DNA from: Rebecca billardiae RCC1528 | Lineage: Eukaryota; Protista; Haptophyta | Direction of reading: 5' to 3' | NCBI GenBank assembly: GCA_965240325.2 | Contig: OZ251223.1 | Coordinates: forward strand, 3,472,001 to 3,536,000 | Length of the DNA stretch: 64,000 nucleotides | In this document: in pieces, positions 1 through 64,000 of the stretch | Numbering within the stretch: the stretch's first letter is position 1 | How the letters are laid out: each line of letters begins with the position of its first letter | Made by a program: the position numbers and the translations under genes | Notes under the pieces: model-generated | Seen by the model: the letters and a program-made list of their open reading frames with translations, nothing else | What the model was told of the DNA's origin: nothing | Databases searched by the model: none

Positions 1-2
1 TC

Positions 3-1580
3 GACTCGAATGCGCCGATCGGCCGGTACTTCAACGCGACGCGCACGCTGCTCTCTCAGGCGCGCGTGTACCGCGCGGAGGGCAACGCCCCGGACGCGTA
101 CATCCTGTACTGGCGTGGTGCGACGTTTTACATTGAGCGCGTGGCCAAGCATGTGCGCTACAACGACGCCTCGGTGCGGGGCATGAAGCAAGCGTGCGCT
201 CTGGACGTCAAGAACGCGATGTCGACGCTGGAGGAGCTCGACCGTGAGCTGGTGATGCTCTTCGAGATGGAGGAGGAGAGCACGGCCGCGATGTCGGCGG
301 CGGCCGCCTCGGCGGGATCGGGTGGGACGCCGCCGCAGTACACCGCGCCGACCACCGCGCCCCAGCCCCCGAGCGCGCCCAGGGCGGTGGCCTCGGCCAC
401 GCCGAGCACAACGCATCCCGCCGGGCTGCTCCCAGAGGTGCAGGCAGCCATGGCCGCCTTCACGGCGACAGATGCGGGGCACGCTGGCGGCGCGTACCCG
501 ACGCTCGCCATGCCGGCCTCGGCGCGTCCGCCTCCGTCCGCGCCGCCGATGCCGCAGCCGTCAGCCCTCACCGCGCACTCGTCAGCCCTACCTGCGCAGC
601 CGCCCGCCCTGCCGCCGCAGCCGCCAGACCCACCGCACATGAGCCCCTCGGCCGCTGTGCACAGGGAGAGCAGCAGCAGCCGCGCGCACAGGGGACGCGC
701 CGCGCAGCACTGGGCCGGGCCCGGTGCCACGGCAGCGTACGGGTCGCCGCCCGTGATGGTCCCGCCGGTCGTGCCGCCTGTCGTTCGCCCAGTGCCGCCT
801 GCGCCCCCACCACCGCACAGCGCGGATGCCACGGCCCCCCACGCCGTCGCGATCCCGCCACTGGTGCCGCCGACGGCACCACTGCCGCCGCCGGCGGCGT
901 ACTGCATGCCAACGGCGCCGCCGCCGCCGCACTGCTCGGTGAGCTGCAACTGCGGCACCGCGCCGCTCATCCAGCCGGTCTCCGCGCCCTCTCTGGGCGA
1001 CGCGTCGTCTGCGCAGCGCGGCGGCGAGCTCCGCCGGCTGCTGCTGCCCTCCAACCTCACCGCACGCTTCCTGGAAGTCGCCCGGCCAAACACGCTGAGC
1101 AACGTCGAGACGTGCGGCATCCTCGCAGGCCGGCTGCTGCGCGACGAGCTGCACATCACGCACCTGCTCGTCCCGTCGCAGACGGGCAGCAGCGACCAGT
1201 GCGGCACGACGGACGAGGGCGAGGAGGACGCGTGCATGTACCACGTCGAGAACGACCTGATCACCCTCGGCTGGATCCACACGCACCCGTCGCAGATGTG
1301 CTTCTTCTCGTCCGTCGACCTGCATACGCAGTGCGGGTACCAGAGCATGCTGGACGAGGCGATCGGGATCGTGCTCTCGCCCAAGTCGAGCCCGTCGACG
1401 GGCGTGTTCCAGCTCACGCGCCCGCAAGGCCTCAAGGAGGTGCAGCAGTGCACGGAGAAGGGCTTCCACCCCTACCACCAGCGCAACGGCCCCAACGCGG
1501 GGAATGGCGTGTACAGCGAGTGCGAGCACGTGATCACCACGGCCTCGGTGAGCGTGCAGGTCGTCGACCTGCGCAAGTAG
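3..1580 (+). CDS. AMSH: AMSH/STAMBP-like JAMM deubiquitinase (5'-partial; USP8-dimer/MIT-like N-terminus, Pro-rich linker, MPN+ domain)
   Basis: Frame is open from base 3 (DSNAPIGRYFNATRTLLSQARVYRAEGN...AYILY), matching the AMSH N-terminus. C-terminus has ETCGILAG...LGWIHTHPSQMCFFSSVDLHTQCGYQSMLDEAIGIV...GFHP, the JAMM HxHx7SxxD motif. Confidence 0.93.
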   Translation, partial: DSNAPIGRYFNATRTLLSQARVYRAEGNAPDAYILYWRGATFYIERVAKHVRYNDASVRGMKQACALDVKNAMSTLEELDRELVMLFEMEEESTAAMSAAAASAGSGGTPPQYTAPTTAPQPPSAPRAVASATPSTTHPAGLLPEVQAAMAAFTATDAGHAGGAYPTLAMPASARPPPSAPPMPQPSALTAHSSALPAQPPALPPQPPDPPHMSPSAAVHRESSSSRAHRGRAAQHWAGPGATAAYGSPPVMVPPVVPPVVRPVPPAPPPPHSADATAPHAVAIPPLVPPTAPLPPPAAYCMPTAPPPPHCSVSCNCGTAPLIQPVSAPSLGDASSAQRGGELRRLLLPSNLTARFLEVARPNTLSNVETCGILAGRLLRDELHITHLLVPSQTGSSDQCGTTDEGEEDACMYHVENDLITLGWIHTHPSQMCFFSSVDLHTQCGYQSMLDEAIGIVLSPKSSPSTGVFQLTRPQGLKEVQQCTEKGFHPYHQRNGPNAGNGVYSECEHVITTASVSVQVVDLRK

Positions 1581-2326
1581 GAGAGAGGCTCTCGGATGCT
1601 GCGTGCTCTGCGGACAACTCTGGTCCCGCTGTGCACCGACCACCGTGGTAGTCTCTCGGATTGTCGAGCATTATAAAGACTGGCCGCTTCGGCGGCTCTC
1701 TCATAGCTTGTTCCTGAGTGCGCCAGGTCCGAGTGGTCGCCTACCGTGAAATCGACTACGCAAAAAACATTTTCGCTCGTTTATTATATTATTGCCGTTA
1801 TTTGCGGAAACGCGGGGCGCCGCCGGCCGCGGCCCGTCAGGCTCACCGTCAGGCTGGCAGTCTCAGCGTGACGGCGCTGCAGCGTGCGCCGCTGGCGAAA
1901 CGCACTGCTGGGGGCTGACCACTCAGCGGACCTTCGGCCGTCAGACTACAGGAGGTCGTCGTGTTACGACTTGTAACGTGTACCGCCCGCGCGCCGCGGC
2001 CTTGCAAAGCGCGGAGAGGCCGATCCAGGGGGCGACAGCCGCTTGGGCGCGGTCTGATCTACCTTGACGCCCTCGAGGCGCCCACAGCCGCCGAACGAGT
2101 GGGCCGTCAACGACCCGCCTGCACGGCTCACGGCGCCGCGCGCAACTAGTGTCATGTCGTCACATGTGATGTCGATCTCAACACGCAAAAAGCTAATGGA
2201 GTCTCAACACGCAAGTCACCGTGTTGAGAAGTCGTCCGCTTCGCGGAGCAGCCGCCAGGCATCCAGATGCGGCCCCATGAGGCCGCAATGACGCCACGAC
2301 TCCAGCGCGGAGCTGATCCTGAGCTC

Positions 2327-4969
2327 TCACGCTCCCATGCCGGGCGCGCGCTCCATGTTGATGTAGACGTACGCATTGCAGCCCTCCTGCCCGGTCGTCG
2401 AGCACTTCACCTTGGCCACCGGCTGGACCTTCACGAGCCCGTGCCGCCACCACTCCCTGCACGGGCGGAACGAGACGAGCACGAGGAACGGCGATCGCGA
2501 GAGCAGCTGCGCGAGCGCGCTCAGCGTCACGTGGCTGAAGACGCGGTCAAAGATGTACACGTGCGTGAAGGGGAGCACGTCTCCAAACGCGGTCGTCGCG
2601 TCGTCGTAGCTGCCCTCAGCGGGTGCCACCGGGCGCGCGCGGGGAGGTCGTCGGTGACACGGGCGACATCGCGAGCGCAGGCGCGCGCGGCACCGACGGG
2701 CAGTACGAGGGGACGGGGGCCCCCGTGCGACGCACGGCGCGCGGGGCGCGCGCGCACATGAACTCGACGCCGCGGTACTCGTCCGGCTCCTTGACCAGCG
2801 GCTGGGCCAGCCTGCCGAGGTCGATGCACGGCGGGAAGCCCCACGCCTCGAGCTTGGCCGCCCTGCTCGCCGCCTCCTCCGCCGCGAGCACGGTCGCGGG
2901 CGAGGTGGAGCCGCTGCTGCCGGGCTCCGGCTCCGTGTCCATCAGCTCGGGGCCGGACGCCGGCGCGCCATCCGCGGGCGCGGTCCCGCCGCCGCTCTCG
3001 CCGGCCGCCAGCGCGGACGCAGCGCCAACGGTGGCGGCGGCCGGCGCGGCGACGGCGCCGCCGTGCGCGTGGCTGGCACGCTCAGCAGGCGCGATGGCGG
3101 CGTCGCTGTACTTGGCGGCGGCCATCTCGAGCGACGCGCGCGAGAGGTCCTCGCGCAGCGTGCCGAGCACCTTGCACGCGATCTCGTGCCGAGACGAGAC
3201 GCACTCGATCCCGACGCAGCGCTTGGCGTGTGCCTCGAGCTTGGCGTGCACCACCACCTTGCCGTACCCCGAGCCGATGTCGATGAAGGTGGAGAGGGGC
3301 GTGAGGTCGTACAGCGAGTTCCTGCGCGCGGCGCGCGCGGGGGCGGGGTCGTCACGCGCACGGCACGCCCTCCCGCGCGCAGCGAGCGCGCAGCGAGCGC
3401 GCAGCGCGGAGGCGCGAGGGCGGTGCATCCGAGCGGGCGGCGCGCAGCCGCGCGCAGCCGCTGCGCCCACCACGGCGCGTCGCTGTACAGCCGCGTGAGC
3501 ACGAGGTGGCGGAGGTGCTGCAGCACGACGAGCAGCTTCTGCACCGAGCCGATCGTCGCCTCGCCGTACCCCTCCGAGCCGCGCGTGCCGCCGCCGAGCC
3601 CCGTCTGCTTCGCCGGCTTGCGCATCACGCGCGCCAGCTGAGCAGGCACGTACACGCCGCCCTCCGCGGCAGCGGCCGCCGCTGCGCCGCCCGCGCCGCC
3701 CGCGCGCCCGGCAGCGGCGACGCGGCGCTCGTCCGCGAGCGCGCTGCGGTCGTAGTCCGACGAGAGGCCCCAGTCCAGGTACGAGTGCTTGTCCGTCAGC
3801 TGGTACGCACGCTTCACCCGCGAAGAGTAGGTGCCGGTGCCCGCGGCGGGCGCGGGCGCCGGCTCCGACGCCGCGGCCTCGGCCGCAAGCGCGCCCGACG
3901 GAGGCGGCGGCGCAGCCTCCGCCTCGCGGCCGAGCACGACGTCGACAAGCGGCACGGGGAAGTAGCAACGCTCATCCAGCGCCTCCTCGTCGTCCGCGCC
4001 GGCCTTGCGCGTCGTCAGCGCGAAGCGCGAGTTCCGGCCGCGCGGGCCGAGAGACTCGCTGAGCGCGACCGCGCCCGGCTCACCGTCGAGCATGACGCAC
4101 CGGCTGTCGAGCAGCCAGAAGCGCTGGCTGAGTGCGCGCGACTCCACGCCGTAGTCGGCCATCAGCGCGAACACGTACTCCCCATCCGGCAGCCCCGCGA
4201 ACTGCTTGCTCGTCCACTTGAGCGTGCCGCAGACCGCGTCGCGCGTGAGCAGCTTGAAGCGCAGGCGCGCGCGCGGCTCGTGCACGCCCTCGTGCGCGGC
4301 AAAGAGGCCGATCCACGCGCCCGAGCTGCCGGGGTTGGCCGGCGGGAAGCACCAGTGCAGGTCGAGGTGCGTCATCGAGCGCGGCTCCAGCCGCAGCTGG
4401 AACACCGAGCCGTCGTGCGAGGAGCGCGCCTCGACGGCCGACACGAGCGGGTTGTCGTCGCCTTGGTCGCTCAGGTCCACGCGCAGGGACGACTGCTCGC
4501 GCCGCGCGGGCGAGTCGGCCCAGAGCGCGTGCCACCAGCTGGGCGGCTTGATGAGCGGCTGCTGCTGCGCGACGGCCGCAGCGGCGGCCTGCTCGAGCTC
4601 GGCCTTGCGCTTTGCCTCCTGCGCCTTCTGCTCCTGGAGCAGCTCGAACGCGGGCGAGCGCCGCCACGCCGTGTCCTTGCGCTTGCGGCGTGAAGCGTTG
4701 CGCAGGCGGGTGACGAGCTGCGCCAGCAGCTGCTCGCGCGTCGGCGGACGCGCCGGCCGCCGCGACGAGCCGCCGGCCTTGCCACCGCCCCGCTCCCCAC
4801 GCGCGGGCTTGCTCGCGCGCTTGCTCGCCGGCTGCGCGCCGGCGCCGCGCCGCTTGCCAGCCGCGGCGGGTGCCGCTGCCGGTGGAGCAGCCTGCGAGCC
4901 ATCCGCGGTGCTCGGTACCCCGGCTGCTGCTGGCGCAGACGCATGCACCGCCTCGAGCAGGGCATCCAT
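2327..4969 (-). CDS. DOT1-like (histone H3K79-type) SAM-dependent methyltransferase, 3 exons (introns 3470..3322 and ~2757..2610)
   Basis: Splicing at GT-AG sites joins GYGEATIGSVQKLL...W/NSLYDLTPLSTFIDIGSGYGKVV...CVGIECVSSRHEIA to VEFI/YDDAT...FTHVYIFDRVF. YGE, F-x-D-x-G-S-G-x-G and GIE are DOT1 motifs. Confidence 0.8.
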
Positions 4970-5474
4970 CCCTGCGCACGGCTCTCTCGCGCGGTGCGCT
5001 CAAAGCGCGCCGATACCGCCGACGACGCGTCGCTCGCACACGCAGTGCTCACCGAACACCTCTGCTCGACTGCTCGTGTAGTGCTCGAGCGATCCGGCCG
5101 AAAAAAACTCACCCAGCAGGCGCGCATCGCGAAGTCGCTCGCCAGGCCCAGGCGGGCCAGGTGCCAACGGTGTGTGCAACACGCTCAGGTCCGGTGCACC
5201 GCCTCCAGCGTCGCTCCAGGCGACCAACCGTCGCTCTCTCCGTGAAGGGCGGTTGTCTGGGCGCGTCTGGAGCCGTCCGCCTGCCACCCGGGCCGGCTTG
5301 CGCCCGCGGTTATTTTAGGCGCAGCGCTCGCAACTTTGAGTACTTTTCACACTGTGACGAGATCAAGGGCGGCGGCAACTGAACGCTGGACGAGGCACAG
5401 CGGCGCTGGAACCGGCACCACCACCACCTGCCGCACGCTGGGTCACGGCCGGTTTGCTGCCAGCGGGCGCGTGC

Positions 5475-6848
5475 ATGTTCCGCGCGATCGCGGGGTGCGC
5501 CCACGCAGCGGCCGCCGCCCCGACGCGAGGGCCCTTCGGGCGTAGAGTGGACGTCCTCCTCCGCGCCGCACGCGCTCCGCGAGCTGCTTCGACCGAAGCT
5601 CAGACGGCGCGGAACGGCACCAGTCGAGTTGACTGGGCGCGCGCACATGCCGGCGATGCGCTGCATGCAGTGAACGGTTCTTCGAGCCAGTCGGCGGCGA
5701 ATGGGGATGGGATCAGCCTTCAGGCATTCGCCCCCGACGTGCGACTCACGCCTCTCACGGAGGCGCCGGCGACGCGGCCACCCGCTCTCGTGCACGAGCA
5801 CGCCACCCTCCCAGAGCCGCGCAAGCTGTGCGCACTCGGCACGGGGGAGGTGGTGCACATCCTGTCGTACAAGGCGAAGGACGAGGCGCACGTTGAACAT
5901 TTTGAACGCATCGTCCAGCGCATCGCGTACGAGCTGCACGAGATGGACGCGGGCGTGAGCGACGTGCGCGTATGCCACCCGCAGTGCGGCGAGGCTGCGT
6001 TCGTTGTCACGGTCGTGAGCGCCTTTGAGTCGCAGCGCTTCGAGGCGGAGATCGCCCCGCGGCTGTCGGCGGCGCTCGCTCCTGTGTGCGCGGACGGCGC
6101 GCCCACCTTCAGCCGCGCGGGCACGCTGATGCCGCAGGCGCACTCGCTCTCGTCGCTGCTCGAGTACCTGCAGCGCACGATCAAGGGCGGGCACCACACG
6201 CAGCACGACATCGCGGGCGTGCGGCACGAGCTGGCGAAATGGTTCCCGAGGCGCGAGGAGTACGAGCCGTACGTGCACTGGGACGAGGACGACCCGTCCA
6301 AGTACACGCGCAACATCATCCACTCGTGCGAGGAGTTCGAGGTGCTGCTCATGTGCTGGCCGGCCGGCACCAAGAGCAGCATTCACTGCCACGACGAGTC
6401 GAGCTGCTGGGTGAGCTCAGTCGAGGGGCAGGTGGTCGAGGTGCAGTACCAGCTGCCCAAGCTGGACCGCGCGTTCTTCAAGCAGTCTTGGAAGGACCCG
6501 ACTGGCGCGGTCGGCCGCTGCGGCCCGCTCAAGGTCACCAACGTCGTCACTCTCGGCCTGCCTGACACGCCGATGGACACGTACGCCAACAACGAGATCG
6601 GAATTCATCGCATCGAGAACCGCACCGACCAGCCCGCGATCACGCTGCACGTCTACGCGCCGCGGCTGCGCAAGATGAAGGTCTTCCGCGAGGTGGGCGA
6701 CCACAGTATCGCCACCGTCGCAGCCGTGTCGTACATGTCCGAGGGCGGCGAGAAGACCGGGCTGTGGCACAAGGAGACGCACCCGGACGGTGTCATCGAT
6801 GTGCGCGCGTGGAATCAAATCGCCTCCGCGGAGTCAGACTCGAAGTGA
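5475..6848 (+). CDS. CDO: Cysteine dioxygenase type I (cupin) with N-terminal extension and an extra alpha/beta domain
   Basis: YTRN...LLMCWPAGTKSSIHCHDESSCWV and GIHRIEN...AITLHVYAP match the CDO 3-His iron site, the crosslink Cys and the (S/T)LHxY motif. First ATG is at 5475, followed by an Arg/Ala-rich leader. Confidence 0.88.
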   Translation: MFRAIAGCAHAAAAAPTRGPFGRRVDVLLRAARAPRAASTEAQTARNGTSRVDWARAHAGDALHAVNGSSSQSAANGDGISLQAFAPDVRLTPLTEAPATRPPALVHEHATLPEPRKLCALGTGEVVHILSYKAKDEAHVEHFERIVQRIAYELHEMDAGVSDVRVCHPQCGEAAFVVTVVSAFESQRFEAEIAPRLSAALAPVCADGAPTFSRAGTLMPQAHSLSSLLEYLQRTIKGGHHTQHDIAGVRHELAKWFPRREEYEPYVHWDEDDPSKYTRNIIHSCEEFEVLLMCWPAGTKSSIHCHDESSCWVSSVEGQVVEVQYQLPKLDRAFFKQSWKDPTGAVGRCGPLKVTNVVTLGLPDTPMDTYANNEIGIHRIENRTDQPAITLHVYAPRLRKMKVFREVGDHSIATVAAVSYMSEGGEKTGLWHKETHPDGVIDVRAWNQIASAESDSK

Positions 6849-7756
6849 CATAAGAATATACGCTAAGATGAGTATCAGTGATCTGTGGTAAAGTGTCCGC
6901 GTACGTATATACTACACTCTTATTCCGGGATCGATTGAGTCCGCCTGTCAGTAGTGTCACCGGGTGACCAGAGGGCACCGCTCGCGGAGCCCTGATGAGT
7001 CTCGCCAGTCTGTCGAACGACGATTACGACGAAGTTATACTATCGTCAGTATCGATCTGAGTCTGACACGGGTTACAGCGGCGTCAGACTACTAAGTACG
7101 CTACCGACTAGTCTGTATCACGGCCGCCAGCATAGCAGCACTCACTCACTGACGTGAATTGCAGGGCCCTGGTCGTGAGGCATCCAGATATCGGGGCCCG
7201 ATAGACTCTACTTAGAAGTCAATAATCACTGCGGAATAACTTCGGACCTGCGGCTGCGTCGATTTTATAATACTCATCACAAAGTAGGCTTACTTACCCA
7301 CGCGATTGCAATCTTCTGCCTCTGGGCCACTGGCCGACTAACGTATCATTCGGTGTAAGCAACTCATCATCACGAGTGAGCTCTTAAAGTTCCGCGATGA
7401 CGATCGATAATGATGCTGCTCGCCGGAGTATACAGCGGTGCTCTCGGAGCAAGTTATCCCTTGCAGTGCAGCTGATGCAGCGAGTCGTGGCATCATCTGA
7501 TTGAGACAATCGGATACGAGCGCTGCTGCACATGTCAAGCCTCTGCCTATTGGCACCGGCCTCCGCTGAGCTTGCTGAGCCACTGAGAGAGAGACCTCTG
7601 GTGGAGCCCTGTGGCTTGGTTCGACGTGAGCAAACCCATCAAACGGTAGCTGTGCAGTGCCAGGTCGGCGAGCATGTGCTGCGAACTCTCGTCAGGACCG
7701 AGGCAAGGCGTCACCGCAACCGGGCTTGTGAACGAAGACAGCGGGTCCATCCTGCC

Positions 7757-8101
7757 TCAGGCATGACTGTGGGCCACACGAATGTGCTCCAGCCTCGAGC
7801 GCATCGCGTTACGGATCCATTCCAATTCCAGCTCCACCTGCCGCCGCTCATCCTCGAGGTCACGCTCTCCGGCCTGCTCGGCCGAGTCCTTTGTGGCACC
7901 GTACGTTGGGCAGCAGAGCACGTTTGCGCGGCGCCACTCAGGCCTTGTCGGCGGCCCGCTGGGAGCGGCTAGGTTGATCTCACGCACAATCTGCTCGTAC
8001 TCGGCGCGCGCACCGTGCACTACGACCGCGCGAGCCAGCAGCCCTCGCGCGCGAGCCTGTATGAGCACAGCGGCTTGATCGGGGCCGTTGGCCAGCGCCA
8101 T
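7757..8101 (-). CDS. Small IQ-motif protein, IQCC-like
   Basis: AAVLIQARARGLLAR (IQxxxRGxxxR), then RAEYEQIVREI and a C-terminal coiled coil ELELEWIRNAMRSRLEHI, resembling the conserved blocks of IQCC. Confidence 0.7.
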   Translation of the reverse strand: MALANGPDQAAVLIQARARGLLARAVVVHGARAEYEQIVREINLAAPSGPPTRPEWRRANVLCCPTYGATKDSAEQAGERDLEDERRQVELELEWIRNAMRSRLEHIRVAHSHA

Positions 8102-8279
8102 TGAATTTTCGCGCGGGCGCTTGATCCGGGCAAGGGTGACACCCTTGATCTGGAGATCCGGGGTCGTCCGGACGTCTAAATGTGGAGTCCTGGACTGGCA
8201 AAGGACCGGTTTGCCGCGACTCCGCGAGCACGCACAGGAGTCGACAAGCGCTCCGCCGCGCCGGGGGGTGCGCGGGTCC

Positions 8280-9933
8280 ATGGCGGAAGGCTCGGGCGAG
8301 GATGGTGTCGAGAATCGGCCACCGGCGCGCGCCGAGGCGTCGGGTGTCGACCTGGCAGACGCTCGTGCCCCTGCGCTCCCACCGCCGCAGGCGCTCCGCT
8401 TCTGCCTGCAGCGGCCATTCGACGCGGTCCCGCAGGATCGCGGCGCGCAGACGAGCGGGCAGCCGGGTCGGCTGATGTTCCTGATCAACAGCCGCACTTG
8501 GCGCAACAGCTGGATCCTGCAGGTGATTCTCACCGACCACGGCTGGGCGCGCGTGCCCGTGGACCAGCGCGAGTGGCACCTCTGGTGGTGCGCCGGGCAG
8601 GCAAACACGCACGCGATCCGTGAGCTGCTGCCGTGGCAGCGGCTCAACAAGTTCCCAAAGTCGAGCACGCTCACACTCAAGGCGAACCTGAGCGCGACGG
8701 TCGCCGAGGCCGCGGCGAAGTACGGCCGGCAGCACTTCGGCTTCCTCCCCGAGACCTTCACCCTGCCGGTCGACTGGGACGAGTTTGAGGACGCGCGCGA
8801 CGCAGACGAGACAAACGAGCAGATCTGGATCGTGAAGCCGTACGCCGCTTACTGCGGCCGCGGCATCTTCCTCCTGCCGAACGGGGAGGAGATGCCGCCC
8901 GAGGTGCTGGAGGACCGCGCGGTTGTCTCGCGCTACATCGAGCGGCCGTACCTCATCAACCGGCTCAAGTCGGACGTGCGGCTGTACGTGCTGGTCACGA
9001 GCTGGCACCCGCTCACTGTCTACCTCAACGCGAACGGGCTGGTGCGCTTCGCGACGGACCCGTACACGCTGGACGTGGACTCGCTGGACAACCGGAACGC
9101 GCATATCACCAACTACTCGCTCAACAAGCGCTCGAGCAACTTCCGCCCAACCCACGCCGTCGACGAGGACGGCACGGGCTCCAAGTGGACGCTGGACGCG
9201 CTGCGCGCCCACCTCGAGCAGGCGGTCGGGCGCGGCGCGGCGGACGCGATGTGGCGCGCGGTGGACGACATCGTGGTGAAGACGTGCATCGCGGCGGAGC
9301 CGGCAATGCAGGCGGCGTACGAGAAGTACGTGCCCGACGGCGTGAAGGCGCAGCCCCACGCCGGCGTCTTCCAGCTCTTCGGCTTTGACGTGATGCTCGA
9401 CGCCAACCTGCGGCCGTGGCTCCTCGAGGTCAACTTGGACCCGGCACTCGCGACCGACTCGCCGCTCGATCTGAAGGTGCGAGGCGCGGTGGAGGGCGCT
9501 CGCCGCGTGCGAGACGTGCCGCGCCGCGCGCAGCGCGCCGCACGCCCCGCACGCGCGCGCACCCCGACGCTTCTGCCCACCGCTCCGCCCACCCGCGCGG
9601 CCCACGGCGCAGGTGAAAGGAGCGATGCTCGTCGATGCTCTGAACCTGCTGGGCATCGAGGGCCACCCTGACCCGGCGGGCGGGAACGCGCACTGGCCCG
9701 CCAGCACCGCCGCGTGCACAGCCCGCGCGGCGGCACCGCAAAATCCCGAGGAGTACCGGAGATGGCGCGCGCTCGCGCAGGCAGATGGCGAGCTTGAGCG
9801 GAGCGCGCGCTCGACCTGGAGGCGGCTGATGCCGTGTGCCGACCAGGCACGCTACACGTGCTTCTTAGAGGAGGATCGGGATTTGAACAGGCTACCCTTC
9901 CGCATGCATCCCGCACCGCAGCCGACCGCGTGA
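8280..9933 (+). CDS. TTLL: Tubulin-tyrosine ligase-like polyglutamylase (TTLL4/5-like), intron 9477..9612
   Basis: WQRLNKFP, FLPETF, WIVKP...GRGI, VVSRYIERPYLI..KSDVRLYVLVTS, GLVRFAT, HITNYSLNK, FQLFGFDVMLD..LRPWLLEVN. AAG|GTGCG...GCAG|GTGAAA splicing restores DLKVKGAMLVDALNL. Confidence 0.93.
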
Positions 9934-10392
9934 GCGTCGTGCACGACGGCCACCGCACCCGCCACTCGCGCCTCGCGGAGCGCAGCAGCACAGCTCACCG
10001 AAGCCTAGTCGGGTCGTCTGAGACGACGATTCTCCTCGGAGCGGCGAGCACGTCTGACTACCAGTAATACTAGTAAATATAACTGCTCGCGCGGAGCAGG
10101 CCCGGAGGGCCATGGTGAAGCCTGTGCGCGATATATATCGTCATCAGTAGGTTATTAGTAGTCGGCTTTGCTGAGTAGTATTATGATCGGCTACGCCGAT
10201 CTTCGGGTAGTAAACAACGAAGTTGAGGGCGCACGGCCCTAGTCTAGGTCCCAAGGTGCCAAAACTCGAAACGGTGCCCACGGTGACGTGGGGCTCGTGG
10301 AGAATTTTATTCCAAAAAGACAAATCAAGACAGCGGCGGCGCGGGAAAAAGCATGCGCTGATCATGCCGGTTGGCGCCGCGCCGGTGGTGCA

Positions 10393-11394
10393 TGCACAGG
10401 CAGCGACCAGGAGCATTCCTTCTCCCGGGCGGCCACCACGGCCTCGGACGTGGTGAGCAACGCGTCGGCGACAGCAGCATGGACCACCTCCGTCGCGCCG
10501 GACACTCCGCTCGCTCCTCGCCCGACTCCACCTCGCCGCGCGCTGACCGTTTGCTGACCGGGCGGCTGCGCCGTCTGAGCGCCGCGTGCCCGCGTGGTGG
10601 CACAAGGCGGGTGAAGACGTGGCAGTGTGGTGGTGCCTGCGATCGGGGGACTCCGTTTGAGCTACGACACGGGCGCGCGCGCGCATCCGTGCACATCACG
10701 GTGGTGGACGCGCCGCAGCGCGCTCGTCGGCTGTCACGGGCTGACCGATGGGCAGCTTTTGGCTATCGGCGGCGGCCACAGCTCGCGGGTACGGACTCGA
10801 TGGTGGCTGCGAGTGGTACGCTGCGTTGTACCAGTTCCGTGCGCGTCACGCGCGAAGCTCTGCCGGCTCGCCCTCGGACCATTGGCTCAGCCCTGCGCGA
10901 TGCGCGCACACCGCGCAGCAGCTGCTCGGCAGCTGCTCGAGGCGCAGAGCGCGCCCCACGCGCCGCACGTGGGCGCGACAAGGTGGTGCGGCGAGCGTGC
11001 GCGAGTGTGTGCGTGTGTTGGCCAACCCCATGGCGCTACTCGCCATGCACATCTGCCTCTCGCCAAGCCTTCGACACGAATGCTGCAAGTGCTGCTCGGA
11101 GGCGCGCTCCCAGGCGCGCACGCGTTTGAATCTGGGCTCGGCGGTGACCGCGTGGGCGAGGGGCAGCGCGGTGCACGTTGGCGGCGCGCGTGCGGAGCAC
11201 AGCCTACACCTCCTACGCGCTCCATCCAGACGCAGCGCGCGTGCTCGCGCAACCTCCTCGGTCCATCACGCGTCCGCGCGCGCGCGCGAGCAGGCGTGCA
11301 GCCGGGCGCGAGCACGGCGCACCGCGTTGGCGCGCGCACACCGATACCAGTGCGCAGGTCGACGAGCGAGCGCGGTGCGTTTCGACGCGTATGG
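10393..11394 (+). repeat. ~1 kb inverted repeat, left arm (partner 18732..19736)
   Basis: Reverse complement of 18732..19736 apart from a few substitutions; the ORF track gives mirrored translations (e.g. 10846..11121- and 19006..19281+). Confidence 0.93.
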
Positions 11395-12099
11395 GGAGGC
11401 TCGAATTTACGCGCGCACATGCGCCGCCCTTCGCAGCCCCTTCGCAGCCCCTTCCCAGCCCCACGCTTGCTCCATCTCCTGCGGGTTACCGTTTGCATGC
11501 AGCTGCAATCATCCTTTCCGACACGTGCACCAACCAGCAGATGGCGCTGGCCGAGGTCGATTGGTGCGTCAGATGTCCAGCAAAGACCAGCCTCGCTCGT
11601 GTGCCGCCGCTTGTGCTACTCTCGACGATCACCTCTGGCTCGGTCGCGCGCTCAAGGCTGCTCGCGCCTGGCCCGAATCGTGCCGTCAAGTCACTCAAGC
11701 TGTACCGTGCGCAGCGAGGCGCACTCAGACGTCGGCGTGAGCGCGCATGCGAGGGCTAAACGATCTGACACGGCGATTGAATATGCTCCGGATACGCTTT
11801 GGCGCTTTTCCCGACGCGCACGAGCCGCTCGAAGGCGCGGGAAGGGGGGGGGCGCCTCCGCCGCGGGGCGCCGCCATTTTGTGCGCCACGACTTTCGTCG
11901 GCCCGATCCCCGGCCCTCGCCTGCCTGAGCTGTGTGCGTCTCTTATTCTTAGTAAACTGTAAGTTTTGCAGGCAGTAGATGTGATGAGATTCTCGTCGGC
12001 GTTTTGTTCGCGATCGGCGGCCCCCGCGACCGAGTTACCGTGCGTGGCAGCGCAGCGGCGGCGAGACCACGCGCGACGGCGATGGCGAAGGCTGCCTCG

Positions 12100-14345
12100 T
12101 CCGGTGGAGGATGCCTCGTCCGACCGACCGCTCGTGCGCACCGCCGCGTGCCAGCTCGATGCTGCGCGCCGCGGCCGCGCGCGTTCGCGCGCGCCGCGCA
12201 TGCGCGCTCGCTGCCGCCTCAGCGGAGGCGGCGGGCGCGTGAGCGGGCGGTCGGACGAGGCAGCCTCCGCCATCTCTGCCGTGCGCACACCTGCAGCGCT
12301 GTCGCTCGCCGCCGCCACGCGCTGAGCGCCTGCCGCCTCCGTCGAGGCGGTGACGCGCACGCGGCTGCGCACACACGCGCGCTGTGATGCGCCGCGCAGC
12401 ATCGTGCTGACACGCGTGCTCGGCGGCGGCGGCGGTGCGCGCGAGCGGGCGGTCGACTGTGGCAGCCTCCGTCATCATATCCGTGTGCACATCTGCAGCA
12501 GCACCACGCGCCAAGCGCCCGCCGCCTTCGCAGAGGCGGCGGCGCGCGCGCATGCGCTCGGCCGCGGCGCACAGCATCGAGCTGGCACGTGGCGGTAGCG
12601 CAAGCGGGTGGTCGGACGGGGCAGCCACCGCCATCACCGTCGTGCGCCAATCTGCAGCACTACCGCACCCTGCCGTCACGCGCCGAGTGTCCGCCACCTC
12701 CGCTGAGGCGGCGGCGCGCACGCGCTGCCGCGTTGGCCCCGGCTGCGCATGCGCGCAAGCTCGGCCGCGCCGCGCGGCATTGAGCTGACACGCGCGCTCG
12801 GCGGCGGCGGCGGTGCATGCGAGCGGGCGGTCGATCCAGGGAGCCTCCGCCGTCGCTTCTATGCGTGATCATGCTGCCGCCGTCACGTGTCGCACGCCAG
12901 CTGCCTCCGCCGGCGCGCTCAGCTCGCTGTCACCCGTCGCGGCCATGGCCACGCATGCCGAACATTTGCCTGGCCATGTGGCCGCATGTGCGCGCCGCGG
13001 CTTCAGCTGAGGCGGCGGGCGCTCGGCGGGTGGCGGCGGCGCCCGGCGGTGCTGCAGAGCCACGTATGAATACGATGATGGATGGAGGCTGCCTCGGCAG
13101 AGCGCGCGCTGGCGTGCACCACCGCGGCCGCCCAGCGCGTGCGTCAGCTTGACGCCGCGTGCCGCGTTCGAGCGCGCATGCGCGCATGCGCGCGCGCTGC
13201 AGCCGGGCGCGGTCGGGGCCGTGCCGCCGCCTCGGCGGAGGCGGCGGGCGCGCGGCGCGTGGCGGTAGCGCGCGGCGGTATGGCAGATGTGCGCACGGGG
13301 CGTGGCGGTGCTGCAGGTGTACGCACGGGGATGGAGGCGGAGACGGCCTTAGCCGAGCGCGCTTGACGGGCACGCCAGCCCTGCGCGAGCGAGCGGTGGC
13401 GACCGGCGGCGAGCGTGGCGCGTGGCAGCGGCGTGCGTCGAGCACTAGCACGCTTCGACCTAGTGGCTCCGCCGCCACGCCGCCGAGAGGCGGTGGCGAG
13501 GCGAGCGGTCGAAGTCCGAGCACGCCGTCGCGCCGCGGCGAGTGGGGTGCACGAGCACGCTCAGACCGAGCAACAGACCGGGCGGCTCACCGCGGCGGCG
13601 AGGCGAGCCGCTGAGGTTCAGCGCGCGGCCGCGCCGCGATGACGGCTGGGCAGGTGGAGCGTAGCAGGCTGACACGCAGCCACGTGGGCGAGCGTTCGTC
13701 CCTGCGCGGGCGAGGGGCTGATGGCGGCCGCCTGCGCGGTGTTCAGCTGCGTAGCGTGCCGCCGCGCCTCGGCGGCGCGCTACACCCGCTGCACGCGGCA
13801 GGCTGACACACCGCCGCGCGGGCTCGCGCCCGCGCCTGCGTGGGCGAGCTGCGGCGGTTGGCAGCGCGCGCGGCGAGCAGCAGCGGCGAGTACGAGCACG
13901 CTTCGCGCGAGCGGCTCCGCCGCCGCGCCGCCGACAGGTGGTGGCGAGGCGCGCCGTTCAGGTCGGAGCACGCCGCCGCGCCGTGGCAGCAGGCGCGCGG
14001 GCGGCGGGCTGCAGGCTGACATGCGGCCGCGCAGGCTCGCGCCCACGCCTGGGCGGGCCAGTGGCTGCGGCTAGCAGCGAGCGCGACGTGCAGCAGCGGC
14101 GAGCGGCGAGCACCAGCACGCTTTGCGTGCGCGGCTCCGCCGCCGCGCCACCAACAGGCGGCGAGGCGAGACGTCCAGGTCGAGCGTGCCGCTGCGCCGC
14201 CGCGGCGAGCGCGCGGGTGGCGTGCAGCAGTGGCGAGCGGCAAGCATGAGTACGCTTCTCGCGAGCCGCTCCGCCGCCACGCCGCTGTGAGGCAGCGGCG
14301 AGGCGAGCCGTCGAGGTCGGAGCGCGCCGCCGCGCCGCGTTGCCG
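12100..14345. repeat. Degenerate GC-rich subrepeat arrays (two families of ~150-220 bp units), non-coding
   Basis: Recurring GCGAGCGGGCGGTCG..GCAGCCTCCG near 12240, 12440, 12600 and 12820. Recurring AGCACGCTT..GGCTCCGCCGCC..GGCGAGGCG near 13445, 13895, 14115 and 14250. Confidence 0.65.
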
Positions 14346-14943
14346 GGCGCGCGTCGTGCAGGGCGCGGCAGGCTGATGACACGCAGCCCGACGCAGGACC
14401 GAGGACGGCAGGTGCGCTCAATTATGGGCCAGCGCGCATGCCGCCGGCAAGGGGGTGCCAGGGGCGGCAAACATCATATCGTTGTCAGCTGGATATGTTC
14501 ACATCGCGATCGCGTCGTCACGCTATACGTAGTCGTAGTTAAGCGATGACAGCCGATGACTATCACCACTCCCAGAACACTCCGAGTCCGACACCAGGCT
14601 GGGCCTCACTCACGGAGGCGTGATGCATCACGCAGCGTCACTCAGTGTCTCTTACACGAACGTATTATGCTACTGCAATCCGCGCGCGCGCGCTCTGACT
14701 GCTCGGCGAGTGGCTCGGCGCGTCTGTCTGTGAATCTGTGATGAAGCCTCTGAATCTGACACTGTGATGACGACTGTGACTTATATATATATATACAGAC
14801 TGTGACTGTCCCGTGTCCGCCAGGCCCATGAAGTCAACTAGTTAATAATTAGGCCAGCAGTGCGCTGTGCTATAGTCGAATCGGATCACGACAATATATA
14901 TATATATATATATGCTGTATATATATATATATATATATCATAT

Positions 14944-16229
14944 ATGACCGCGTTCCGCGGTCCTTTTCTGCATAGAATCAACGCAGTTGGGGGCCCGCGG
15001 TGGCCGTGCAATCGCGGCTCTCCGCCGTAGTGGCAGTTCGCCAGTTGAAGTCGGTTCTGAGATGACTGAAGCTATTAGTCCGACCGTCGCCCTGCCTGCG
15101 CGACCGCGAGACTCATTCACACTTCACACAATCACAGCAGCGGACCTGAGACCGCACCCGGCACCGGTCGTCAAATCGGACGTCCGTCTGACAACTAGCT
15201 GCCAAATGTCCAACTGGCTGATCAGCTCGGATCCGACCCGTCCGCGATCGTGCCATCGGCATCGGAATTACTACTAGTAGCTGCCAAACTGTGTCCAACT
15301 CTGGCTGATCAGCTCGGATCCGACCCGTCCGCGATCGTGCCGAGTGAGTCGTGCCGCGGAGCTCGGAGTACTGAAGGAGTCGGGTGTGACAGCAGGGTGC
15401 TTTAGCGCTGCGGCCCGTGCCAGCCAACGACCAGACGTACTCTGGCCACTTGACCCGTTGCACGGGTGAGTGACCGTACGCCCTGCCTAGTGCCTACCGC
15501 GCGCGCCGCGCGACCGGCGACTCGGGGTGATGGAGAGCGGATGGCGACAGCAGCAGCAGTCCTCATGAAGACGATGAAACTGGCGGCACGGGTGCACGAG
15601 GTGGCAGGCGAAAGCGCGCCGACGAGACCGCATTTGACACACCTGAGCCGCACGCGCGTGCCGTCGCCGAGCGGCGAGCGCTGCAAACGCGCAACCGTAC
15701 CGCGCGCGCCACGACGGCGCGGCACTAGCTGATGCAGGCCGTACTGCCGGCACTGCTTCTGCGATCATGCGCCACGGTCGCAGCTGACTGCGTGAGCAGC
15801 AAGCGGGAGGCGGGTCCGGAGGCACGTGCAGGCGCCGTCCCGCATATCCGCCATCGCCCATCGTGCCGGGGCACGTCACCTCCGACGATCCGGATGTGGC
15901 CCAGTCCGGACGTCACGCGATCCGGGAAGACGAGTACGATTCGCTCGTAACGAACCGTTACACTAAAGTCACGGCCAGGCTCACGTCCCGTCCATCGATT
16001 ACTTATGGAATCAGCTGGGCGCGCTCTTTTTCGGCCTAATAGACCTCTCTATGCGATCTCAAAAACTCGAAACTCGGTCTCCGCCAGCCCTAAAAATCGC
16101 CGGGGCCCCGTCCCTTTTTTTCCGCCGCCCCCCGTCCCTTTTTTCTGGATCAAAGATCTTTTTGAAACGTGGTTCGGGCCCGCTGGTGCGGGCTCCACGC
16201 TGCGCGCTCCGCCCTGCACCGCGGGCCAT
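14944..16229 (-). mobile_element. Non-autonomous Helitron2/Helentron-like element, copy 1
   Basis: Dispersed repeat with a copy at 30146..31311. 5' end ATGGCCCGCGGTG, matching subterminal inverted repeat at 14992..15002, terminal hairpin GACCGCG-TTC-CGCGGTC at 14946..14962. Confidence 0.65.
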
Positions 16230-16373
16230 CATATATCAGCGTGCAGAATAGAGTAGTGCTGCCGTAGCTACTTGCCACGCGACCGTGCTCGGCTCTAGCG
16301 CCAGTCTGACAGACAGATGACAGTGCCAGTCTGCATCGCCCGCTGAATCGCGCTGGCACTTCGCTTATGAGTT

Positions 16374-18393
16374 ATGGCCCGCGGTGCAGGGCGGAGCGCG
16401 CAGCGTGGAGCCCGCACGAGCGGGCCCGAACCACGTTTCAAAAAGATCTTTGATCAAGAAAAAAGGGACGGGGGGCGATTTTTAGGGCTGGCGGAGACCG
16501 AGTTTCGAGTTTTTGAGATCGCATAGAGAGGTCTATTAGGCCGAAAATAACCGCGCCCAGCTGATTCCCTTAAGTAAAGTGCGATCTGGACGTCAGCTGG
16601 ACGTGACATTAGTGTAACGGTTCGTTACGAGCGCGATTTTAAGTATGAGATTGCCGCCAACCGCCAACCGATAAAAACGGCAAGGCAAGGGCTCGGGAAA
16701 CTTGATCACTTCTAAATGTGAATATAGTAAAATGCTCTCCCCGAGCGCGCCTGTCGCCTCGCAGGCCGCGCGTCTCGCTCCCTCTCCCCGAGGCTGAGCT
16801 CGCGGCCCGCCTGTCACCTCGCAGGCGCGCGCCACGGACACATGCGCGACGAGATCGCGGCGGGGGCGGCGAGATCGCGGCGGGGGCGACGGGCAACAAC
16901 CTGCCCGCGGGCGCGTTCGTCACTCGAGGAGCAGCGCGCAAGGGCGAGCCGAGTCCGGAGCACGCGAGCTCGTCGCTCGCCGACCGGAGCAGAGCGCGCC
17001 GCCCGCCGCCGCCGAGCGAGCGGCGCGGCAGAGCTGATGAGCCGGATGCGCCCGGAGCTCGCGCGGCTGAAGGGCGAGCTCGAGCACGCGAGCTCGCGCC
17101 TCGACGCCGAGCCCGAGCTCCTCCTCAACTCAGTCGACGGCGGCGCGGAGGTCCGGCAGCAGCGTGAGGACTCACAGACAGTGTGAGTGAGGCAGTGAGC
17201 CGCGCGCAGCTCAGCCTGCCGCTGGCAGCCGCCGTCTTCGAGGCCGACGCGGCGGAGGAGGCGGCGGGCGACGAGATCGCGGCGGGGGCGGCGAGATCGC
17301 GGCGGGGGCGACGGGCAACAACCTGCCCGCGGGCGCGTTCGTCACTCGAGGAGCAGCGCGCAAGGGCGAGCCGAGTCCGGAGCACGCGAGCTCGTCGCTC
17401 GCCGACCGGAGCAGAGCGCGCCGCCCGCCGCCGCCGAGCGAGCGGCGCGGCAGAGCTGATGAGCCGGATGCGCCCGGAGCTCGCGCGGCTGAAGGGCGAG
17501 CTCGAGCACGCGAGCTCGCGCCTCGACGCCGAGCGCGAGCTCCTCCTCAACTCGGTCGACGGCGGCGCGGAGGTCCGGCAGCAGCGTGAGGACTCACAGA
17601 CAGTGTGAGTGAGCCGCGCGCAGCTCAGCCTGCCGCTGGCAGCCGCCGTCTTCGAGGCCGACGCGGCGGAGGAGGCGGCGGGCGAGCACGGCGGCGCGGT
17701 GGAGCAGGCGCGCACGCGCGGCGGCAGGCGCGACGCGCCGCTCGCCTCGTTCCACCGCCCCGAGCTCCGCTCGGTCGGTCTCGGTGCGCGGCTGCGCAGC
17801 CGGCCGGCAGGCCGGCGGGCCAGCAGTCTGCAGTGGCGCGCGCTCTCGCTCTGCCGGCACGAGGCGTGCCGGCTGAGCGACCAGCGGCCCGTCGTCGAGC
17901 GCATGGCGCAGGGCGAGTACCTCAAGCAGGTGCGCCCGCTCGCGCGCACGCGCCGGCTCGCGACCAGCGGGTCAGTCCAGCGGCCCTTCGTCGAGCGCAT
18001 GGCGCAGCGCGAGCACCTTGCAAGCTGAAGCAGGTGCGCCCGCACGCGCGCACGCGCCGGCCCGGCGCCGCGCGGCGCCTCTCGCCCTCTCGCCCTGCGC
18101 GCGCCGCCGCCCCGCTTCCCCGCGCGGCCCGTCCGCGCCTCTCGCCCTGCGAGCGCGCCGCCCCGCTTCCCCGCGCGGCCCGTCCGCTGGTGTCCCATGC
18201 CACCCTTGGCCGTGCGCGCCCGCATACTCGCGCCGAGTCCGAGACTCGGTCTCGGGTCTGACTCTCCCTCTCAGAGTGGCTGAACTGTCTTTCTGACTCG
18301 GACTGACTGACTCGTCAGTCTCATTCTCAACCACTGCGCCGCGGGCCCCGAACTGCGTTGGTTCTACGGAAAAGGACCGCGGAACGCGGTCAT
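16374..18393 (+). mobile_element. Same family, copy 2 (shared ends, different interior), head-to-head with copy 1
   Basis: 16374..~16633 is the reverse complement of ~15944..16229. 18339..18393 (CCGCGGGCCCCGAACTGCGTTG...GACCGCGGAACGCGGTCAT) is the reverse complement of the hairpin end of copies 1 and 3. Confidence 0.65.
16848..17685 (+). repeat. Tandem duplication of a ~422-bp unit inside element copy 2
   Basis: GAGATCGCGGCGGGGGCGGCGAGATCGC... begins at ~16851 and ~17273. Both units translate to ...ELARLKGELEHASSRLDAE.ELLLNSVDGGAEVRQQREDSQTV. Confidence 0.9.
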
Positions 18394-18731
18394 TATATAT
18401 ATAGTCTGGTCAGACTGACGATCCAAGTGCAGCGCGGACTCGGCGCGGGACCGCGGACTGCGCTTGATGTCTTAGGCGAGCACAGGCGGGGAACGCTTGA
18501 ACGCCAGTTGCCGGTCGGGGGCTCCTCTGGGCATCATTGCAGGCGCCTCAGGCTCAGCCGGCTCTGGTCAGTCAGGGGCGAGGGCGATGCAAAGTTATTG
18601 ACCGTATTCTTCACGCGGCAGACTTGGTCAGTGCCTCTGTAGGTGAGTGCCGAGTCGAACCTGCGGGCGTGCGCAGTGATGCGAACCAACCCGACTTGAG
18701 TGCTTGCTGAGCAGCGGCTCCACTGCTAGGT

Positions 18732-19736
18732 CCCATACGCGTCGAAACGCACCGCGCTCGCTCGTCGACCTGCGCACTGGTATCGGTGTGCGCGCGCCAA
18801 CGCGGTGCGCCGTGCTCGCGCCCGGCTGCACGCCTGCTCGCGCGCGCGCGCGGACGCGTGATGGACCGAGGAGGTTGCGCGAGCACGCGCGCTGCGTCTG
18901 GATGGAGCGCGTAGGAGGTGTAGGCTGTGCTCCGCACGCGCGCCGCCAACGTGCACCGCGCTGCCCCTCGCCCACGCGGTCACCGCCGAGCCCAGATTCA
19001 AACGCGTGCGCGCCTGGGAGCGCGCCTCCGAGCAGCACTTGCAGCATTCGTGTCGAAGGCTTGGCGAGAGGCAGATGTGCATGGCGAGTAGCGCCATGGG
19101 GTTGGCCAACACACGCACACACTCGCGCACGCTCGCCGCACCACCTTGTCGCGCCCACGTGCGGCGCGTGGGGCGCGCTCTGCGCCTCGAGCAGCTGCCG
19201 AGCAGCTGCTGCGCGGTGTGCGCGCATCGCGCAGGGCTGAGCCAATGGTCCGAGGGCGAGCCGGCAGAGCTTCGCGCGTGACGCGCACGGAACTGGTACA
19301 ACGCAGCGTACCACTCGCAGCCACCATCGAGTCCGTACCCGCGAGCTGTGGCCGCCGCCGATAGCCAAAAGCTGCCCATCGGTCAGCCCGTAACAGCCGA
19401 CGAGCGCGCTGCGGCGCGTCCACCACCGTGATGTGCACGGATGCGCGCGCGCGCCCGTGTCGTAGCTCGAACGGAGTCCCCCCGATCGCAGGCACCACCA
19501 CACTGCCACGTCTTCACCCGCCTTGTGCCACCACGCGGGCACGCGGCGCTTAGGCGGCGCAGCCGCCCGGTCAGCAAACGGTCAGCGCGCGGCGAGGGTG
19601 GAGTCGGGCGAGGAGCGAGCGGAGTGTCCGGCGCGACGGAGGTGGTCCATGCTATGGTCACCGACGCGTTGCCCACCATGTCCGAGGCCGTGGTGGCCGC
19701 CCGGGAGAAGGAATGCTCCTGGTCGCTGCCTGTGCA
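18732..19736 (-). repeat. ~1 kb inverted repeat, right arm (partner 10393..11394)
   Basis: Direct reverse-complement match to the left arm. Confidence 0.93.
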
Positions 19737-21821
19737 GTGCTCCTTTGCGCGCGTGCACATAGCTGCGAGGAGCGAAAGCGTTAGACGATACCTACTTCAC
19801 AGGTCGAGCGTTGTTCACTTGTTGTCCCAAATTGTAGAACGCGCAGGTAGGTATCATCTCACGATTTCCGTGTGCGGCCGTGGCGCGCGCGCGAGCACAG
19901 CCACATGCGACCCTTTGCACATCTGCTGCAGATCGGCTCATGCTCGGCGAGCGCGGCGAGGAGAAGTTGCGCGCTCGCGTGCTGGCCCACCTGAGAGTGA
20001 TCGCGGCCTCCGAACAGAAAGAGCGTGTCGAGCGCCGCGCGGCAGCTCGCACGGTCGCGATCCCGCGCGAGCGGTCGTGCGAGCACGGTTGGGTGCATCG
20101 CGCGTTCCGCGTCTGGCAGCCCGTTCCTGGTCATTTATTTTAGTTTTAACTTCTTATTTTGATAATAATAAATTGAAACGACCGCAAAGATAGGGAGGAG
20201 TGGCAGTTTCGAGTTTTGGCACTCTGGGGCCAACACTAGCTAGTTCCGCGCGTGGCTGCGTGCGCCAGCTGCGCGCACCCGCTGCGCCCGCGTTGAGCCC
20301 GTGCGAGCGCCGCGCCTCGAGCCTCACACGCAGCGGGCGCGGCTGGCGACACCGAGCCGCATGGCAGTGTCGCTCGTGCGCCTCGGCCCGTGATCAGTCT
20401 CAGCTCTGAGGCGCGCGCTCAGGAGGGCTGCGGCCGGGCCGAGCGCCGCGATCTGCGCAGACGGTACAGCCCCGAGCCCGTGGCGGCTCATGGCAGCCCG
20501 AGCCCAATTCCCGCAAAGCCCGGCGCCTCCGCCATCCGCGTCACAGTCGGGGCGCTCCAGGCTCCACGGCCTCTTACTTCGACGCCACCCAACTGGCGCA
20601 CGCGCGTGCGGCCGGCGGTGCGGCGCAGCTCGGTCACTGCCACCGCTCCCGCGGGCTGCTCACGCCGAGCGCTGTGTTGGCAGCTGCAAGCTGATCGTGC
20701 GCTCGCCGCTCCCAGACGAGATCGGTCGAGATCGTGGGAGCAGACGAGCGGACCATCGCGCAGCAAGATGCAGCGAGCACGCAGACACTCGCGCTGCCCT
20801 CTCCTCGTGCGCCTGCGCCAGCCACAGTCTCGAACACCAGCAGAACGGAGCTTGCACCGAAAAGGCTGCGCGACGCGGGCGCGCACGCGCGTGGACGCGG
20901 GTCGGCAGGGCGGGGCGCGCGGGGTGAGCGAGGCACGAATGCGATGCCGACGGCCGTTGGGACCCGCCGCAGCTGCGCGCACCTGCGCTGAGTCTGTCGG
21001 ATTGAACGATCGTGCGGCAGCGGCCTGCGTGGGCGGTGGCTCCGAGCTGCCTCGGTTCAGCACTCTCAACTCCTCCGGCCTGCCACTGCCTGCCCGCGCG
21101 ACCGGTACTCATCATCAAGGGAGATATTATGATACTGCAATCTCGCCTGCCTGAGCTGTGTGCGTCTCTTATTCTTAGTAAAATGTTAACCAAGTGTGCA
21201 CGTTAATAATAGTAGGCACCCAGTGCCCACTTGGGTATTTTGAGCGCCTTCCGGCTTTAAAAGATATTACCCGTGTATGAATCAAGGGTAATCAAGGGGC
21301 TTTTAACAAGGGGCTTAACGAGTTAACGGCCTTAACCTGGTGATATCCGCCACTGAGAAGCGACGGTTCATGAATCATGACTTCAGATGCCGGCATAATA
21401 ATTCTTTACTTCAAGCGACATAAAATCTGACTCAACCTCTCTTTTCTATGGTTGGCGAGCTGTTTCAGGCTCTTACAATTCAAGCATCTTACTATGACGG
21501 AATGTTCGAACACACGGCTGGTGTTATATGCTATTCCACCCGGCATTCCCCTAAGTGTTACTATCGTTAAAATTAGCATCTACTACAAACGCAATCATTG
21601 GCAGCGAAATCCACTCATACGTACGGTAAGGCCACCCACAAAAATCCCCAAAATCCTGCGCGCATCCTCTTTTTGATTTTGCGGAGCACGTCGTGCGCCG
21701 CCCCCCCCCGGCTTTCGCTCACGCTCAGACCTTTCGGGGGGGGGGCCGTGCGCCATTAGTATAGCGCAGTGATGAGGTGTGTAGGTAATAAATAGAACTA
21801 CTTAGTGATCCACTATTAACA

Positions 21822-22176
<355 letters not shown>

Positions 22177-22272
22177 TCTATTCCGGCGATCGAGTGTTTT
22201 TAAAAGACACTGCTCGATCGCCAGTCTGTTTTAAAAGTGTTTAGGATAATGTGAGTGACGGTCAGGTTCAAG

Positions 22273-23355
22273 CTATGATGCCGGCAGCGCAATGAGACAC
22301 TGTCGGTCGATGAGAACGCTCACGTACTCGCCGTATCTGGGTGGTTGTGGGAACGCGATGCCATGCTGCGTCGACGCCACCGACCCACCCGCAGGCTGAC
22401 AGCAAGCCGTCAAATTGGCGGCGCTCTGCTTCGCCGCTCTTTTGCTGATATCGGACCGCCAGCCACGGAAGTTCCACACCGGAGGGAGTGTGTAGACCTC
22501 GGCGCGTCTCTTCTGCACACCCTCCAGCAGCGCGTTGCGAAAGGAGCAGTCCTCGTGCTTCGACAGAGCGTTCGGCTCGAGGTAAAGGGTAATCCATCGC
22601 CGAATCACCCACCGCACGCCGGGGTGAGTCGTGTCAGCCACCACGACACCGCTATTGAGCACTGCAAACGCTCTCGGCGGCCGAAGATCAGGGCACATCC
22701 TGCTGCCTGGCCCGAATGTGGCACCATCGTCATGACTCAGGGCCGCCATGATGGGGAACGTTGCCAGGATGCTTGTGGCACCGCCTGGGCCCGCACCCAG
22801 GGTCTGCAAGCCGGCCAAAAGTTCGTGGGCTGTGACGCACGGGTACGCATCCGCAGCGAGCAGGATGGTGTGGGCAAATGGCGAAGCGAGCACCGACGCG
22901 GCAGGTCCAATGCGCCGCAGGCGTGCTGCCTCGGCGCTGTGCCAAAGAGTGGCTCCGAGGGGCCACGTCCGTCCAATTACGACGTCATCGAGCACCTCGC
23001 AACGGATCGTCGCCACCGCGTCGGACGACAGTCGCGCGGTGCATGGGGGCAAGAGCGCCTCGCTAGTCACAAATGCAGCCACACGCGGCCACCTCAGCGC
23101 CCGCACGGCCATCTTTGCCGCGCTGATCTGTTGAAATGAGCCCAGGTGAAAGACGAAGCCGAGCGCCTTCCATTCGCTGTCACTCGGAACCTGGGATGCC
23201 CCGCAGGTCACGGCAGCCGTTGTTAGCGCGGCTAGAGCTGCAAGTAGTAGAAGGGCCCAGTCGTTAGTTCGGCTGCTGCGCGGCTGCAGCAAGGTGCTGC
23301 AGCCCCTTGGCTGCAACGGCAGCAAATTCCGCACGACCGGAAGCGGGGGCGCCAT
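22273..23355 (-). CDS. Putative type II membrane nucleotide-diphospho-sugar transferase-like (GT-A fold) protein
   Basis: N-terminal TM segment (WALLLLAALAALTTAAV), then SPFAHTILLAADAYPC, LNSGVVV and EDCSFRNAL...VYTLPPVWNFR. These resemble SPF..T..lDxD / NSGV / DQ.sFR.AL / LP..yN.R motifs, with the DxD degenerate. Confidence 0.6.
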   Translation of the reverse strand: MAPPLPVVRNLLPLQPRGCSTLLQPRSSRTNDWALLLLAALAALTTAAVTCGASQVPSDSEWKALGFVFHLGSFQQISAAKMAVRALRWPRVAAFVTSEALLPPCTARLSSDAVATIRCEVLDDVVIGRTWPLGATLWHSAEAARLRRIGPAASVLASPFAHTILLAADAYPCVTAHELLAGLQTLGAGPGGATSILATFPIMAALSHDDGATFGPGSRMCPDLRPPRAFAVLNSGVVVADTTHPGVRWVIRRWITLYLEPNALSKHEDCSFRNALLEGVQKRRAEVYTLPPVWNFRGWRSDISKRAAKQSAANLTACCQPAGGSVASTQHGIAFPQPPRYGEYVSVLIDRQCLIALPAS

Positions 23356-23397
23356 TGCGCAAATATCGGAAAGCCCGGACAGGAGCACCGGCGCACT

Positions 23398-24523
23398 GCT
23401 GCAGCCAAGGGTGTCCAGGGTCCGCAACAGCCAGTGCGCAGCGCGGCGGAGGCTGTGACATCGCGAGGTCGCCGCTCGCCAGTGGGACTCGCCCGCCCGC
23501 CGCCGTGCACGGCGGCGGAGCCGCTCGCGCCGTGCGCTCCTGCGGCCGTCGGATCGGGCTGCGTAGGCGGCGCGCGGCTTGGGCCGTCGCTGAGCCACCC
23601 AGCGCCCCTCGCTGCGCCGCGCGCCTTCCTCGTCCTCGCCTCCTCCGCGCCTTGAAGCAGCACGCACACGCGCGGCGCCGCCACAAAAGCAGCGCAGGCG
23701 CTCGCGTGCAAGCGCGCGCGCGCAGCGCGCGACGGGCTCGACTCAGGGCTCGCGCCGCTGCGGGGGCATGCAGCACCATCACATGCGCGCGCGACGCCAC
23801 CTCGAACTTGCGCATCGCTGTGACCGTCACGCGCCAAATGCTCACACGTCCTCGTGTTGAAGTAGGCCCAATCTGACCAGAACCTGCCATGCGTCAGGAC
23901 GACTTCTTAGGCAAGACACGATGACAGCTACGTACGCGGCGCTTCTCAGCAAGCGTGGAGACCACAAGAGAAGCGCACGCAAGCATGACCGTCCCCGCAT
24001 CGATCGCGTCGACGTACTCAAGGCCCGTTGTGGAAGCTTCCGTCGCACGTGTGATGATGCCAAGTCAGACCATTTTGTAACGTGCATCAGCGTGCACTGA
24101 CGGTCAAACGCGCAGGCTCGAGGTGGCGTCGCGCGCGCATGTGATAGCACTGCATGTCCCCGCAGAGGCTCGAACACCGAGTCGAGTCCGTCGCGCGCTG
24201 CGCGCGCGCGCTTGCACGCGAGCGCCTGCGCTGCTTTTGTGGCGGCGCCGCGCGTGTGCGTGCTGCTTCAAGGCGCGGAGGAGGCGAGGACGAGGAAGGC
24301 GCGCGGCGCAGCGAGGGGCGCTGGGTGGCTCAGCGACGGCCCAAGCCGCGCGCCGCCTACGCAGCCCGATCCGACGGCCGCAGGAGCGCACGGCGCGAGC
24401 GGCTCCGCCGCCGTGCACGGCGGCGGGCGGGCGAGTCCCACTGGCGAGCGGCGACCTCGCGATGTCACAGCCTCTGCCGCGCTGCGCACTGGCTGTTGCG
24501 GACCCTGGACACCCTTGCTGCAG
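23398..24523. repeat. ~410-bp inverted repeat arms (23398..~23812 and ~24110..24523) around a ~300-bp spacer, between divergent genes
   Basis: GCTGCAGCCAAGGGTGTCCAGGGTCCGCAACAGCC... is the reverse complement of ...GGCTGTTGCGGACCCTGGACACCCTTGCTGCAGC. Confidence 0.92.
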
Positions 24524-24582
24524 CGGCGCCCACCCGTGCGGGCTGACGCCCGGGCCCGCCATCGGGAAGCCTGAGCCGGGCC

Positions 24583-26095
24583 ATGACGTCCTGCATTTGC
24601 CTCGCGACTCCCAATTCCTCGTGCCGTTTCCGCGCGATGCGCATCGAGCGCCACGCGCACGGCCCCGATGACGTCTTGATCAACGTGACGCACTGCGGCG
24701 TGTGCCATACCGACGTATGCGCGCGTGTGCGCGTGCGTGCGCGCGCACACCCGCGCGTGTGCGCGCGCCGCGCTCATAGTGGGTTCGCGCACGTGCCCTG
24801 CGCGCAGCTTCACTTCGCCAAGAACGACTTCTTCATGACGAAGTTTCCATGTGTGCCAGGTCACGAGGTTGCCGGCGTTGTGGCTGCCGTGGGTGCGAGC
24901 GTGAGCAAGTTCAAGGTGGGCGACCACGTTGGCGTTGGCTGCTTTGTCGATGCGTGCCTCGAGTGCAAGTACTGCAAACGCGGAGACGACCACTTCTGCG
25001 CCAAGGGCGAGACCCTCACCTATGCCGGCGAGCCCAAGCATGGCCGGTGCGGCTCGGAGATCACAAAGGGCGGGTACTCGACGAAGGTGTGCGCCTGGCC
25101 TGCGCCTGGCCTGCGCCCATAGCCATGCTGGGTGGCGCCGCTCGCTCACCCTGTGCGTCGTGCGACCCTTGCCTCCCTGCCAGATGGTCGTCCACGAGCG
25201 CTTCGTCGTACGCGTGCCGCAGTCGCTGCCGCTCGACAAGGTGGGCCCGCTGCTGTGCGCTGGCATCACCACCTTCGCGCCACTCAAGCGCTTTGGCGTG
25301 GGCGCGGGCTCGCGCGTCGGCGTGAACGGGCTCGGCGGCCTGGGCACGATGGCGGTCAAGCAGGCGAAGGCGATGGGCGCTCACGTGACTGTCATCTCGC
25401 GCTCGCGCCGCAAGGAGGGCTACGCCAAGTCGATCGGCGCCGACACGCTCGTCGTCTCCTCCGACCGCACGTCGCTCATGGACTCCGCGCGCTCACTCGA
25501 CCTCGTGATCGACACAGTCGCACAGCGGCATGACATCGGGATCAACGTGATCACCGGCGGGGCCCTCGATCCCAGCAATGCGCGCACTGGCACGCTCCTC
25601 GATCTGCTCGACATCGACGGCACGTGGTGCTTTGTGGGTGTGAGCATGACGATGATCGACATGCAGCCGGGCAAGCTGCTCATGCACCAGCACCGGATCA
25701 CTGGCTCCAAGATTGGCGGCATCGCGATGCAGCAGGAGTGCGTCGAGTTCTGCGCAAGGCACGGCGTGCTGCCCGAGACGGAGCTCGTCCCCGCCACGCC
25801 CGCGGCGCTGAGCCGCGTCTACACTGAGCTCGATCGTGGCAACGATTCGGGCGTGCGCTTCGTGCTTGACATCGGCAAGACTCTCACCGAGGAGCTGATC
25901 AGCGCGCCGCCACCGCCACCGCCATCACTCGGCGGCCGCTCGGAAACAGTCGTTCAGATCGCCCTGCTGCTCAATCGGATCGTGCTCTCCAAGGTTGAGG
26001 GCTTCGTTCTCGCGCACTCGCAGGCTGTCGCGGGCGCGCTGTGCGCCGGAGCAGTCATGGGCGCTGTCGGCATCGCGCTGCGCTTCATCGCCTGA
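24583..26095 (+). CDS. Zn/NADP-dependent cinnamyl-alcohol-dehydrogenase-like enzyme (introns 24715..24807 and 25087..25183)
   Basis: CGVCHTD|LH, VPGHE, VGVGCFVDACLECKYC...C, PLLCAGITT, GLGGLG. Canonical GT-AG introns; hydrophobic C-terminal tail. Confidence 0.92.
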
Positions 26096-26602
26096 TGTGA
26101 ATGAGACACCTACAGTGATGACCTGCATAATTGGTCGCCGTGGTGAGAGTCCGTAGTGACTCAGTCTGACTGGGTCAGACACTCACTCAGGGGCCCGCTT
26201 CGGGCGCTTGGCGGCAAGCTGACGACTACACTTTCACCCCGAGCATATGCATCGTCCGAGACGTCATGCCGCTGATCCAATATAGCGCCGTAGCGCGAGC
26301 TATACTAATATACTAATAATGTTTATTAAATATCATTCGCCTTATTTTTATTTCGGCCGGAATAAGGGGCGCAGAAGGCGGCCTGGGCGGGCCTGGCAAC
26401 CGCGCGCTCGGGGCATTCGCCGTGGGCGTGGCGGTCACATTGTCAGTGGCCTTCATGTATCATCAGAAGCCGCCCTGGCGGGCATCCGACAGCACGCGGG
26501 CATTTAAGCGCAGGCCGGGGGCATCATTGCTGTCAGCAGCGGTGGCATCCGAAGCACGACAGCACCATCATGATCATCATCGACATCAGCAACAGCAAGT
26601 TA

Positions 26603-27790
26603 TTATTCGTCATAATGTGCCCACGAGGAATGCTTGGATTGATGTGGAAGGACTGCCATTGCGTGGTTCGGGTTGAGCTTCAGCTCCTTCAACCGTGCTA
26701 TGATCTGCTCCGTCGAGAGAAAGTGCTTCCGGTCCACTGGGATCGCCTCCGACTTGCGCGCCCACCCCGCGGCCGCCATGTCAATCGGGTGTATCCACGT
26801 GGTCTTCTTGGAGAGGCCGTGCGCACGGGCAAAGTCGAGCCAAGCAAACTTTGTAGCGGGGTTGTGGCCGAAGTCGTCGAAGATGAGGATGCCGCCGACG
26901 GGCACCCTGTCCCAGAGCGTGTACAGCGCGTGCTGGTAGCTGTTCACGCCGGCCGCGCGCGGGTGAGGGGATCGCCATCCGCGTGAAAGACGCAGCTGGT
27001 GCCTCACGTGCTCACGGGACGATTGGCCTGCGGGCAGTCTCGCCGCGCGGCGCCGCGCGGCGCCAGGCGCGCACGAGCTGTAATAGTTGCAGTCGAGACG
27101 AAGCACGGCGAGCTCTGCGTGCGGGTACGTGCGCACGAACGTGCCCAGCGACTCCTCGAAAAGCCCTTTGTGGAACCGCACTCGGTTCTCGTCCAGCAGG
27201 CCGTACTTTGCGAAATTGTGCCTGACTTGCTTCACGCTGGTGGCGAGGAAGGCGGCCTCAGGGCCGTACGCGGGCAGGGCGTCGAACGCGTCGAAGACGT
27301 GCACGCTACGCTGGTGCTGGCCGAGCGCCTCGAACACGCCGGCTGCGTAGATACACGTCCCGCCCCGCCACACGCCGAGCTCGGCGTAGTCGCCGGGCAC
27401 CTTGGTCGCGACCGCCAGCGTGATGGCTTCTCGCACGTTTCGCAGCCGCTTGTGGCCGACCAGAGTGTGACCGACAGTGGGCCAGTCCCGGCCGTAGCTC
27501 CGCAGTCGAGGGTCGTACGCGGCGTGCGGCCCGTCGAGGGGGCACGGCCCTTTCGTCCCGCAGCTGCCCGCCTCGTCGTGCAGTGAACCTGTCAACGCCA
27601 TCTCGAGTAATCGGATGTACGCGCGCTCGGCGGGGCCAAAGGCGGTGGTGCTGAAGGCCGTGCACTGGGGGCTGGAGCAGGGGCCAGGCCGCATAGGCGC
27701 GTCGTCGATGCCCAGCGTCGCGTTGTCGTTATACGCGCTCGGCCATGTGAAAATGGCAGAGAGAAGGGCCGCCGCGCAAGGCGCCGCCAT
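26603..27790 (-). CDS. TylF/MycF/NovP-family O-methyltransferase with signal peptide (probable in-frame intron 27074..26940)
   Basis: GRDWPTVGHTLVGHKRLRN, VPGDYAELGVWRGG, VHVFDAF, VRFHKGLF, LAVLRLDCNYYS, GGILIFDDF. Confidence 0.9.
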   Translation of the reverse strand: MAAPCAAALLSAIFTWPSAYNDNATLGIDDAPMRPGPCSSPQCTAFSTTAFGPAERAYIRLLEMALTGSLHDEAGSCGTKGPCPLDGPHAAYDPRLRSYGRDWPTVGHTLVGHKRLRNVREAITLAVATKVPGDYAELGVWRGGTCIYAAGVFEALGQHQRSVHVFDAFDALPAYGPEAAFLATSVKQVRHNFAKYGLLDENRVRFHKGLFEESLGTFVRTYPHAELAVLRLDCNYYSSCAPGAARRRAARLPAGQSSREHVRHQLRLSRGWRSPHPRAAGVNSYQHALYTLWDRVPVGGILIFDDFGHNPATKFAWLDFARAHGLSKKTTWIHPIDMAAAGWARKSEAIPVDRKHFLSTEQIIARLKELKLNPNHAMAVLPHQSKHSSWAHYDE

Positions 27791-27855
27791 TGTACCGGGT
27801 ACAGTACCGGTGCACGACGTCGACGTGAGCCGGGGATCCCGCGTCCACGCCCAGC

Positions 27856-29262
27856 ATGGCGGCCGCCGCGATCCTCGATCGCCTGGATCAATCGAGCAAG
27901 CACGCGGCGGCAAGGGGCTCTGAACGCCTCTGGGCGCGTATCCTGCTGGCCGATCTAGAGCTCGTCAACGTGGCAGACGATGCTGAGCTGCTCATCGCAT
28001 CCGTGCCCCACCTCGTGGACGCGCTCGCTGTGGGTGATGGAGATGTGTTGCAAGCGGCGCTGACGCTGACGGCGCGTGCTGTCGAGTCGGTTGCAGGGGT
28101 GGAGGCCTTTTCGCGGACGGTCTGGGGAGCTAGACGCGCGATCAAGCTGGCCGGGCGGCTGGATTTGGACGACGAGACGCGTCGCCTCGTTGACCGCCTT
28201 CTCGCGGTCTCCTCTGAGGGAAGCGAGGGTGCTGGCAGCCAACCTGGCGGTGGCGGCCTCGCGGCCGAGGCCCTCGGTGGGAGCGTCAGTTTCGAGGCAG
28301 TGCACCGCGAGGATATGTATCCGCCATCACAGCTCGAGTTCAGGGTCGTCCCCGCCTCCAAGATGGAGCCTGCGCGGCTCGATTGCAGCACCGTCGATCG
28401 TATGGCTGCGCGCGAGGTCGCGCAGATTCTGGGCAGGCCTCGCCCATGCGCGTGCGCCGCGTGTGTGAGCACGCGGCGCGGAGAGGACGCGCCCCTGGCA
28501 CTGTGCATGCTCAACCCATCGCGCCGGGAACGATTCGGCTCGGAGATCCCGAGCAAGATCTGGCCGGCGTCGGTGATCCTGGCGCAGCTCCTGTGGAACC
28601 ACCCTGAGCTCGTGCGCTCGCGGCGCGTGCTTGAGCTGGGCGCGGGCATGGGCCTGGCCGGGCTTGCGGCCATGCGGTGCTCGCCGCGCTGGGTGGTGAT
28701 GACTGACATCGACACCAAGGTGATCGGCCACATGCGCTCAAATATCAGCGCCAACGCGATCGCGGGCGAGACCACGGCTGCCCATGCTGCGTACCTCGAT
28801 TGGGCTGACCTGCCCACCCTAGCGGCGGCAGTGAGCGACGACAACCCAAGTGGAGAGCGCAGCTGTGACGAGGAGGGCGCCGAATGGCGACTGCGGCAGC
28901 CTGCTGATTTGATTCTCGCTGCCGACGTTGTCAATGCGGATGGCCTCAGCGAGCTGGTCTATGCCGCTGTGCTCCACCACCTCGCGCGCACGCCAGAAAG
29001 CCTCTTTGTCATGGTGTGCCCGCGACCAGAGCACAGGCACAGCGTTGAGAAGCTGCGCGAGCTCCTCACGCGCGCAGACGCCGAGCTGGAGTGCGCGGTG
29101 GGGCCCGTCCCAAGCTGGCTTCTCGAGGCGAGCCGCTCGGCTGCGCGAGGAGCTGCCACCGACATTGACAAATCGGAGTTCGATGTTCTCCAGTACGAGC
29201 TGTACATCGCCCGGCGCCTCGGGCAGTCGTCTGCTGACTGCTCAACGTCAATGACGGACTGA
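27856..29262 (+). CDS. Family-16 (METTL21/EEF2KMT-like) protein lysine methyltransferase
   Basis: KIWPASVILAQLL, RRVLELGAGMGLAGLAA, VVMTDID, LDW, DLILAADVV. Confidence 0.85.
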   Translation: MAAAAILDRLDQSSKHAAARGSERLWARILLADLELVNVADDAELLIASVPHLVDALAVGDGDVLQAALTLTARAVESVAGVEAFSRTVWGARRAIKLAGRLDLDDETRRLVDRLLAVSSEGSEGAGSQPGGGGLAAEALGGSVSFEAVHREDMYPPSQLEFRVVPASKMEPARLDCSTVDRMAAREVAQILGRPRPCACAACVSTRRGEDAPLALCMLNPSRRERFGSEIPSKIWPASVILAQLLWNHPELVRSRRVLELGAGMGLAGLAAMRCSPRWVVMTDIDTKVIGHMRSNISANAIAGETTAAHAAYLDWADLPTLAAAVSDDNPSGERSCDEEGAEWRLRQPADLILAADVVNADGLSELVYAAVLHHLARTPESLFVMVCPRPEHRHSVEKLRELLTRADAELECAVGPVPSWLLEASRSAARGAATDIDKSEFDVLQYELYIARRLGQSSADCSTSMTD

Positions 29263-29340
29263 CTACTACAGCAATAACACATACACGACTTTGAACAGCA
29301 GAATCTGCGCGTAGTACTGTCGATAGCTACGCACATATAG

Positions 29341-29355
29341 CTCTCTCTCTCTCTC

Positions 29356-29442
<87 letters not shown>

Positions 29443-29484
29443 CTCTCTCGATCTCTCTCTCTCGATCTCTCTCTCTCTCTCTCT
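29341..29484. repeat. (CT)n microsatellite with CGAT interruptions
   Basis: Read directly from the sequence. Confidence 0.97.
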
Positions 29485-30001
29485 CATCCAGTGATCCAGA
29501 TTACCCATATCGCGGATCCGACGGCGGCGATTCTGACAGGCTGTTAGCAGGTGCATCGATCTACTGTAATCTCCCGTAACGGCCGAGCACCCCTCGCTGT
29601 CGCAGCTAGCGACCCGCCGGCCGTTGAGGCGTTACAGGGCCATTAGGCATTACCAGAAGGCGGTGCAGACTGTTAGTCCAGTCGGGCGCGCATCGTCTGA
29701 CAGACTCTCAGCCCATGCAAGCAGCAATGCAATCTGAATCATGATGAATAGTGAATAAATTTCACTGTAGTCAAATAATGATTATTAGCACTCCTGCCTG
29801 CTCGACTCTCTGGGCTCCGACTGCTTACTACAATAATATGAGTTGTTTCTGTTCACTGCTGTTGCCAGCTGCAGCGGTCACGGTCAGAGACCGACTGTCA
29901 GGCGGGCCAGTCTTGAGTCGGGGTCTTGAGTCTACTCTGTACTCACTCTGCTGCCTCTCTGCTAGCCGTCTCTCAGTGTCTCTCTCTAATGCAGTGACGA
30001 G

Positions 30002-30033
30002 GATAGATAGATAGATAGACAGACAGACACACA

Positions 30034-30120
<87 letters not shown>
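30002..30120. repeat. Compound (GATA)n(GACA)n(CA)n(GA)n microsatellite
   Basis: Read directly from the sequence. Confidence 0.97.
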
Positions 30121-30121
<1 letters not shown>

Positions 30122-30145
30122 AGAGTCTGATAGCTCAGACTAGCT

Positions 30146-31311
30146 ATGACCGCGTTCCGCGGTCCTGTTCTGCATAGAATCAACGCAGTTCGGGGCCCGC
30201 GGTGCGGCGGTGGCCGTGCAATCGCGGCTCTCCGCCGTAGTCGTGGCAGTTCGCCAGTTGAAGTCGGTTCCGTGAGATGACTGAAGCTATTAGTCCGACC
30301 GTCGCCCTGCCTGCGACCGCGAGACTCATTCCTGACACTTCACACAATCACAGCAGCGCGGACCTGAGACCGCACCCGGCACCGGTCAAATCGGACGTCC
30401 GTCAGTCTGACAACTAGCTGGGTCAAATGTCCAACTGGCTGATCAGCTCGGATCCGACCCGTCCGCGATCGTGCCGAGTGAGTCGTGCCGCGGAGCTCGG
30501 AGTACTGAAGGAGTCGGGTGTGACAGCAGGGTGCCTTAGCGCTGCGGCCCGTGCCAGCCAACGACCAGACGTACTCTGGCCACTTGACCCGTTGCACGGG
30601 TGAGTGACCGTACGCCCCGCTCACCGCGCGCGCCGCGCGACTCGGGGTGATGGAGAGCGGATGGCGACAGCAGCAGCAGTCCTCATGAAGACGATGAAGC
30701 TGGCGGCACGGGTGCACGAGGTGGCAGGCGAAAGCGCGCCGACGAGACCGCATTTGACACACCTGAGCCGCACGCGCGTGCCGTCGCCGAGCGCGAGCGC
30801 TGCAAACGCAACTACCGCGCGCGCCACGACGGCGCGGCACTAGCTGATGCAGGCCGTACTGCCGGCACTGCTTCTGCGATCATGCGCCACGGTCGCAGCT
30901 GACTGCGTGAGCAGCAAGCGGGAGGCGGGTCCGGAGGCACGTGCAGGCGCGCTCGCAGCCAGGGGTTCGGGTCACATCCGCGGTCATCCGCCATCGGCAT
31001 CGTGCGAGGCCGCACGCAGTCGCAATCCGGGACGACGAATACGATTCGCTCGTAACGAACCGTTACGCAAAAGTCACGTCCGGCTCACGTCCAGATCGCA
31101 CTTCACTTAGGGAATATCGTGGGCGCGCCCTTTTCTCGCCAAATGAACGTCGATCTCTACGCGGTCTCAAAAAATCGAAACTCGGTCTCCACCTCCGTGA
31201 AAATCGCCCCGGCCACGTCCCTTTTTCTTTGATCAAAGATCTTTTTGAAACGTGGTTAGGGCCCGCACTGCGGGCTCCACGCTGCGCGCTCCGCCCTGCA
31301 CCGCGGGCCAT
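30146..31311 (-). mobile_element. Helitron2/Helentron-like non-autonomous element, copy 3
   Basis: Colinear with 14944..16229 along its whole length, with the same ATGACCGCGTTCCGCGGTC and CCGCGGGCCAT ends. Confidence 0.65.
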
Positions 31312-31543
31312 TACTACTGCTAGCTGCTAGCTGATATCTCTGCTGCATGATTCCTGATATGCTCGGGCGCTCGTCATCTGACATATATCTGCTATCTAAC
31401 ATTCTAAGTACCGAGTTACTCGGCCTACATGATATATTAATTAGCCGCTCGTCTGCTGCACTCGGCCTGATGAGTACGGTTACCGGATAAATGGCAACAG
31501 CACTGACGACGCCGGTCGTGAGGGTGCTTATTCATCCCGATCC

Positions 31544-32818
31544 TCACAGCCTAGAGCAGGGCACAATCACGCTCGGTGCCGAGCCGCTGCTGGCGTCCAG
31601 GCCCCGCAGCGCCGCCGCCAGTCCGGCAATGTCATCGTCGGTGTGCGCAGCCGAAAGTGCAATCCGTAGCCGCGAGGTGCCAGGCGCGACAGTGGGCGGC
31701 CGGATGGCGGGGACGTGATAGCCAGCTCGAAGGAGCTCCACGCTCGCGTGCAAAGCTCGCTCCTCGTCTCCTAGCACGATCGGGACGATTGGGCTCTGGG
31801 CGTGCACGCCGGTGGCCTCCGCCAGCGCACGCACGTTTGCCCACAGCCGGGCGCGCAGCGCCGGTGTTGCCTCGTGGAGCGCAGCCGAGGCGGCCGCGAC
31901 GGCCGGCGCGGGTAGCGCAGTGGAGAAGATCCCCGGCCGGCCGCGCGAGAGTATCAAGTGCTTCAGCGCCCTGCTCGAAGCGACGAAGCCGCCATGCGCG
32001 CCGAACGCCTTGCTGAGTGTGCCCACGTGAACGTCGACGTGCCCAGACACGCCGGCGCGCTCGGCCTCGCCGCCCCCATGCTCGCCGCACACCAGTGTGG
32101 CGTGGGCCTCGTCGAGGACGAGCAGGGCGCCGTAGCGGTCACGCAGGTGCACCAGACCCGCCACATCCGCAAAATCGCCGTCCATGCTAAACAGGCTGTC
32201 CGACACGATTAGCTTGCGCGGTGCGCTCGATGCGCGCAGCAGCTGGTCGAGGTGAGCAAGGTCAGCGTGCCGGTAGACGTGCAGCGCTGCGCCCGCGCCA
32301 CGCGCTGCAAGCCGCGCGCCGTCCACGATCGAGGCGTGGTTGAGAGCGTCAGAGAAAATGGCGCACTCGTCCGACTCCGCGAGCGCGCCAAGCACCGCCA
32401 TGTTGGCAGCATACCCGGTCGGGAAGAGCAGCGCCTCATCCACGCCCTTGAGCGCGGCCAGTGCCTCCTCGAGAGCGCGGTGCGCGTGCGTGTACCCGCT
32501 CACGAGCGCCGAGGCGCGCGGGCCGCAGCCAAACGAGGCCGCCGCGGTCGCCGCGGCGTGCCGCACGTTAGGATGGGCGCTGAGACCGAGGTAGTCGTTT
32601 GTCGAGAAGAGAGTGAGACGCTCCACTCCATGGAGCGTGTACTCGCCCAAGCTGGGCGCACCGCTCGTCCAGCGCGCACGCGTTGTCGCATCGACGTGAA
32701 CAGCAGTCGGATGGCCATCGATCGGGCCGATTGGCCGCACGGAGCGCAGCAGCTTCGATCGAGCCAGCTCCGCGATGCGCCAGTCGACCCATCGCGTCCA
32801 CGACGACGATTCCGCCAT
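31544..32818 (-). CDS. bioF: 8-amino-7-oxononanoate synthase with C-terminal PTS1 (SRL)
   Basis: FSTNDYLGL, FPTGYAAN, SDALNHASIVDG, DSLFSMDGD, DEAH, GTLSKAFG (PLP Lys), AIRPPTV; the protein ends ...CSRL*. Confidence 0.95.
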   Translation of the reverse strand: MAESSSWTRWVDWRIAELARSKLLRSVRPIGPIDGHPTAVHVDATTRARWTSGAPSLGEYTLHGVERLTLFSTNDYLGLSAHPNVRHAAATAAASFGCGPRASALVSGYTHAHRALEEALAALKGVDEALLFPTGYAANMAVLGALAESDECAIFSDALNHASIVDGARLAARGAGAALHVYRHADLAHLDQLLRASSAPRKLIVSDSLFSMDGDFADVAGLVHLRDRYGALLVLDEAHATLVCGEHGGGEAERAGVSGHVDVHVGTLSKAFGAHGGFVASSRALKHLILSRGRPGIFSTALPAPAVAAASAALHEATPALRARLWANVRALAEATGVHAQSPIVPIVLGDEERALHASVELLRAGYHVPAIRPPTVAPGTSRLRIALSAAHTDDDIAGLAAALRGLDASSGSAPSVIVPCSRL

Positions 32819-33518
32819 GGATGTTCTCAACCTCCGCACATTCCATTATTCCGGAACCGAAGGACCATCCGGAACCGAGAGTTCGTCGATCATTATTCTC
32901 GGGTGGGAGGGCACCGTGGGCGTGGTGGCCCCTGGCGATGCTAGGTGGTGGCGCGTCGCCGCGGCCGCCGCGGGTCGGTGGAGTCGAGTCTCGCTGGGAA
33001 GTGTCATCACTCTCGCGACCATATCCGGATGCGAGATATTGCCGCCCGCGCTGCGCGCGTCACGCCGCACTGCACGTGCACGTATCCGTGAACGCGGTAC
33101 TCTGAGTAAACTCTCTCTTTAGTCTCTTACGGACGCGAGTGACGACGTACAGTAAATGTAATCAGTAATCGTCACTTGTCAGCATCATCACTCATCAGTG
33201 ATGACACTTGCGCGGGGTTGGGGGATGCTGCCGGATGGCGAGTGCTCGGATATGACGACGACTGATTCCGCGTCAGCAGTTGGCAGTTGCGACGGGCCGG
33301 AATTATTTTACATATTCTATAATGATGACGCGAAAAGTATATTCATCATCAGTCTCGTCCTGATCAATAATACTTATTTGACAACTTCAATGTACGCGTC
33401 AATCTGCTGAATGTTCAATACTGCAGTACCGTCGCGGTATAGTACGTACGGACTACGGTATACCACTTGGCCGGATTAATTTAACATTTAATAAAGCCTA
33501 CTACGACTACGAGTCGGC

Positions 33519-34529
33519 TCATATGGGGCGCGACTGGGCCGCATGTGGATTTGCGGAGTCCTGTCGCCCTTCCTCGGTCACGTCAGCCGCGGCGCCAGCG
33601 TCGGCTGGGGGCCCTGTTGAAGCAGCGGCATCGCGGTCAGCCGCCGCACGCGCTCGCCTCTCCTCCGCTGCAGCGGCCACAGCCACTGCGGCCTCCTCGC
33701 GCTCCTCGCGTGCCAGCGTGCGCTTCCGGCAGAAGGCGTGCAGCTTCCAGTTGAAGATGCCGAAGCAACCCATCGATGCCAGGAAGAGCGCCAGGATGAC
33801 CACCCAATTGAGCTTCCGCGGTACTCCGAACAGGCCTCGCGGGCGGTTCGGACCGGGATCGATCGGCGCGCACGTGCTCAGGTCGCGGCGGTCGATCCGA
33901 CACACGTACCGGCAGAAGACGATGTTGTCGCGCCTCGGGTCGCTCGACCAGATCCACATCGCCTCGGTGTTGACCCAGAAGCCGCTGGGGTCGCGCCAGG
34001 GGCTCTGGTCATGCTCCTGCTCGTGCGCGTACGGCCAGAGGGTTTCATCCACTTGGTACCGAGGCAGCAGCCACGCTGGGTCAGGGCGGTTCCGCCGCAG
34101 TCGGCGCGTCGTCGTGCAGCGCCAGGCCTGGCTCGTCCTAGTGCCGTCGCTGAAAGCCGCGATCATGGCGGCACTCCGTCGGCCCAGATCGCGGCCCGTC
34201 ATCGCATACGTGCGCAGGCGGTCTGGAGGCATCGGCAGGAACATGGACACGTTCGCAAGCCGCGAGCCCGCCGCAACGATGTGACGCGAATCGATGAGGA
34301 GCTCAGCAAAGTCGTCTCCCTGGACCCAGCCCTCCAGTGGCGCCACGCCTGTGTTCGCGGGCCAGGATGAGCGCGTCGCGTTCCCATCCTCCCATAGCTC
34401 GAAGCTATCGTCGGCGACGATGGGCCCAGGGTAAAGGTCATCCGGATCCGAGCGCGCGCACGGCGCGCGTGCAAGCAACGCCACGAGGAGCCCCCGCCAC
34501 GCTCCGCGCCTCGCGAGCCGTGACAGCAT
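33519..34529 (-). CDS. Single-pass membrane protein with signal peptide and a Trp-rich beta-sandwich (lectin/galactose-binding-like) ectodomain
   Basis: Signal-like MLSRLARRGAWRGLLVALLA; IAAFSDGTRTSQAWRC..W..W..PW..AMWIWS..VFCR pattern; TM segment WVVILALFLASMGCFGIF. Confidence 0.6.
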   Translation of the reverse strand: MLSRLARRGAWRGLLVALLARAPCARSDPDDLYPGPIVADDSFELWEDGNATRSSWPANTGVAPLEGWVQGDDFAELLIDSRHIVAAGSRLANVSMFLPMPPDRLRTYAMTGRDLGRRSAAMIAAFSDGTRTSQAWRCTTTRRLRRNRPDPAWLLPRYQVDETLWPYAHEQEHDQSPWRDPSGFWVNTEAMWIWSSDPRRDNIVFCRYVCRIDRRDLSTCAPIDPGPNRPRGLFGVPRKLNWVVILALFLASMGCFGIFNWKLHAFCRKRTLAREEREEAAVAVAAAAEERRARAAADRDAAASTGPPADAGAAADVTEEGRQDSANPHAAQSRPI

Positions 34530-34734
34530 GAGGGGTCGACCACCGTCCAGTGGTCGTCTCGGCCGCCCGGCGCGGACGTAGTCCCGGCCTCCTGCGCACC
34601 CGTGCGGGACCACCCTTCCGCTTGGTCCCGGACACATCTCCGAGACTCTGAAGCTCCGGATCATCAACGCGACGCGGCGGTGGGATTCTCAGCAAGGGAA
34701 GCAGGGCGGCTGGGCATACCCTTTCGGCCGTGCC

Positions 34735-37033
34735 ATGCTCGACGATCGAACGCAAGCGAGGGTGGACGACGCGGGCGGCTGGACGCTCGTCGGTCCGGCG
34801 GACGATGACTCTCACATGCTCCCGTGGCAGGCGGTGGACCCGATCGAGACGACCGTCCTGCACCGCAAAGTCGGTGTGCTGTCCATGGTGTGCATTGCGT
34901 TCTTCTGGGTCTCGGGCGGTATCTATGGCAACGAGGAGCTGATGGGTGCCGGTCCGGGCCTGTACGTGCTCATGCTTCTCGTGCTCACCCCGCTTTTCTT
35001 CAGCCTACCGATCGCGCTCATTACCGCGGAGCTCGCGACCGTGTACCCCATCGATGGCGGCCAGTGCGTGTACGTGCAGCGCGCCTGTGGTGACGCCGTT
35101 GGCGGCCACAACTGCTACTATGTCTTCGTGATCAACGTGGTCGACGCGGCGATCTACCCGCTGCTCGCGTGCCAGTACCTCGGGTATCATGTGCACATCA
35201 CCTACCTCCAGAGCCGCGCACTCTGCATCGCCATGATCGGGGTCGTCACGACGATTAACCTGTTTGGTGCGCTGCCTGCACCCGCCTGCAACCCCCGCCC
35301 CCGCCCCCGCCGCTCCCACTCCCGCCTTCCGCCGGATCGCACGTGCGCGCATCTCCATGCCCGTTGACCGCGCCCCCGCACTCGATGGCGCTGCCCTGCC
35401 CGCCGGTCGGATGCGCCTAGGCCTCGAGGTGCTCACGCGCTTCCAGGGGATAATCTTCATCGTGACGCTCATGCCGTGCGTGGTGTTCATCGTGAGCGCG
35501 CTGCCCTCGCTGGATCCCGCCGCGTTCACGCGCACGGACGGCGCGCCCGTCGACCTCGCTCTGCTGATCTCGTGGACGCTGTGGCTCTACTCCGGCTTCT
35601 CCTCGCTCGGCACGATCGCCGGCGAGGCCAAGTCGCCCACCAAGACGTACCTGCAGACGATTGCCATCCTCTTCCCGCTCGTGATCGCGCTCAACATGCT
35701 GCCGTTCATGGCCGCCCTGTCCGTGGACGGGGACATCAGCCACTACTCGGCGGGGTATTTCACGAAGCTCGCCGAGCACGTGCTCCCGCAGCCATTCGGC
35801 GGCGCCCTTCGGCTCGCCTTCGTGATCGGCTCCAACGTTGCGCTGATCGGTCTGTACAACTCGCAGGCGATCACGGCGCAGTGCACCGCCTTCTTCTTCG
35901 TCGAGAGCCGCGCCGAGCTGCAGCAGATGCGGCTTCGCGCCCTGGAGATGGCCAAGCGCATGCCGACGACCTCCGCCGCAATCACGCGCTGGCTGCTCGA
36001 CGTACCCTCGAGCGGCGTACCCCGGGTGTACGTGCTGCTCACCGCGGGCGCGTGCTCGGCGCTGGTCTGGCTGCCGTATGGCATGCTCGTCGAGTTTGAG
36101 GTGCTGCTGTACTGCCTGAGCAAGCTGCTCTTCTTCTACTCGTTCATCTTGCTCCGTGCCGCGCACAGCGACGTGCCGCGCAAGTTCCAGGTGATGCCCG
36201 GCGTGAGGGGCGCGGTCGCACTCGCTGTGATCCCGGCGCTCATCTGCGTGGTCAACCTGTACGTCGGGCTGTACGTGTCCCCGGGCACGGGCGGCGGGCA
36301 GCGCCGGCTGGAGGGCGAGGGGGACGAGGGGGACGAGCGAGAACTGCTCGGGGTGAACAGCGCGGATGCGTGGGTCCCCGGGCCCAACTTCAAGCAGCAG
36401 GCCTTCATCAGCGTGCTGCTGCTCGGCGGCTTCATGCACGCCACGTACTCCATCCTGATCTCCATCCCGACCGCCGAGCTCGAGGTGCTGCCGCCCGAGC
36501 TGCCGCTCGAGCAACCGCTGCTGCCCACGCGGCGAGCCGGTGAGGCAGACCACATGACGCTGGTCGCGGCTGCGCCCGGCACCGAGCACGAGGCCGTCCT
36601 CGTGCCGCAGACCGCGCACGCACCGCCGGGCTCCCTCACGTCGTACAACGCGGAGGAAATCGTCGACTCCGTGCTGCCACGGCTCGCAGAGGAGGTGGAC
36701 ATGATACTCGACACCGACCCGCACGGCGTGGTGCTCAACCGGAACGACATCGTGCGCCGCTACTACGGGACGGTCTGCCGCCAGCGGCTCGTCACGACGC
36801 CGCGCACGCGGACCGAAGCAGACTTGCCGGCAGCGGACGAGGAGGAACCCGCCACGCCTGGCGGGCGCACGAGCAGGAGATCGCTGCTCGAAAGACTCAG
36901 CTTCTTGGGCGGCAGCGGTGCCAACATCTGGCGCGGCACAGGCGACGAGGACGAGGACGGCCATCCCCGGGCGGCCGCGCCCCCTGCGGCGCCCCCGGCC
37001 GCGACTGAGGGCGCGCCAGGTCAGCTGCTCTAG
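34735..37033 (+). CDS. APC-superfamily polyamine/amino-acid transporter (plant PUT/LAT-like), intron 35267..35420
   Basis: VCIAFFWVSGGIYGNE, PIALITAELATVYPIDGG, LWLYSGFSSLGTIAGEAKSPTKTY, multiple TM segments. Splicing gives INLFG/LEV. Confidence 0.9.
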
Positions 37034-37458
37034 CTCTTTAGTTCCGGTCAGTTCGTCTCTGCCCTGCCACATCAGTGCCACTACTGCCAGTGCGGCCGAC
37101 CAGTCGGGCAGTCTGTGACTGCAGTACGGTGACTGCCACTGGCGCAGTAGCTTGGCATGCCTTGATCGCGATCCCTTTGAGTCCGCCTTCAGGCTCAGCG
37201 GCCCTTCAATGACAACGGACTATGACAAGATGAAGATCATCATCACTCATATCTTAGTACATCGTCAGGGCGGAGAGTTACCAGGCCTCAGCAGGGCGCC
37301 GCGGACGGTCCGCGAAGGCACTAACTAAGCTGCTACTGATGTACAGTGCATGGCCGCTGCGCCTTCAGCCCCAAGGGCAAGGCGGCCCCTGGCGGCCTAA
37401 GACTGCAAAATTGTAGCTCGCTCGAAACACCCAGCGGCGCTACTACGCATACTCATGC

Positions 37459-38403
37459 TCAGTGCTGTCGCAAGGTGATGGGAGAGCACACATTCGCCTT
37501 GAAGCGGTCGAATTCAGATGGAGGCGAGGTGCCAAAATCAGCTCGGCGGGACATGACTTGTGTCTGGTACGCCTCATACTGCTCTCGCTGCGCCCCGTTG
37601 ATCCGCGGACGCGTGAGTACCTGGCCGATGGTGGTGAGCTGCGCGGCTGCGTTGATCCAGATACCGCCGCAGCAGCACAGCAAGTACAGAGCGGCGACTC
37701 CGCCGATCACAAAGATGACGATGCGCATATCCGTGAGGGTTGCGCCATCGGCAAGGGTCCCCGCTGCGAAGGCGACAAAGCCGGCCGGGATCGTGATCGT
37801 TGCGAGGGCGAACCAGAAGAGCATCAGGTAGAAGAAGCGAATGTTGTGCGCCGCCACGCAGTTGCCCACCCACGGGCAGTGATGGTCGAGGTCAAGGAAG
37901 CAGCGGTGGCAGGTTGGGCAGTGGTTGGCCATTGGCGGCCTCCAGAGCGAGCAGTGCCAGCACCAGCGGAACGTGACTTCCGTGCCATCGGGCAGGACGC
38001 GCTTGCTCGTTGTCTGCTGCTGGACAGGCGGCGCCGGCGGATCGCCCTGCTTCCTTCCCTTCTTCGAAGCCGTCGAGGGCGGAGGAGGCGCCTGCTCGTC
38101 GGCTGCAGGCTCGCTGGGCACGGGGAAGAGCTCGACTGATCCTGGGTCGACAACGTTTGTGAGGAGAAGGAAGCCGCAGGCGGTCGCGGCGAAGAGGAGC
38201 TGTAATATACCGAGGACGCCAAGCGCGAGGGCCATCTTGGTTTGCTGCATGCCAAACTGGTAGCCTCCAAGCGCCATAACCCCCATTTGCGACGGAAGGG
38301 CAAGCGCGACTGCTGTGAACACCACAGCAGATGGTCCGAAGAAGCGCTCGCGCGCGTGCATCTTCTTCCGCGCGGGCGTGGGCTTCTGCTCCATCCAGAC
38401 CAT
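37459..38403 (-). CDS. DHHC protein S-acyltransferase
   Basis: DPG; RWCWHCSLWRPPMANHCPTCHRCFLDLDHHCPWVGNCVAAHNIRFF; four TM segments. Confidence 0.95.
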   Translation of the reverse strand: MVWMEQKPTPARKKMHARERFFGPSAVVFTAVALALPSQMGVMALGGYQFGMQQTKMALALGVLGILQLLFAATACGFLLLTNVVDPGSVELFPVPSEPAADEQAPPPPSTASKKGRKQGDPPAPPVQQQTTSKRVLPDGTEVTFRWCWHCSLWRPPMANHCPTCHRCFLDLDHHCPWVGNCVAAHNIRFFYLMLFWFALATITIPAGFVAFAAGTLADGATLTDMRIVIFVIGGVAALYLLCCCGGIWINAAAQLTTIGQVLTRPRINGAQREQYEAYQTQVMSRRADFGTSPPSEFDRFKANVCSPITLRQH

Positions 38404-38717
38404 GCGCGCGACCGTGGCAGAAACCACGCACAAACCGAACGACGTTGCCTGGTGGCGCGGGTCGACCGCCTTGTTGCGCTGTTGCTCAGCGCGGCACCGG
38501 CTCAACAAGCTCAAAGCGGCGCAAGTGCTCCGGGAAGTTGCGATGATGCTCCGGACACGTTGCCGGGCGGCGTCCTCCGCACGACGTTGGATCAGGCCCG
38601 CGCGATGTGCTGAGTGCACGATCGTGTCGCCCGATCGTCGGCGCGCGAGTGCACGGCGGCGAGTGCACGATCGTGTCGGGGGCTGGCTCGTCACGCTGCG
38701 AACTCGGCGCGCCAGCG

Positions 38718-41561
38718 ATGGCGCAGCAAGGGCACGTGAGCTTGGCGGAGATTCTGCAGGAGCTCAGACTTGAGGGATACGCGCTGACGCTGGAGGAGTA
38801 CGGCATCCGCAGCCTCGCAGACCTCCCCGACGATGCCGACGCGCGCGACGAGCTGCTTGCGGAGCTCGGCATCACGCCAAATGACCGCCATCGCCTTGAC
38901 CTCGTGCGCACCGACCCAGCCAGCCTTGTGCGCATGTCGCGCAAGTATGCGCCCCCTCCAGCCTTCGATGCAGCGAGCGTACGCGAGCAGCGCCGGGCCT
39001 TCGAGGCACAGAAGCTCGCGTTCGAGGTGGACGTTGCGGCGGCGGGCGCGTTTGAGCCTGCCAGGTTCAGCCAAGTCGCGGCCGAGCGCACGGAGGCCGC
39101 GCTGAACACGCGGCCCGTACACGTCATTGATCCTACGCCATTCCGCTCGGCTGAGACTACTGCGCTCTTCAGCCCGGATCAGCTCGAGCAGCTCGAGCGC
39201 GATCGGCTGCTTGTGCTCGACCGAGCGCTGCCCGCCGCCATCGTGAACGCCGCGCGCGCCGAGGCCGCTCGACTCGAGCTCGAGCCGACCATCCAAGGCG
39301 AGACGCGCGCGCAGCGTGGAGACTCAATCGCGTGGGTGGATGTACGAGATGGGGCGCACCGATACGGGAGAGCGAACGACGCGTTGGCACACACGGCACA
39401 GCTGCTGTGTGCAGTGTGCGCGGAGCTGAGCGCGCGCCTCACGCCGCCCTCGGGGATCCCGGAGCGGGTGATGGTGGCACGGTACCGCTCAGGCGACGCG
39501 TACCCGCCGCACTTTGACGCTCCCGCGCGGGACGTCCGGGGGGGCTCGCAGCCCGCCGACGAGCGCTCGCGGCGCGTGTGGACGATACTTGCGTACCTCA
39601 ATGAGGGGCAGTGGACGGCGGAGCGTGGCGGCGCGCTCAAATGGACGCTGGCCAGGGAGAGCGGTGGCAGCCGCGCAGCTCCGGCGCCGGCGCGGCGCTC
39701 GGGCGAGGTACTCCCCGTGGGTGGGCGCGTCGTCATCTTCGACTCGACCGCGATCCTGCACGAGGTGCTGCCGACGGCGCACGGCTGTGAGCGCTTTGCG
39801 ATGACCATGTGGACAGTCGACCCCCGCCCGACCGACCGGCCGGGCGCTGCAGGGGCGAGCACCGCCGCTGCGCTGCCTGCGCCGCACGGCCCGTTTGCTC
39901 CGGCAGCGACCGCGCACGCCGAGCACGAGGACGAGCCGTGCGGGCCGACGGACGCGCTCGTCCTCTTCGCCTCGGTGGGCGCCCCGCTCGAGTCGTGCGC
40001 GGGCACGAGCAGCGTGGCGATCGAGACAGCCGACCTCCTCCAGCTGCTGGCGCGCGGCGGCGTGCCGTGCGCGCACGTTGGCATCGCGGCCGAGGAGGTC
40101 TGCGGGCGTGAGCCGTTGGGCGCGCAGACCGAGACTGCTCCGCACCCGACGGCGGTGGCGCACGCCGCTCAGTACGCCGCGTCTGTGCGCGCGCGGCTCG
40201 GCAGTTCGCCCGCAGTCGACTGGGGATCGGTCGAGCACGGCGCGCTGCTGCGCACGCTCACGCTCCAGCCCGCACTCGCCGCTGCGAGTGCAGAGAGAGG
40301 GCGCACCGCGCAGCCAGCGCCGCTGTGGACCCGACCGCTCTCCCGCGCCTCGCGCGGCCGCCGCACCCCGCTGGTGCTCGTGCTCGACGGTTACGACGTG
40401 CTGCACGGCGTGTCGGTGGGCGCGCTCAGGGCGGCGGCGCTCGCGCAGCTCGGGCGCGGCTCCGGGCCTGCGCAGCGAGCGCACGCTGCTCAGCACTGGG
40501 AGGTGGTCACGGTGGTGCGCGCCGTCTGCGAGACAACGCGCGTGCGCGCTGAGAGCGCGCGCGCACTCGGCGAGGCCGACTTTGCGTGGGTGCCGGCTGC
40601 GAACACCGCAGAGACGCTGCGTGCGAGCGGGGTGGTCGATACGCTGCGCGTGCGCACCCTGCCTCAGCTCGCGCGGCCAGGGCCGGCTCCCGCGCCAGCC
40701 GCTGCCTGTGCCGAGGCCGAGCTCGCCGCCGAGCCCCCAGGAGCCGCCGAGCCCGCGGCGGGCGGCCGCTCTCGCCGCTTCCGCTTCCTCTGCGTGCTGG
40801 TCGGCGTGCACGGCTGGCACTTCAGCCGCAAGGGCGTGGACGTGCTGCTGCGCGCATTCGCTTCCGCCTTTGGCCCCGCCGCCAAGGCGCTGGCGGGTGC
40901 GCCGGCTGCAGCGTCGGAGGGCGCGTCAGCCCGCGCGCGAGCCGACGCAGCTGCGCGCGCGCCCGAGCTGCTGCTCAAGCTGGGCACAGCCGCGGACGCG
41001 TCTGCCCTGCAGGCCGCCATCGAGCAGAGCGGGCTGGGCGGCTGCGTGGGGACGCAGCTGCAGCTGCTCCACGGCTGGACGAGCGCTGCCGAGGTTCGAG
41101 AGCTCGTAGCCGGGTGCGACGTGCTCGTGATGCCCTCGAGAGGCGAGGGGTGGTGCCGCCCGCTCGCCGATGCGATGGCCGCGGGCAAGCCGGTCGTCGG
41201 CGTCCCAGCGTGCGGCGGGCCTGCCGACTTCCTGGACGAGACGGTGGGCTGGACGGTGCGCGCCGAGGCGACACCCGTGTGCTGGGTCGCAGGCGGCGAT
41301 CCGCGCATGGGCGTGGTGAGCGCGCCAGAGCTGGGCTCGTGGGCGGAGCCGAGTGCGGATCACCTCGCCGCAATCATGAGCGAGCTGCATGCCTGTGGCG
41401 GCGTGCGAGACGAGGGCGTGGCCGCGCGCGCTCGAGCAGCGCAGGCGCGGATGCTGTCTACGTACTCCGAGGACGCACTCCAGGCTCGTGTAATCGAACT
41501 CGTCGGAGAAGCTGTCGAGGTGGCACGCTGTGCTGGCGGCAGTACCGCCGGCAGTAGATAG
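38718..41561 (+). CDS. Fusion protein: SAM-like domain + EGLN/PHD-like 2OG-Fe(II) prolyl hydroxylase + GT4 (GT-B) glycosyltransferase
   Basis: SLAEILQELRLEGYALTLEEYGI..LADL..LLAELGI..DRHRL (SAM). RGDSIAWV, MVARY..YPPHFD, TILAYLN, GGAL, RVVIFDS, HEVLP, RFAMTMW (PHD-like). RKGVDVLLRAF, DVLVMPSRGEGWCRPLADAMAAGKPVV (GT4). Single uninterrupted ORF. Confidence 0.85.
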   Translation: MAQQGHVSLAEILQELRLEGYALTLEEYGIRSLADLPDDADARDELLAELGITPNDRHRLDLVRTDPASLVRMSRKYAPPPAFDAASVREQRRAFEAQKLAFEVDVAAAGAFEPARFSQVAAERTEAALNTRPVHVIDPTPFRSAETTALFSPDQLEQLERDRLLVLDRALPAAIVNAARAEAARLELEPTIQGETRAQRGDSIAWVDVRDGAHRYGRANDALAHTAQLLCAVCAELSARLTPPSGIPERVMVARYRSGDAYPPHFDAPARDVRGGSQPADERSRRVWTILAYLNEGQWTAERGGALKWTLARESGGSRAAPAPARRSGEVLPVGGRVVIFDSTAILHEVLPTAHGCERFAMTMWTVDPRPTDRPGAAGASTAAALPAPHGPFAPAATAHAEHEDEPCGPTDALVLFASVGAPLESCAGTSSVAIETADLLQLLARGGVPCAHVGIAAEEVCGREPLGAQTETAPHPTAVAHAAQYAASVRARLGSSPAVDWGSVEHGALLRTLTLQPALAAASAERGRTAQPAPLWTRPLSRASRGRRTPLVLVLDGYDVLHGVSVGALRAAALAQLGRGSGPAQRAHAAQHWEVVTVVRAVCETTRVRAESARALGEADFAWVPAANTAETLRASGVVDTLRVRTLPQLARPGPAPAPAAACAEAELAAEPPGAAEPAAGGRSRRFRFLCVLVGVHGWHFSRKGVDVLLRAFASAFGPAAKALAGAPAAASEGASARARADAAARAPELLLKLGTAADASALQAAIEQSGLGGCVGTQLQLLHGWTSAAEVRELVAGCDVLVMPSRGEGWCRPLADAMAAGKPVVGVPACGGPADFLDETVGWTVRAEATPVCWVAGGDPRMGVVSAPELGSWAEPSADHLAAIMSELHACGGVRDEGVAARARAAQARMLSTYSEDALQARVIELVGEAVEVARCAGGSTAGSR

Positions 41562-41824
41562 CACTGCCGGGCACGGAGCCAGATAGCTGTAGTACGTTGA
41601 TGGATAATGAAGCTCGTCTACTAGTAGATCTGCTCTCTCTCAGTCTCTGCTCTGCTTAGGACTGCTCTCTCTCTCAGACTCAGAGTCAGTGACTCAGTCT
41701 CTCCGTCGTCTGCGCTCATGTCCGGACTCGTCACTCTGACGATGCTCGTCACTCTGCTCTCTCTATACTACGGTCATGTCGCGACGGCCGCCAGTACATT
41801 CTCAACATATCTAGCAGCAGGGAT

Positions 41825-43513
41825 TCAGCTGCTGCCGCCACCGAAAACGCTGCGACCGCCTCGCCCGGCCTGCAGCTCTTCCAACGCATTGGGCGTGAGT
41901 GGCCAGGTGCCCGGGATGGTGCACTTCTGGACGAGCGCGCGGAGCGAGTCGTGGGTGAGGGCTGAGACAGGCTGCAGCCCGACCGGGCGCATGCGTGCGA
42001 CGCGAAGGCGGCCTTCCCGGGCCTGAAGCTCGGCCGGGCTCGCCGTGTCCCGCTTGGTTGTCGCGCTGAGCGGGACCCAGGCCGAGCAGTAGGGCGGGCA
42101 CATGTGCAGTCGGCCGCCCACTTTCATCATGCCGAGAGTGACGATGTGCGAGAGCGAGGCGGGCAGAGGGTTGCACGGGTTGCGACGGCTGTCGAGGAGC
42201 TGCTCGCAGCCCGCTTCGTCGGGCCACTCCTCCCAGCTCTCTGCACGCGGCAACGCCTTGGCGAACGTCGCGTTGACCCACACGTGTACCTTCACGCACG
42301 CCAGCTGGTCGATGAGTGCCGCTGGCGTGGCGGTCGGTGGCGAGCCCGCTTCGCAGCCCTCCGGCGTGCGCTCCGTGCCCGGCGACGAAGTGTCGCGAGT
42401 GGGCGTGCCGGGTGGCGGCCGGCGCGCGTCGACCACTTTGCCCCCATTCTTCTCGAACAGCGCGAAGCGCTCGTCAAAGTGCGCGGAGAAGCGCTCGTAG
42501 ATGCGCAGGTCCCACGGCGCCACCTCGCGCATCAGCGCATCACAGTCGAGCGCGGCCCCGCACGGCTGGCGGACGCGCCGAATGATGGCGGAGCACGTGT
42601 CGGCGTTTTTGCCGCAGTCGGGCACGCGGTGCTGGCTCTCCTGCACGAGACGCCAGCCGCGCACGATCGGCGTGACGTGCTCCGTCGTGTGCGACGAGAA
42701 GTCGAGTCCGGTGATGTCGGAGAGCATGCGCAGACCGTCCTGGAAGCGCTCGACCGGCCACACGAGGTCAAACGAGTGCAGGTAGCGGCTGATGGTCTCG
42801 AAGTGGTACTGGTTGATCTCGGGGTTGCGCGAGACGACCTTGGACGTGTTCCTGCCACCCACGTCGAAGTACAACGCGCGCGTCTGGAAGTTGCGCGTGT
42901 GCCGCGCCCAGTCGGCAAAGTCGAACGCCTGCAGCCCGAACACACGCCAGAAGAAGTACGATCGGTAGAAGTTCAGCGGCGTGCGGATGCGCACGGCGAG
43001 CACCGGGCGGCAGGCGGTCGCACGCAGAGCCAGGATGGAGCCATGCAACGTGCTCATCCGGGTCCACGGATCGGGCTTCCCGGCGTTCCCCCCGTTCATG
43101 AGCGCCGCCTTGCGGCTGTACAGGTCAGTGTTGTAGTTGTATGTCCCGTGGGCCTCGACGCAAAGGCGCAGTCGCGGCGGCGGGGCGCCGATGGCCTGCG
43201 TGGCGTTGATCTCGGCGTGAAGCCGTTGCACGCCACGCGGCCACACCTTCGGGTACTGCTTGTAGCCCCAGTACGTGCACGAGCCCGCCTTCTGCAGTTG
43301 CTCGAGGATGGCGCGCATTGTCGACCCTCCCGTCTTGGGGATGTGCCAGTCGACGAAGACGAGGCAGCGCGGCTCGCGACGCTCGACATAGCACGATGGC
43401 TGCTGGATCTGGGCCGGCCGGTCGCGGGCCAGCCAGCCGAGGGACAGTGGGTGGACGGGCGAGACGAAAAGGGCGAGCAGCGCGCCAAGAACTCGGATCG
43501 AGGAGGGCGCCAT
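41825..43513 (-). CDS. Golgi/secreted carbohydrate sulfotransferase-like protein
   Basis: Signal/TM IRVLGALLALFV; 5'-PSB motif FVDWHIPKTGGST; 3'-PB-like RIRTPLNFYRSYFF; NFQ...FDLVWPVERF. Confidence 0.75.
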   Translation of the reverse strand: MAPSSIRVLGALLALFVSPVHPLSLGWLARDRPAQIQQPSCYVERREPRCLVFVDWHIPKTGGSTMRAILEQLQKAGSCTYWGYKQYPKVWPRGVQRLHAEINATQAIGAPPPRLRLCVEAHGTYNYNTDLYSRKAALMNGGNAGKPDPWTRMSTLHGSILALRATACRPVLAVRIRTPLNFYRSYFFWRVFGLQAFDFADWARHTRNFQTRALYFDVGGRNTSKVVSRNPEINQYHFETISRYLHSFDLVWPVERFQDGLRMLSDITGLDFSSHTTEHVTPIVRGWRLVQESQHRVPDCGKNADTCSAIIRRVRQPCGAALDCDALMREVAPWDLRIYERFSAHFDERFALFEKNGGKVVDARRPPPGTPTRDTSSPGTERTPEGCEAGSPPTATPAALIDQLACVKVHVWVNATFAKALPRAESWEEWPDEAGCEQLLDSRRNPCNPLPASLSHIVTLGMMKVGGRLHMCPPYCSAWVPLSATTKRDTASPAELQAREGRLRVARMRPVGLQPVSALTHDSLRALVQKCTIPGTWPLTPNALEELQAGRGGRSVFGGGSS

Positions 43514-43716
43514 CACGGTCCCGAGCCCCCCCGGCCCAGCGTGCGCACCCCGGCCACGCCCGTCCGGGCGGGAGGCAAAGATTCCGGCCCGAAGATTCCA
43601 GCCCGTTGTGTGAGCGCCGGTTGCTCTGGTTGCATCCAGTCCTGACCATCCATCTGGAAGGTGGACGCTGACGTGGCGCACGGCGGCGGCGGCGACTCTC
43701 GACTTGGAGGAGCAAC

Positions 43717-44825
43717 ATGGCCCTGGTTGTGATGGCGATGGCGGCCTTGGCGTACACGCCATCCGCGACGATGCGCACGCAGGCACACCACGGTGGCGCT
43801 GGCTCACGCCTCGCGCGATCTGCTGTCTCCACGAGAGCAGCAAGACCAACGGCGCTCCGGATGGGCCTGTTTGGCGGCCTCTTCGGCGGGAACAAAGGGG
43901 ACGAGTCGGAGGATCCGCGGATGTCGCAGTCCGGAGATATGGGGGGTGCACTCGGTATGCCCATGAAGGAGAACAAGTACTTCGACATGATCAATAACAT
44001 CTCTGCGCCCGAGCTCGTGCAGAACTTTGCCGAGACCGCGCCGGACGAAGTGCAGCAGGCAGTGCGAGCGACTATCATGGGTCTGTTCGGCACCCTCCCG
44101 CCGGGCATGTTCGAGTCAGCCGTGATCTCTCCGGGAAAGAACGTTGCCTCGCTGCTGTACTCTATGCAGATGACCGGCTACATGTTCAAGAACGCGCAAT
44201 ACAGGCTGAGCCTCAAGCAGTCACTTGACAAGGCCAAGGCAGCGCTGCCAGGCGAGCTGGGCACCGGTGCAGACGCCGAGGATGCGAAGCTGCCCAAAGT
44301 GTCGGGCAAGGTGACAGTTGATATTGGCGGCCGCAAGGTTGAGGTGGACGCGGAGAGTTACGTCGCGGATCTCCACAAGGAGGTGAGAGCAGCTTGCGTC
44401 CTGCGCAACGCGTCGCCAGCCCCGACCAGCGCCACCCGGCAAACGCTCCCCGCTGATGTGCTCGTGCGCCCCCCGCCGCCCACGTGCCCCCGCAGGTTAA
44501 GGCGCTCAAGGCGGCCCTAGCTCGAGCTGAGGAGGTTTCCGCTGGCAAGGCTGCGGCGGGCGGTGGCCTGCTGTCGTACCTGCAGTCGCTGCCACGCACG
44601 CAGATCTCGGAGCTCACGTCATCTGTTACGCCTGAGGTTCTGGAGTGCATGCAGATGCTGGTCGAGGCGGTGCTTGGTCGCGATGCGATGACCTTCGGAG
44701 CGGGGGACGTCATTGTCGAGACGTCTGGCATGAAGATGCGCGAGCTGCTCGTCTGGCAGCTTGTCACTGGGTACAAGCTGCGTGAGCTCGAGGCGCGTGA
44801 GGAGCTCAACAAGCTCGTCTCATGA
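43717..44825 (+). CDS. DUF760 family protein, probably plastid-targeted (intron 44383..44495)
   Basis: Two DUF760-like repeats (PDEVQQAVRATIMGLFG...LLYSMQMTGYMFKNAQYRLSL and LLSYLQSL...PEVLECM...LVWQLVTGYKLRELEAR). Signal peptide plus transit-like leader MALVVMAMAALAYTPS. Confidence 0.85.
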
Positions 44826-45079
44826 GTCCGTAGCTAGTCTCTTTCGTCAGCACAGTCTGCACATCATCGAGTGCGCTTGTACTAATGTTCAGTCGTCGTA
44901 GGAATGTACAGTAATAAGGCTATGACGACTAACAGACTCAGAGTCCACTGCTGTAAATCGATATCATCATCAATAAAATACGCGCTTTAAATAATAATAC
45001 GTTAATATTTAATTCCGGTCTGTCCGGCACACCGAATACCCGGCGTCACCTCGTCCTAGAGATGTCAGAGGAGTGATAA

Positions 45080-47433
45080 TCATCGCAGCCGGTGCATGCT
45101 GAGGCTCGCTGGTGCGGGATCAGGGGCGCTGCTGTCGTGTCCCAGCTGGTACTTCGCGGGCTGCTCGCCCACAATATGCGCCACCTCCATCATGCCGAGA
45201 TCCTCGTGAGGCAGCACGTGGCAGTGATAGACGAGCGTGCCGTTGAAGGCCTCTGCGTGCAGCCGGATCAGCACCCACCCATGGTCGTTCGTCTTCGGGT
45301 TCCGCCGCGCGACCATGACCGTGTCAAACCACATCTCCTTGAAAAGATGCTGCGCGCATACGGGCGCCACGGCAGCAGGTCAGTCGGCGCCCCAGCAGGT
45401 GGCGCAGCACGGCGAGTTGCGAGGGCGCAGCACGCGCACGCACCGGGCTCTCCCTCAGCTGTGCGTAGTCGAATGGGTGCCCGTCGCCATCGGGGATGTG
45501 GAAGTCGACGATCTGGAAGTGCCACGTATGGACGTGGAACGAGTGCGGTGCCGCCATGTCCACGTTGCTGATGTTCCACTCCTGCACCTCCCCGAGCCGC
45601 ACTGGCGGGGGCTCGGGCAGCCGCTCCCAGCCCGGGTGCGGCCACGGCTCGAACGGCGCGTCCTCGTTGAACTGCGCGCCGTTGACGCCCATGTCGATGA
45701 TCTTGTTGCGGCCGGGGACGAACCTGCGGTGCAGGCGCTTGGCGAGCCCGGGGGTGCCAGAGGTGTTGAAGACGACCTCGTACTGACCGTCTGTCTCTCG
45801 CTCCAACAGGCTCTGCTGCGCGTAGACGCCCGCCGCGGGCAGCTTGGCCGGAGGGCGCGGGCTGTTGCTCTTGACGGGCTCGCCCTCGACCGCCATCGTC
45901 GCGAGGGGTCGCGTGTAGAACTTGATCTCGTAGCCGAGGTCGGCGGTGAGCTGGTCGACGATCGTGCAGTTCGACTGCAGCGCGTACACGCCCGGCCGCT
46001 CGCACATGACCAGGTAGTCCACGCGCACGCCGCCTGCGATGAGGCCGTACTCAGACTTGTACTCGCGCGGCGAGCGGAGGTACACGCCGTCGCGCGCGAT
46101 CATGCGCACATGGCAGCCGAGCTTGGTGGGGTCGCTGGTGCCGTTGATGGCGAGTGCGAGCGTCGATTCGCCCATGCCCGCGTTGAGCACGCGCCAGCGC
46201 TGCCACTCGCCCGGCCGCATCGAGATGGTCGGGTTGGCCTGCCCGTTGACGGTCGCGTTGCCCACCGTGTTGGCGAGCATCAGGCCCTGCTGCCAAGGGT
46301 CGTTCCAGTCGAGGCGTTGGCGCTTGCCCAGGGCGCGGAAGTACTTGTAGAAGCCGCCTGGCCAGGGCGGCGTCGGGCCGGTCACCATCTGCGAGAAGTC
46401 CGCCATGTCGTGCGCGAAGAAGCCCTGGAAGTTCTGCACGAACAGCAGCCGGTCGATCATCTCCCTCAGCGGCGGCTGCGGCTTGACGTCCTCGACGACA
46501 ATCGCGCCGCCGAGCCCGCCGTTCGTCTGCAGACCGACCGCCTGGTGGCGGTGGGGGTGGTACCAGTACGTGCCGGACGGGTGATTCTCTGGCAGCTTGT
46601 ACCGGTAGCTGAAGGCGAGTGTCCAGCGATGCGCGCGCACACGCGGGTGGGCACGCGCTGTGAGCTGCGGCGTCCGCGGCCCACGTGGCGGCCGGGCTGG
46701 CCCGCAGCGCACGGTGAGCGCTGCGCGTGCGAGGCGCGCACGTGTACGACTGCCCCGGGTCGATTGAGACGAGAATGTTGTCCGCAGGCTTCTGCGGCGA
46801 CACCCACAATCCGTGCACGTGGATGTTGGTCTGATTGGGCCGGCCCCAGTAGTCTGGGTAATCGGCCCAGTCATTCTTGTCCACGCCGAGCTGGTTGACC
46901 ACCTTGAGCACGAGCCAGTCGCCCGGCTTGACGTAGATCGTCGGGCCAGGTACCTGGCCGTTGTAGGCCCAGCCCCAGAAGCCGACCGTCCCCGTGCCCC
47001 ACGTGCCGTCCTCGCGTACCACGTTGCCCGGCAGCCGGATGAACTTGTCTGTGATGATGAGCGTGGCCTCGACTTTGCCTCGTCGGCCCCGGATCACAGA
47101 GGGCTGGCGAAGGCGCGACCCTTCCTGGCGCCAGCAGTCGTCGTAGCCGTCGCCACGACACCCCTGGGCGTCGAGGTACGCCGACGAAGGCTTGAGCGAG
47201 TCGGCAAGCGGTGTTCCCTTCCCGCGGCGGCCTCGGGCGCCAGACTGTCTGCGGCGGCCCGCTGGCTCCACATGCTGGCTGTCGAGCGCGCTGACAAGGG
47301 CGAGCAGTGTGCATGCAGTCGCCACAGCTGCAAGCACGAGCCCACGCCTCGGCGGTCGCGGCGCCTCTACTGGTCCAGATGCCCCAGGCTCCGCCCCAGA
47401 CTCCGCGGCCGCTGCCGACGACGGCGCAACCAT
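45080..47433 (-). CDS. Multicopper oxidase (three-domain, laccase/CueO-like) with N-terminal TM segment; introns 46741..46609 and 45443..45350
   Basis: All four copper motifs are present: NIHVHG, YWYHPHRH, HSFHVHTWHF, YHCHVLPHEDLGMM. Confidence 0.92.
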
Positions 47434-47677
47434 CGCCGCGAAAGTCGAGAGTGGTGAGCACTGAGCAGATCGAGCCGCCGCGCCGAAAGAAAACCGGTTG
47501 ACATCAAGCTTACCACCGCACGGAAATCCGGCCGGCTCACCGCCGTGGGTCCGGATGGGCGGCCGAATCCGGCTGCTGGCGCCAAGTTTCCGGTGCAACG
47601 CTTTTTCCGCTGCCGTGCTGATTGCCGCGCAGCAGATCCAGGGTGGCGGAAGGCGCCGCCGCCGGCAGAATAGCATC

Positions 47678-49441
47678 ATGGCAGCCTCGCTCAATGGGGG
47701 CGCTGAGCACGTGGGGCACCCCACGCCGCTTCTCGACCACCTTGCGCCGACGACATTCCGTGCGAGCTGCCGTCGTATCGCATCGCTTCTGATCTCGACC
47801 TCAGTCGTCGTGCCCACCTTGTTCTGCTTTGTGTACTACCTGGTGATGCCGCTCGTGCGCCGCTTCAGCCGGCGCGCGGCGCACGAGATCCCGGGCGGGA
47901 TAGTGAACCCCGACATGACGCCCGTGGACTTCAAGCCGTACTTCCCCATCAACAATATCGGCGAGTGGATCCTGCTCGTGCTGCTCACGTGCGCGTGCTT
48001 CTTCAACTTCTTGGTCGCGGGGTCGACCTTTGTCATCTTCATGCGGCGCCGGATGCAGCAGTGCTGCGGGTTCCCGCCGCGGTACCGCGCGGCGTCCGGA
48101 GTCACCGAGGGCCTCCTCGAGACCGCCGTCTCCGTCGTCGTGCCATGCTACCTCCCCAACGAGCAGTACCTCATCAACGAGACGATCGACCACATCCTGC
48201 ACAAGCTTCGGCACGCGGGGCAGCTCAATCTCTACATCGTGTACAACTCGCCGACGGCGCTGCCGATCGAGGAGGAGCTGCGCGCGCGCGAGCTCACGCA
48301 GGCGGGCGTGCCCCCAGGCCGCACGCTCGTCGTGCGGCGCATCGAGGGCTCCACCTCGAAGGCAGAGAACCTGAACGCCATCTTTGAGGTGATTGAGGAC
48401 CGGATCACGGCCATCTACGACGCGGACCACCACCCCGACCCGCACTCGCTCGAGCTGCTGCTGCGCAAGCTGCAGAACCACCAGGTGGACTGCGTGCAGG
48501 GCTCGACGTACATCCGCAACACGTCATCCGGCCTCATGTCGCGCGTGATCGACGCCGAGTTCTTCGTGACGTACTTCATCTACTTCATGTCCCTGCAGTT
48601 CATCGCGCGCACGGCCTTCTTCGGAGGCTCCAACGCCGTCTGGCGGACGGCGGCGCTGCAGGGCGAGAAGTTCTCCACGTCGATGCAGACGGAGGACATC
48701 GACTTCGCGGCGCGCGCCATCCTCAAGGACAAGCGCATCCGCTTCTGCCCCGAGGCGCGCTCGGGCGAGCTCGCGCCGTCCAGCATGGGCGCGCTGTACA
48801 AGCAGAGGATGCGCTGGGCGATGGGGTGGGAGCAGGTGACGCTCGAGCACCTGTCGACCGTGCGTCGCTCGGGCATCCCGTGCTCGCGTAAGATGGGCGT
48901 GCTGTACATGCTGCCGATGCGCTGGCTGCTCGCCTTTCTGTCCGTCGTGGCGGCCATCGTGACGCCCATCCTCTGTCTCGTCTTCCCGCCCCAGATCTGG
49001 CCCCTCGCGCTCGACTTTCTGTTCACGCTCGGCTTCCTCGAGTCAACGCTGCTCGTCACGTGCACGCTGCTGGAGAGCATCTACCACGAGGCGTTCGTGC
49101 AGTGCATCTTCGTCGCGGCGTTCATGGTGTGCTCGCCACTCTATCTGGCCCTGCAGGTGCTGATGCTCCTGGCCTCCCTCTATCGCATCCGCACAGGCAG
49201 CACAGGCGGTTGGGTCGTCACGGCTCGCGCAGTGGCCGGGGCGGGCGGCGGCGGCGCGCAGCCGAATGCGCCCACGTCCGGTCAGGGCGCCAGCGGGTTG
49301 GGAGCTGCGGCGGGCGCGCTTGAGGCTGGTCGGGCTCCCGGGCAGCGGCCGCTGCTCTGGCATGGCTTCGAGCGCTTCTGTGGTCCAGACGACTACGGGA
49401 CGCAGCCACGTGGCCTGGGGCCGATGCGACACACGCTGTGA
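47678..49441 (+). CDS. Processive GT2 glycan synthase (cellulose-synthase-like superfamily), intronless
   Basis: VVVPCYLPNE, SKAENLN, IYDADH, TEDID, QRMRW (D,D,D,QxxRW), flanked by TM segments. Confidence 0.9.
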   Translation: MAASLNGGAEHVGHPTPLLDHLAPTTFRASCRRIASLLISTSVVVPTLFCFVYYLVMPLVRRFSRRAAHEIPGGIVNPDMTPVDFKPYFPINNIGEWILLVLLTCACFFNFLVAGSTFVIFMRRRMQQCCGFPPRYRAASGVTEGLLETAVSVVVPCYLPNEQYLINETIDHILHKLRHAGQLNLYIVYNSPTALPIEEELRARELTQAGVPPGRTLVVRRIEGSTSKAENLNAIFEVIEDRITAIYDADHHPDPHSLELLLRKLQNHQVDCVQGSTYIRNTSSGLMSRVIDAEFFVTYFIYFMSLQFIARTAFFGGSNAVWRTAALQGEKFSTSMQTEDIDFAARAILKDKRIRFCPEARSGELAPSSMGALYKQRMRWAMGWEQVTLEHLSTVRRSGIPCSRKMGVLYMLPMRWLLAFLSVVAAIVTPILCLVFPPQIWPLALDFLFTLGFLESTLLVTCTLLESIYHEAFVQCIFVAAFMVCSPLYLALQVLMLLASLYRIRTGSTGGWVVTARAVAGAGGGGAQPNAPTSGQGASGLGAAAGALEAGRAPGQRPLLWHGFERFCGPDDYGTQPRGLGPMRHTL

Positions 49442-50121
49442 CGAGCGGCGAAACGGACGTCGGACGTGTTACCAACTGTCGCCGTACGGCATCCGGCCAT
49501 CCGGCGGCATCCCGCATCGCCATCCGCCACGCACGACTCAGTTTGCACGCGCGCATCATGTCCCACTGTCTGGCGCCAGCAATCACGGCGGGCAGCAACG
49601 ACCATCGTCCTTGTCATCATGCATCATTGAAACAAGCTTCTATAGAGTTCACGTAGCCTGACTAGAGCTAGAGAGTTCAGTCGACTACTCAGTAGCTAGA
49701 TAGACGGTGAGTGAGAGCAGCCTAAGCGGCGCGCGCCTGCCAGCGCGCGGCACGGCACGGTCGGACGGACGACTGATGATAATATTATAATAACTAATAT
49801 AAATACTACTGAATAATCTGCTGATTCATCACTGACAATCGGCGCCCGACGCCGAGAGAAATTGCTGATTGCTGATCCGTGATCCGCGGATCGAGTAGAT
49901 CGAGCGACGACGGACGAGTAGAGAGGCTCGTCGAGACGCCACATAGTCAGAGAGTCTGCCGAGTGAGATCATCGATGATGATCGTCGATCGATCGAGATC
50001 ATCTCGACGCTAAAAGCGAGCATCAGTCGAGCACGGAGCAGAGACGCGAGCCACTCGACTCTCTCGATCGACCGTGTGACGACAGCAGGCGGACGATCCG
50101 GATCACGACTATGTTATTGGA

Positions 50122-50237
<116 letters not shown>

Positions 50238-50435
50238 GACTACTACAATCTATGCGACTACATCATGACATAAATTGATGTGATGACAATGTCCGCCCCG
50301 ACGGCGACATTATGATGAAGTCGACAACAGTATATCTTCAATCTATCTAGCGATATCTAGTTACATCATGCTGCATGCACATGCACTGACTGCTCATGTC
50401 TGACTGAACTCTTCTGTGCTGATGAACTCTGAAAC

Positions 50436-53400
50436 CTATAGGTGCAGGGCTGACCGTTGGCGAATCGCCTTGGCGAGCTTGGCCGAGCTCCCTGCTTGTA
50501 CATCATCATGGTTGTCTCCAAGCGTCTTCTTGTACGTCGCATCTGCCAGCCGCTGGTAAGTCCTGCCAGCAAATTGCTGCTGCTCGGTCGTATCGGCCAT
50601 CTGTTGCACGTGCCGCGCGCGGGAATGCAGAGCGGGCGCGCAGCCGTCGGTGAGTGGCTGCGCACAGACGGTATACGCGTGGCGCGACACGCGGGCGCGC
50701 AGGGCGCCTTGCGCACCCGACGCTCGAGAGCTCGCAGCGCGATGCGGACGAAGTCTTGCTGCCTGTTGTTGTCGACCCACTTCTTGACGGCCGGGTAGAA
50801 CGTGTCATAGAGGTACTCCTTACGCTCCTCGGTGGTCACGGAGAACTCGCGGATCTCGTCCCAAAGCTCAGGCATCTGCACGCGCGAGAGGGTGCGCGCG
50901 TTGGGAGGTGTCGCGAGTGAGCTGGCGCCGAGCACAAGGGCAGGTGCGTGGGAGGGCACTCTGAGGGGGGAAAGGGGGTGGGGGGCGCCGTGGGCGCGCA
51001 CCTCATCCGCGAGCGCGTTGCCCTTCTCGGCCTCGAGGGCGATCGCCTCCTCGACGGTGAGCGAGAACATGCGGATGGCGCTCTTCTGGTCCACCACCCA
51101 CTGCATCAGCTCGCGCGCCACCTGCAGCTGCGTGCGGTGCAGCCCGATCGCCAGCGCGTCCTCCTCCAGCCGCTGCTCCTCGAGGTGCGAGTCCGCCTTG
51201 CCGGGCGGCAGCTTGGCCCGCATGCCGCGCTTCGCGCCGTGGGACGAGAGCAGCGACGAGACGATCGGGTGGTCCGGCGACTCGTTGCTGATCGCGTCGT
51301 CCAACGGCGTGTTGCCGTGGTTGTCGGTGATGTTGATGTCGATGCGCGGCACCGAGAGGAGGTAGGTGACGGATGAGATGCGCACGCACGACGCGGCGAC
51401 GTGCAGCGCTGAGCGGCCGAGCGAGTCCTGCTCGTTCGGGGAGCAGCGGAAGCGGATGAGGCGCTGCAGCATGGCCACGTCGTCCGAGCACGCCGCGTCG
51501 CACAGGTTGTGCGCCACGTCGAAGTTGCCCAGCGTCGCGCCCTGCGCGAGCAGCATCTCGGCGCACGCGTCATTCTCCGAGAGCAGCGCATCCTGCAGCG
51601 GCGTGATGCCCCAGCGGTCGCGGATGTTCACGTGCCCGCCGTGCTCGAGCAGCATCGCGCAGTTCTCGGCCTTCCCCTGCGCCGCCGCCACGTGCAGCGA
51701 GGCGCGCCCGTCCGCGTCGCAGTGGTTCACGTCCGCGCCGAAGCGGCAGAGGAACTTGAGCTCGCTGTACCCCTCCGTCTTGGCAGCGGCGGAGCACAGC
51801 TTGTCGACGAGGTCCTTGGAGCCGAGGCGCGCGCCCGCCATCCACAGCAGCTCGGCCATGCCCTCCTGCTGGTGGCGCAGCGCGTCGTTGAGCGGCGTGC
51901 CGCCGCGCTCGTCCTCGACGTTCACGTCGCCCGACAGGCTGATCAGCAGCTTGACGATCTCCTTGTGCCCGCCGCACGCGGCGAGGTGCATGGCGCGGCG
52001 GCCGTCGTGGTCGCCCAGGTTGACGTCGATGCTGGTCGACGAGAGCACGCCGCGCACGGCGCTCAGGTCGCCCGCGGCCGCGGCGGTGCACAGGCGAGAG
52101 AGGTGCAGCTGGCGCCGGCGCTCGCGCGCCTCCTCGATCACCTGGCGCGCGCGAGGCGCGGGCGGTTGGGGGCGCCAGGTTCAGGCAGGGTGCGGCGGGA
52201 GGGCGGGAGCGCGGCGGGTCCAGCGCGAGCACACCACGGGCTGCACGCCGGGCGGTGGCGGCGCGCGGCGTGGCACGCGGGCGGCCGGGCGCGCTTTCCG
52301 CAGCTCAGCACGCAGCACGCAGCAACCCGCGCGGCGGCGCGCACCTGCGTGAGCTTGTCAGCCTCCTTCTGCTCCTCCTTCCCACCGAGTGCGTCGTCCT
52401 CGTCGTCCTCGAAGAAGTCGGCCTTCTCCTCCATCTCGACCATCCACTGCTCGTCGCCGGTCCCGCTCCGCTGGTCGTTGAGCGACGAGCGGCGCGACTT
52501 GGCCGTTCGGCCCGAGGTCTTCGAGTTCTTCGAGCCGGTCGACTTGCCCGACTTGCCGCCGTTCCCTGCGCCCGCGCAGAGGGCCGAGTCGCGCGGCGGC
52601 GACGCGCGCGGGCAGGCGAGGCTTGGTCAGTGGGAACGCAGCGCGGGGCGCGCGCTCGCAGGCTTGCGCGCGCTCGCAGGCTGGCGCGGGGCGCGACGCA
52701 GGCCGCGGGGCGCACCTTCGTACGCGCGCATCGCGCTGTCCATGATGATGTCCTCGTGGTCGGGGAACGTCTTGAGCAGCGCCTTGAAGCTGTCGCGCGA
52801 GAAGGCGAAGACGACCGTCTCGGGGCCGCTCATCGTGCGCGCGTTCTTGAAGTGGCGCAGGTTGAACGTGAACGCCATGCCGCCCACGGTCGCGCCCGCG
52901 TACCGCGAGTCCACCTCCGCCTCCGCGTCGTCGTCGCCGTCGCCGTCCAGCTCCTCGTACAGCTCGACGCCGCCCGACTTGATGATGATCAGCTCGTTGC
53001 ACGCCTCGCCGATGCGGAAGACCATCGCCTCGGAGTCGATCCGGCGCTCGCGCATCTTGGAGGCCATCAGGTCCTTGAACGCCTCCGAGCACGGCTGGAG
53101 CAGCACGCTGTCGCCCACCAGGTGGCGGTTGGTGTGCAGCGAGACGTCGAGCTGCAGCGCGGTCGGCAGCAGGTCGTACACCTGGTCCGACTGCATGCTC
53201 GACAGCGACGCGTCCTTGAGCCGGTTGCGGAAGAACGCCTCGATCTGCGCCTTGAGCTCGGGCGGCACGTTGATGTGCGCGACGTACGACTGCACAATCT
53301 CGAGCTGTGCGCGCTTGGCCACGATCTCGTCGTCCTGCTTCATCACGAGCGCCGAGATCTGGCCGACCGTCCACGCGTACACGGTCATGTTGATGATCAT

Positions 53401-56400
53401 CGCGCACACAAAGTAGGCGAGCTCCGCGTAGTTCGACGGCAGCTGCGGCATGCCCAGCGTGGTGAGCATCGTCAGCACGAACCACAGGCAGAGGCCGTAG
53501 TGCGAGGCGAGTGTCGAGTTCAGGCGCGCGTCCGGAGCCTCGACCGCCACCTCGTTCGCCTCGAGCAGCTCCCACCACGTCACCGCGGGCTCCGGCGAGC
53601 TCACGTACAGGTCGGGCTTGAACGAGCACAGGTTCCAAAAGCACGCGCAGATGTGCGCCGTGTACATGAGCACGCCCAGGTAGAGGACGAGCCCGGTGCG
53701 CAGGTCGTCGTTCGGCCGCGTCTTCAGCCAGCCGAGCACCGCCTGCCGCACGTACCGCAGGTTGATCATGCGGAAGCTGCGCAGCACGAACTGGAGCGCC
53801 GAGTTCGCGCCGAGCGCCAGCGCGAAGATGTTGTGCGGCCAGCACGTGAACAAGTCGAGCAGGCACTCGGTCGAGAGGTAGTGCTGAGCGATCTGCTTCG
53901 CGCTGTACACGACCGCGCCGGACTCGTTCACGTACGAGAGGCGGAAGCGAACGACGATGCGCAGCATGTAGAGCACGTCGAGCACGATGGGCACAATCAT
54001 GAGCGCGGGCACGTTCGACGCGCGCCCGGCGAAGCAGATCTGCAGCGGCACCATCCACGCGTCGTAGCTGCAGAAGAGCACAAACGCGCGGTGGAGCCAC
54101 TTGTACGCGCTCGAGTCGTGGCGGACGATCAAGGACGGGATGTCGCTGGCTGGCTGCGCTGCGGACGGGTTGAGCTGGTGGTAGGCGTTGGCCATGCCCA
54201 GGGCGGCCGAGATCTTCAGCCAAGTGCCGCGCCAGCCGCGAGAGTTGTCCTGCCCGCTCGCCACCGGGCCTGCTGCTTGCTCGAGCCACGCGCGCGATTC
54301 CAAGCCGTCCAGCACCTGAGACCACTTGGCAATGTCCGAGCCGCCGTCCTTGGCCTTGTTCTTCTCCTCCTCCTCGCGCAGCAAGGCGCGCGGGTCCGAA
54401 TCCACCGAGCCAGAGTCATCATCCGTGGGCTGCGTCGCGTCCTCCGACACGAGGAGCCCGAGGTTGTCCCTGAACCACTGGTCGAGCTGCGCCTCACCGA
54501 CCTCGCTTGGCAGCGCGATCGCGGACGTGATGAGCCGGTGCAGCGCCTTGTGCTCGACGGGCTCCGATGGCGACACACGACCAGCCGAGATATTCAGCCG
54601 GAGGCGGTCGACGATCGCTTCTGCCACACCCGGCGACGAGAGCAGCTGCGCGGTGGCGCGCGAGCTCTCCTCCTCCGAGAGGACCAGCTGCTCGGCCTGG
54701 CCCTTGCCGGACGTCATCCGCTTCCACTTGCTCGAGCCCTTCTCCGCCGGGATCACGGCGAGCTGCGTCGCGCTCAGCCTGTTGCTGGACTCTGCAGCTG
54801 CCTCGAGTGCGCTGGTGAGCACCCACGAGACGACGCCGACATAGAACTGCACCTCGGTCAGCACCCTGTTCGGCGGGGGCTTCGGAGCCGCGGCCTCGGA
54901 CATGCGCTGCATCATGGACTTCCTCGCATTGCTCGGAGTCTGCGGCTTGGACGTCCCGCTGCTGGACGACGATTTGCTGTCATCGGAGCAGCTGGACGAG
55001 CACGACGAGTCCTCCGAATCCGAGAGTTCAACGACATCGGCACCGCCGTCCGCCGAGCCGTTGTCAGCATCCTCATCGTCGGAGTCCAGCATGGCCGCTC
55101 GCTTCGGGACCATCGCAGTGGACTGCGGCATCGAGTCCAGAGAGGCGATCGTGGCAGGTGGGCCACGAGGAGCCTCGACGATGCGAGCGTCCGGCGGAAG
55201 CTGCGAGATCTCGGCCAGCATCTCCTCGTGGTGGTCGGCGAACCGCTCCTCGCCCTGCATGTCCGCCGCAGACGCCGGCATGACCGCGGTCGTCTGCAGC
55301 GCGCGCTCGAGCAGCTGGTCCTCAGGGCCAGTCTCCGCAGCCGTCACCTCCTTGCGGTGCCGCGGGCCGACGTTCTGCCGCGTCGCCACCTCCACCTCCG
55401 CCGGAAGCAGCTGCAGCAGCAGAGACAACTTGTGCAGGCGCTGCTTCAGGTCAAGGCCGCCGTCCACCTCGAACTGCACGCCAAAGCACAGGCGGTACAC
55501 GCCGTTCGAGTCGTGCACCGGTCGCATCGACAGCAGGTTCTGGAACGTCTGCCCGTTCTTGCGGTAGTTGGTGATCTTGACGAAGCAGTCCGCGCCGCGC
55601 CGCAGCGTGTCCTGGATGATCGCCACGGACGCCGGCTCCGTGCGAGGGCCCTGCAAGAAGCGGCAGTTACGACCCTGCGCCTCGCGCTTCGAGTAGCCCG
55701 TCACGCGCCCAAACTCCTTGTTCGTGAACAACATCGGGTTGCCCGAGATCGCCATGTCCGACAGCACGATGCACGCGGGGAAGTCCTCGGCGAACGACGC
55801 GAACGAGTAGATGAAGCCCGCAAGGTCGTCCGGCACCTCGTACTTGTCCCAGATCAGCCCGCGGCTCGAGTCGATGCGGTCGATCGGCGGAACCATCGAC
55901 TCGACGAGCGAGTCGCAACCGCCAGACTTGATCCACTTCGGGAACAGCTCGCCCGTCAGCTTCGACGTCACCTCCGCCGCCTTCTTCTCGAACGAGGCGA
56001 AGTCGAGCGACCGAGCCGTGCCCGAGGACATGCCCAGGTGCTTCTCGCAGATCTGACGCATGCGCACGTCGCGCGCACGCCCGTCCATCTTCGACAGCTT
56101 CTTCGCCTCGCTGAAGAAGTCGACGAGCGAGCCCTCGTTCGTGCGCTGCAAGAACTGGCGGAACGACGCCTGCGCCTGCTCGTTCGTCATCAGCTTCTCG
56201 AGCGACTGCTCGGCGTCGAGCGTCCACTGCAGCTTGGCGAACATCACCTGCGCCTTGCGGTGCTGCTGCGCCTTCGACTGCGAGTCCACGCGCACCTCCT
56301 TCGACGCGAACGCAGCAGGCTGAGCGGCGGCCGGCATCGTGCGCGGCAGCAGCTGACGCAGCTGCGCCAGCGCAGAGCGCTCGCCCTCCGACTGCTGCTC

Positions 56401-58712
56401 GGCCCACGAGAGCACGCCCAGCGAGTACCGGTACTCGCCGTTCGTGTCGCGCACGGGCGTGAGCGACAGGTCGTTCGTGAAGCGCGAGCCGTCCTTGCGG
56501 TAGTTCGTCACCTGCACGTGCAGCTCAGTCATCTTGCGCAGCGCGCGCACCATCTTGGACACAATCTTGGGCTCGGTCGACGCGCCCTGCAAGAAGCGGC
56601 AGTTCCGGCCCTCAACCTCGGACTTCGGGTAGCCCGTCACGCGAGCGAAGCCGCCGTTGCAGTACATCACCGTCACGCCCGGCACCGTCATGTCCGTGAT
56701 CGCCACCGCGATCGGCAGCGGCTCCACAGCAGCCTTGAGCGCGCCCAGCCACGTGCCGTCGCCCACGGACGGCACCTGCCCTGACGACAGCGCCTGCAGC
56801 AGCTGCACGCTCGAGTGGGGAAGACTGAAATCGCCGCCGCCGCCCATGCCCATGCCCATCGGCTGCGACATCGGCTGCGCCATCGGCTGCGACATCGGCT
56901 GCGACATCGGCTGCGCCATCGGCTGCGCCATCGGCTGCGGCTGCGCGTACGACGGCTGAGGCGCGCCGTACCCGCCGCCCATGCCGTTCATCCCGCCGCC
57001 GCCCATCCCGCCGCCGCCCATCATCGGCGGAGGCGCCATCGGCGTCGAGCCGAATGGCACCGGCGGCTCCGGCGGGGCAGCAGCGCCAGAGATCTCGGCC
57101 AGCATCTCCTCGTGGTGGTCGGCGAACCGCTCCTCGCCCTGCATGTCCGCCGCAGACGCCGGCATGACCGCGGTCGTCTGCAGCGCGCGCTCGAGCAGCT
57201 GGTCCTCAGGGCCAGTCTCCGCAGCCGTCACCTCCTTGCGGTGCCGCGGGCCGACGTTCTGCCGCGTCGCCACCTCCACCTCCGCCGGAAGCAGCTGCAG
57301 CAGCAGAGACAACTTGTGCAGGCGCTGCTTCAGGTCAAGGCCGCCGTCCACCTCGAACTGCACGCCAAAGCACAGGCGGTACACGCCGTTCGAGTCGTGC
57401 ACCGGTCGCATCGACAGCAGGTTCTGGAACGTCTGCCCGTTCTTGCGGTAGTTGGTGATCTTGACGAAGCAGTCCGCGCCGCGCCGCAGCGTGTCCTGGA
57501 TGATCGCCACGGACGCCGGCTCCGTGCGAGGGCCCTGCAAGAAGCGGCAGTTGCGACCCTGCGCCTCGCGCTTCGAGTAGCCCGTCACGCGCCCAAACTC
57601 CTTGTTCGTGAACAACATCGGGTTGCCCGAGATCGCCATGTCCGACAGCACGATGCACGCGGGGAAGTCCTCGGCGAACGACGCGAACGAGTAGATGAAG
57701 CCCGCAAGGTCGTCCGGCACCTCGTACTTGTCCCAGATCAGCCCGCGGCTCGAGTCGATGCGGTCGATCGGCGGAACCATCGACTCGACGAGCGAGTCGC
57801 AACCGCCAGACTTGATCCACTTCGGGAACAGCTCGCCCGTCAGCTTCGACGTCACCTCCGCCGCCTTCTTCTCGAACGAGGCGAAGTCGAGCGACCGAGC
57901 CGTGCCCGAGGACATGCCCAGGTGCTTCTCGCAGATCTGACGCATGCGCACGTCGCGCGCACGCCCGTCCATCTTCGACAGCTTCTTCGCCTCGCTGAAG
58001 AAGTCGACGAGCGAGCCCTCGTTCGTGCGCTGCAAGAACTGGCGGAACGACGCCTGCGCCTGCTCGTTCGTCATCAGCTTCTCGAGCGACTGCTCGGCGT
58101 CAAGCGTCCACTGCAGCTTGGTGAACATCACCTGCGCCTTGCGGTGCTGCTGCGCCTTCGACTGCGAGTCCACGCGCACCTCCTTCGACGCGAACGCAGC
58201 AGGCTGAGCGGCGGCCGGCATCGTGCGCGGCAGCAGCTGACGCAGCTGCGCCAGCGCAGAGCGCTCGCCCTCCGACTGCTGCTCGGCCCACGAGAGCACG
58301 CCCAGCGAGTACCGGTACTCGCCGTTCGTGTCGCGCACGGGCGTGAGCGACAGGTCGTTCGTGAAGCGCGAGCCGTCCTTGCGGTAGTTCGTCACCTGCA
58401 CGTGCAGCTCCTTCATCTTGCGCAGCGCGCGCACCATCTTGGACACAATCTTGGGCTCGGTCGACGCGCCCTGCAAGAAGCGGCAGTTCCGGCCCTCCAC
58501 CTCGTACTTCGGGTAGCCCGTCACGCGAGCGAAGCCGCCGTTGCAGTACATCACCGTCACGCCCGGCACCGTCATGTCCGTGATCGCCACCGCGATCGGC
58601 AGCGGCTCCACAGCAGCCTTGAGCGCGCCCAGCCACGTGCCGTCGCCCACGGACGGCACCTGCCCGGACGACAGCGCCTGCAGCAGCTGCACGCTCGAGT
58701 CGGGCAGGCTGA

Positions 58713-58743
<31 letters not shown>

Positions 58744-60611
58744 CATGCCCATGCCCATCGGCTGCGACATCGGCTGCGCCATCGGCTGCGCCATCGGCTG
58801 CGCCATCGGCTGCGCCATCGGCTGCGACATCGGCTGCGGCTGCGCGTACGACGGCTGAGGCGCGCCGTACCCGCCGCCCATGCCGTTCATCCCGCCGCCG
58901 CCCATCCCGCCGCCGCCCATCATCGGCGGAGGCGCCATCGACGTCGAGCCGAATGGCACCGGCGGCTCCGGCGGGGCAGCAGCGCCAGAGATCTCGGCCA
59001 GCATCTCCTCGTGGTGGTCGGCGAACCGCTCCTCGCCCTGCATGTCCGCCGCAGACGCCGGCATGACCGCGGTCGTCTGCAGCGCGCGCTCGAGCAGCTG
59101 GTCCTCAGGGCCAGTCTCCGCAGCCGTCACCTCCTTGCGGTGCCGCGGGCCGACGTTCTGCCGCGTCGCCACCTCCACCTCCGCCGGAAGCAGCTGCAGC
59201 AGCAGAGACAACTTGTGCAGGCGCTGCTTCAGGTCAAGGCCGCCGTCCACCTCGAACTGCACGCCAAAGCACAGGCGGTACACGCCGTTCGAGTCGTGCA
59301 CCGGTCGCATCGACAGCAGGTTCTGGAACGTCTGCCCGTTCTTGCGGTAGTTGGTGATCTTGACGAAGCAGTCCGCGCCGCGCCGCAGCGTGTCCTGGAT
59401 GATCGCCACAGACGCCGGCTCCGTGCGAGGGCCCTGCAAGAAGCGGCAGTTACGACCCTGCGCCTCGCGCTTCGAGTAGCCCGTCACGCGCCCAAACTCC
59501 TTGTTCGTGAACAACATCGGGTTGCCCGAGATCGCCATGTCCGACAGCACGATGCACGCGGGGAAGTCCTCGGCGAACGACGCGAACGAGTAGATGAAGC
59601 CCGCAAGGTCGTCCGGCACCTCGTACTTGTCCCAGATCAGCCCGCGGCTCGAGTCGATGCGGTCGATCGGCGGAACCATCGACTCGACGAGCGAGTCGCA
59701 ACCGCCAGACTTGATCCACTTCGGGAACAGCTCGCCCGTCAGCTTCGACGTCACCTCCGCCGCCTTCTTCTCGAACGAGGCGAAGTCGAGCGACCGAGCC
59801 GTGCCCGAGGACATGCCCAGGTGCTTCTCGCAGATCTGACGCATGCGCACGTCGCGCGCACGCCCGTCCATCTTCGACAGCTTCTTCGCCTCGCTGAAGA
59901 AGTCGACGAGCGAGCCCTCGTTCGTGCGCTGCAAGAACTGGCGGAACGACGCCTGCGCCTGCTCGTTCGTCATCAGCTTCTCGAGCGACTGCTCGGCGTC
60001 AAGCGTCCACTGCAGCTTGGTGAACATCACCTGCGCCTTGCGGTGCTGCTGCGCCTTCGACTGCGAGTCCACGCGCACCTCCTTCGACGCGAACGCAGCA
60101 GGCTGAGCGGCGGCCGGCAGCGTGCGCGGCAGCAGCTGACGCAGCTGCGCCAGCGCAGAGCGCTCGCCCTCCGACTGCTGCTCGGCCCACGAGAGCACGC
60201 CCAGCGAGTACCGGTACTCGCCGTTCGTGTCGCGCACGGGCGTGAGCGACAGATCGTTCGTGAAGCGCGAGCCGTCCTTGCGGTAGTTCGTCACCTGCAC
60301 GTGCAGCTCCTTCATCTTGCGCAGCGCGCGCACCATCTTGGACACAATCTTGGGCTCGGTCGACGCGCCCTGCAAGAAGCGGCAGTTCCGGCCCTCCACC
60401 TCGTACTTCGGGTAGCCCGTCACGCGAGCGAAGCCGCCGTTGCAGTACATCACCGTCACGCCCGGCACCGTCATGTCCGTGATCGCCACCGCGATCGGCA
60501 GCGGCTCCACAGCAGCCTTGAGCGCGCCCAGCCACGTGCCGTCGCCCACGGACGGCACCTGCCCGGACGACAGCGCCTGCAGCAGCTGCACGCTCGAGTC
60601 GGGCAGGCTGA

Positions 60612-60642
<31 letters not shown>

Positions 60643-62510
60643 CATGCCCATGCCCATCGGCTGCGACATCGGCTGCGCCATCGGCTGCGACATCGGCTGC
60701 GCCATCGGCTGCGCCATCGGCTGCGACATCGGCTGCGGCTGCGCGTACGACGGCTGAGGCGCGCCGTACCCGCCGCCCATGCCGTTCATCCCGCCGCCGC
60801 CCATCCCGCCGCCGCCCATCATCGGCGGAGGCGCCATCGACGTCGAGCCGAATGGCTCCGGCGGCTCCGGCGGGGCGGCAGCGCCAGAGATCTCGGCCAG
60901 CATCTCCTCGTGGTGGTCGGCGAACCGCTCCTCGCCCTGCATGTCCGCCGCAGACGCCGGCATGACCGCGGTCGTCTGCAGCGCGCGCTCGAGCAGCTGG
61001 TCCTCAGGGCCAGTCTCCGCAGCCGTCACCTCCTTGCGGTGCCGCGGGCCGACGTTCTGCCGCGTCGCCACCTCCACCTCCGCCGGAAGCAGCTGCAGCA
61101 GCAGAGACAACTTGTGCAGGCGCTGCTTCAGGTCAAGGCCGCCGTCCACCTCGAACTGCACGCCAAAGCACAGGCGGTACACGCCGTTCGAGTCGTGCAC
61201 CGGTCGCATCGACAGCAGGTTCTGGAACGTCTGCCCGTTCTTGCGGTAGTTGGTGATCTTGACGAAGCAGTCCGCGCCGCGCCGCAGCGTGTCCTGGATG
61301 ATCGCCACAGACGCCGGCTCCGTGCGAGGGCCCTGCAAGAAGCGGCAGTTACGACCCTGCGCCTCGCGCTTCGAGTAGCCCGTCACGCGCCCAAACTCCT
61401 TGTTCGTGAACAACATCGGGTTGCCCGAGATCGCCATGTCCGACAGCACGATGCACGCGGGGAAGTCCTCGGCGAACGACGCGAACGAGTAGATGAAGCC
61501 CGCAAGGTCGTCCGGAACCTCGTACTTGTCCCAGATCAGCCCGCGGCTCGAGTCGATGCGGTCGATCGGCGGAACCATCGACTCGACGAGCGAGTCGCAA
61601 CCGCCAGACTTGATCCACTTCGGGAACAGCTCGCCCGTCAGCTTCGACGTCACCTCCGCCGCCTTCTTCTCGAACGAGGCGAAGTCGAGCGACCGAGCCG
61701 TGCCCGAGGACATGCCCAGGTGCTTCTCGCAGATCTGACGCATGCGCACGTCGCGCGCACGCCCGTCCATCTTCGACAGCTTCTTCGCCTCGCTGAAGAA
61801 GTCGACGAGCGAGCCCTCGTTCGTGCGCTGCAAGAACTGGCGGAACGACGCCTGCGCCTGCTCGTTCGTCATCAGCTTCTCGAGCGACTGCTCGGCGTCA
61901 AGCGTCCACTGCAGCTTGGTGAACATCACCTGCGCCTTGCGGTGCTGCTGCGCCTTCGACTGCGAGTCCACGCGCACCTCCTTCGACGCGAACGCAGCAG
62001 GCTGAGCGGCGGCCGGCAGCGTGCGCGGCAGCAGCTGACGCAGCTGCGCCAGCGCAGAGCGCTCGCCCTCCGACTGCTGCTCGGCCCACGAGAGCACGCC
62101 CAGCGAGTACCGGTACTCGCCGTTCGTGTCGCGCACGGGCGTGAGCGACAGATCGTTCGTGAAGCGCGAGCCGTCCTTGCGGTAGTTCGTCACCTGCACG
62201 TGCAGCTCCTTCATCTTGCGCAGCGCGCGCACCATCTTGGACACAATCTTGGGCTCGGTCGACGCGCCCTGCAAGAAGCGGCAGTTCCGGCCCTCCACCT
62301 CGTACTTCGGGTAGCCCGTCACGCGAGCGAAGCCGCCGTTGCAGTACATCACCGTCACGCCCGGCACCGTCATGTCCGTGATCGCCACCGCGATCGGCAG
62401 CGGCTCCACAGCAGCCTTGAGCGCGCCCAGCCACGTGCCGTCGCCCACGGACGGCACCTGCCCGGACGACAGCGCCTGCAGCAGCTGCACGCTCGAGTCG
62501 GGCAGGCTGA

Positions 62511-62541
<31 letters not shown>

Positions 62542-64000
62542 CATGCCCATGCCCATCGGCTGCGACATCGGCTGCGCCATCGGCTGCGACATCGGCTGCG
62601 CCATCGGCTGCGCCATCGGCTGCGCCATCGGCTGCGGCTGCGCGTACGACGGCTGAGGCGCGCCGTACCCGCCGCCCATGCCGTTCATCCCGCCGCCGCC
62701 CATCCCGCCGCCGCCCATCATCGGCGGAGGCGCCATCGGCGTCGAGCCGAATGGCACCGGCGGCTCCGGCGGGGCAGCAGCGCCAGAGATCTCGGCCAGC
62801 ATCTCCTCGTGGTGGTCGGCGAACCGCTCCTCGCCCTGCATGTCCGCCGCAGACGCCGGCATGACCGCGGTCGTCTGCAGCGCGCGCTCGAGCAGCTGGT
62901 CCTCAGGGCCAGTCTCCGCAGCCGTCACCTCCTTGCGGTGCCGCGGGCCGACGTTCTGCCGCGTCGCCACCTCCACCTCCGCCGGAAGCAGCTGCAGCAG
63001 CAGAGACAACTTGTGCAGGCGCTGCTTCAGGTCAAGGCCGCCGTCCACCTCGAACTGCACGCCAAAGCACAGGCGGTACACGCCGTTCGAGTCGTGCACC
63101 GGTCGCATCGACAGCAGGTTCTGGAACGTCTGCCCGTTCTTGCGGTAGTTGGTGATCTTGACGAAGCAGTCCGCGCCGCGCCGCAGCGTGTCCTGGATGA
63201 TCGCCACAGACGCCGGCTCCGTGCGAGGGCCCTGCAAGAAGCGGCAGTTACGACCCTGCGCCTCGCGCTTCGAGTAGCCCGTCACGCGCCCAAACTCCTT
63301 GTTCGTGAACAACATCGGGTTGCCCGAGATCGCCATGTCCGACAGCACGATGCACGCGGGGAAGTCCTCGGCGAACGACGCGAACGAGTAGATGAAGCCC
63401 GCAAGGTCGTCCGGAACCTCGTACTTGTCCCAGATCAGCCCGCGGCTCGAGTCGATGCGGTCGATCGGCGGAACCATCGACTCGACGAGCGAGTCGCAAC
63501 CGCCAGACTTGATCCACTTCGGGAACAGCTCGCCCGTCAGCTTCGACGTCACCTCCGCCGCCTTCTTCTCGAACGAGGCGAAGTCGAGCGACCGAGCCGT
63601 GCCCGAGGACATGCCCAGGTGCTTCTCGCAGATCTGACGCATGCGCACGTCGCGCGCACGCCCGTCCATCTTCGACAGCTTCTTCGCCTCGCTGAAGAAG
63701 TCGACGAGCGAGCCCTCGTTCGTGCGCTGCAAGAACTGGCGGAACGACGCCTGCGCCTGCTCGTTCGTCATCAGCTTCTCGAGCGACTGCTCGGCGTCGA
63801 GCGTCCACTGCAGCTTGGTGAACATCACCTGCGCCTTGCGGTGCTGCTGCGCCTTCGACTGCGAGTCCACGCGCACCTCCTTCGACGCGAACGCAGCAGG
63901 CTGAGCGGCGGCCGGCATCGTGCGCGGCAGCAGCTGACGCAGCTGCGCCAGCGCAGAGCGCTCGCCCTCCGACTGCTGCTCGGCCCACGAGAGCACGCCC
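50436..64000 (-). CDS. Giant (LOV-RGS-LOV)n - 6TM cation channel - C-linker/CNBD-like - ankyrin-repeat protein, 5'-partial; exons >64000..52716, 52565..52345, 52141..51002, 50875..50717, 50600..50436
   Basis: The 3789-aa ORF carries 9 GRNCRFLQG LOV motifs, 5 RGS-like domains, S1-S6, pore TTLGMP and a CNBD. GT-AG introns 52715..52566 and 52344..52142 join it in frame to the ankyrin ORF (LCTAAAAGDL, GRRAMHLAA, GRASLHVAA, GRSALHVAA, GNTPLDDA). The last two exons are less certain. Confidence 0.88.
51235..52105 (-). other. Ankyrin-repeat region (three similar blocks) of the giant gene
   Basis: Repeated LCxAA..., DxxGRxxxHxAAxxG and G(G/I/N)TPLxDA motifs, as in plant Shaker-type channel and glutaminase ankyrin tails. 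Confidence 0.92.
53345..54110 (-). other. Ion-transport domain S1-S6 of the giant gene
   Basis: YDAWMVPLQICF, LDVLYMLRIVVRFRLSY, IAQHYL...LLDLFTCWP, S4-like LRSFRMINLRYVR, AHICACFW, pore helix LWFVLTMLTTLG, S6 AWTVGQISALV. Confidence 0.92.
55205..64000 (-). repeat. Coding tandem array of 1899-bp (633-aa) units, about 4.6 copies visible; the last unit is 15 bp shorter
   Basis: Identical antisense ORFs recur at 55811, 57695, 59594, 61493 and 63392 (spacings 1884, 1899, 1899, 1899). Confidence 0.97.

Follow-up and report, generated by a model that had tools for sequence, protein, structure and literature searches.

To our knowledge, every natural light-gated channel characterised so far is a rhodopsin, the channels controlled by LOV domains are engineered tools only, and no receptor is known for the blue-light behaviour of the haptophytes, which are ecologically dominant algae. 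Channelrhodopsins and BLINK1/2 resemble the protein described here in that a single polypeptide combines light sensing with an ion pore; they differ from it in that channelrhodopsins use retinal, with the pore itself as the sensor, and BLINK is a synthetic construct with LOV2 on a viral K+ pore. Helmchrome is a flagellar RGS-LOV photoreceptor of stramenopiles (Fu et al. 2014, 2016, cited in PMC8017926). Coesel et al. 2021 found 'helmchrome-like' transcripts in haptophytes, and called the proteins undescribed and their role unknown.

A natural LOV-channel fusion, like ours from a haptophyte, has already been listed: bioRxiv 10.1101/2025.06.20.660589 mentions, in passing, an uncharacterised 'LOV-voltage-gated potassium channel' from Pavlova sp. 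RCC6257. The preprint lists it without describing RGS, CNBD, ankyrin, array or pore features, and its likeness to our gene is one of description. An earlier reading of the present DNA, the initial annotation, had taken the known LOV-channel fusions to be engineered; this entry corrects that view, although the fusion it lists is itself uncharacterised.

Architecture of the LOV-channel gene

The window analysed here is a 64-kb stretch of DNA (64,000 nucleotides) from Rebecca billardiae, and all positions refer to it. As judged from sequence, positions 50436-63999 of the minus strand belong to a single genuine gene from an alga of haptophyte type; they cover its 3' part, which is at least 4,364 codons long. 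A minus-strand frame at 52627-63999 runs for 3,790 codons without a stop and reaches the window edge; the ORF as listed, 52627-63996, crosses this edge, and the codon count starts at 63999. The spliced model comprises 4,364 residues with no internal stops. It contains three GT-AG introns, each of the form GTGCGC...CAG:

52566-52715, minus strand: intron 1, 150 nt, containing the in-frame TGA 52627-52629
52345-52565, minus strand: exon 2, a Lys/Ser-rich then acidic spacer (open frame, GC3 0.93)
52142-52344, minus strand: intron 2, 203 nt
50717-52141, minus strand: exon 3, encoding ankyrin repeats and, C-terminally, a conserved region (Ank_2; identity to P0001)
50601-50716, minus strand: intron 3, 116 nt
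50436-50600, minus strand: exon 4, which closes the frame at TAG 50436-50438

The initial annotation had proposed two frame-preserving introns. Two do precede the ankyrin exon, but there are three in total, and intron 1 alone has a length divisible by three. Intron 1 has a GC content of 0.83, even by codon position (0.84/0.84/0.80), and the frame shift predicted for intron 2 is matched by the tblastn frames and by GC3. The ankyrin repeats expected after the channel were recovered by Pfam (Ank_2, 137 bits, within 50717-52141). Exon 3 is 47% identical to residues 2072-2504 encoded by P0001 (also L001), an 8,490-nt, transcript-like contig of a relative that is intron-less and has UTRs. The exon 2 spacer resembles the P0001 spacer in composition only.

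The LOV/RGS array

The array is built of tandem units in the order RGS, LOV-A, a Gly/Met/Pro/Gln low-complexity spacer and LOV-B:

55465-63999, minus strand: helmchrome-like array in the window, four full tandem units and a fifth, partial unit
63999-62101, minus strand: unit 1, 1,899 bp
62100-60202, minus strand: unit 2, 1,899 bp
60201-58303, minus strand: unit 3, 1,899 bp
58302-56419, minus strand: unit 4, 1,884 bp
63988-63999, minus strand: last residues (GVLS, from translation) of a further LOV-B cut at the window edge
63481-63786, minus strand: RGS domain 1 (Pfam)
63046-63363, minus strand: LOV-A copy 1 (GRNCRFLQG; GVQ glutamine kept)
62089-62400, minus strand: LOV-B copy 1 (GRNCRFLQG; I-beta glutamine replaced by Leu, GVL)
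61582-61887, minus strand: RGS domain 2 (Pfam)
61147-61464, minus strand: LOV-A copy 2 (motif)
60190-60501, minus strand: LOV-B copy 2 (motif)
59683-59988, minus strand: RGS domain 3 (Pfam)
59248-59565, minus strand: LOV-A copy 3 (motif)
58291-58602, minus strand: LOV-B copy 3 (motif)
57784-58089, minus strand: RGS domain 4 (Pfam)
57349-57666, minus strand: LOV-A copy 4 (motif)
56407-56718, minus strand: LOV-B copy 4 (PAS_9, 65 bits; match to 9vf7)
55900-56205, minus strand: RGS domain 5 (Pfam RGS, scored alone)
55465-55782, minus strand: LOV-A copy 5, closest of the LOV domains to the channel (PAS_9, 54 bits; phot2 LOV2 alignment)

This bears out the initial annotation, which had described one open frame with nine complete LOV domains, the tail of a tenth and five alternating RGS-like domains: a motif search found GRNCRFLQG, with the adduct cysteine, in all nine complete LOV domains, GVLS stands at the edge, and Pfam detected PAS_9 nine times (470 bits) and RGS five times on the long frame. 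The domain search that had been proposed returned PAS_9, RGS, Ion_trans, cNMP_binding and Ank. The array runs past the window edge. Its units are 99.1-99.7% identical as DNA, and at such identity the number of units hinges on assembly quality. Units 1-3 show few differences, none of them inside the LOV or RGS cores. The near-identical LOV units were either recently amplified or homogenised, and so extreme a multiplication of one photoreceptor module, whichever of the two explains its uniformity, is a rare case for the study of sensor copy-number evolution.

The proposed link to helmchrome held up, with Chromulina and Mallomonas proteins (2 RGS, 4 LOV) 50-53% identical to the array; a Haptolina relative falls in a cluster at 57%. 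In helmchrome, as here, paired LOV domains flank RGS domains. However, helmchrome is soluble and has two RGS and four LOV domains, whereas the window array has at least nine LOV and five RGS domains, is fused to a channel, and repeats the module in 4.5 or more near-identical units, with others past the window edge.

Scored alone, RGS domain 5 reaches 35.4 bits against the Pfam RGS cut-off of 23.9. An AF2 model of the array unit (pLDDT 81) folds the RGS domain as a bundle of about eight helices (residues 183-312), alongside two alpha/beta PAS cores whose fold matches are phototropins. The G-alpha contact motif (SEEN) is absent from the window RGS, where NEGSL lies under FSEEN of RGS5 (E,G,S,L for S,E,E,N), and the Asn in the INIDF stretch of RGS1 aligns with Ser. 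We take these aligned contact sites to be equivalent to Asn88 and Asn128 of RGS4. Some active RGS proteins have Ser at the second contact site. The contact motif is not conserved in the RGS domains of most relatives, and GAP activity of the window domains is putative.

The channel core

As initially annotated, the array continues in the same frame into a six-TM channel with C-linker and CNBD (Pfam Ion_trans and cNMP_binding):

53341-54087, minus strand: six-TM channel core, S1-S6 (Ion_trans; PDB phmmer; Foldseek)
53743-53784, minus strand: S4 (LRSFRMINLRYVRQ), three Arg invariant in the family
53437-53463, minus strand: pore filter TTLGMPQLP (TTIGFGN in the KCNH5 alignment)
52717-53340, minus strand: C-linker and cyclic-nucleotide-binding(-homology) domain (cNMP_binding; KCNH alignments extend through)
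52831-52887, minus strand: phosphate-binding cassette (PBC) of the CNBD, VGGMAF...NART

Ion_trans was found at residues 3299-3550 (46 bits). Phmmer searches of the PDB gave KCNH5 (4e-22), hERG and EAG1 (about 1e-22), then AKT1/KAT1/SKOR, CNG (CNGA), SthK and HCN1, and the top Foldseek matches were Eag1, AKT1 and GORK at 1e-17. The channel belongs to the CNBD superfamily; its six TM segments lead into C-linker, CNBD, ankyrin repeats and, last, a conserved tail.

The KCNH channels (EAG/ERG/ELK) share with it a PAS-family domain N-terminal to six TM segments, C-linker and CNBD-like domain, and the match spans S1 to the CNBHD (E ~1e-22). The KCNH PAS domain is part of an N-terminal eag domain (PAS-cap plus PAS) that docks on the CNBHD. 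It binds no flavin, however, and lies nearer S1, whereas the nearest window LOV is about 460 residues away from it; their filter is GFG and K+-selective where the window filter has GMP; and they are without the RGS domains, ankyrin tail and tandem array, all three of which the window protein has. Plant AKT1, SKOR and GORK likewise have six TM segments, C-linker, CNBD and ankyrin repeats (PDB E 1e-14 to 1e-18), but differ in having GYG and a KHA domain; Pfam found no KHA domain in the window protein. CNG channels have a pore Glu (TIGET) and an intact PBC (GE...RTA), whereas the window channel has no filter acid and has Gly for the PBC Glu, with the Arg kept.

In the alignments the filter TTLGMPQLP contains neither GYG/GFG nor an acidic residue; its placement against the CNG Glu motif TIGET is our assumption. 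The K+-selective members of the superfamily (KCNH, plant Shaker, HCN) carry G(Y/F)G, and the whole haptophyte channel family has the filter LG[MLV]xQLP. Since the window filter reads TTLGMPQ, the channel is probably not K+-selective. A Shaker-like or K+-type channel is contradicted by this filter, with KCNH proteins as the best solved relatives, and the Shaker part of the label 'CNG/Shaker-type' given initially is dropped.

The cNMP_binding match (residues 3652-3744) scores 28.8 bits, just above the Pfam cut-off of 27.5. In the family alignment the PBC Arg is invariant and the Glu that contacts the cyclic nucleotide is replaced by Gly only in the window protein and P0001; on this alignment, the Glu is lost specifically in LOV-fused forms. 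Such a change is consistent with regulation having been handed from the cyclic nucleotide to another input.

The junction and proposed coupling of array and channel

Three segments lie between the last LOV-A and S1:

55201-55464, minus strand: J-alpha-like conserved helix after the last LOV-A (DGGLDLKQRLHKLSLLLQLLP) and the motif RFADHHEEML
54898-55200, minus strand: Ser/Asp-rich linker, probably disordered (translation; GC3 0.81-0.90, same frame)
54088-54897, minus strand: conserved pre-S1 cytoplasmic region of about 270 residues, specific to LOV-fused channels

P0001 has the same helix and RFADHHEEML with little or no change, 16 members of the family conserve them, and the contig L002 begins with this post-LOV-A motif. 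The pre-S1 region aligns with P0001 (29% over 309 aa, E 2e-17) and also with L002 and L003; Pfam and Atlas searches assigned it to no known family, and the AF2 model gives it helices at low confidence. Direct allosteric coupling is not obvious, because about 460 residues, including the low-complexity linker, separate the end of the last LOV-A from S1.

We regard the protein as a candidate natural flavin-based light-regulated channel, and infer the light gating itself. A helmchrome-type array (units of LOV-B, RGS and LOV-A) is covalently attached to a CNBD channel, through the Ser/Asp-rich linker and then the conserved pre-S1 region. The explanation we lean towards is that this channel is modulated by blue light. 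The protein would tetramerise like its relatives, giving dozens of flavin-binding LOV domains per channel. Blue light would form the Cys-flavin adduct in these domains, and LOV-A with its strictly conserved C-terminal helix would pass the change to a gating ring of pre-S1 region, C-linker/CNBD and ankyrin repeats, by docking (compare the N-terminal PAS domain of KCNH on its CNBHD) and not through a rigid helix. The channel would then pass cations without K+ selectivity, under light modulation and in the service of photobehaviour, with the many near-identical units catching more photons per channel. A natural LOV-channel polypeptide would open a new sensory mechanism in haptophytes to photobiological tests and, if the reading is true, optogenetics would gain a channel scaffold that works with flavin and does without retinal. 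A stronger form, in which blue light gates the cation channel directly and the units are a multi-chromophore antenna, the number of copies determining how sensitive the conductance is to light, is a tentative idea that we think rather unlikely.

Equally tentative is the view that the array is tethered to the channel without gating it, so that a cation channel of the usual kind, controlled by voltage, cNMP or Ca, also anchors and localises a helmchrome-type array that signals through other partners (G-alpha through RGS, light-switched lipid binding or self-association), light acting on the current indirectly, if at all. Soluble two-LOV relatives (LOV-RGS-LOV, 574-912 aa) occur as separate proteins, several with polybasic C-termini, so the array has a role independent of any channel; a fungal RGS-LOV protein, moreover, works by light-switched membrane binding (PMC6099885), the linker between array and channel is long and probably disordered, and the PBC Arg and S4 arginines are conserved, all of which would suit a tether. 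Against it, the RGS contact motif for G-alpha is not conserved, and the confinement of both the pre-S1 region and the PBC Glu-to-Gly change to LOV-fused forms suggests co-adaptation of channel and array.

Competence of the LOV domains

Light modulation of the channel presupposes photoactive LOV domains. LOV-A copy 5 aligns without gaps to Arabidopsis phot2 LOV2 (4eep; E 2e-22) and to the aureochrome LOV. For LOV-B copy 4 the top match, likewise gapless, is the LOV domain in a histidine kinase structure (9vf7; E 1e-26). Across 16 relatives, LOV-A and the helix C-terminal to it hardly vary. The E-alpha Arg of phot2 LOV2, which we take to touch the flavin phosphate, is Gln in LOV-A, invariantly across the family. 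The Arg-to-Gln change reported for the Pavlova LOV would fit either this residue or GQNCRFLQG of P0001. Two residues point against gating, namely Leu at the signalling Gln of LOV-B and Gln for the phot2 LOV2 E-alpha Arg in LOV-A.

That these are flavin-free regulatory PAS domains like the KCNH eag domain, and no photoreceptors, is highly improbable: KCNH channels, the closest solved relatives, do bear a non-photoactive N-terminal PAS domain, and LOV-A and LOV-B have one substitution each at a usually conserved residue, but the adduct cysteine motif is complete throughout, the flavin-contacting Asn pair is kept in LOV-A and LOV-B and the Gln in LOV-A (Leu in LOV-B), and every one of the best structure matches is a true photoactive LOV domain (E 1e-22 to 1e-27).

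Integrity of the fusion

One and the same frame keeps a GC3 of 0.81-1.00 through array, linker and channel, and the frame is therefore not due to chance. We give very little credence to an artefact, with array and channel as separate neighbouring genes or the array mis-assembled (collapsed or expanded): three runs for the Rebecca billardiae genome yielded only sparse, unspliced, DNA-like contigs and no transcript support, 99%-identical repeats are hard to assemble, and long chance ORFs occur in GC-rich DNA (one of 1,509 aa lies on the opposite strand), but codon-position GC holds one frame across the junction, the repeats differ from one another by private substitutions and a single 15-nt deletion, and the junction recurs in two other organisms. 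The search for this architecture among relatives, suggested at the outset, found it on the single 2,567-aa ORF of P0001 (PAS_9 four times, RGS, Ion_trans, cNMP_binding and Ank), and L002, a metagenome contig, joins the post-LOV-A motif to linker, channel, CNBD and Ank. By these comparisons, the single polypeptide of LOV/RGS array, channel, CNBD and ankyrin repeats is real and conserved in relatives.

Domain content and repeat array

On the minus strand 3,790 codons stay open in a single reading frame, which enters at the window edge (63999) and meets its first stop, a TGA, at 52627-52629. In this frame Pfam recognises PAS_9 nine times (together 470 bits), RGS five times, and Ion_trans (aa 3299-3550) and cNMP_binding (aa 3652-3744) once each; cNMP_binding scores 28.8 bits, the cut-off being 27.5. 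The motif GRNCRFLQG occurs nine times in the frame, whose first residues at the window edge are the last of a further LOV domain. The initial annotation had counted nine LOV domains and the tail of another, five RGS domains, a channel and a cyclic nucleotide-binding domain (CNBD), and this count was correct. The gene, as modelled here, consists of the following features.

Features of the LOV-channel gene (window coordinates)
Start 63999, minus strand, array unit 1, 1,899 bp
Start 62100, minus strand, array unit 2, 1,899 bp
Start 60201, minus strand, array unit 3, 1,899 bp
Start 58302, minus strand, array unit 4, 1,884 bp
Start 56418, minus strand, array unit 5, partial
End 52716, minus strand, exon 1
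52566-52715, minus strand, intron 1 (150 nt), containing a TGA
52345-52565, minus strand, exon 2, a Lys/Ser-rich and acidic spacer
52142-52344, minus strand, intron 2 (203 nt)
50717-52141, minus strand, exon 3, ankyrin repeats (Ank_2, 137 bits) and a conserved tail
50601-50716, minus strand, intron 3 (116 nt)
50436-50600, minus strand, exon 4, ending in TAG at 50436-50438

Along the protein each unit is ordered as LOV-B, RGS, LOV-A and a Gly/Met/Pro/Gln-rich spacer, LOV-A and LOV-B being the two LOV types of the array. At the DNA level the full units, four in number, share 99.1-99.7% identity, with 5-20 substitutions and one 15-nt deletion between them, and the few amino-acid differences among units 1-3 all lie outside the LOV and RGS cores. 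The array looks like the product of recent amplification or ongoing homogenisation, and its copy number hinges on assembly quality. At 1.9 kb the repeat exceeds the longest period considered by TRF (500) and is therefore absent from the TRF output. A Logan contig from sequencing run X1 differs from the last LOV-A (window 55387-55691) at 29 positions over 305 nt, and probably represents a paralogous or allelic LOV array from the same sample.

Gene model and flanks

The gene model was built by tblastn, with the 2,567-residue relative P0001 as guide, together with direct reading of the DNA. All three introns start with GTGCGC and end with CAG, and splicing gives a product of 4,364 residues that is free of internal stops. 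Exon 2 was placed by splice signals, open frame and GC3 only. A protein that reads through past 52716 and really ends at the TGA at 52627 was considered and rejected because GC by codon position is flat after 52716 (0.84/0.84/0.80 across intron 1, so that codon periodicity is absent), the GTGCGC at its start is shared with the other introns, and the open reading frame of the relative runs on into ankyrin repeats.

About 200 nt 3' of the channel gene stop codon lies a perfect (TA)57 microsatellite (window 50123-50236), a probable 3' UTR or terminator location. The neighbouring open reading frame (47498-49441, plus strand; 647 aa) encodes a family-2 glycosyltransferase (Glyco_tranf_2_3, 97 bits) and converges on the channel gene from its 3' side.

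Channel, pore and CNBD

When the region from S1 to the CNBD was searched against the PDB, the best matches were KCNH5, hERG and EAG1 (E ~1e-22), followed by AKT1/KAT1/SKOR/GORK, CNGA1/3, SthK and HCN1. Foldseek returned the same families (E 1e-17 to 1e-15) from an AF2 model of the channel that is of mediocre quality (pLDDT 58.6) and was used for family-level fold matching only. The closest named relatives are proteins of Diacronema lutheri, with 32-39% identity; these and other relatives lack LOV domains and have the channel-CNBD-ankyrin module twice in tandem. Such a chain, 2,100-2,700 aa long in the LOV-less paralogues P0002-P0006 (from D. lutheri and from MMETSP/JGI records), is unusual among CNBD channels, unless the gene models have been fused.

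The selectivity filter TTLGMPQ aligns with TTIGFGN of KCNH5 and contains neither a second glycine nor an acidic residue. Since the second glycine is missing and a LG[MLV]xQLP motif is common to all the channel relatives compared, the sequences place the channel in a haptophyte family whose members are probably not selective for K+. Three arginines in S4 are invariant in the family, as is the Arg of the phosphate-binding cassette in the CNBD; the cassette Glu is replaced by Gly in the two LOV-fused sequences only. The pre-S1 region, a cytoplasmic stretch of ~270 residues between the Ser/Asp-rich linker and S1, found no relatives in Pfam or Atlas.

Proposed function of the fusion

The architecture and its conservation are accompanied by changes specific to the fusion, namely the pre-S1 region and, in the phosphate-binding cassette, Gly in place of Glu. 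If built like all its solved relatives, the channel would be tetrameric, and such a tetramer would bear dozens of flavin chromophores. A gap of ~460 residues separates the end of the last LOV-A from S1, so any coupling between LOV domains and channel would have to proceed by docking to the cytoplasmic ring, the KCNH mode, rather than through a rigid linker. The most likely reading, gene model included, is a light-modulated cation conductance, which we place a little above even odds. Second in rank, and only tentatively entertained, is a photoreceptor array that is tethered to the channel yet acts independently of it.

The LOV-channel junction

GC3 remains at 0.81-1.00 in a single frame over array, Ser/Asp-rich linker, pre-S1 region and channel, and past the 203-nt intron it shifts to the frame which that intron predicts. 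P0001 is encoded by contig L001 (8,490 nt; JGI sample 3300016954) as a single intron-less open reading frame with UTR-like flanks, and combines four PAS_9 domains with RGS, Ion_trans, cNMP_binding and ankyrin. With the window protein it shares 66-68% of residues over the LOV/RGS part, 47% over the ankyrin part and 46% between the start of the pre-S1 region and the CNBD, or 54% when the channel region is taken alone. L001 very probably derives from a transcriptome, since sister JGI records fall into clusters with MMETSP transcripts. A 100-N scaffold gap (272-371) interrupts its LOV array, so that its repeat number is provisional; upstream of the gap an apparent N-terminus leads directly into LOV-B.

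Two further contigs carry related channels. L002, an intron-containing metagenome contig, opens on the post-LOV-A motif (AMDMQGAERFADHHEEML) and continues through the Ser/Asp linker, the conserved pre-S1 region, channel and CNBD (62% identity) to ankyrin repeats. L003 belongs to the same subfamily as the LOV-fused channels and breaks off before any LOV. Scanning the LOV-A-to-CNBD alignment against metagenome contigs gave no matches, and among proteins of 570-1,820 aa none joined LOV and channel, the matches being LOV arrays or channels only. Three runs of one sample yielded eight short contigs over 50400-56390, of which one crosses the exon 1/intron 1 border unspliced; these look like DNA from a sparse sample, uninformative on transcripts. 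We consider it very improbable that the fusion is an artefact.

LOV and RGS sensor module and its relatives

The alignments of LOV-A to Arabidopsis phot2 LOV2 (E 2e-22), aureochrome LOV and AsLOV2 are gapless, and LOV-B matches a solved histidine kinase LOV (E 1e-26) as well as VVD. The adduct cysteine and the pair of Asn residues are retained in both types; the I-beta Gln is kept in LOV-A and is Leu in LOV-B. That these PAS domains are non-photoactive appears highly unlikely. The E-alpha helix of LOV-A has Gln, invariant across 16 relatives, in place of the Arg of phot2 LOV2. Best conserved in the family are LOV-A, the helix that follows it and a RFADHHEEML-type motif. A confident AF2 model of one unit (pLDDT 81, pTM 0.67) places two PAS cores around a bundle of ~8 helices.

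A single copy of the RGS domain scores 35.4 bits against a Pfam cut-off of 23.9. The G-alpha contact motif of this predicted RGS is not conserved, with NEGSL under FSEEN of RGS5 and Ser for the loop Asn of RGS1, so that any GAP activity is putative. Relatives of the sensor module include proteins of Chromulina and Mallomonas, each with two RGS and four LOV domains, which is the helmchrome layout, as well as a protein from Haptolina and many proteins of 574-912 aa that are free-standing and have two LOV domains.

Haptophyte helmchrome-like transcripts with LOV and RGS were reported, and called undescribed, by Coesel et al. 2021 (PMC8017926), who do not mention a channel. A channel fusion is absent from the list in a 2026 survey of LOV architectures (PMC13737086), and two recent reviews of algal photoreceptors do not mention one. 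Among 13 new LOV fusions, a 2025 preprint (10.1101/2025.06.20.660589) lists one of Pavlova sp. RCC6257 as a "LOV-voltage-gated potassium channel", on which it remarks an R-to-Q change and offers no further analysis; a LOV-channel fusion in nature is therefore not a wholly new idea. Its origin from helmchromes, its array, the non-K+ pore, the altered CNBD and the ankyrin tail appear to be undescribed so far.

Several soluble LOV-RGS-LOV relatives (P0020, P0021 and P0023 among them) end in short polybasic C-terminal tails such as ...GGRKKK and ...GGKKSKK, which recall the element that gives fungal RGS-LOV proteins their light-switched lipid binding (PMC6099885).

What the first reader, a model, noticed from the sequence alone, without database searches (positions are those of the whole stretch)
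53440..53475. Pore filter reads TTLGMP, not TTVGYGD: predicted non-K+-selective, CNG-like pore
Seen: LTMLTTLGMPQLPSN. Established: K+ selectivity needs TxGYG, whereas animal CNG channels use the shorter TTIGETP-type filter and pass Na+ and Ca2+. Inference: despite the AKT-like ankyrin tail, the channel would be depolarising and possibly Ca2+-permeable, though it lacks the CNG filter glutamate. That would suit a flagellar light response.
Basis: partly seen in the sequence, partly recalled or inferred. Interest (0 to 1): 0.72.

Follow-up and report, generated by a model that had tools for sequence, protein, structure and literature searches.

The report
Non-GYG pore loop, doubled algal channel
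The odd pore motif TTLGMPQ is real and conserved: it marks the second of two ion-channel units joined in one giant algal protein, and it probably makes the channel poorly selective for potassium, though no current has been measured.

Summary
Observation confirmed. LTMLTTLGMPQLPSN is encoded on the minus strand at 53431-53475, between a predicted pore helix and S6 of a 6TM + CNBD + ankyrin channel unit.

It is neither a sequencing error nor decay. All 42 paralogues in this genome and every outside relative of the clade lack GYG. They share [TS][TA]-L-G-h-s-Q-[LV]-P-x-N..E.

The pore-helix-to-S6 span has the length of animal CNGA1-3. It is one residue shorter than KCNH, AKT1, GORK, KAT1, HCN1 and SthK. 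The CNG glutamate is absent; a glutamine three residues later is conserved.

Repeat I lies about 12 kb beyond the window's end, partly in the same 8009-codon open frame, and reads TSMGYA. The LOV/RGS array sits between the repeats. All 42 repeat-II copies have a repeat I upstream.

Best reading: a TPC-like pseudo-tetramer with alternating GYA and GMPQ loops, so weak or no K+ selectivity. Ca2+ permeability is unsupported.

It is a new variant of the tandem CNBD channels described in 2020. An earlier scan note on another piece of this genome (s1-350577) reports the same doubled architecture.

The parts
53431..53463 (-). Filter loop TTLGMPQLPSN of repeat II (residues 263-273 of window:52630-54249:-)
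   Evidence: Translation. Coil between the pore helix and S6 in the AF2 model. Motif conserved in 39 paralogues.
53464..53535 (-). Pore helix of repeat II
   Evidence: AF2 helix 200-223 of the model, which is residues 239-262.
53275..53430 (-). S6 and the start of the C-linker (YAWTVGQISALVMKQDDEIVAKRAQLE), the most conserved stretch of the family
   Evidence: Invariant columns in alignments A1 and A2. AF2 helix 235-286.
53347..54105 (-). Six-transmembrane Ion_trans domain of repeat II. S4 at 53719-53802 keeps only R157, R160 and R165, with Asn at the third periodic position.
   Evidence: Pfam PF00520, E 1.9e-13. Helix map and S4 column counts.
52768..53046 (-). Cyclic-nucleotide-binding domain of repeat II. 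This copy has Gly where 20 of 29 relatives have the phosphate-binding-cassette Glu.
   Evidence: Pfam PF00027, E 1.4e-07. PBC column counts.
52142..52715 (-). Probable intron between the channel exon and the ankyrin exon. A GT follows the codons for AYEG at 52714-52715. The acceptor was not mapped.
   Evidence: Stop at 52627-52629, homologue consensus ending QYEG, and sequence read. Inference only, no RNA evidence.
50369..52141 (-). Ankyrin-repeat tail of repeat II (separate open frame)
   Evidence: Pfam Ank_2, E 1e-39. Homologues P0007, P0013 and P0017 carry ANK after the CNBD.
55200..64000 (-). LOV (PAS_9) / RGS-like repeat array in the same open frame. It continues beyond the window to repeat I at G000:C3:3548162-3549825(-), about 12 kb past the window's end, whose filter reads GFTSMGYASIIL.
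   Evidence: Nine GRNCRFLQG motifs. Pfam PAS_9 and RGS. Repeat I found; its tail shares the 8009-codon open frame with repeat II.

Best explanation
TTLGMPQLPSN is the pore loop of repeat II of a two-repeat tandem channel. Each repeat is 6TM, C-linker, CNBD and ankyrin. In this gene a LOV/RGS array sits between the repeats. Repeat II loops form an old clade-wide class, [TS][TA]-L-G-hydrophobic-small-Q-[LV]-P-x-N..E. They have no aromatic residue and almost never a second glycine, and they have the length of animal CNG loops. Repeat I loops have K-channel length and read T[AS][ML]GY[G/A]; here the loop reads GYA. Inferred mechanism: two chains pair so that repeat I and repeat II loops alternate around one pore, as in TPC and K2P channels. 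Only two of the four strands could then offer a GYG-type carbonyl ladder, and here only GYA. The four-fold outer K+ sites therefore cannot form. The TTLG half could still make the inner sites, as in NaK and CNG pores. The expected result is a cation channel with weak or no K+/Na+ discrimination whose outer mouth is lined by neutral Gln. Shown: sequence, conservation, loop length, tandem architecture, clade structure. Inferred: 2+2 assembly, conduction and selectivity.
For: Motif and domains. PDB relatives and loop alignment. The span equals CNGA1/2/3 in length and is one residue shorter than KCNH2/5, AKT1, GORK, KAT1, HCN1, SthK, LliK and CNGC15b. All 42 repeat-II copies in the genome lack GYG, while a canonical STVGYGD channel exists at G000:C32. 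Every one of the 42 has a repeat I upstream on the same strand: about 5 kb away in 39 genes, 22-38 kb in the 3 LOV-array genes. Repeat I filters. Outside relatives: one search found 1408 hits at E<=1e-30, and the core clade is non-GYG throughout. P0013 is an MMETSP transcript that carries both repeats. The tree gives a repeat II superclade of 51 rows (support 99) with 0/51 G[YF]G, and a separate repeat I superclade of 36 rows (support 100). The S6/C-linker is nearly invariant, which argues for a working gate. A 2+2 pore-domain complex prediction scored 0.36 against a best control of 0.00, rated weak support, with runs agreeing in at least 81% of contacts and partner pLDDT at least 60. Tandem CNBD channels have precedent in PMC7576140.
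Against: No electrophysiology exists for any member. Selectivity cannot be read reliably from sequence: HCN keeps GYG yet is only weakly selective (PMC7576140). The 2+2 assembly is inferred from obligate co-linearity alone, and each repeat could instead tetramerise with its own kind. The complex prediction is only weak support and may reflect memory of known tetrameric pores. The two filter positions equivalent to Y and G vary among paralogues, which also fits a relaxed, non-conducting loop. No reads or RNA cover the motif.
Confidence: 0.55

Rival explanations
1. One reading: repeat II units form their own homotetrameric, CNG-like, non-selective pore that also passes Ca2+ and depolarises the cell on opening.
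For: Loop length equals CNGA1-3. The TTxG start and a Pro match the last Pro of the CNG loop. In this gene about 22 kb of linker separates the repeats, so like-with-like assembly is sterically possible.
Against: The CNG Glu position is hydrophobic in 39/39 copies, and neither repeat has an acidic ring. Repeat II never occurs without repeat I in this genome, 42/42. Sequence is closer to KCNH and plant Shaker than to CNGA.
Confidence: 0.15
2. The repeat II pore is non-conducting. The unit serves as a regulatory or scaffolding pseudo-subunit, or ions or protons pass through the voltage-sensor domain as in HCNL1.
For: HCNL1 lost CIGYG and conducts protons through its voltage-sensing domain (PMC7306766). 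The Y and G positions are variable here. S4 has only three conserved basic residues, with Asn at the third periodic position.
Against: In HCNL1 the pore string is not conserved between species. Here the flanks L-G and Q-[LV]-P-x-N-x-x-E are almost invariant across 39 paralogues and outside relatives. S6 and the C-linker are the best-conserved part of the protein. There is no Met-type gap in S4 as in HCNL1.
Confidence: 0.15
3. The channel is still K+-selective. Repeat I's GY(G/A) strands together with the TTLG inner half of repeat II are enough.
For: Repeat I keeps GYG in most paralogues. K2P channels tolerate non-identical P-loops. PMC7576140 judges tandem channels to be at least K+-permeable.
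Against: In this gene repeat I reads GYA. Repeat II lacks both the aromatic residue and the second Gly and is one residue shorter. K2P loops all keep G-x-G (my own knowledge, not tested here).
Confidence: 0.13
4. The motif is a sequencing or assembly error, or the gene is a decaying pseudogene copy.
For: No public reads cover the site. The neighbouring LOV array is highly repetitive.
Against: The open frame is intact for 8009 codons. GMPQ or GLPQ also occurs in paralogues L010, L016 and L023. Transcript-derived relatives have loops of the same length and type.
Confidence: 0.02

Closest known systems
[quoted passage not shown] 2020, PMC7576140)
   Same: Two 6TM-CNBD repeats lie on one chain. 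First and second repeats form separate clades. Identity between the repeats is low, about 22% here (paper read).
   Different: Those channels have TVGYG-like filters in both repeats and were not reported from haptophytes. Here repeat II is non-GYG across its whole clade, each repeat has an ankyrin tail, and three genes carry a LOV/RGS array between the repeats.
Animal CNG channels (CNGA1-3, filter TIGE-TPPP; CNGB3)
   Same: The pore-helix-to-S6 span has the same length, with no net indel. TTxG start, a Pro-containing loop and no GYG. C-linker and CNBD present.
   Different: No filter Glu; a conserved Gln lies three residues after the Gly. Sequence is closer to KCNH and plant Shaker. Ankyrin tail and tandem architecture are absent from CNG channels.
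Plant Shaker-type channels AKT1 / GORK / SKOR
   Same: 6TM + C-linker + CNBD + ankyrin order. Top Foldseek matches, E 2.6e-21 to 1e-20, and phmmer 1e-14 to 1e-18.
   Different: They carry TxGYGD, have a loop one residue longer and are single-repeat subunits.
Two-pore channels (TPC) and K2P channels
   Same: Two non-identical pore-forming repeats per chain. A dimer makes a pseudo-tetrameric pore with alternating loops. This is the proposed way of working, from my own knowledge of these families.
   Different: No sequence relationship was tested. TPCs lack CNBDs and K2P channels lack voltage-sensor domains. Assembly here is only inferred.
HCNL1 proton channel (PMC7306766)
   Same: A CNBD-family channel that has lost the GYG motif.
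   Different: The HCNL1 pore string is unconserved and non-conducting. Here the loop flanks are strongly conserved.

Membership tests
CNBD-channel superfamily (KCNH/HCN/CNG/plant Shaker) | Six-transmembrane Ion_trans core followed by a C-linker and a cyclic-nucleotide-binding domain | tested here: met
   Pfam PF00520 and PF00027. phmmer to KCNH5 at 4e-22. Foldseek to GORK, AKT1, HCN1 and CNGA1.
K+-selective P-loop channels | T-x-G-[YF]-G signature in the pore loop | tested here: not met
   The loop reads TTLGMPQ. 0/39 paralogues have an aromatic residue at the Y position and 4/39 have the second Gly. 0/51 rows of the repeat II superclade have G[YF]G.
Animal CNG channels | Short pore loop, one residue shorter than in K+ channels | tested here: met
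   The aligned span has equal length to CNGA1/2/3 and is one residue shorter than KCNH, AKT1, GORK, KAT1, HCN1 and SthK. CNGB3 aligns without an indel.
Animal CNG channels | Filter glutamate directly after the Gly (TIGE) | tested here: not met
   The position is M/L/V/I/A/T in 39/39 copies. TIGE is the clade signature according to PMC7576140.
Animal CNG channels | Closest sequence relationship to CNGA/CNGB | tested here: not met
   KCNH scores 1e-22 and AKT1 1e-18, against CNGA at 1e-13.
Two-repeat tandem CNBD channels (PMC7576140) | Two 6TM-CNBD repeats on one polypeptide | tested here: met
   The tail of repeat I and all of repeat II lie in one 8009-codon open frame. 42/42 genes are tandem. 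The MMETSP transcript P0013 holds both repeats.
Two-repeat tandem CNBD channels (PMC7576140) | First and second repeats form separate clades | tested here: met
   FastTree: repeat II superclade support 99, repeat I superclade support 100.
Two-repeat tandem CNBD channels (PMC7576140) | TVGYG-type filter in both repeats | tested here: not met
   Repeat II reads TTLGMPQ and repeat I reads TSMGYA in this gene.
Plant Shaker (AKT1-like) | Ankyrin repeats after the CNBD | tested here: met
   Ank_2, E 1e-39, in window:50369-52141:-.
Plant Shaker (AKT1-like) | TxGYGD filter | tested here: not met
   The loop reads TTLGMPQ, with no GYGD.
HCNL1-like voltage-sensor proton channels | Pore motif lost and not conserved; a Met interrupts the S4 arginines | tested here: not met
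   The loop flanks are conserved. S4 has Asn, not Met, at the third periodic position. Conduction through the voltage sensor cannot be tested with these tools.

The most novel reading that the evidence does not exclude
The LG-x-x-Q-LP loop paired with a GY(G/A) loop defines a new, naturally heteromeric selectivity filter. Its ion preference would fall outside the K+, HCN and CNG patterns, for example Na+-preferring through a neutral Gln ring as TPC2 is through Asn. In this gene that filter would be gated by blue light through the LOV array placed between the two repeats.
Probability: 0.2. Interest if true: 0.85.

Novelty: new variant of a known kind. Interest (0 to 1): 0.62.

Why it matters
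A 2020 survey of eukaryotic CNBD channels (PMC7576140) states that strong departures from TVGY/FG are rare and belong to single channels, with the animal CNG clade as the only clade-level exception. The repeat II clade here is a second exception. It is large and old: 42 genes in this genome, plus Diacronema lutheri, MMETSP transcripts, environmental contigs and a wider superclade that includes Rhodelphis. It always occurs covalently paired with a GYG-type repeat. That makes it a natural test of how many canonical strands a pore needs for K+ selectivity. It also matters for judging the LOV-array genes as candidate light-regulated channels, because their ionic effect, depolarising or hyperpolarising, depends on this pore.

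Tried and rejected
Public reads: the one sequencing-run search found only a 0.12 share in run X1. Laying X1-X3 on window:50300-55100 gave four contigs of 151-212 bases, none over 53431-53475, so it neither confirms nor refutes the motif.

Word-based protein searches, single sequence and profile, found only 6 and 10 relatives. The exhaustive profile search was needed.

Complex prediction of a 2+2 pore-domain assembly: score 0.36 against a best control of 0.00, rated weak support. At 0.60 or under, the mark was reached by only 5 of 78 solved complexes and by all 4 mismatches that passed. I do not count it as evidence of assembly.

Literature searches for a natural LOV-channel fusion or a haptophyte tandem channel found nothing direct. 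A search for plant CNGC filter structures gave nothing usable.

Sequencing error, pseudogene and 'degenerate single copy' were considered and rejected (see rivals).

Membership in animal CNG channels was rejected on the missing Glu and on sequence distance.

The channel exon and the ankyrin exon were searched separately by reference. The organism could not be named: the nearest named relatives are Pavlovophyceae, but no paralogue loop matches Diacronema lutheri or Pavlovales sp. CCMP2436 sequences.

Full report
OBSERVATION. The minus strand of window 53431-53475 encodes LTMLTTLGMPQLPSN. It lies in an ORF that runs from 52627 to the window's end. In the whole assembly that ORF is an open frame of 8009 codons (G000:C3). 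In window:52630-54249:- Pfam finds Ion_trans (residues 49-301, E 1.9e-13) and cNMP_binding (402-494, E 1.4e-07). It finds ankyrin repeats in the next open frame downstream, 50369-52141(-). It finds PAS_9 (LOV-type) and RGS domains upstream. An AlphaFold2 model built on 29 family sequences has mean pLDDT 85.3. It places the motif in the coil between a pore helix (residues 239-262) and S6.

WHAT THE CHANNEL UNIT RESEMBLES. The best solved relatives by sequence are KCNH5, KCNH2 and KCNH1 (about 1e-22). Then come AKT1, KAT1, SKOR and GORK (1e-14 to 1e-18), and then CNGA, SthK and HCN (1e-10 to 1e-13). Foldseek ranks GORK, AKT1, HCN1 and CNGA1 together at E about 1e-19 to 1e-21. This is the CNBD-channel superfamily, without a clear home in any animal or plant family.

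HMMER aligns TTLG-MPQ-L-(gap)-P with KCNH TTIG-FGN-I-A-P. A search with only the pore helix to S6 shows that the aligned span has exactly the length of CNGA1, CNGA2 and CNGA3. It is one residue shorter than in KCNH2, KCNH5, AKT1, GORK, KAT1, HCN1, SthK, LliK and plant CNGC15b. A fish CNGB3 (P0012) also aligns to the family profile without an indel, whereas GYGD channels need a one-residue insertion. It does not hold for chemistry: the position of the CNG glutamate is hydrophobic here.

NOT AN ERROR, NOT A DEGENERATE COPY. A six-frame search of the organism's own 72-Mb genome found 42 copies of this channel unit. I fetched all of them. None has GYG. In the 39 copies that align without gaps, the counts are as follows.
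- Position 263 is T or S, and position 264 is T or A in most copies.
- L265 is present in 38/39 and G266 in 39/39.
- Position 267 is always aliphatic or small (L, V, M, I, A or T).
- Position 268 is small (A, T, V, P, S); it is Gly in only 4/39.
- Q269 is present in 35/39, and position 270 is L or V in 35/39.
- P271 is present in 39/39, N273 in 34/39 and E276 in 38/38.

GMPQ or GLPQ also occurs in three other paralogues. The same genome holds a canonical STVGYGD channel at C32:598831-600003, so the organism has ordinary K+ channels as well.

Outside this genome, an exhaustive profile search found 1408 proteins at E<=1e-30. Every member of the core clade is non-GYG, with loops such as LGLNQLP, LGIAQVP, LGMESMP and LGLAQLP. 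Named members come from Diacronema lutheri, Pavlovales sp. CCMP2436 and MMETSP transcriptomes.

THE MISSED CONTEXT: A TWO-REPEAT CHANNEL. Many paralogues showed a second, weaker channel match about 5 kb upstream in the same open frame. Searching with that upstream unit showed that every one of the 42 repeat-II copies has such a repeat I upstream on the same strand. The distance is about 5 kb in 39 genes and 22-38 kb in three genes: this one and two on contig C8. This tally is my own reading.

For this gene, repeat I lies at G000:C3:3548162-3549825(-), about 12 kb beyond the window's end. Its CNBD tail is in the same 8009-codon open frame as repeat II. The gene therefore reads: repeat I (6TM, CNBD, ankyrin), then the LOV/RGS array, then repeat II (6TM, CNBD), an intron, and ankyrin.

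Repeat I loops read T[AS][ML]GYG in most paralogues, GYA in six including this gene (GFTSMGYASIIL), and GYT or GYV in two. They have K-channel length. Neither pore loop of this protein carries a canonical TxGYG. An MMETSP transcript (P0013, 2647 aa) carries both repeats, with TALGYGK and TTLGMESMPAN. In a relative, then, the doubled form exists as mRNA.

PHYLOGENY. A tree of 148 repeat units was built with FastTree, so its support values should be taken cautiously. It gives a repeat II superclade of 51 rows (support 99) in which no row has G[YF]G. It gives a separate repeat I superclade of 36 rows (support 100). Both stand apart from four-repeat CNGK-like proteins, which carry GYGD in their repeats. 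The superclades include the two repeats of a Diacronema lutheri protein (P0029) and of a Rhodelphis marinus protein (P0023). The doubling and the loss of GYG in repeat II therefore predate these lineages. The window's repeat II groups (support 100) with the two other LOV-array paralogues and with two environmental proteins. One of those, P0017, carries PAS_9 x4, RGS, Ion_trans, CNBD and ANK.

LITERATURE. Two-repeat tandem CNBD channels were first described from sequence in 2020, in dinoflagellates and oomycetes. Their filters are TVGYG-like. That paper states that strong deviations are rare and individual, with the animal CNG TIGE clade as the only exception (PMC7576140). Haptophyte tandem channels, or a clade-wide non-GYG repeat, did not turn up in my searches. 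LOV-RGS 'helmchrome-like' transcripts of Pavlovophyceae have been reported without a channel part (PMC8017926). HCNL1 shows that a CNBD-family channel without GYG can have a dead pore and conduct protons through its voltage sensor (PMC7306766).

MECHANISM (inference). Obligate covalent pairing in 42 of 42 genes, and in distant relatives, suggests that the two repeats contribute to one pore. Two chains would give a pseudo-tetramer with alternating loops, as in TPC and K2P channels. A 2+2 pore-domain complex prediction gave only weak support: 0.36 against a best control of 0.00, with runs agreeing in at least 81% of contacts and partner pLDDT at least 60. It may simply recall known tetramers.

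With only two GYG-type strands, and GYA in this gene, the four-fold outer K+ sites cannot form. The other two strands are CNG-length loops lacking the aromatic residue and the second glycine. The conserved T-T-L-G half could still build the inner sites, as in NaK and CNG pores (my own knowledge). I therefore expect a cation channel with weak or no K+/Na+ discrimination.

Neither loop has an acidic ring.

The near-invariant S6 and C-linker argue that the gate works. S4 keeps three basic residues, with Asn at the third periodic position. In this copy the phosphate-binding cassette has Gly where most relatives have Glu. Voltage and nucleotide control are therefore uncertain.

LIMITS. No current has been measured for any member. 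No reads or RNA cover the motif. The intron between the CNBD exon and the ankyrin exon is inferred from a GT after the AYEG codons and from homologues.

VERDICT. It is a new variant of the tandem CNBD channels. Interest 0.62.

Noticed in passing
G000, 42 loci (L001-L042 for repeat II; L044-L086 for repeat I): This 72-Mb genome carries at least 42 paralogues of the two-repeat CNBD-ankyrin channel, mostly in open frames of 2000-3400 codons. That is an unusually large expansion of one channel type.
   Followed up: partly
G000:C8:1555240-1596511 and G000:C8:1488125-1525981: Two further genes have repeat I and repeat II 35-38 kb apart, in open frames of 13615 and 12933 codons. Their repeat II units are the nearest relatives of the window's. 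They are presumably even longer LOV-array versions. I did not scan the stretch between their repeats.
   Followed up: partly
L059, L060, L062-L064, L066, L073, L076, L077, L086 (repeat I loci): In several paralogues an intron splits repeat I exactly inside or beside its filter, between GMT/GLS and AMGYG, or just after GYG.
   Followed up: no
G000:C32:598831-600003 (L043): A single-repeat channel with canonical STVGYGDITP lies in the same genome, only 23% identical to the window's unit.
   Followed up: partly
P0017 (JGI metagenome protein, 2567 aa): An environmental protein carries four PAS_9 (LOV-type) domains, RGS, Ion_trans, CNBD and ankyrin. Its loop reads STLGLAQLPSH and it is sister to the window's repeat II. 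The LOV-array channel therefore exists in at least one other organism.
   Followed up: partly
P0030, P0031, P0044, P0056, P0134, P0152 (representative library): Multi-repeat CNBD channels (four repeats detected in P0030, P0031 and P0152) in which one repeat (the third where all four are seen) reads TLVVVVIGD while the others keep G[YF]GD. This is another conserved non-canonical loop in a multi-repeat channel.
   Followed up: no
window 52874-52882 (residues 456-458 of the channel unit): The phosphate-binding cassette reads G-G-M where 20 of 29 relatives have G-E. The Arg of the cassette (R471) is kept. Nucleotide binding may be weakened in this copy.
   Followed up: partly
window 53719-53802: S4 of repeat II keeps only R157, R160 and R165, with a conserved Asn (20/29) at the third periodic position. 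It looks like a weakly charged voltage sensor.
   Followed up: partly
window 47498-49441 (+): A 647-aa ORF on the plus strand ends about 0.9 kb beyond the low-coordinate (3') end of the ankyrin-tail frame. I did not examine it.
   Followed up: no
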